Assembly: GCA_945873015.1 (NCBI GenBank)
Contig: CAMCBY010000003.1
Location: forward strand, 1-33,877
Length of the DNA stretch: 33,877 nt
Direction of reading: 5' to 3'
Origin: Klebsiella pneumoniae
GTDB taxonomy: Bacteria > Pseudomonadota > Gammaproteobacteria > Ga0077536
The notes under the pieces are model-generated. The model worked only from the letters and a program-made list of their open reading frames with translations. It was not told the DNA's origin and searched no databases. Position numbers and translations under genes: made by a program. The stretch's first letter is position 1. The number at the start of each line of letters is the position of its first letter. This document shows positions 1-33,877 of the stretch, piece after piece.

Positions 1-92
1 GCGAGATGAATGGGCTCGATGCTCATGGTGGCTGCGACGTTATTATTCCAGCCTCGAACGGCCAGATCCAGGCAGTTCAAACCTGCCGCGCC

Positions 93-722
93 CTACTGCA
101 ATTCAGCCACATGCGACACATCGCCGAGACCTTGGCGGACCAATACAGGTGCCGGTCCGGTGAGGTCGATGATGGTGGTCGTCTCGATGCCGACCGCGCC
201 CGCGTCGAACACCGCATCGACGGCATGACCGAGTACCTCGACAATTTCCTCGGGGTCGGCAAATGGCAGACCGGCGTCGTCATCGATGACGGTCGAAGCG
301 AGCAACGGCGAGCTGTTTGCCAGCAACGCTTGAATGAACGGATGATCGACGATACGCAGACCTACCGTACGCCGCTTTTCGTCCTGCAGACGCCGCGGCG
401 TCTCGCGTGTGGCGGGCAGGATGTAGGTGTAGGGCCCGGGGCTGAGGGTCTTCATGAGGCGAAATGCATCGTTGCTGACCTTGGCGTAGGTCGCGACTTC
501 GGCCGCGTCGCGGCATAACAATGTCAGATGATGGTCGCGCGCCAGACGCCGAATCGCCCGCAGGCGGTCTTCCGGCGCCTTCTCACCCGCAGCGCAGAGC
601 AGCGAATAACAAGCATCGGTCGGTGCGATGACCACGCCGCCACCGGCAATGATGTCGGCGGCCTGGCTGATCAAACGCGCTTGAGGATGCGTGGGATGAA
701 CGCGGATATGCAGCGATTTCAT
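93..722 (-). CDS. yciO: Sua5/YciO/YrdC family protein (YciO-like)
   Basis: 209 aa. N-terminal HPTHPQARLISQAADII..GGVVIAPTDACY, plus PGPYTYILPATRETPRRL and TTTIIDLT, match the YciO subgroup. Confidence 0.85.
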   Translation of the reverse strand: MKSLHIRVHPTHPQARLISQAADIIAGGGVVIAPTDACYSLLCAAGEKAPEDRLRAIRRLARDHHLTLLCRDAAEVATYAKVSNDAFRLMKTLSPGPYTYILPATRETPRRLQDEKRRTVGLRIVDHPFIQALLANSSPLLASTVIDDDAGLPFADPEEIVEVLGHAVDAVFDAGAVGIETTTIIDLTGPAPVLVRQGLGDVSHVAELQ

Positions 723-920
723 GGGTGTTCGGTGAGTTGAGTGCGCGGCGTGGGCCGGCGACGCGCGAGCGCTGCGAGACCGGCACTATTGCGCTTGGAC
801 TTCTGGTCTTGTGCACGTCGATGAGGCACACTGAGCCGGCACCACGAGCAGTGCGAGTCTAACAGCCATCGAACCCGAAGCCACTATGTTTCCTGCGCGG
901 CATTGCCGTGGAGATGTGCC

Positions 921-1202
921 GTGACGGACGCGCCAGCCACGCGTGTCGCGCGCATTCGTGCCGCCCTTGAGGCGGCGCTCGCTCCAAGCGAACTCGCAGT
1001 CATCGATGACAGCCAGGCCCATGCCGGCCATGCCGGCGCACTGACGGGCAAAGGCCATTTCCGCGTGACCATCGTCGCGCCCTGCTTTGCCGGTATCGCG
1101 CCCTTGAAGCGGCATCGCATGGTCTATGCAGCCGTCGATGCCTTGATGAGCAGCGACATTCATGCCCTCAGCATCGACGCCCGCGCCCCCGATCAAGCCT
1201 GA
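921..1202 (+). CDS. bolA: BolA family protein
   Basis: DDSQAHAGHAGA..GHFRVTIV..F.G...LKRHRMVY..L....IHALSI motif. GTG start at 921 chosen because GGAG lies at 910-913. Confidence 0.9.
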   Translation: MTDAPATRVARIRAALEAALAPSELAVIDDSQAHAGHAGALTGKGHFRVTIVAPCFAGIAPLKRHRMVYAAVDALMSSDIHALSIDARAPDQA

Positions 1203-2001
1203 CCCGCGTGCCCTGCGTGAGGTCTGGCGTGGCCGCGACGGCGCGTCGCGCCTGCTGCGCGGCGACCATCTTGATTTACTCACCAGCCTGCCGGCCGAAT
1301 CGGTCGACTGCATCTGGACCGACCCACCCTACTTTCTGTCGAACGGTGGCACCACCTGCCACGCCGGTAAACGGGTGGCCGTGCACAAGGGCGCGTGGGA
1401 TCAGAGTCAGGGTGTAGCGGCGGACCATGCCTTCAATCGCGCCTGGCTCGCCGAATGCCGGCGGGTCTTGAAGCCGAGCGGCACCATCTGGGTCAGTGGC
1501 ACCCATCACGTCTATCTGTCGGTGGGTATGGCCTTGATGGAGCTCGGCTACCGCCTGCTCAACGATATCGTGTGGGAAAAGCCCAATCCGCCGCCCAATC
1601 TCGGTTGTCGCTGTTTCACCCACGCGACCGAGATGATCCTGTGGGCGAGCAAGGCGGCCAAGGGTTCGAATGACCGTTACACCTTCAACTACGCGGACAT
1701 GAAAAGCGCAAACGACGGCCGCCAGATGAAAAACGTGTGGCGCTTCACCGCCCCCGGTAGTGGTGAAAAGAGTCACGGCAAACATCCGACGCAAAAACCG
1801 CTGGCCTTGGTCGAACGCTGCCTGTTGGCCAGCACGCTGCCGGGTGATGTGGTGCTCGATCCGTTTGCCGGCTCGGCCTCCACCGGCGTCGCCGCCCTCG
1901 CGCACGGCCGTCAATTCATCGGCGCCGAGATCGACGCCGATTATTGCAAGCTCGCCAGCAAACGGCTGAAGGCCGCCGAACTCGCTTGGTCACACGAATA
2001 G
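1162..2001 (+). CDS. Orphan beta-class N6-adenine/N4-cytosine DNA methyltransferase (DpnA/CcrM-like)
   Basis: Catalytic DPPY (WTDPPYFLSNGG) is N-terminal, followed by HPTQKP and the SAM-binding VLDPFAGS motif, i.e. beta-class motif order. Overlaps bolA by 41 nt and ends 4 nt before dapE. Confidence 0.9.
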   Translation: MPSASTPAPPIKPDPRALREVWRGRDGASRLLRGDHLDLLTSLPAESVDCIWTDPPYFLSNGGTTCHAGKRVAVHKGAWDQSQGVAADHAFNRAWLAECRRVLKPSGTIWVSGTHHVYLSVGMALMELGYRLLNDIVWEKPNPPPNLGCRCFTHATEMILWASKAAKGSNDRYTFNYADMKSANDGRQMKNVWRFTAPGSGEKSHGKHPTQKPLALVERCLLASTLPGDVVLDPFAGSASTGVAALAHGRQFIGAEIDADYCKLASKRLKAAELAWSHE

Positions 2002-2005
2002 AACA

Positions 2006-3136
2006 ATGAATCCGACCCTCGAATTGACCCGCGCGCTGATTGCCTGCCCGTCGGTCACCCCGGCTGACGCTGGTTGCCTGGACATCATCGAAGCCCGCTT
2101 GCGGCCGCTCGGGTTCGACTGCCTGCGTCTGCCCGCGAATGGCGTCGATAATTTATGGGCAGTGCGCGGTGCCGATGGCCCGTGTTTGGCCTTTGCCGGC
2201 CACACCGATGTGGTCCCGCCCGGTCCGCTCGACGCATGGACCCGCCCGCCGTTTGAACCGCAGGTGGTCGATGGCAAGTTGTGGGGCCGCGGCGCGGCTG
2301 ACATGAAGGGCAGTCTGGCGGCGATGGTGGTGGCGGTCGAACGTTTCGTTGCCGAACATCCCGACCACGCGGGACGCATCGCGGTCATGTTCACTTCGGA
2401 TGAAGAAGGGCCGGCCACCGATGGCACTCTGCGCATTGTCCAGTACCTGCGCGAGCAGGCCATCAAGGTCGACTGGTGTATCGTCGGTGAGCCGAGCAGC
2501 CATCTGCGCCTCGGCGACACGGTGCGGGTCGGCCGTCGCGGCTCGCTCAACGGGCGCCTGCAGGTGCGGGGCGTGCAAGGCCATGTGGCCTATCCCGAAC
2601 GCGCGGACAACCCGGTGCATCGCGCACTCGCCGCGCTGGGTGAACTCGCAGCGCGGCGCTGGGACGAAGGCAATGCCTTCTACCCGCCGACCTCGTTTCA
2701 GATCTCCAATATCAATGCCGGCACCGGTGCCGAGAATGTCATTCCCGGCAGCCTTGAGGTGTGGTTCAACTTCCGCTACTGCACCGAACAGACCGAAAAC
2801 GGCTTACGTGCGGCGGTGCACGAGACCCTTGACCGCCATGGCTTGGGCTATGAACTCGCCTGGCATTTGTCCGGCGCGCCATTCCTGACCGCCGGCGGGC
2901 GTCTGGTTGAAGTCGTACAACAAGTTTTAAAAACCCGGCTCGACGTTGTGCCGGAACTGTCTACCGGCGGCGGCACGTCGGACGGGCGCTTCATCGCCCC
3001 ACTCGGCGTAGAAGTGGTGGAACTCGGCCCGAACAACGCCAGTATTCACAAGATTGACGAATGGGTAGAGGTCGCGGAGCTGGATGCCCTCGCGCAGGTT
3101 TACCAGGGCATTCTGGCCGGTCTGCTGACGACCTGA
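2006..3136 (+). CDS. dapE: Succinyl-diaminopimelate desuccinylase
   Basis: FAGHTDVVP, GRGAADMKGSLAAM, TSDEEG, GRRGSL, GHVAYP, GGGTSDGRFI and IHKIDE motifs; 376 aa. Confidence 0.95.
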   Translation: MNPTLELTRALIACPSVTPADAGCLDIIEARLRPLGFDCLRLPANGVDNLWAVRGADGPCLAFAGHTDVVPPGPLDAWTRPPFEPQVVDGKLWGRGAADMKGSLAAMVVAVERFVAEHPDHAGRIAVMFTSDEEGPATDGTLRIVQYLREQAIKVDWCIVGEPSSHLRLGDTVRVGRRGSLNGRLQVRGVQGHVAYPERADNPVHRALAALGELAARRWDEGNAFYPPTSFQISNINAGTGAENVIPGSLEVWFNFRYCTEQTENGLRAAVHETLDRHGLGYELAWHLSGAPFLTAGGRLVEVVQQVLKTRLDVVPELSTGGGTSDGRFIAPLGVEVVELGPNNASIHKIDEWVEVAELDALAQVYQGILAGLLTT

Positions 3137-3169
3137 GGGGTACCACACAAAAAGCGCGCACCAGACGCG

Positions 3170-3196
3170 ACAACGCCGGCACGAGGCCGGCGTTGT
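3170..3196. terminator. Hairpin between convergent dapE and aceA (probable terminator)
   Basis: Perfect 11-bp stem ACAACGCCGGC / GCCGGCGTTGT with a 5-nt loop; no long U tract. Confidence 0.55.
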
Positions 3197-3218
3197 GCTA
3201 TCTCAAAGGGCGATTCGA

Positions 3219-4517
3219 TCAGCCGTGCGCGGACTTGTCGAACTGCTCTTCTTCGGTCGAACCGGTCAGCGCGGTGACCGAGGACTTGCCGCCCTGGATC
3301 ACGGTGGTGACGTCGTCGAAGTAACCCGCACCCACTTCCTGCTGGTGGCTGGCGAAGGTGTAACCGCGCTTGGAAGCGGCAAATTCCTTTTCCTGCACCA
3401 TTTCCACGTAAGCGGTCATGCCCTGCTTCACGTAGTTCTCGGCCAAGTCGAACATGTTGTACCACATGTTGTGGATACCGGCCAAAGTGATGAACTGGTA
3501 CTTGTAACCCATCGCACCCAGCTCGCGCTGGAACTTGGCAATGGAGGCATCATCGAGGTTCTTCTTCCAGTTGAACGACGGTGAGCAGTTGTAGGCCAGC
3601 AACTGGTCAGGGAACTGCTTCTTGATCGCTTCAGCGAAGCGCTTGGCCTCGTCCATGTCCGGCACCGCAGTTTCACACCACAGGAGATCCGCGTAGGGCG
3701 CATAGGCCAGACCGCGCGAGATAGCCTGGTCGATACCAGCGCGAGTCACGTAAAAACCTTCCGCGGTACGCTCACCGGTGATGAACGCATGGTCGTTCTC
3801 GTCGATGTCGGTGGTCAGCAGGTTGGCGGCATTGGCGTCGGTACGAGCCAGCACCACGGTCGGCACACCCTGCACGTCAGCCGCGAGACGCGCGGCGACC
3901 AGTTTCTGCACAGCTTCCTGAGTCGGCACCAGCACTTTGCCACCCATGTGGCCGCACTTCTTGACGGACGCGAGCTGGTCCTCGAAATGCACACCGGCTG
4001 CGCCTGCTTCGATCATGTTCTTCATGAGTTCGAAGGCGTTCAGCACGCCACCGAAGCCTGCTTCGGCGTCGGCCACGATTGGAATGAAGTAGTCGGTCTT
4101 GCCACCGCCCTTCTGCCACTGGATTTCGTCAGCACGCTTGAAAGCATTGTTGATGCGGCGAACCATGGTCGGCACGGAGTCAACGGCGTACAGCGACTGG
4201 TCGGGGTACATGGTTTCGGAGGTGTTGCCATCGGCTGCGACCTGCCAGCCAGACAGGTAGATGGCCTTGATACCGGCCTTGACCTGCTGGACAGCCTGGC
4301 CGCCGGTCAGGGCGCCGAGGCAGGGCACGAAGTCTTCGGTGTTGACCAGATCCCACAGCTTCTCGGCACCGCGACGGGCCAGGGTGTGCTCGATCTGAAC
4401 GCTGCCACGCAGGCGTACCACGTCTTCCGCTGAGTAGGGGCGGGTGATGCCCTTCCAACGCGGGTTGGTGGCCCAATCCTGCTTGAGCTGCTTCGCTTGA
4501 TCCTCGAATGACGACAT
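3219..4517 (-). CDS. aceA: Isocitrate lyase
   Basis: [11 protein letters not shown] active-site signature, [28 protein letters not shown]; short 432-aa type. Confidence 0.97.
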
Positions 4518-4653
4518 GCTCGTGTACTCCTGCCAATGTCTCTAGATAGATAAGAATCGTGAGCCTCACACGTCACGCTGGGACGAAGCTCGGTGTCCGG
4601 TCGGCGCGCCGCTCAGCAGTAGTCGCAAGGGGGGCTGGCGCCTGAGGGCGCGG

Positions 4654-4682
4654 ATGGTAATCCCCCCCGCCTGTACCGGCAA
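4654..4682 (-). promoter_or_regulatory. Putative sigma70 promoter for aceA (proximal)
   Basis: Minus strand TTGCCG-17 nt-TACCAT followed by a GC-rich discriminator-like CCGCGCCC. Confidence 0.45.
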
Positions 4683-4805
4683 GGAATTGCGCTGGAAAAC
4701 GTCGACTTCTGCGCGCCGCGACGTGGGCGGTCGCGATGATCTGAATCTCAGGCCGCTGCCGGCCTGAAGCTGACGCGGCGCATGGCGCCGCGCAGAGCGG
4801 TCCGC

Positions 4806-4834
4806 AAAGTACGTTGCACTGCACCAAGTGTCAA
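4806..4834 (-). promoter_or_regulatory. Putative sigma70 promoter towards aceA (distal), with a PhaR-like box in the spacer
   Basis: Minus strand TTGACA-17 nt-TACTTT; the spacer contains TGCACTGCACCA (+ strand 4815-4826). Confidence 0.5.
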
Positions 4835-4987
4835 TCGGCCCCGATCAAAATTGACAATCAGCCGCACTCTCGGCCAAGGTGGCGAGGTCGCACGGGTACC
4901 CCGCGCCCCGCCGCGCTCGCCTCGCGCCGCGAGCCATCAACCGCACAAAACTGCGGTTATTCAGTACCTCTGCCCGGGCCGTGGCCA

Positions 4988-5017
4988 TTTACGCGGGTCA
5001 CCCGGAACGTATAAATT
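4988..5017 (+). promoter_or_regulatory. Putative sigma70 promoter for clpS-clpA
   Basis: TTTACG-16 nt-TATAAA(TT), about 55 nt upstream of the clpS ATG. Confidence 0.35.
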
Positions 5018-5070
5018 CACCACAGGTCCGACACGCCAGTGGCGGGCCTGCCAGTGTATGACGATGAGCC

Positions 5071-5394
5071 ATGTCCAATCAGCCCGCACACCACCGTGAA
5101 TCCGGCGTCGCGCTTCAGGAAGCGCAGCCTAAACTCAAAAAACCACCGCTCTACCGGGTGGTGATGTTGAATGACGACTACACGCCCATGGAATTCGTGG
5201 TGCATGTATTGGAGAAATTCTTCCAGTTGAACCGACCGACCGCGACACGGGTCATGTTGGAAGTGCATACACAAGGGAAAGGTGTGTGCGGTATATTCAC
5301 CCACGAGATAGCCGAAACCAAGGTGGCGCAAGTCAATACCTACGCGCGCGATAACGAGCATCCGTTATTGTGTACGCTCGAACTCGACTCGTGA
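5071..5394 (+). CDS. clpS: ATP-dependent Clp protease adaptor ClpS
   Basis: [20 protein letters not shown]..., [26 protein letters not shown]. Confidence 0.97.
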
Positions 5395-5416
5395 CCTGCC
5401 AATAGAGGACGCCGCC

Positions 5417-7681
5417 GTGCTTAGCAAAGAACTCGAAGTCACGCTCAACATGGCCTTCAAGGAGGCCCGCGAGCAGCGCCACGAATTCATGACCGTCGAG
5501 CATCTGCTGCTGGCACTGCTGGACAACCCGACCGCAGCCAAGGTCCTGCGCGCCTGCGGCGGGGATCTGAATGCCCTGCGCCGGCAACTGCTCGAATTCA
5601 TTCGTGAGTCCTCGCCGCTGTTGCCGGAAGACGAAGACCGCGATACCCAACCGACCTTGGGTTTCCAGCGCGTTCTGCAGCGCGCAGTGTTTCATGTGCA
5701 GTCCTCGGGCAAGAAGGAAGTGAACGGCGCCAATGTGCTGGTCGCGATCTTCGGCGAGCGTGAATCGCACGCCGTGTATCTGCTCAATCAGCAGAACATC
5801 GCGCGCCTTGATGTGGTGAACTGCATTTCCCACGGCATCTCCAAGGTCAACGAAGAAGAGAACAACGAAGAGGTCAATCAGCCGCCGGAGGAAGAAACCG
5901 AGCAGGGCGAAACGACCAATAACGCGCTGACGGCCTATTGCACCAACCTCAACGAGCAGGCGGTGGCCGGCAAGATAGACCCGCTCATCGGGCGTCAGGA
6001 AGAAGTCGAACGTACCATCCAGATCCTGTGCCGCCGCCGTAAGAACAATCCCTTGTTCGTCGGTGAAGCCGGCGTCGGCAAGACCGCCATTGCAGAAGGT
6101 CTGGCCAAGATGATCGTCGATGGCGAAGTGCCGGAAGTGATCGCGAACTCGACCATCTATTCGCTTGACTTAGGCGCTCTGCTGGCCGGCACCAAATACC
6201 GCGGCGACTTCGAAAAACGTTTGAAGAACGTACTGGCGCAACTCAAACGCGAGGAAGGCGCGGTGCTGTTCATCGACGAAATCCACACCATCATCGGTGC
6301 GGGTGCTGCTTCCGGCGGCGTGATGGACGCTTCCAATCTCATCAAGCCCATGCTCGCCTCGGGCGATCTGAAATGTATTGGCTCGACCACCTATCAGGAA
6401 TACCGCGGCATCTTCGAAAAAGATCGCGCACTCGCGCGCCGCTTCCAGAAGATAGACGTCGGTGAGCCCAGCGAAGACGAGGCGGTGAAGATTCTGCAGG
6501 GCCTGAAGTCGCGCTTTGAGGACCACCACGACGTGCGCTACACCAACCAGGCGCTGCGCTCGGCGGTGGAGTTGACCCATCGTTATATCAACGACCGTCA
6601 TCTGCCCGACAAAGCCATCGATATCATCGACGAAGCGGGTGCTCGCCAGCGCCTGTTACCGGCCTCCAAACGTCGCAAGACCATTGGTGTGAGCGACATC
6701 GAGGAAATCGTCGCGAAGATCGCGCGCATTCCCCCGAAAGCCGTGTCGACTTCGGATCGCGGTGTACTGAAGAATCTCGAACGGGATCTCAAGATGGTGG
6801 TGTTCGGTCAGAACGCCGCGATCGAAGGCCTGGCAGCGGCCATCAAGATGTCGCGGTCGGGGCTCGGCCACACCGAGAAACCCATCGGTTCGTTCCTGTT
6901 CGCGGGCCCGACCGGCGTCGGCAAAACCGAAGTCACGCGCCAACTCGCGCGCATCATGGGCATCGAACTGATTCGCTTCGACATGTCCGAATATATGGAA
7001 CGGCACACGGTATCGCGCCTGATCGGCGCGCCGCCCGGCTACATCGGCTTTGATACCGGCGGCCTGTTGACCGAAGCCGTGAACAAGCAACCCCATGCGG
7101 TGTTGCTGTTGGACGAAATGGAAAAGGCCCACCCCGATGTGTTCAACATCATGCTGCAGGTCATGGACCACGGCACCCTGACTGACACCAACGGGCGCAA
7201 GGCGGATTTCCGCAATGTCATCATCGTCATGACCACCAACGCCGGTGCCGAGCGCATGAGCCGTGCGTCCGTCGGGTTTACCCGCCAGGACCACAGCGCC
7301 GATGCAATGGGTGAGATCAAACGCATGTTCAGCCCGGAATTCCGCAACCGGCTCGACGCCATCATCGAATTCAGTGCCTTGGCTGCTGACACTATCGGGC
7401 ATGTGGTGGACAAATTCCTGGTCGAGCTCGAAACCCAGCTCGATGCCAAGAAGGTCACGATGGAAGTCGACGCCTCCGCGCGCCTGTGGCTGGCTGAGCA
7501 TGGTTACGATCCGATCATGGGAGCGCGCCCGATGGCGCGTCTCATCCAGGACAAGATCAAGAAGTCGCTGGCCGAGGACATCCTGTTCGGGCGCCTCGCC
7601 AATGGAGGCCATGTGATCATCACCATCAAGGACGACGACATTGCAGTCGAGTTCGAACAAGAGACCGAACAGGCAACCTGA
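5417..7681 (+). CDS. clpA: ATP-dependent Clp protease ATP-binding subunit ClpA
   Basis: GTG start after GAGG. Two AAA+ modules ([16 protein letters not shown]) and [13 protein letters not shown] at the N-terminus; follows clpS. Confidence 0.97.
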
Positions 7682-7704
7682 AAAATCCCATCATTGTTGA
7701 ACGG

Positions 7705-7733
7705 ACGGCGGCCCTCGGCCGCCGTTTTTTTTT
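7705..7733 (+). terminator. Rho-independent terminator after clpA
   Basis: ACGGCGGCC-CTC-GGCCGCCGT stem followed by a T run. Confidence 0.85.
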
Positions 7734-7761
7734 CCACCCTGGCGCAGCCACGGAGATGATC

Positions 7762-8280
7762 ATGGTGCAGAACGTCAAGCAGGTCGGCCCGCATACCTTT
7801 CGCGAAACTTTTGGCCGCTACTACGAGGATTTCGAGGTCGGACACATCTACCAGCACCGTCCCGGGCGCACCATAAGTGAAGTGGATAACACCTGGTTCA
7901 CCTTGTTGACCATGAATACCCACCCCCTGCACTTCGATGCCGAATACGCAAAAGCCTCGGAGTTCGGCAAGATTCTCGTCAACAGTGCGTTCACCGTATC
8001 GCTGGTGGTGGGTATGAGCGTCAGCGATGTCAGTCAGAAGGCAATCGCCAATCTCGGCTGGAAGGAAATCAAATTGCCGGCGCCGGTGTTTGTCGGCGAC
8101 ACCCTGTATGGGGAGTCGGAAGTATTGGCGAAGCGTGAATCAAACTCACGCCCAAACGCGGGCATTGTGACGGTGCGCACCTGGGGCAAGAAAAGCGACG
8201 GCACCATCGTGTGCGAGTTCGATCGCAACATGCTGATCCCGAAACGCGGACATGGGGTGGAAGATAAGGTCGAATACTGA
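7762..8280 (+). CDS. MaoC family (hotdog-fold) dehydratase / R-specific enoyl-CoA hydratase
   Basis: GRYYEDFEVG..HRPGRTI.EVDNTWFTLLTMNTHPLHFD..., PVFVGDTLY.ESEVL.KRES.SRP..GIVTVRT. ATG 7762 is better spaced from GGAG than ATG 7756. Confidence 0.85.
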   Translation: MVQNVKQVGPHTFRETFGRYYEDFEVGHIYQHRPGRTISEVDNTWFTLLTMNTHPLHFDAEYAKASEFGKILVNSAFTVSLVVGMSVSDVSQKAIANLGWKEIKLPAPVFVGDTLYGESEVLAKRESNSRPNAGIVTVRTWGKKSDGTIVCEFDRNMLIPKRGHGVEDKVEY

Positions 8281-8305
8281 GCGCGGCCAGCAATGCAATT
8301 TGGCA

Positions 8306-8393
8306 TTGTGGGTCAGACTTCAGTCTGACATTCAAATTCTCAATCGAGCCCTGAGCGTGCGCATCAAATGTCAGACTGAAGTCTGACCCACAA
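8306..8393. repeat. REP doublet (REPIN-like): 27-bp perfect inverted repeat with a 34-nt spacer
   Basis: TTGTGGGTCAGACTTCAGTCTGACATT (8306-8332) and its exact reverse complement (8367-8393). Each arm is GTGG followed by the internal palindrome GTCAGACT-TC-AGTCTGAC. Confidence 0.85.
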
Positions 8394-8407
8394 AACGGCG
8401 GGCGCTG

Positions 8408-9739
8408 TTACGACAGCGGCTTGATCAATACCGCCGAATTCCTCTGGAAGTTATACAGCTGGCGCTTGCCCATCGGCAGGCTGTCGATGGCGCCGGCGCG
8501 GAAACCGCGCTCGTTGAACCACTGGGTGGCCTGGGTGGTCAGCACGAATACCGAGCGCAGCCCGGCATGGCGCGCACGGCGCTCGAGGGCCTCGAGCAGC
8601 ATGTCGCCGAATTGCCCGCCGCGATAATCGGGGTGAACGGCGATGCAGGCGATTTCCGCCATGCCCTGGTCGACATAGGGATACAGCGCGCCGCAGGCGA
8701 CCACCGTGTTCTCTCGCACCATCACCACAAAATGATCGATTTCGTTTTCGAGCTTTTCCCGAGAACGTTTGACCAGCAGGCCCTGGTCTTCAAGGGGCTG
8801 CACCAGTTCAAGAATGCCGCCGACGTCCTCCACCCTGCCCTCGCGCAGCTGATCGAAAGGCGCGCTGCTTAGCATCGTACCTATGCCATCGCGGGTGAAA
8901 AGCTCGCGCAGCACCGCGCCGTCGACCAGGCGGCTGAGTATGTGCACCCGCTCGACGCCAAGTTCACAGGCGGCGATGCCGGTCTCAAGCGGTTCAAAGT
9001 CGAACAGTTCGGCCCATTGGGTTTCGCGCATCTGCTGCGCTTCATGCACCGTCAATTGCCGCACGAGTTCGCCATTCGTGTTGGTAATGCCGTCGCGGTC
9101 CGTGAGCAGAATGAGCTTGGCGGCGCCAATGTCGGCGGCGACAGTGGCGGCCAAGTCCTTGGCTTTCAGATTAAACAGCTCGCCGGTGGGCGAATAACCA
9201 AGCGGTGCAAGCAGCACGATTTCACCCTCCTCGAGACGCGCGGCGATGGCCTTGTGATCAACGCTGCGCACAAGCCCGGTAAACAGCAGATCGACCCCAT
9301 CGATAATGCCGGCCGGACGTGCCAGCACGAAATTGCCACTCGCGATGCGGCAACTGGCGGCCGACAAGGGGCCACCGCGACTGCCGAAGGAAAACGCCGC
9401 TTCGATATCAAGGCGCATGGCGCCGACCACTTCGCGTACTTCATGCATGGTCTGAGCGTCGCTGACCCGCAGCGCACCCACCACGCGCGGTGTGATGCCA
9501 CGATCGGCGAGGCGCTGCTCGATCTGTGGACGCGCGCCAAACACCACCACCAGCCGAATGCCGACCGCCGCCAGCATCAGCAGATCGCGAATGAGATTGG
9601 TGAAGCCGGCATCGGCCACCGCTTCGCCGCCAAAATAGACCACGAAGGTCTGGGCGCGATGCTTGTGAAAATAGGGTGACACCTGGCGCAGCCAGGCTAC
9701 TACGGCCTCCCCTTCCAAGGGCGAGTTCTGTTCGGTCAT
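8408..9739 (-). CDS. argA: Amino-acid N-acetyltransferase (N-acetylglutamate synthase)
   Basis: N-terminal kinase-like domain (WLRQVSPYFHKHRAQTFVV, LGYSPTGELFNL) and C-terminal GNAT (ELFTRDGIGT, LYNFQRNS). Confidence 0.95.
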   Translation of the reverse strand: MTEQNSPLEGEAVVAWLRQVSPYFHKHRAQTFVVYFGGEAVADAGFTNLIRDLLMLAAVGIRLVVVFGARPQIEQRLADRGITPRVVGALRVSDAQTMHEVREVVGAMRLDIEAAFSFGSRGGPLSAASCRIASGNFVLARPAGIIDGVDLLFTGLVRSVDHKAIAARLEEGEIVLLAPLGYSPTGELFNLKAKDLAATVAADIGAAKLILLTDRDGITNTNGELVRQLTVHEAQQMRETQWAELFDFEPLETGIAACELGVERVHILSRLVDGAVLRELFTRDGIGTMLSSAPFDQLREGRVEDVGGILELVQPLEDQGLLVKRSREKLENEIDHFVVMVRENTVVACGALYPYVDQGMAEIACIAVHPDYRGGQFGDMLLEALERRARHAGLRSVFVLTTQATQWFNERGFRAGAIDSLPMGKRQLYNFQRNSAVLIKPLS

Positions 9740-9914
9740 CGCGACGTCATCCTCGCGCAGGGCGCGAAATATAATGGCGGCATTCTAGCGAGTTTGCCGC
9801 TACCTGCTTCAAGCCAGGTGCAACTCACCTTGGGTGCCCGCGGCGGGAGCGCTATCATGCGCGCTGGCCAACGGCCAGCCACCACCAACAGCCGACAGCA
9901 CGCCGGAGAACACC

Positions 9915-11594
9915 ATGGCGACCAAGATCAACAAGATCAGTGAACGTATCACTCAACCGCGCTCACAAGGCGCCTCGCAGGCCATGCTCCTCGGCACCGG
10001 CTTGAGCGAAGAAGATTTGAGCAAGGCTCAGGTCGGCATAGCCAGCGTGTGGTTCGAGGGCAACCCGTGCAACATGCACCTGTTGTCGCTCGCCGAGGAA
10101 GTGAAAAAGGGCGTGCAGCAAGCAGGCATGGTCGGCATGCGTTTTAACACCGTGGGTGTCAGCGACGGCATTTCCATGGGCACCCGCGGCATGAGCTATT
10201 CGCTGCAGTCGCGCGACCTCATCGCCGACTCCATCGAGACCATCATGGGCGGCCAGTGGTATGACGCCAATATTTCCATTCCGGGCTGCGACAAAAACAT
10301 GCCCGGCTGCCTGATCGCAATGGGGCGCCTGAACCGCCCGGCATTGATGGTCTATGGCGGCACCATCAAGCCTGGTTATTCGGGCGAAAAAGTGCTCGAC
10401 ATCGTGTCCGCATTTCAGAGTTACGGCTCCTACCTCGCCGGTACGATCAGTGAAGAAGAGCGCCAGGAAGTAGTGCGTCACGCCTGCCCCGGTGCAGGCG
10501 CCTGCGGCGGCATGTATACCGCCAACACCATGGCTTCGGCCATCGAAGCGATGGGCATGACGTTGCCCTATTCCTCGTCTGTGCCGGCGGTCGATCCGCT
10601 CAAAAAGGACGAATGTCGCCGCGCTGGCGCTGCCATCCGCGTGCTGATGGAGCGCGACATCAAACCGAGGGACATCATGACCCGCGCCGCCTTTGAGAAC
10701 GCGATGGTGATCATCACCGTGCTCGGCGGTTCAACCAACGCGGTGCTGCATCTGATCGCGATGGCCAAGGCGGTCGGCGTGAAACTCACCATCGACGATT
10801 TCCAGGCGGTCAGCGACCGTGTGCCCTTCCTGGCGGACTTGAAGCCCTCCGGCCAATACGTGATGGAAGACCTGCACAAGGTCGGCGGTATTCCTGCCGT
10901 ACTGAAATTCCTGCTCGAAGCCAAACTCATCGATGGCGACGGCATGACCGTCACTGGCAAAACCCTGGCGGAAAACCTCGCCGAGTTGCCGGGACTCAGC
11001 GCCGGCCAGCAGGTGTTGCGTCCCCTCACCAACCCGATCAAGCCTAGCGGTCATATCCAGATTCTTAAGGGCAACCTTGCACCGGGCGGTTCGGTCGCCA
11101 AGATCACTGGCAAAGAAGGCCTGCGTTTTGAGGGCCCGGCCAAGGTCTACGATTCGGAAGAAGACATGCTGGCCGGCCTCGAGCAGAAGAATATCGAGAG
11201 GGGAGACGTTGTCATCATCCGCTACGAAGGCCCCAAGGGCGGCCCGGGCATGCCGGAAATGCTGACGCCGACCTCGGCCCTGATGGGAGCAGGTCTCGGC
11301 GATTCGGTCGCGCTGATCACCGACGGGCGCTTCTCCGGTGGTTCCCACGGTTTTATCGTCGGCCATGTGGTGCCGGAAGCCCAGGAAGGCGGCCCCATCG
11401 CATTTGTTAAGACCGGCGACCGGGTGACACTCGATGCCGAGTCCAAGACCATCAGTATGGCGGTCGATGATGCCGAGCTGGCACGTCGACGTGCGGGCTG
11501 GGTCGCGCCGCCCTACAAGGCCGAGCGCGGTACTTTGTTCAAGTACATCCAGCTCGTGACGAACGCCTCGGAAGGCTGCGTGACGGACGAATAA
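9915..11594 (+). CDS. ilvD: Dihydroxy-acid dehydratase
   Basis: [57 protein letters not shown] at 9915 follows GGAG. Confidence 0.95.
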
Positions 11595-11612
11595 GAACGT
11601 TAGGGAGAACCC

Positions 11613-11639
11613 CGCCGGCGGCCATCGCGGCCGTCGGCG
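11613..11639. terminator. Hairpin between convergent ilvD and the transglycosylase gene
   Basis: CGCCGGCGGCC-ATCGC-GGCCGTCGGCG, an 11-bp stem with one G-U pair. Confidence 0.5.
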
Positions 11640-11646
11640 CGCGCGT

Positions 11647-12249
11647 CTACATATCCCGTTTGTAGTCGTTGTAGTATTTCAGAACCCGCTGTACGTAGAC
11701 CTCGGTTTCCTTGTAAGGGGGAATGCGTCGGCCATTGTTGATGACCGCGTTCTCGCCGGCGTTGTAGGCGGCGAGCGCCAACACCAGATTGTCATCGAAC
11801 ATATTGAGCAGGTCTCGCAGGTACTGCGTGCCGCCTGACACATTGGCCGTCGGGTCGCGGCGATTGCGTACACCATACCGTTCTGCCGTGCCTGGCATGA
11901 GTTGCATGAGACCAACCGCACCGGCCCTCGACACGGCGTCCGGGTTATAGGCGGACTCCGCCGTGATGACCGCATGTAGCAGCGCCGGCGGCAGACGGTG
12001 GACCTTGGCCGCTTCGGCGATGGTGGGACCGTACTTCTGGCGGTTCTTGAACACGCTCTTGAAATCGGCCTTGGCTTCCGACCAGCCCTTCCAGGTTTTG
12101 ACCATGCGCCGATAACCGCCGTGGTCGGGTTTGTCGGTCAGATGTACATGTCCGTGGCTATCGACGTATTTGTAGATATCGGCGCCCGCCAGGAACGGCA
12201 CCAGCACCAACAACGCGCCGAGCGCGAAGAAGAAAATCCGTTTCGACAT
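11647..12249 (-). CDS. Lytic transglycosylase (SLT domain) with signal peptide and DUF4124-like N-terminal segment
   Basis: AVITAESAYNPDAVSRAGAVGLMQLMPGTA, ALAAYNAGE, PPYKETEVYV; hydrophobic N-terminus then ADIYKYVDSHGHVHLTD. The start could instead be GTG 12267. Confidence 0.9.
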   Translation of the reverse strand: MSKRIFFFALGALLVLVPFLAGADIYKYVDSHGHVHLTDKPDHGGYRRMVKTWKGWSEAKADFKSVFKNRQKYGPTIAEAAKVHRLPPALLHAVITAESAYNPDAVSRAGAVGLMQLMPGTAERYGVRNRRDPTANVSGGTQYLRDLLNMFDDNLVLALAAYNAGENAVINNGRRIPPYKETEVYVQRVLKYYNDYKRDM

Positions 12250-12269
12250 GAAGGTAGGGATGGGCACTT

Positions 12270-12353
12270 GAACTCAAAGCTAAAGTGAATTATTGATTTA
12301 TTCTATAACTCAATGATAGTTATTGGAATAGGCAATATAAACTATAAAATACA
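12270..12353. promoter_or_regulatory. AT-rich tract in a divergent promoter region
   Basis: Strongly A/T-rich tract in a GC-rich background; contains ATAACT-N7-AGTTAT at 12305-12323. Confidence 0.45.
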
Positions 12354-12571
12354 TGAGGAAGGACAGAGCCCGTGGCTACCTGCTTCCTCTGACGAGCATA
12401 GCTCAGCGTAGCGCGATCCCCCATTGATCAGGTTCGACGCGGCGCCACATTTAACACAAGTTTTGCAAGGCAATTCAGGCATGGCGGTTGCTCGCGCGCC
12501 GCGCGCTTCCTTGTAGACTTGCCGGCCGGCCAGCACCGTTACGCCGGATGACCATGACTTGAGGGTTCAAC

Positions 12572-13543
12572 ATGTCCTATTTCCTGGCTGAGATTGCGCG
12601 GCGCTTCGAACTCGAGTTCAGCGGCGATGGCCAGCTTGAAATCGAAGGCGTGTGCGGCTTGTCCGATGACCTGCCGGGCTGCCTGTCTTTCGCCAGCGGA
12701 ACGCGTCATGTCGAAGATGCCGCCGCTTCGCGTATCGCTGCGTTTGTTGCCCATCCCGATCACCCGGTGAGCGGTAAAGCCAACCTCTTTCACCCCGAAC
12801 CCGAATACATGATGGCGCGCATCGCCGGCCTGTTCGTACGCAGCCAGATGGGCGACGCGCGCGGGGTCCATGCCAGCGCCATCGTCTCGATAAGCGCGGC
12901 TTTGGGCGACGACTCCTATATCGGCCCCAACGTCGTGATCGGTAATCTGGTCAAGATCGGACCGCGCTGCAAAATCTTCCCCAATGTCGTGATCATGGAT
13001 CGCGTCGAGCTCGGGGCGGACTGCATCATCTATCCCAATTGCACCCTGCGCGAGGACACCCTGCTCGGCGATCGGGTGATCCTGCAGCCCGGCGTATCGC
13101 TCGGCGGAGACGGTTTTGGTTTCGTCAGCCACGAGGGTTCACATTTCAAGATCCCGCAACTCGGTCGGGTAGTACTGGAAGACGATGTCGAAATCGGCGC
13201 CAATTCCACTATCGACCGCGCGCGCTTCAGCGAGACTCGCATCGGCCGCGGCACCAAGGTCGACAATCTGGTGATGCTGGCGCACAACGTGGTGACCGGT
13301 GAGAACTGCGTGATCGTGTCCCAGGTCGGGGTGTCGGGCAGCACCCGGCTCGGCAACCGCGTGACCCTGGCCGGTCAGGTCGGCACGGTCGGGCACGTGA
13401 CGATCGCCGACGATGTCACGGTGCTCGGTAAGGGCGGCATCACCAAAGACATCCGCGAAGCCGGGGTCTATGCCGGCATGCCGCTCAAACCCGCGCGGCT
13501 GTGGCGCAAAGCGATGGCCAAGCTCTACGCCGGTTTATCCTGA
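12572..13543 (+). CDS. lpxD: UDP-3-O-(3-hydroxymyristoyl)glucosamine N-acyltransferase
   Basis: Hexapeptide repeats, GGDGFGF, KIPQLGRVVLEDDVEIGANSTIDRA, KVDNLVMLAHNV (catalytic His), GQVG..GH. Confidence 0.9.
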   Translation: MSYFLAEIARRFELEFSGDGQLEIEGVCGLSDDLPGCLSFASGTRHVEDAAASRIAAFVAHPDHPVSGKANLFHPEPEYMMARIAGLFVRSQMGDARGVHASAIVSISAALGDDSYIGPNVVIGNLVKIGPRCKIFPNVVIMDRVELGADCIIYPNCTLREDTLLGDRVILQPGVSLGGDGFGFVSHEGSHFKIPQLGRVVLEDDVEIGANSTIDRARFSETRIGRGTKVDNLVMLAHNVVTGENCVIVSQVGVSGSTRLGNRVTLAGQVGTVGHVTIADDVTVLGKGGITKDIREAGVYAGMPLKPARLWRKAMAKLYAGLS

Positions 13544-14493
13544 ACCAGCACCGCCGTGTCGCCGCGACGGGTTTCCAACACCACAATGCCGGCAATGATG
13601 AGGCCGGTGCCCAGCATTTGAATCGGGTGCATCGCCTCGCCCAGGATCCAGGCCGCCATGACGAAGGTCGCGGGCGGGCCGATGGTGCTGACGATTGAAG
13701 CACGTTGTGCGCCGATACGGCGGATGCTGGCGGAAAATAGAAACAGCGGCAGCACGCTGGTCGTCACCGTCATGGCCAGCACCAGCGTCCAGGCGTGGGG
13801 CGAGAGCGTCACGAACGAGCCAAAGCTCGCCCCCCCTATCAGCGCGGCGTGGAGTGTCAGCGCGAGCGCTCCGGCAGAACTCGCGTAGACGATGAAGGGC
13901 ACGCTGCCAATCACGGTCGCCACCCGTTCGTTGGCGATGAGGTAATAGGCAAAACCGGCGGCCGAGGCCAGCACCAGTGCCGCGCCGAGGCCATTGGCAC
14001 GCCATAACTCGATATTGATACCGCCGACTGCACAGCCCACACCGAGATACGTTAGCGCCACAGCAGTCAACAATCTGCTCGATGGCCAGCGCCGCGCAGC
14101 GAGTGCGCGCGCCAGCACGACCATCGCCGGATAGGTAAACAACAGGACGCGCTCAAGGCTCGCGTCGATCATGGTCAGTGCGACAAAATTCAACCACGCC
14201 GCAGCGTAATGACTGGCCAGTCCCGCCAGTATTGCGCCGAGGATCAGGCGCGGCTGCGCCGGCCATAGCTGCCGCGGCGCAAGCCGGTACAAAGCCCAGC
14301 CCCACACCAGCGGCAGGGTAAACCAGGAACGCAGCAACAGAATCGATTCAACCGCAACACCGTCACGGAACAACAGCTTGGCGAAGATGCCCTTGCCGGA
14401 CACCAGCAGCGCCCCCATCACGACCAACGCGACATCGCCGTGGCGCTGCCACCAGAGTGCGAGCACAGCGCCCACGCTCAAGGTACCCGGCAT
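13525..14493 (-). CDS. DMT/EamA family transporter
   Basis: About 10 hydrophobic segments; SLERVLLFTYPAMVV and IRRIGAQRASIVSTIGP..T..MAAWILGE. Start uncertain. Confidence 0.85.
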   Translation of the reverse strand: MPGTLSVGAVLALWWQRHGDVALVVMGALLVSGKGIFAKLLFRDGVAVESILLLRSWFTLPLVWGWALYRLAPRQLWPAQPRLILGAILAGLASHYAAAWLNFVALTMIDASLERVLLFTYPAMVVLARALAARRWPSSRLLTAVALTYLGVGCAVGGINIELWRANGLGAALVLASAAGFAYYLIANERVATVIGSVPFIVYASSAGALALTLHAALIGGASFGSFVTLSPHAWTLVLAMTVTTSVLPLFLFSASIRRIGAQRASIVSTIGPPATFVMAAWILGEAMHPIQMLGTGLIIAGIVVLETRRGDTAVLVQDKPA

Positions 14494-14544
14494 GCGCAGG
14501 ACAGCACCGCGGCCGCCAACGCTGGCCGGTGACGGGCGACAGGC

Positions 14545-15453
14545 TCAGGCCGCACGCGGCGGCGGAAACAGACTGGCGCGGGTCATGCTGGCCTGCATGG
14601 GCGCCTGCAACGGCCCCTCCAGCCACTTTGAAGTGGCGATGACCTTGGTGATGTCGATGCCGGTCTCGTAGCCCATACGATGCAACAGGTAGAGCACATC
14701 CTCGGTACCGACGTTACCGGTTGCACCCGGCGCGAACGGGCAACCACCCACCCCACCGCAACTCGCGTCAACGATGCGTACGCCACTTTCGACCGCCGCG
14801 TAGACGTTGCCGATGCCCGTGCCACGGGTGTTATGAAAATGGACGCGTAGCGGCGTCGCGCCGATACGCGGGCGCACCGCTTCAATCAGACGTTTGACGT
14901 CAGACGGCACCGCCACACCGATGGTATCGGCGAGCGAAATCTCATCGACGCCCATCCCATGCAATTGTTCGGCGATGGCGACCACCGTGGCCGGTGCCAC
15001 CTCCCCTTCAAAAGGGCAACCGAAAGACGCGGCAATGGTCACGCCAAAGAAACGTCGGGCGTCTTGCGCCTGGCGCGCGAGGCTCGCTATCTCCACCATC
15101 ATCTCGGCCGAGGTTTTGCCCTGGTTGCGCAGACAGAAACTGTCGGTGCTCACCGCCGCACAATTGATCTGCTCAACCCCCGACGCCAGCGCGCGCTCAA
15201 AACCCTGCAGGTTGAGCACCAGCCCGATGTAACTGACCCCCGCCCGGCGCGGCAGTCGCGCAATGATGGCGTCGGCGTCGGCCATCTGCGGCACACGTTT
15301 GGGGTTAACGAAACTCGCGACCTCCACCCGGCGCACGCCGGCATCGACCAGACGCTCGATAAGCGCGAGTTTGCTGTCGGTGTCCAGCAAGTGTGGTTGC
15401 GCCTGCAGGCCATCACGCGGCCCGACATCGACAATTTCAACGCTCTCAGCCAT
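14545..15453 (-). CDS. Hydroxymethylglutaryl-CoA lyase family protein
   Basis: DVGPRDGLQ, SFVNPKRVPQMAD, LADTIG, HFHNT, GGCPFAPGATGNV.TED. Confidence 0.9.
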   Translation of the reverse strand: MAESVEIVDVGPRDGLQAQPHLLDTDSKLALIERLVDAGVRRVEVASFVNPKRVPQMADADAIIARLPRRAGVSYIGLVLNLQGFERALASGVEQINCAAVSTDSFCLRNQGKTSAEMMVEIASLARQAQDARRFFGVTIAASFGCPFEGEVAPATVVAIAEQLHGMGVDEISLADTIGVAVPSDVKRLIEAVRPRIGATPLRVHFHNTRGTGIGNVYAAVESGVRIVDASCGGVGGCPFAPGATGNVGTEDVLYLLHRMGYETGIDITKVIATSKWLEGPLQAPMQASMTRASLFPPPRAA

Positions 15454-15630
15454 CGCCTTGACTCCTGCGCACAGGCGCTTTCCGTGCTCGCCTTGTGATT
15501 GATTCGAGAGGCGTTGATTGTAGCCAAAGCCCGCCGCTACCGGCAGCGCGGCGCACGCGCGGCAAAACCAAGGCCTCGGCTGCCTGCCACTGCCTCTATA
15601 CTAGGCGGACGGCAACTGCCAGGAGTGAAC

Positions 15631-16983
15631 ATGGCGTCTTTCGATTTTGATCTTTTTATTATTGGTGGCGGTTCGGGCGGCGTTCGTGCCGGACGCATGT
15701 CGGCCAGCTTTGGCGCGCGCGTGGCGATGGCCGAAGAACGCTACATGGGCGGCACCTGTGTAAACGTCGGCTGCGTGCCGAAAAAGCTTTTCGCCTATGC
15801 CGCCCACGTGCACGAGGAAGTGCGCGACGCCGCAGGTTTCGGCTGGAAAATCGCCGACGGTAGTTTCGACTGGCCGCTCCTGGTCGCCAACAAGAACAAA
15901 GAAATCGAACGACTGAACGGCATCTACCAGCGTCTGATGGACAACGCCGGCGTCACCGTCATGCATGAACGCGCGACGGTGAAAGATGCCCACACTGTCA
16001 CCGTCGGCGGCCGCGACATTAGCGCCGAGCGTATTCTGGTCGCGACCGGCGGCTGGCCGTATGTGCCGCAGTTCCCCGGCAGCGAACTCGCCATCACTTC
16101 CAACGAAGCTTTCTTTCTCGAACGCTTGCCCAAACGCGCGGTAGTGGTCGGCGGCGGCTATATCGCGGTTGAGTTCGCCGGCATTTTCAACGGGCTTGGC
16201 TGCGACACCACCCAGTTGTATCGCGGCCCCCTGTTCCTGCGCGGCTTTGACGACGACGCCCGTCATTTCCTCGCCGAGGAAATGCGCAAGAAGGGCGTCA
16301 ACTTGCGCTTCGATACCGACATCGTGCGTATCACGGGCGAAACGCACGACCTGCACCTGCACCTGAGTGACGGCACGACGCTTGATGCCGATCTCGTGAT
16401 GTACGCAACCGGGCGCCGACCGAACAGTGCCAATCTCGGTCTGGAAGCCTGCGGTGTGGCGATGGACGACACCGGCGCGGTCAAGGTCAACGCCAATTAC
16501 CAGACCACCGTGCCCTCAATTTATGCCATCGGTGACGTGACCGACAGGGTGAACCTGACGCCGGTTGCGCTCGCCGAAGGCATGGCGCTGGCCTGGCATC
16601 TGTATCGTGATCATGAACGACCGGTAGATTACGAATACATTCCGAGCGCGGTGTTCAGTCATCCTAATCTCGCGACCGTCGGCTACACCGAAGCGCAGGC
16701 GCGTGAGAAGTTCGGCGCCGTGACCATATTCAAATCGACCTTCACGCCGCTCAAACACACCCTGTCCGGCTCCAAGGAAAAGACCTTGATGAAACTGGTG
16801 GTCGAGACCGCCAGTGACAGGGTGGTCGGTGCGCACATGATTGGGCCCGATGCCGGTGAGTCGATACAAGGACTGGCCGTCGCCATCAAGGCCGGAGCGA
16901 CCAAGACTCTGTTCGATCGCACCATCGGCATTCATCCGACCTCCGCTGAGGAATGGGTGACCATGCGCGAGCCTGTGGCCTGA
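15631..16983 (+). CDS. gor: Glutathione-disulfide reductase
   Basis: [19 protein letters not shown] redox disulfide, [28 protein letters not shown] at 15631 follows AGGAG. Confidence 0.95.
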
Positions 16984-17051
16984 GACGCAACACAGAACAT
17001 CTTGTCGTAAACGATTTAGTTTTCTTCAATGTCACCAAGGAGCGAACGCTC

Positions 17052-17591
17052 ATGAGATATCCGAAACTGCGCGCGCTGGCGGCCCTGCTGCTTGGCGCCA
17101 TGACCGCCCTCGGCGGTGGCGCTGCCACGGCGGCCGATCTTGCGGTCGGCGATGTCGCGCCCGACTTCACGCTGGCCGGCTCCGACGGCAAACAGCACCG
17201 GCTGGCCGACTATCGCGGCACGGCGGTGGTGCTGGCCTGGTTCCCGAAAGCCTTCACCGGCGGCTGAACCGCACAATGCAAGTCACTCCGTGAGAGTGGC
17301 GCATTGTTGAAGGGCTACAAGGTCGCCTATTTTATGGCGAGCACTGATGATGTTGAGACCAACACTAAATTTGCCGCCGACAACGGCGCCGACTTCGCCA
17401 TCCTCGCGGACCCTGACAAAAAAGTGTCGGCGGCCTATGGGGTGCTCGGCATGATGGGTTTCGCCTCGCGCTGGACGTTCTATATCGACAAGGACGGCAA
17501 AATTGCCTACATCGATAAAGACGTGAGTGTGGTCAAGGCCGGTGCCGATACGGCCGCGCGCCTCACGACGCTGGGTGTGGAAAAACGCTGA
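17052..17591 (+). CDS. Peroxiredoxin (BCP/PrxQ-like, AhpC/TSA family), predicted selenoprotein (Sec72 = TGA 17265-17267) with signal peptide
   Basis: AAGGAG RBS then ATG 17052. Reads ...[50 protein letters not shown]...[15 protein letters not shown]...[12 protein letters not shown] in one frame. The TGA occupies the C of PxxxTxxC and a SECIS-like hairpin follows. Confidence 0.9.
17273..17307 (+). promoter_or_regulatory. Bacterial SECIS-like element
   Basis: Lower stem ACAATGC/GCATTGT (7 bp), AA bulge, upper stem GTCACTC/GAGTGGC (7 bp, one U-G), apical loop CGUGA separated from the UGA by 21 nt. Confidence 0.8.
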
Positions 17592-17692
17592 GATAGTCAT
17601 TGCGGCGCAATGATGTGCCCGCATAAATTGAGCGCGGGGCGCGGATCGTTTTCACTTTAATGTGCGAATGAATTCGCACCTGCGAGGCTGTC

Positions 17693-18124
17693 ATGACTAC
17701 ATCGAGCGACGACATCACTCTGGTCCGCGACGCTATTCATAACCCCGCCGAGCCGCGTCATTTCATGCGCCTCGCGCGTCCGTCCTATGTCATCACGGCC
17801 AGCCTCGACGGAGTTGAAATCGCGCGCAGCACACGCGCAATCAAACTCAAAGAGGTGGGTCGTGATATCTATGACCCGGCCATTTATTTTCCGCGTGACG
17901 ATGTCGATATGGACAAGCTCACGTCTATCGACAAGTCGACTCACTGTCCGCTCAAGGGCGACGCGGAATATTTCGACGGCGACCTCGCCGGCCGACACCA
18001 CGCTGAGGTCGCGTGGTCCTACAACCGCACCCTCAGCATTGCGGCGGCCATAACGGGCTACATCGCTTTTTATCCGCAACGCGTGCACGTCGTCGAACAC
18101 AGCGCGTCAGCAGTGCCTGCCTGA
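17693..18124 (+). CDS. DUF427 domain-containing protein
   Basis: IARSTRAIKLKE...PAIYFPRDDVDM..L......THCPLKGDAEYF...AWSY......AAITGYIAFY is the DUF427 pattern. Confidence 0.8.
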   Translation: MTTSSDDITLVRDAIHNPAEPRHFMRLARPSYVITASLDGVEIARSTRAIKLKEVGRDIYDPAIYFPRDDVDMDKLTSIDKSTHCPLKGDAEYFDGDLAGRHHAEVAWSYNRTLSIAAAITGYIAFYPQRVHVVEHSASAVPA

Positions 18125-18141
18125 CACCTGGCACAGCACCA

Positions 18142-19500
18142 TCAAGACCCGTCGCTCGTTTTAAAAGCACGGGTCAGGATGACGAAACGTCCAATCAGCA
18201 GAAATGCAGCTATCCACAAAGCCGTGACCAGCCCCGTCCAGATGCCGGCTGCACCGGTGTCGGTGTGGTTACTCAACCAGTAAGCCAGCGTAAAGCCGAT
18301 CCCCCAGTAGTTGAGTCCGTTCAACAGCAGTGGCCAGCGCGTATCTTTCATGCCGCGCAAGGCAAACGCGCCCGCTGCCTGCAGGCCGTCGGCTATCTGC
18401 AGGCCGGCTCCAAGCTTGAACAGCACCAGCGCGATCGCCACCACTTGAGGATCCGCTGTATAGATGGCGATGATGTACGGCGCGCACAGCAACGTAGTGA
18501 GCGCAGCCGTCACGGTGTACAAGCCGCACAATACAAAGCCGGTGTAGCCAATGCGTCGCACTGCCTTAAGGTCGCGTCGACCCACCGCCTGACCGACGCG
18601 CACCGTCAAGGCCATCGCGAATCCGAGTGGCACCATGAATACGATGCCGCAATAGTTGAGCGTGATCTGGTGCGCTGCGACCGCCGCGCTGCCGAGCCTG
18701 CCCATCAGCATTGCGACAGCGGTAAACAATCCGGATTGCAGAAACAGCGACAAACCGATGGGCAGACCCAAAGCCACCAGACGTGTAAGCGCGACACCAT
18801 CCGGGCGTTCAATTGCATGCCACAGATGGAAACGACGATAGTGGGGGGAATAGACCGTGTGCACGGCGAGCAGCGCCAACATAACCCAGAAACTCAAGGC
18901 GCTGCCCAAACCACAGCCTGGCGCACCCAGAGCCGGCATGCCGAAGCGACCAAACAGAAACGTGTAGTTCAGCAACACGTTGACCGGCAATACCAGCGTC
19001 ACCACAGTCATGATGGGCACAGTGCGGCCGACACCTTCATTCATTTGCTTCAAGGTGTGGTAACCATAAGCACCGGGCACGCCCCACGACAGGTAGTCCA
19101 GATAACCTTGCGCCAGCAGCGCCACCGGCGGTTCAATGCCCACCGCGACAAACAGCGGCGTCATGTTGCGCATCGAGATCATCACCGGCAAAGAGATAAA
19201 CAACGCCAGCCACAGCCCCTGGCGCGTATCGTGACCTATCGCCTCGTCGCGCCCAGCGCCGAAGTGCTGCGCAACCGTCGGCCCCAAGGCCATGAGGGTG
19301 CCGAGTCCGAGCAGGAACAGCGCAATCCACACGCCATTTCCGATGGCGACGCCGGCAAGTGACAGAGAACCCAGGCGCGCGGCCATCAGGGTGTCAGCCA
19401 CACCGACACCGATGCTGGAGAGATTATTGACGATGAGTGGCGCGCCGATGGCCACCAGCGAGCGCAGATCCAGCGCGAGTTGACGCCAGGCGAAGCTCAG
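18142..19500 (-). CDS. MATE family efflux transporter (NorM-like)
   Basis: About 12 TM segments; DTLMAARLG..SLAGVAIG, LGAPGCGLGS, VAAHQITLN, RVGQAVG, ALRGMKDT. Start uncertain: CTG 19500 is proposed, and ATG 19608/19641 overlap the upstream gene. Confidence 0.88.
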   Translation of the reverse strand: MSFAWRQLALDLRSLVAIGAPLIVNNLSSIGVGVADTLMAARLGSLSLAGVAIGNGVWIALFLLGLGTLMALGPTVAQHFGAGRDEAIGHDTRQGLWLALFISLPVMISMRNMTPLFVAVGIEPPVALLAQGYLDYLSWGVPGAYGYHTLKQMNEGVGRTVPIMTVVTLVLPVNVLLNYTFLFGRFGMPALGAPGCGLGSALSFWVMLALLAVHTVYSPHYRRFHLWHAIERPDGVALTRLVALGLPIGLSLFLQSGLFTAVAMLMGRLGSAAVAAHQITLNYCGIVFMVPLGFAMALTVRVGQAVGRRDLKAVRRIGYTGFVLCGLYTVTAALTTLLCAPYIIAIYTADPQVVAIALVLFKLGAGLQIADGLQAAGAFALRGMKDTRWPLLLNGLNYWGIGFTLAYWLSNHTDTGAAGIWTGLVTALWIAAFLLIGRFVILTRAFKTSDGS

Positions 19501-19531
19501 GGCCGGGCCCGCCTGCGAAGTGGTTGAGAGT

Positions 19532-21160
19532 TCAGGCCGCGTGCCCGATGCTCGGCACTGCCGCCAGCAATTGTCGTGTGTAGTCGTGTTGTGGCCGATG
19601 CAATACATCGTCCACCGGCCCCTGTTCAACGATGCGCCCACTCTGCATCACCGCAACATGGTGAGCGATATAAGCCACTACGCCGATGTTGTGCGTGACG
19701 AACAGATAACTCAAACCAAGTCGCTGTTGCAGGTCGCGCAGCAACGCCAGGATCTGCGCCTGCACCGACACATCGAGCGCCGAGGTTGGTTCGTCACACA
19801 CGATCAGGCGCGGCTCGACCGCCAGTGCACGGGCGATACAGATGCGCTGTCGTTGCCCGCCGGAGAATTCGTGGGGATAACGCCGCGCATGGGCGGCCTC
19901 CAGACCGACCTGCGACAACAACTGCGCAACGCGGCGATCACGTTCCGCAGCGGTCCCGCCAATCTGCTGCGCAAGCATGCCTTCCTTGATGATGTCGCCG
20001 ACAATCATGCGCGGATTCATTGAAGCTACCGGATCCTGGAACACAATCTGCAAGTGCGCGCGCTGACGCCGCATCGCGGCCGCATCGAGAGAAGCCAGAT
20101 CGATACCGCCGAATTCAACCGACCCGCCCGCCAGGGGCGTCAGGCGCAGGATACCTTTGCCCATCGTGGTCTTGCCGCAACCGGACTCACCCACCACCGC
20201 CAGGGTACGGCCTTGCTCGATGGCAAAACTTACACCATCAACGGCCCGCATCGCCCCGACTTTGCGTTTGAACAAACCCCGCCGGATGGGAAACTCAACC
20301 GCCAGATTGCGCACCGTCAACAAGGGCTGCGACGCTTCAGGAGTAGGCGCATTCCCCTCACGCAGACGCTTTTCCCAACTCGGCAACGCGTCGAACAACT
20401 GCTTTGAATAGGCGTGTTGCGGATTGCTGTAAAAACCATCGCGACTGCCGCTTTCAACGAGCTTGCCATGTCGCATCACCAACACCCGGTCGGCTATCTG
20501 ATAGGCAACCGCCAAATCGTGCGTGATGAACAAGATGCCCATACCGCGGCGCTTCTGCTCGGCCTTGATCAGTTCCAGCACCTGGGCCTGAATGGTGACA
20601 TCCAGCGCCGTGGTCGGCTCATCGGCAATCAAAAGGCGCGGATCGGCGGCGAGCGCAATCGCTATCATGACGCGCTGCTTCATGCCGCCGGAGAACTGAT
20701 GAGGGAACTGCTCGAGGCGCGACGCGGCGGCGTCGATACCTACTGCCACCAGCAATTCAATGATGCGTGTTTTAAGCGCAGCACCGCGCAGGCCCTGATG
20801 ACGCACCAGGGTCTCACCGATCTGCGCGCCAATGCTCATGACTGGATTGAGCGACGACTGCGGCTCCTGAAAAACCATGCCTATCGCCGCGCCCCGCACA
20901 TCGCGCATGCGGTATTCCGGCAGCGTGAACAGGTCTTCGCCCTCGAGTCGCACCGCGCCACTCGTAATACGTGCGGTCGCCGGCAAGAGTCGCGTGATTG
21001 CGAGCGCGGCCATCGATTTGCCACTACCCGATTCGCCGACCAGCACAACGGTCTCGCCCGCCTCCAACGAAAAGCTCAGGCCATCAACGGCGCGCACCGG
21101 CGCCGCCTCAGTGCCGAACTGTACTGCGAGATCATCGACTTCCAGCAAGGGCGTCGCCAT
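19532..21160 (-). CDS. Peptide/nickel ABC transporter ATP-binding protein (two fused NBDs)
   Basis: GESGSGKS and GESGCGKT Walker A motifs, [12 protein letters not shown] and [16 protein letters not shown] twice. Start at MATPLLEV. Confidence 0.93.
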
Positions 21161-21221
21161 GTTCAGCAAGACTCCGCAAAAGGACCACGACCGGGTGCCC
21201 TCATGAGTGGGTAGGGCGCCT

Positions 21222-22637
21222 TCATTCCATATCACGCAGTCGCGGGTCGAAAGCGTCGCGCACCGCATCGGCAAAGATATTCGCCGCCAGCACCAGCGCG
21301 AACATCAATACGAATGCGGCACCCAACGACCACCACACCACCGGATCACGGGCCAGTTCCAGGCGCGCACCGTTGATCATATTGCCCCACGATTCCATGC
21401 TCGGGTCGACCCCGATATCGATATAGGTCAACACCGCCTCGGCCAGCACCAGTCCGCTGAAATCGAGCACGATGGAGATCATCACGATATGCATGATATT
21501 AGGCAGGATATGCCGCGCCAGAATCTTTCGATCCGAGACGCCGAAGGCGCGCGCCGCCTCGATGAAATCAGCGCTGCGCAGCTTCAAGGCTTCTGCACGC
21601 AGATAACGGCACAGACCGGTCCAGGCGGTCACGCCGAGGATGAGGCATAGCGCCAGCAGGCGTAAGTCGGCCCGAGCAGCGAGACTTGCGTAAGAATCGC
21701 CGTGTCGAGACATGTAAATTTCAAGCATGAGCGCCGAGGCGGCCACCAGCAATACGCCCGGAATAGACGACAAAGTGGTGTAGAGATACTGGATGGCATC
21801 GTCCACCCAGCCACCGAAATAGCCGGCCACCAAACCCAACACGAGCGCAAAAGGCAGCATCACCAAGGTTGTCAGGGTGCCAATCAGCAGACCCGTGCGG
21901 ATGCTCTTGAGGGCCTGATAGAGCACGTCATTGCCCACTTGGTCGGTGCCAAAAACGTGATAGTAGGGTGCAAGTTCGATGGCGCAGCCAAGCAGCAAGG
22001 CGAGGGCCAGCACCGCGCCCAGGATTGCACGCCACGGCGCCTGAGCTTCACCACGCACCATGCGCACGGCGGTGGCGTTCCACGCCCGGCCTGCAGCGCG
22101 AGCGCAGAGGCTCACCACCAGAGCTGCGACCACCATTGCCATGCCGATGCCCAACAGGATGCCGCCAATCAGGCGCGCCGCAATATCGGGACCGCGTTCA
22201 CTGGCGGGATCGCGCAAATGGGCGCCACCGTGTTCGAGCCGAGGGTAGGCGCGCGAATTTGAGCCATCGGCCAGCTCCACAATTTCTTTGGCGTAAGCTT
22301 CGGCTGCGAACGGCGCCGAATAGGTCCGCTCGACGCTGTCACGCAGTGGCGCGACCAACACATCAAACACGCTATTGAGATCGCGACTGTAAACCGCCCT
22401 GCTCTCACCCACTGCGCCTGGTGCGGCACGAAAATGCAAGGAATCAAGAAACGCGATGAGAACGTAGACCGCTAGCACCACCGCTGCCGCCATACCGAGA
22501 GGCTGGCGTGCCACCTGCCGCCACGGTGCACGCAGATGTTCGTGGCGGGCTGCCGTCCACGCGTAACACGCCGCGGCGCTCAGCAGTACAAAAAACAGCA
22601 CGTCAGTCTTGAGCAAGACGGGTTCAAACATGCTCAT
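21222..22637 (-). CDS. Peptide ABC transporter permease (OppC/DppC-like, extended)
   Basis: HVFGTDQVGNDV, EAA loop FIEAARAFGVS..ILARHILPN, SWGNMI. Confidence 0.9.
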   Translation of the reverse strand: MSMFEPVLLKTDVLFFVLLSAAACYAWTAARHEHLRAPWRQVARQPLGMAAAVVLAVYVLIAFLDSLHFRAAPGAVGESRAVYSRDLNSVFDVLVAPLRDSVERTYSAPFAAEAYAKEIVELADGSNSRAYPRLEHGGAHLRDPASERGPDIAARLIGGILLGIGMAMVVAALVVSLCARAAGRAWNATAVRMVRGEAQAPWRAILGAVLALALLLGCAIELAPYYHVFGTDQVGNDVLYQALKSIRTGLLIGTLTTLVMLPFALVLGLVAGYFGGWVDDAIQYLYTTLSSIPGVLLVAASALMLEIYMSRHGDSYASLAARADLRLLALCLILGVTAWTGLCRYLRAEALKLRSADFIEAARAFGVSDRKILARHILPNIMHIVMISIVLDFSGLVLAEAVLTYIDIGVDPSMESWGNMINGARLELARDPVVWWSLGAAFVLMFALVLAANIFADAVRDAFDPRLRDME

Positions 22638-23611
22638 TCCAGGCGTACACGCGGGTCGGCCAGAGTGTAGGAAATGTCGGTCAAGATCAGACCGACGATG
22701 TACAGCAGCGAACCCAGAAACACCATCGCCCGCACGATCGCGAAGTCCTGGCTCTGGATAGCTTCGATGGTGTAGCTGCCAAGACCTGGAATACCAAAAA
22801 ATGCTTCGATGATGAGATTGCCGATGAACAATGTCGGCAGGATGACCACCACGCCGGTCAAGATCGGAATGAGTGCATTGCGCAACACATGTTTGAACAG
22901 CACCGCCCGCTCGGACAGACCCTTGGCGCGCGCTGTGCGCACATAGTCGCGATTGATCTCTTCCAGAAACAGAGTGCGATACCAGCGCGTGCCATAACCT
23001 AAGCCTGCGATGACACTGACAAGTACCGGCAGGAGAATGAACTTGAGCGCCGCGCTACCGCCGTCAAAGCCCGAGATCGGCACCAGACGCAGTACTTTTC
23101 CGAAAAGGAACTGCCCGCCGATGATGTAGAACAGACTCGAGACCGACATCATGGCCACACACAACACCACCGCCCAGGTATCGAAATAGGTGCCGCGCAA
23201 CATCGCGATGCACAGCGCAAAACTAATCGTGAGCAGCAGCTCAAGGACAAAAACGGGCAGGGTCACCACCAGACTCGGCACCATCCGCTGCGAGATGTCA
23301 TAGGCGATGTCGCGCCCGCTATCGGATTGACCGAACTTGAACAGGAACAGCTTGACGGTGTTGCGATAGAAAATCGTATCGGTCGCCTGCGCCATACCGG
23401 CTGCATCGCCATTCCACAACAAAGGTTTGTCGTAACCTCGTTCGGCTTTCCAGTCGTGTACGGCCTGGGCGGTGACATGTTTACTGCCAAGGTGCAGGCG
23501 CGCCATGTCGTCCGGCGAATTGACCACAAAAAACAGCACGAACGTAATGACATTGACACCCAGCAGAATCGGCAGGGCATAGAGCACGCGGCGCGTGATG
23601 TAGGCTAGCAT
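22634..23611 (-). CDS. Peptide ABC transporter permease (OppB/DppB-like)
   Basis: MLAYITRRVLY start, DYVRTARAKGLSE..VLFKHVLRNALIP, ADPRVRL end. Confidence 0.92.
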   Translation of the reverse strand: MLAYITRRVLYALPILLGVNVITFVLFFVVNSPDDMARLHLGSKHVTAQAVHDWKAERGYDKPLLWNGDAAGMAQATDTIFYRNTVKLFLFKFGQSDSGRDIAYDISQRMVPSLVVTLPVFVLELLLTISFALCIAMLRGTYFDTWAVVLCVAMMSVSSLFYIIGGQFLFGKVLRLVPISGFDGGSAALKFILLPVLVSVIAGLGYGTRWYRTLFLEEINRDYVRTARAKGLSERAVLFKHVLRNALIPILTGVVVILPTLFIGNLIIEAFFGIPGLGSYTIEAIQSQDFAIVRAMVFLGSLLYIVGLILTDISYTLADPRVRLE

Positions 23612-25773
23612 CGCACCTGCGCCCGCTGCCGCGCGCGATAACTCCGCCAGGCCGGAATCGCGCCGAGCAACATCAGCACCAATACGGTCAGCACTGGCCA
23701 TAACACGGGTGTATTCCACTCGCGCCGCAGCCGTTCGCGCAGGCTCGTATCAACGGTCTTGTATTTGAGCGAATTGCGCGCCATCAAGTTTGGCTTTGAA
23801 TTGCCGTACCAGGCGTGATTGAGCGCATAGGCCATCGGGTGGAAGCCCCACAGCCAGGGCGAGTCACGCCGCACGAGTTCCACCATGCGGTCGATCAGCA
23901 TCTGCCTTTCGGAGCCATTCGGCAGTGCCCGCATACGCACGTACAACTGATCGAATTCCTCATTGTGATAGTTCGAAGCGTTCTCGCCGCCGAACTTGCT
24001 CTTGCCATTCGGTCCGTACAGCAGGAACAGAAAATTCTCCGGATCGGGATAGTCCGCGTTCCACCCCCAACTGAAGATCTGAGCGGTGCCTTCGCGCACC
24101 TTCTCCTGGAAGCGGTTGTAATCAGTGACGCGGATCACGAGTTGAATGCCGAGCTTCTCGAACTGTTTGCGATACCAGTTGAGCTGCGCCTTGCCACTCG
24201 GCCCTCCGCTGATCGCTTCATAATAGAGCGTCAATGGCTGGCCGGTGGCTGGGTCACGACCATCGGCATAACCGGCCTCGCGCAACAGCGCGCGGGCGTC
24301 ATCCAGAGTACGGCGCGCGGCATGTCCTGCACGCCATTCATAGACATAGGGATTGATGCCCTTCTGCCCCGCACGGTAGCCGAAGATCTCAGGCGGGATT
24401 GGGCCGTGCGCGGGCACACCGCGACCATTGGCAAAAATCGAAATCATCTCTTCGAAATCGACTGCGATGGAGATTGCGCGGCGCAGTAGTCGCGCCCGCT
24501 CGGAATCGCCGCCGACCACCGCATCGGCCATATTAAATCCCATATAGGACGTCGCCTGCTCAACGGCGGTCACCAGTTTGACGCCCTTCTCGAGCATGCT
24601 GGGCGTCAGCTCAGCCTCACCTTTCATGCCAAACTGAATCGCCTGGTCGAAGCTGTCGGGCAGTACCGCAGCAACGTCATAGTAGCCCTGCAGAAACTTG
24701 CTCCATTGCGGGATCTCTTCCTTCTCGAGGCTGTAATAAGCCACGTCAATGAATGGCATGGTTTTGCCGGCCATGCGCAACATGCCCGCCACCGCGTCGC
24801 CTGCGGTACCACTCTCAGGGTAAGGCTCGCCACGAAAGTTGGGGTTGCGTTCGAGCACCATACGGCGATTGGGGTTGTTCTCGGTCAGCATGTAGGGGCC
24901 GGTGCCGACCGGATACCAATCAAGCGTGAAGTTGCGTTCTTTCATGCCTGGCTGGGCATAGAAGCTGTCAGCCTCCCACGGCACGGGCGCAAAAAACGAC
25001 ATCGCCAGCCAGTAGCGGAACTGCGGATATTTTTCCGTAATACGAATTTCGAAGGTGTAGCGGTCGATGACCTGTGCGCCTTCGAAATCGTACTTACGCA
25101 GATCGACAAAGCCGTGGTTGCCAGCCTCGGACTTACGCAACTGCTCACCCAGCGCTGACAGCCCCTCGATGTACTTGCCCATCAGACCCGCCACGGGCGA
25201 ATGCAGATGTGGATGCACGAGGCGTTTGATCTCGTAGACGTAATCTTCGGCGGTCAATTCACGCGTGCCGCTGTGGCCGAAATCCGCGAGTGTGCCGTAT
25301 TCGGCAACCTCGGCCCGCGTCAGCGAGTGATAGTAGTAGCTGCCATCGGCGCGTTGTGCGAAGGCGGGATGAGGCTGATAACGAATACCGCGCTTGAGCG
25401 TCACGCGGTACACAGCCTTCGCAACGCTGTCCGCCGGCGCGTCGGCAGGAAGCGCGTCGCCGGCGGCGTCGTAGTAACGCGGCTCGGGCAACGCCGTCGC
25501 GGTCAGTGGAATGAGTTGATAGGGCCGCTTGAGAAAATGATATTGCACGACCGGCTCATAAATCTGACCGGTGAACTGCGCCTCGTTTTCACTGTAAGAC
25601 GAGACCGGGTCGAGATGTTTAGGGCGTTCGGCAAAAGCCCCGTAGAAAATCGCGCGGCCGGCATCAGCGCTGCGATAGGGATCGTTCCACGGCTGCTCGC
25701 CACAGCCTGCGAGACCAGCAACCAGCATGAGCAGACAAAGCATGTGCAGCGCGGCCGGTGGCAGGAATCGCAT
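23605..25773 (-). CDS. Family 5 extracellular solute-binding protein (lipoprotein) of the peptide ABC transporter
   Basis: Lipobox LAGC, PKHLDP, PVGTGPY, WNADYPDPENFL, plus a C-terminal hydrophobic segment. Start could be 25830. Confidence 0.88.
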   Translation of the reverse strand: MRFLPPAALHMLCLLMLVAGLAGCGEQPWNDPYRSADAGRAIFYGAFAERPKHLDPVSSYSENEAQFTGQIYEPVVQYHFLKRPYQLIPLTATALPEPRYYDAAGDALPADAPADSVAKAVYRVTLKRGIRYQPHPAFAQRADGSYYYHSLTRAEVAEYGTLADFGHSGTRELTAEDYVYEIKRLVHPHLHSPVAGLMGKYIEGLSALGEQLRKSEAGNHGFVDLRKYDFEGAQVIDRYTFEIRITEKYPQFRYWLAMSFFAPVPWEADSFYAQPGMKERNFTLDWYPVGTGPYMLTENNPNRRMVLERNPNFRGEPYPESGTAGDAVAGMLRMAGKTMPFIDVAYYSLEKEEIPQWSKFLQGYYDVAAVLPDSFDQAIQFGMKGEAELTPSMLEKGVKLVTAVEQATSYMGFNMADAVVGGDSERARLLRRAISIAVDFEEMISIFANGRGVPAHGPIPPEIFGYRAGQKGINPYVYEWRAGHAARRTLDDARALLREAGYADGRDPATGQPLTLYYEAISGGPSGKAQLNWYRKQFEKLGIQLVIRVTDYNRFQEKVREGTAQIFSWGWNADYPDPENFLFLLYGPNGKSKFGGENASNYHNEEFDQLYVRMRALPNGSERQMLIDRMVELVRRDSPWLWGFHPMAYALNHAWYGNSKPNLMARNSLKYKTVDTSLRERLRREWNTPVLWPVLTVLVLMLLGAIPAWRSYRARQRAQVRC

Positions 25774-25883
25774 GTTGACGTGATCTCGAAGGCGCTGCGG
25801 GATTATAAACTCGGTCCGGGCACTGTACACTTTGCTGGCCCCGCGCGGGGCACAAGATCATCAGCCAGCAAGGTAGTCAGACC

Positions 25884-26666
25884 ATGGGAATTCTGCAAGG
25901 TAAACGCGCCCTTATTGTCGGTGTGGCCAGCAATAAATCGATTGCCTGGGGCGTCGCCAAGGCCATGCATCGGGAAGGCGCCGAACTGGCCTTCACCTAC
26001 CAGAACGATCGCCTCAAGTCGCGCGTCGAGGACTTCGCGGCCGAACTCGGCTCCGAGATCACCTTGCCTTGCGAAGTGCAGAGCGACGAAGAAATTCAGG
26101 CGGTCTTCAATCACCTTGATGATTACTGGGATCATCTCGATATCCTTATCCATTCCGTTGCCTTCGCCCCGCGTGAAGAACTACAGGGCGGTTACCTCGA
26201 CAGTGTGACTCGCGAAGGATTTCGCGTTGCTCACGAAGTCAGCTCCTACAGCTTTGCCGCCCTCGGCAATGCAGCGCGGCCGTTGATGAAAGGCCGTAAC
26301 GGCGCGATGTTGACCTTGAGTTATCTGGGCGCGGTACGCACCATGCCGAGCTATAACGTCATGGGGCTGGCCAAGGCCAGTCTCGAAGCGAACGTGCGTT
26401 ATATGGCCGAAAGCCTGGGACCGGAAGGAATTCGAGTGAATGCGGTGTCAGCGGGGCCGATACGTACGCTCGCAGCGTCGGGCATCAAGGACATGCGCAA
26501 ATTTCTGACCTACGTCGAGAACACCGCGCCCCTGCGGCGTAATGTCACTATCGACGAAGTCGGCAATGCGGCGGCGTTTCTCTGCTCGGATCTCGCCTCG
26601 GCTATCACGGGCGAAATCACCTACGTCGATTGCGGCTACAACATCATGGGCATGGGCGGCATGTAA
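25884..26666 (+). CDS. fabI: Enoyl-ACP reductase FabI
   Basis: [44 protein letters not shown]. Confidence 0.97.
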
Positions 26667-26680
26667 AGCCGCCCACCGCC

Positions 26681-28585
26681 TCACAGGTTCTTCGCGATTA
26701 CCTTCACGTCGCTGGTGGCTCGCACCGCCGCGACGAACTCATTCCAGGCCGCGCCCATGCGGCCTTGCACCAACTCACCCTGTATGGTCGCGACATCACC
26801 GCGGGCTATCTCGCTTTCGCCAGGTATCACGACATTGGCAACACGGATGACTGCGTAATCGGTTGTACCGATAGGAATCCCGGTGTACTGGGGCTCATTA
26901 CCCGATACCTCGGCGCTGAAGGCTGCGCGCAGGACGGCGCGATTGATATCGCCGGATTCGCGCGTTGCGCCCTCCTCCTGTTCCCAACCAAAGCCGCGGC
27001 CCTTGACCAGCTCGGTCACGGTCTCGCCTTTGCGCAGTCGCTCGATGAATTCCTTGCCCAGCGCCTCGGTCAGTTCGCGCCGCTGTTCGTTGCGCACCGC
27101 CTCTTCAACCTGGGTCTTGACCACGGCAAGTTCAGGAATCGCCGACGGCATATGTTCAATAACACGCACGGCAATCACCCGACTGTCCGGCAGTTCTATC
27201 GGCTCGCTGTTCATGCCTTCGCTCAGCACTTCAGCGGTAAAGATCGCACCGGCAGCCTTTTCAGAAAATTTCATGGCGAGCTCTTCTTTGCCCAGCACTG
27301 CAGTTTTCTGAGTTGTGAGACCGAGCGTTTCGGCCGCGACACTAAGGCTGTCCGAATGCTCGTAGACGAGGTTTGAGAACTGCTCTGCCTGCTCATAGAA
27401 CGCTTTTTGCGCTTCAGCATTTCGATATGCGACTTCGACTTCAGCCTTGACCTTGTCAAAGGGTTGCAGGCCGCCAGCCTTGATCTCTTTGAGCTTGACG
27501 ATGTGCCAGCCAAATTTCGTGCGCACCGGCTCACTGATGTCGCCGACTTTGAGCTGGAAAGCAGCCTCTTCGAATTCGGGCGCCATCGCGCCGCGCGCAA
27601 AAAAGCCGGTTGCCCCCCCTTCGGCCTTGGAGCCGACGTCGTCGGACAGTTCTTTGGCCAGCTTCTCGAAGTCTTCGCCTTCTCGCGCACGTCGCAAAGC
27701 ATCCTTGATCTTTGCTTCCGCTGCGCTCGACGCTGCTGGATCGGCGTCCTGCGCCAACTGCACCAGAATGTGGTTGGCGCTGCGTTCCTCGGTCAGAGTA
27801 AATGCGGCCGGATTGGCATCGTAGTACTGGTGCAACTTCTCGTCGTTGATGGTGACTTTGCCGGCCAACGCAGCTGCCGAAATTTCAAGATACTCGACGC
27901 TGGCTTTCTCGGCCGTGCGGTAATCTTCTTTGTGTTGTTCGTAATAGGCGCTGGACTGCGCATCACTGACAGTGACCTGCTTTTCGACTTCAGCAGCAGG
28001 AATCACCGCATAGCCGATGTCTCGCTTCTGCTTGCGCAGCGCCGCAATCTTCTGCGCCTCTTCACGCGTGACGAACTCAGATGCGGCAACGCCGTTACGA
28101 AGCTGCGATTTAGCCATGTCGGCGCGCAGTTGCTGCTCGAAACCCTGTTGCGAAAAGCCCAGCGCACTGACCCGTTGCTCATAAAGCGGTCGGGAGAAGC
28201 CCTTTTCGTCCTGGAAGGCGGGAATCTGCAGCAATTGCTGCGCAAGCTGCTGATTGGTGACACGCACGCGCGCGTCGTCAACCAGGCGCGACAGCACGCG
28301 GTCATTGATGAGCTCATCAAGCGCTTTGGTTTTGACTTCCGGTTTGTCCCAATCGGCGGGGTTGAAGCCCTCTCCGAGCATGGACTCGGCCTGGCGACGG
28401 AAGCGCTGCAACGCTTTCTGGAATTCTTCTATCGGTATTTCGTCGCCGTCGACTTTAGCGACGATGACGCGCTTGGCGGCGTTGATATAACTTTCAACGC
28501 CCCACAGGATAAAGGTCAGTGAAATCAGACCGACGATGACAGCGACGATGACGCCCTGGGTTCGATCACGAATCGTTTGCAGCAT
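26681..28585 (-). CDS. ppiD: Periplasmic chaperone / parvulin PPIase PpiD
   Basis: N-terminal TM (MLQTIRD...FILWGVESY), SurA-like region, rotamase domain (NHILV, FEKLAKELSDD.GS...GG..G, SEPVRTKFGWHIVKL); lies downstream of hupB. Confidence 0.92.
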   Translation of the reverse strand: MLQTIRDRTQGVIVAVIVGLISLTFILWGVESYINAAKRVIVAKVDGDEIPIEEFQKALQRFRRQAESMLGEGFNPADWDKPEVKTKALDELINDRVLSRLVDDARVRVTNQQLAQQLLQIPAFQDEKGFSRPLYEQRVSALGFSQQGFEQQLRADMAKSQLRNGVAASEFVTREEAQKIAALRKQKRDIGYAVIPAAEVEKQVTVSDAQSSAYYEQHKEDYRTAEKASVEYLEISAAALAGKVTINDEKLHQYYDANPAAFTLTEERSANHILVQLAQDADPAASSAAEAKIKDALRRAREGEDFEKLAKELSDDVGSKAEGGATGFFARGAMAPEFEEAAFQLKVGDISEPVRTKFGWHIVKLKEIKAGGLQPFDKVKAEVEVAYRNAEAQKAFYEQAEQFSNLVYEHSDSLSVAAETLGLTTQKTAVLGKEELAMKFSEKAAGAIFTAEVLSEGMNSEPIELPDSRVIAVRVIEHMPSAIPELAVVKTQVEEAVRNEQRRELTEALGKEFIERLRKGETVTELVKGRGFGWEQEEGATRESGDINRAVLRAAFSAEVSGNEPQYTGIPIGTTDYAVIRVANVVIPGESEIARGDVATIQGELVQGRMGAAWNEFVAAVRATSDVKVIAKNL

Positions 28586-28629
28586 GCAGGGACCCTCTGC
28601 TCAGGAACGAAGAGGAAACTCGGGGCTTG

Positions 28630-28663
28630 AAAAAAAGCGGGCGCACCATCTGGTGCGCCCGGC
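28630..28663 (-). terminator. Rho-independent terminator after the tRNA pair
   Basis: Minus strand CGGGCGCACCA-GA-TGGTGCGCCCG, then C and TTTTTTT. Confidence 0.8.
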
Positions 28664-28681
28664 TTTGTATTCCATCGAATT

Positions 28682-28758
28682 TGGCGGAGTGGACGGGACT
28701 CGAACCCGCGACCCCCGGCGTGACAGGCCGGTATTCTAACCAACTGAACTACCACTCC
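28682..28758 (-). tRNA. tRNA-Asp (GTC)
   Basis: 77 nt, GGAGTGG...CCACTCC-GCCA, anticodon arm CCGGC-CTGTCAC-GCCGG, T loop GTTCGAGTC, encoded CCA. Confidence 0.97.
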
Positions 28759-28770
28759 GATGGCTAACTC

Positions 28771-28846
28771 TGGTGGGTGCTGAGGGGATCGAACCCACGA
28801 CCTTCGCCTTGTAAGGGCGACGCTCTCCCAGCTGAGCTAAGCACCC
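28771..28846 (-). tRNA. tRNA-Val (TAC)
   Basis: 76 nt, GGGTGCT...AGCACCC-ACCA, anticodon arm TCGCC-CTTACAA-GGCGA, T loop TTCGATC. Confidence 0.95.
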
Positions 28847-28871
28847 AGATCGTCGTGCTCTGGGAAGGGCG

Positions 28872-29144
28872 CTAGTTTACTGCATCCTTCAGCGCTTTGC
28901 CAGGTTTGAAACCAGGAACTTTCGATGCCTTGATCTCAATTGCAGCACCCGTTTGCGGATTACGACCTGCTCGTGCCGCGCGACTGCGCACTACGAATGT
29001 ACCGAAACCCACCAGGCTGACTTGTTCATCTTTCTTCAGCGCCGCACAGATGTTGTCGAAGACCGCATCCACGGCGCGCGTTGCAGAAGCTTTGGTAATG
29101 TCTGCGGCAAGCGCGACGGCGTCGATCAGTTCTGCTTTATTCAT
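28872..29144 (-). CDS. hupB: DNA-binding protein HU
   Basis: [11 protein letters not shown]...[38 protein letters not shown]; located after lon. Confidence 0.95.
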
Positions 29145-29322
29145 GGAGCTTATCCCCTTAGTCCCAGCGCGGTGAAAATATCAGCTGCGGCGAGTGGGCT
29201 GCGCGCTGATGATTATTGTGGATGGCGTTCGCGTGCCTTGCGAGTGCGCGGCCGTTATACCAATCACCCCCAAGAGCGTCAAGCAAGCCGGATCCGAATG
29301 GACCCGGCTTGTGACAAGAGCC

Positions 29323-31731
29323 TCAGTGTCGTCTGAGGACGTCGCCGTCCTCATCGCTGGCGGGCTTTTCTTTCGCAGGCGTTGTGCTGGATGCCTCTGC
29401 AACCGGCAGTGGCTCCGGCATACGCAGCAATGCGATTTCAAACACCTCGTCTATCCAACGCACGGGTTTGATCTCAAGCTGCTGAGCTATATTCGCCGGA
29501 ATTTCCGCCAGCTCGCGTTCATTCTCTTTCGGGATCACGACTTGTTTGATACCGCCGCGCAATGCAGCGAGCAGCTTCTCCTTCAAGCCACCGATAGGCA
29601 GCACTTCACCGCGCAAAGTAATTTCACCGGTCATGGCGACACTTGCCTTGACCGGTATACCCGTTAATGCCGAGACCATCGCGGTGCACATGCCGACGCC
29701 GGCGCTTGGGCCATCCTTGGGCGTAGCACCTTCCGGCACGTGGAAGTGCACATCGTTGGTCGCATAGAAATCCGGCACGATGCCGAGCGAGCGGGCACGA
29801 CTGCGTACCACCGTCATGGCAGCCTTAATCGATTCCTGCATCACATCACCGAGTCTACCGGTGTAGATTTCCTTACCCTTACCTGGCACCACTACCGCTT
29901 CAATGGTCAGCAGATCACCCCCGGTTTCGGTCCACGCGAGGCCCGTGACCTGGCCGACACGATCCTCCTCTTCGGCGAGACCGTAGCGGAATCTCTTCAC
30001 GCCGAGGTATTTGTCCAGAATCTTCGGTGTGACCGATACCGACTTGGTCGAAGGTTTTTGCAGAATCCCCTTGACCACCTTACGGCAAATAGTCGCCATC
30101 TCGCGCTCGAGATTACGCACACCAGCTTCACGGGTGTAGAAACGAATCACATCACGCAGCGCAGCCTCCGAGACTTTTACTTCATCGGCTTTAAGGCCTG
30201 CGTTCTCAATCTGCTTGGGCAGCAGATACTTCTGCGCGATGCTGACCTTCTCGTCTTCGGTGTAGCCGGAAATCCGGATGACTTCCATACGGTCCAGCAA
30301 CGGTGCCGGGATGTTGAGGCTATTGGCAGTGGTAACGAACATCACTTCCGACAAGTCGTAATCGACTTCGAGGTAATGATCGTTGAAGGAATTGTTCTGT
30401 TCCGGGTCCAACACTTCAAGCAGTGCCGACGCCGGGTCACCGCGGAAGTCCATCGCCATCTTGTCAACTTCGTCGAGCAGGAACAGCGGATTTCGCGTAC
30501 CGACCTTCGCCATGTTCTGCAGAATCTTGCCCGGCAGCGAGCCGACGTAAGTTCGACGATGCCCTCGAATTTCGGCCTCATCTCGTACGCCACCAAGAGA
30601 CATGCGCACGAATTTGCGATTGGTGGCGCGTGCAATCGAGCGACCGAGGGAGGTCTTACCGACGCCAGGCGGACCAACCAGGCACAAGATCGGGCCTTTC
30701 ATCTTGTTCACGCGCTGCTGCACGGCAAGATGCTCGAGGATGCGCTCTTTGACCTTCTCCAAGCCGTAGTGATCCGATTCGAGTACTTCTTCGGCGCGGT
30801 TCAAATCACGGCTGGTCTTGGAGCGCTTTTTCCATGGCACCGAGACAATCCAGTCGATGTAGTTACGCACCACAGTCGCTTCGGCGGACATCGGCGACAT
30901 CATGCGCAGCTTCTTCAGTTCAGCCTCGGCCTTTTCCCGGGCTTCCTTGGCCATACCAGCGCGCGAGATTTTCTTCGCCAGTTCTTCGAATTCATTAACG
31001 CCGTCTTCACTCTGGCCGAGCTCATTCTGAATGGCCTTCATCTGCTCATTCAGGTAGTACTCGCGCTGGCTCTTCTCCATCTGCTTCTTGACGCGGCCGC
31101 GCAAGCGCTTTTCAACTTGCAGCAGATCGATTTCTGATTCCATGAGGTGAATGAGATGTTCCAGCCGCTCGCGCAGCGGAATAATCTCGAGAACTTCCTG
31201 CTTGTCCTGAATCTTGATCGCCATGTGAGCAGCGATGGTGTCGGCCAGACGCGACGGGTCGTCGATGCTCGACAAGGACGATATGATTTCCGGTGGGACC
31301 TTCTTGTTGAGCTTCACATATTGCTCAAACTGAGTCATGAGTGAGCGACTCAGCACTTCCGCTTCGCGACCACTGACCTGTTCAACCTCTATCATTTCGC
31401 AGTTGGCGGCATAGAGATCGTCAGTTTCGACAAAATCAACAATGCGCGCACGCTGCACACCCTCGACCAGGACCTTGATGGTGCCGTCGGGCAGCTTGAG
31501 CAGTTGCAGAATATTGGACACCGTGCCTACCGCATGGATATCGGCCGGTTGAGGGTTGTCGTCGCCTGCGCTCTTCTGCGCGACCAGCAGAATCTGCTTG
31601 CCATCTTCCATGGCACGCTCCAAGGCTCGAATCGACTTTTCCCGGCCGACGAACAAAGGAATGACCATGTGCGGATAAACGACGACATCACGCAGCGGTA
31701 ATACTGCGAGCACATTATTGGTATCGGTCAT
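29323..31731 (-). CDS. lon: ATP-dependent protease La
   Basis: [11 protein letters not shown]-domain, [17 protein letters not shown] (catalytic Ser), IGGLKEK. Confidence 0.97.
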
Positions 31732-31899
31732 GATGAAGAGCTCCTGCGAATACCTCCCGCTGCGAGTCCGCAGCGGATAGGCACTGAATGTAAGGGAGCC
31801 GGGAGCGGTAACGCCCCGTGCAGATAAGTCAGGTGAGAGTCGCAGAGTGCCCGACGGGCGCGGGAGCGCGCCCGGGAGGCTAAGGCGGCGGAAAGGGAA

Positions 31900-33177
<1,278 letters not shown>

Positions 33178-33184
33178 TCAGGTA

Positions 33185-33865
33185 CTACCTCGAAGATGGA
33201 CCCTTGGCGTCCGGTTTATCGCCGCCGACGGATTCCCGTTTGGACAGCACGGCATCAATAATGCCATAAGTTGCCGCTTCGTCAGCGCTCATAAAGCGAT
33301 CACGATCAGTATCTGCGGCAATCTTTTCCAGCGGCTGCCCGGTGTGGAAAGCGAGGATATCGTTCAGACGGTCGCGCGCCTTGAGGATTTCCCGCGCGTG
33401 GATATCAAAATCCGAGGCCTGACCCTGAAAGCCGCCCAGCGGCTGATGAATCATGACTCGCGAATGCGGCAGGCAATAGCGCTTTTTAGCTGCGCCGCCC
33501 GCCAGCAGCAGGGCACCCATGCTCGCCGCCTGACCGATACACATGGTACTGACGTCCGGCTTGATGAACTGCATGGTGTCGTAGATGGCCAGGCCAGCCG
33601 ACACCGAGCCACCCGGCGAATTGATGTAGAGATGAATGTCCTTGTCGGGATTCTCCGATTCAAGGAACAACATTTGCGCAACGATGACGTTCGCGACGTA
33701 GTCCTCGACCGGCCCGACCAGGAAAATCACACGCTCCTTGAGGAGTCGCGAATAGATGTCGTAGGCACGCTCACCGCGTGCCGACTGCTCGACCACCATC
33801 GGCACGAGATTGAGTGCCCGCGGGCTGCTGGCCTGCATGCGAAAATCGGAATGTTCTATCGACAT
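33185..33865 (-). CDS. clpP: ATP-dependent Clp protease proteolytic subunit
   Basis: [28 protein letters not shown] (Ser), MIHQP (His); exact start uncertain. Confidence 0.97.
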
Positions 33866-33877
33866 CAGGTACTTGCC

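Follow-up and report, generated by a model that had tools for sequence, protein, structure and literature searches.

The experimentally characterised archetypes of SECIS elements are those of the Escherichia coli formate dehydrogenase genes: they lie just past the UGA codon, contain a single bulged U, and carry in their apical loop a G-U that is presumed to contact SelB. These elements, found in fdhF, fdnG and fdoG, are named as the best characterised of their kind (PMC13188914). A more general description is provided by the bSECISearch model of Zhang and Gladyshev, which is set out in section 5 and the legend of Fig. 2A of the same source: an upper stem of 4-16 bp topped by a loop of 3-9 nt, a G at loop position 1, position 2 or both, as a rule preceding a G or U, a spacing of 16-37 nt between UGA and loop, and a minimum free energy (MFE) of at most -7.5 kcal/mol (PMC13188914). 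Among selenoproteins, the TxxU Sec-containing peroxiredoxins are listed as a long-known family (PMC13188914, PMC1794560, PMC2398784). They include PrxU of Eubacterium acidaminophilum and the 253 Sec peroxiredoxins of the GOS metagenomes (PMC13188914, PMC2398784), which are far outnumbered by 7,348 Cys homologues in the GOS tables (PMC2398784).

Here, we analyze a hairpin that immediately follows an in-frame TGA in a peroxiredoxin gene of an uncultured gammaproteobacterium. The gene is located in a stretch of DNA of 33,877 nucleotides, henceforth termed the window. From its structure, its conservation and its genomic context, the hairpin is very likely a bacterial SECIS element (bSECIS) located within the coding region of a Sec-containing peroxiredoxin gene. 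The comparison with relatives further separates a widely conserved upper stem and loop from a lower stem that has a much narrower distribution.

The hairpin, its host gene and the Sec machinery

The gene and the parts of the hairpin lie on the forward strand. The in-frame UGA, predicted to be read as selenocysteine at the active-site Cys position of a PxxxTxxC peroxiredoxin motif, occupies positions 17265-17267. It is followed by a 5-nt spacer, ACCGC, that can be read directly from the sequence (17268-17272), and then by a hairpin of 35 nt at 17273-17307. The hairpin consists of a 7-bp lower stem (5' arm ACAAUGC, 17273-17279; 3' arm GCAUUGU, 17301-17307), an AA bulge that separates the two stems in the RNAfold structures (17280-17281), a 7-bp upper stem (5' arm GUCACUC, 17282-17288; 3' arm GAGUGGC, 17294-17300) and a 5-nt apical loop, CGUGA (17289-17293), in which G at position 2 and U at position 3 would form the presumed SelB contact. 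The distance between UGA and loop, counted from 17268 to 17288, is 21 nt. A previous sequence-only reading of the window had described a 14-bp hairpin with a CGUGA loop at this distance; both the sequence and RNAfold show that this description was right to the base, and folding of 17265-17320, the check that it had proposed, returned the same structure.

The predicted stability of the hairpin depends on the segment considered. The complete hairpin at 17273-17307 has an MFE of -16.6 kcal/mol (z = -3.90), and none of 200 dinucleotide shuffles was equally stable. For the upper hairpin alone (17282-17300), RNAfold gave -8.1 kcal/mol (z = -2.86), a value reached by 3 of 200 shuffles. The 56-nt stretch 17265-17320 beats its shuffles only modestly (-19.1 kcal/mol, z = -2.09, with 8 of 200 as good). 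An Rfam scan of 16500-18000 at E <= 10 yielded no family that matches the hairpin, which therefore lies outside the curated RNA families, and the hairpin reaches none of the gathering scores of Rfam SECIS_1 to SECIS_5. A reading as an intrinsic terminator was set aside, as zero terminator-like sites were found within 16800-17800.

With the TGA read as U, a single frame extends from 16953 to 17591. Pfam AhpC-TSA (PF00578) matches this frame at 4.9e-30 over residues 65-187 (numbered here and below from a start at 16953), with the domain spanning the TGA. The active-site motif is PKAFTGG-U-TAQC (P98-K-A-F-T102-G-G-U105), in which Sec takes the position of the Cys of the PxxxTxxC peroxiredoxin motif, and the protein thus combines the PF00578 domain with the TxxU motif that define Sec-containing peroxiredoxins. 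U105 aligns with the active-site-motif Cys of FTQVCT in the solved BCP 2ywn. All NCBIfam matches fell under their cut-offs, the top one being NF006960, thioredoxin-dependent thiol peroxidase, with 86.9 bits against 140. The PrxU equivalog NF040737 scored 40.1 bits against a cut-off of 270, which places the protein in the same superfamily as PrxU, but not among PrxU orthologues.

The true start of the gene is probably ATG 17052 rather than ATG 16953 of the open reading frame list. An AAGGAG at 17038-17043 lies 8 nt ahead of ATG 17052 as a putative Shine-Dalgarno sequence, and the proteins of relatives begin to align about there; ATG 16953 was set aside on these grounds. The gene predicted from the Pfam match, this Shine-Dalgarno sequence and the relatives thus spans 17052-17591 and encodes an AhpC/TSA peroxiredoxin of the BCP/PrxQ type with 179 residues including Sec. 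A hydrophobic N-terminus resembling a signal peptide is shared by all 20 genomes of the comparison and suggests that the protein is exported. The gene truly ends with the TGA at 17589-17591, since relatives carry TAA, TAG or TGA at this position. For the same reason, we rejected as a second recoding site a SECIS_4 row at 17597-17614, which corresponds to an inverted repeat past the terminal stop and whose 17.5 bits (E = 1.3) lie below the gathering score of 38. The upstream neighbour at 15499-16983 is a pyridine-nucleotide disulphide oxidoreductase.

The genome of the window (4.07 Mb in 531 contigs, 93% complete, 61.8% GC) contains the Sec-decoding genes selA, selB, selC and selD. The selB match scored 431.7 bits against a cut-off of 242, and selA, with 593.8 bits, adjoins it. 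The selD match, which is cut by a contig end, reached 179.8 bits. The tRNA-Sec scored 63.6 bits in Rfam and was called by ARAGORN as tRNA-SeC with anticodon tca. When the same genome was searched for a Sec-type formate dehydrogenase alpha subunit, neither a match over the cut-off nor an in-frame stop was found.

Conservation of the hairpin in Sec and Cys homologues

A whole-protein search at E <= 1e-20 covered 41 genomes, comprising the window's own genome and 40 relatives. The peroxiredoxin gene was present in 20 of them, i.e., its own genome and 19 of the 24 others from the same family, and each of these 20 genes carries TGA at the identical codon. In an ungapped alignment of 105 columns, the upper stem is kept in all 20 and covaries at four of its seven pairs. 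RNAalifold recovered the upper helix from this alignment and did not recover the lower one, which among the 20 genomes (own included) is kept mainly inside the same genus. Of the 20 genomes that carry the TGA gene, 18 have a selB match above the cut-off, and the other two are 80% and 62% complete; of the 21 that lack the gene, 3 have such a match. Because the genomes are kin, this co-occurrence serves as a consistency check and not as a statistic.

A scan of genome contigs yielded a further 80 loci. Their record titles name mostly Gammaproteobacteria, Pseudomonadota, Acidobacteriota or Vicinamibacterales, with Planctomycetota, Verrucomicrobiota and Acidimicrobiia among the remainder. Pooling them with the first 20 loci gave 100, of which 98 contain the motif and 90 are unique. 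At the Sec/Cys column, the 90 unique homologues carry TGA in 68 cases, TGC in 20 and TGT in two. The TGA loci among the 80 were found only via a pattern that contained SLRES, so that conservation of this peptide in the genomic set arises partly by construction, and we set aside its amino-acid conservation as evidence. The synonymous-site result and the metagenomic set described below are free of this bias.

Among the 68 Sec forms, codons +6 to +10 (S, L, R, E and S) show synonymous diversities of 0.14, 0.06, 0.03, 0.03 and 0.25, compared with a mean of 0.52 and a minimum of 0.16 at 48 other conserved degenerate columns (Mann-Whitney p = 2e-4, a rank test that overstates significance because the sequences are related). 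Codon choice is correspondingly narrow, with CTC for Leu in 65 of 67, CGT for Arg in 67 of 68 and GAG for Glu in 66 of 67 Sec forms, and the loop reads CGUGA in 67 of 68. The sequence UCGCUC-CGUGA-GAGCGG or near variants of it occurs in records titled Gammaproteobacteria, Acidobacteriota, Acidimicrobiia and Deltaproteobacteria, the latter corresponding to Myxococcota in the tree tool.

Codon usage within the window points in the same direction. The sequence-only reading had called the codons after the UGA atypical, which is borne out by a CAI-like score of 0.471 for the 14 codons past the UGA; the mean of the other 137 such windows in the gene is 0.771, and none scores lower. Measured against 14,312 windows taken from long open reading frames of this genome, the score ranks in the lowest 4.7%. 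Rare codons in the stretch include TCA (6% of Ser), GCA (10% of Ala), AGT (14%), TTG (15%) and CGT (21%). These low scores support RNA structure as the cause of codon choice.

The 22 Cys forms were retrieved via an upstream pattern, hence their downstream sequences are unbiased. They keep L, R, E and S in only 4, 7, 15 and 9 cases, respectively. At least six contiguous in-register pairs are present in 63 of 68 Sec forms versus 1 of 22 Cys forms, and the local MFE is -9.4 kcal/mol for Sec forms versus -4.9 kcal/mol for Cys forms; the loss of the hairpin that had been anticipated for Cys orthologues is thus observed in register. In a quick maximum-likelihood tree with the Sec/Cys site masked, the Cys forms are nested among Sec forms, with five label changes of which at least four are forced by well-supported branches. 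As the nested Cys forms, with one exception, are nonetheless devoid of the stem, the hairpin tracks the UGA and not the protein lineage. The Cys homologue L102, from a Verrucomicrobiales MAG, has a 7-bp in-register stem and a CGUGA loop after its TGC. This hairpin looks like a relic; SECIS-like relics of this kind have been described for Cys forms that arose from Sec forms (legend of Fig. 4 of PMC1794560). At the position of the hairpin-encoded peptide, solved BCPs of the Cys type have FRDS or FRDN. Conservation of L/F-R-D/E-S may therefore be partly imposed at the protein level, and amino-acid conservation alone is not evidence for the RNA element.

For the metagenomic scan, the search pattern fixed only the upstream sequence, FPKAFTGG followed by TGA, leaving the downstream region unbiased. 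It returned at least 120 loci, and the matches listed comprise 117 unique full-length stretches, of which 116 distinct rows entered the covariation analysis. Across these 116 rows, the upper helix is 94.2% paired, and six of its seven pairs show compensatory changes on both sides. Examples among the matches listed are columns with CG in 87, GC in 24 and UA in one row, with GC in 62, CG in 21 and AU in 12, and with CG in 98 and UA in eight. The covariation score for these matches is 0.238, against a shuffled mean of 0.112 and at most 0.129 in slid registers, and was reached by none of 500 shuffles, although such shuffle controls overstate significance because the sequences are related. The U-G pair of the window's upper stem is the commonest pair type at its column (88 of 116 rows among the matches listed), consistent with a structure formed by the sense-strand RNA.

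Viewed stretch by stretch, at least six of seven in-register pairs are formed in 109 of the 117 metagenomic stretches among the matches listed. Most of the other eight, which have no in-register stem, fold into a hairpin that is shifted in register or has a larger, 8-nt loop, and one carries an indel. At loop position 2, 116 of the 117 have G, and the next nucleotide is G or U in 115. Within the same matches, the loops are CGUGA (59), CGUGC (23) and CGGGA (10), the rest being GGGAC, GGGUC and others. The peptides encoded downstream are diverse, with KSLRESG in 21, KSLRASG in 11, NSLRESG in 10 and KALRDSA in nine of the matches listed, besides SLGTS, SFGSN, SFREN and SVRDT; in these matches, the peptide varies while stem pairing persists.

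The lower stem behaves differently from the upper one. Its arms, as they pair in the window's hairpin, are 35.2% paired across the 116 metagenomic rows from the matches listed. A lower stem in any register was assessed by folding the flanks, and real flanks fold 3.05 kcal/mol better than base-by-base shuffled flanks (126 of 164), which lends weak support to a lower stem of variable register since the shuffle ignores codon structure. Covariation of the stem in TGA-bearing orthologues, which the sequence-only reading had proposed as a check, is therefore observed for the upper stem and not for the lower one. The element conserved throughout the family is the 7-bp upper stem with its 5-nt loop, and the lower stem is kept only by close relatives. 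On these comparisons, the functional core of the predicted SECIS is the upper stem with the CGUGA loop. The earlier proposal that the hairpin is the recoding signal agrees with the bSECIS constraints, with the Sec machinery of the genome and with the frozen synonymous sites; the 14-bp extent that it had assigned to the signal did not hold, as the conserved core comprises the upper stem and loop.

Proposed recoding and its alternatives

Family searches in the window's genome identified in-frame TGAs in five further Pfam-supported genes. These candidate selenoprotein genes comprise two AhpC/TSA genes with a W-U-P-Y-C motif (C378 and C201), an AhpC/TSA gene with a W-U-G-C motif (C190), a SelW-like gene (C1) and an AhpD-like gene with a C-H-Y-U motif (C482). 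The GOS survey lists families that match the candidate motifs, namely Prx-like UxxC, Prx-like UGC, SelW-like CxxU and AhpD-like CxxU (PMC2398784). In all five candidates, a 5-nt loop of the form N-G-U-N-N (UGUAU, AGUUA, CGUGU, CGUGC and GGUCU) is located on a stem of 5-8 bp, 16-21 nt past the first TGA. The second TGA of the C201 gene is followed by no such hairpin. Genome-wide, hairpins of this kind follow 0.71% of open-flanked TGAs (140 of 19,617), a background measured with a criterion that was set after the hairpins had been seen. When open-flanked TGAs were scanned naively for bSECIS-like hairpins downstream, 765 candidates passed a loose filter and 115 a strict one; these are mostly chance in a genome of 62% GC, and we used them for the base rate only. 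The loops shared by the six genes fit a scenario in which one SelB would read one loop grammar.

Taken together, we propose the following course of events. With the ribosome at the UGA (17265-17267), the mRNA immediately downstream would fold, and the upper stem (17282-17288 paired with 17294-17300) would present the CGUGA loop 21 nt past the UGA. The C-terminal part of the SelB encoded in the genome would bind the loop G-U, so that SelB carrying Sec-tRNA(Sec) is tethered at the A site and Sec is inserted instead of termination. Sec would then take the Cys position of the PxxxTxxC motif. The codons for K-S-L-R-E-S-G would serve both protein and RNA, with their third positions fixed by the RNA structure, which would explain the atypical codons. 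The lower 7-bp stem would add stability within the genus and lie outside the conserved signal.

Three other explanations merit consideration. In general, a stop codon can be read through more readily when a stable hairpin follows it, and the structure might accordingly be an RNA with a role apart from SelB, such as slowing of the ribosome, stabilization of the mRNA or SelB-independent near-cognate read-through of the UGA. We regard this as very unlikely: the element occurs only with TGA and never with Cys codons, save for one probable relic, it co-occurs with selB, its G-then-U/G loop and spacing are those of the bSECIS model, and the loop grammar recurs in the five other candidate selenoprotein genes of the same genome.

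Still harder to sustain is a scenario in which the hairpin is a by-product of a K-S-L-R-E-S-G peptide required by the protein and has no RNA function. The similar F-R-D-S/N peptide past the active site of solved BCPs and the location of the hairpin region inside a well-conserved domain would be expected under this scenario. However, third-codon positions are frozen far beyond those of equally conserved codons, double substitutions keep the pairing while the peptide changes, and in the nested Cys homologues the stem is lost and the peptide varies freely. A by-product is largely refuted by the counts of covariation and of synonymous sites.

Least credible is a true stop at the TGA in a split or decaying gene, or through an assembly error, with the downstream frame untranslated: although one open reading frame ends at 17267 under table 11 and standard gene callers would truncate the gene there, the AhpC/TSA domain spans the TGA, the TGA with an intact downstream frame recurs in 68 unique genomic and at least 117 unique metagenomic sequences from several phyla, homologues hold Cys at the TGA column, and no downstream start codon or ribosome-binding site need be invoked.

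The bSECIS reading can be extended to a broader, and tentative, proposal to which we assign somewhat less than even chances. It holds that the element represents a distinct, sequence-conserved bSECIS family of BCP-type Sec-peroxiredoxins and that the NGU grammar of the six genes is the SelB recognition code of the lineage. Such a family may be built on the core UCGCUC-CGUGA-GAGCGG and its covarying variants, would extend over at least four phyla and is absent from Rfam. Likewise, an N-G-U-N-N loop of 5 nt, carried 16-21 nt past the UGA by a stem of 5 bp or more, may constitute the code by which SelB of this lineage recognizes its messages.

Implications and comparison with known elements

The most immediate consequence concerns annotation. 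Standard gene callers end the gene at 17267 and miss the predicted selenoprotein, and the genome harbours at least five further candidates that would be truncated likewise. Beyond annotation, the element is a clean example of an overlapping RNA signal that shapes a coding sequence, as apparent from its frozen synonymous sites and rare codons, and the stem-dictated peptide relaxes once a Cys codon replaces the UGA. For such SECIS elements, a curated RNA family could be built up from the large covarying alignment. If the proposed SelB code is true, its grammar would be tight enough to predict the whole selenoproteome of the lineage from sequence, and repeated Sec-to-Cys switches, each with immediate relaxation of SLRES, would constitute a natural experiment on an RNA signal dictating protein sequence. 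The hairpin itself leaves existing knowledge of Sec decoding unchanged: it very probably adds a member to a well-known kind of element, a sound but ordinary finding that holds no surprise for a specialist.

The relation to known Sec-peroxiredoxins is close at the level of the domain. Like them, the protein encoded in the window has an AhpC/TSA domain in which the predicted Sec takes the place of the Cys of PxxxTxxC. Unlike PrxU, it belongs to the BCP/PrxQ branch, carries a second Cys four residues past Sec (U-x3-C) and has an N-terminus resembling a signal peptide. The likeness to the relic SECIS-like hairpins depicted in PMC1794560 belongs to the relative L102 and not to the window's gene. 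With the E. coli formate dehydrogenase SECIS elements, the hairpin shares its position just past the UGA and the G-U in the loop; it differs from them in host gene, in loop and stem sequences, with which it has no sequence similarity, and in having an AA bulge.

The closest correspondence is with the bSECIS model. The 5-nt loop and the 7-bp upper stem fall within the modelled ranges, and the loop begins with CGU, placing G at position 2 and U at position 3. The spacing of 21 nt likewise conforms to the model, as do the MFEs of -8.1 kcal/mol for the upper hairpin and -16.6 kcal/mol for the whole. The stem-loop lies in the coding region directly 3' of the UGA, and Cys is found at the UGA column in 22 of 90 unique homologues. 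Conservation with compensation in TGA forms and loss in Cys forms, as expected for a bSECIS, characterizes the upper helix, whereas the lower helix, with 35.2% pairing, does not show it. Overall, the window's hairpin is the same in kind as the elements captured by the bSECIS model, with a sequence that is unusually conserved across relatives.

Further candidate selenoprotein genes in the same genome

Beyond the peroxiredoxin gene (17052–17591, plus strand), contigs of the same genome carry five more candidate selenoprotein genes whose redox motif includes an in-frame TGA; three encode AhpC/TSA proteins, one a SelW-like and one an AhpD-like protein. Each carries a hairpin with a 5-nt NGU loop (G at position 2, U at position 3) located 16–21 nt 3' of the TGA. 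The candidates lie at C378:1440–1880 and C201:5687–6082 on the minus strand and at C190:7177–7515, C1:40530–40730 and C482:2483–2668 on the plus strand. The C201 gene contains two in-frame TGAs, and an NGU-loop hairpin was not found after the second. In the window itself, the tRNA-Sec model gave a weak, below-threshold match of 31.9 bits at 28685–28759 (minus strand), which is presumably an ordinary tRNA gene.

Boundaries of the peroxiredoxin gene

The start of the peroxiredoxin gene is separated by 68 nt from an upstream pyridine-nucleotide disulphide oxidoreductase gene (15499–16983, plus strand; Pyr_redox_2 and dimerisation domains), whose product may be a functional partner. The mechanical ORF start, ATG 16953 (region 16953–17051), falls within the 3' end of that gene. 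It is probably unused, because AAGGAG with ATG 17052 provides a better fit. Just 3' of the terminal TGA lies an inverted repeat, TCATTGCG..CGCAATGA (17596–17614), to which the Rfam SECIS_4 model matches weakly, at 17.5 bits (E = 1.3). A second Sec site at this TGA is ruled out because the gene ends in TAA, TAG or TGA in relatives.

Sec and Cys forms among homologues

In a quick maximum-likelihood tree of loci L016–L115, peroxiredoxin Sec and Cys forms are intermixed, with about five switches. The Acidobacteriota clade also contains one sequence from Myxococcota and two from Acidimicrobiia, a placement suggestive of transfer or mis-binning. Two otherwise typical homologues on metagenome contigs (L169, L195) have frames broken by single-base indels 3' of the TGA, probably assembly errors. 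The Cys-type locus L102, from a Verrucomicrobiales MAG, has TGC at the active site, yet retains a 7-bp in-register stem and the CGUGA loop, probably a relic SECIS left by a Sec-to-Cys change.
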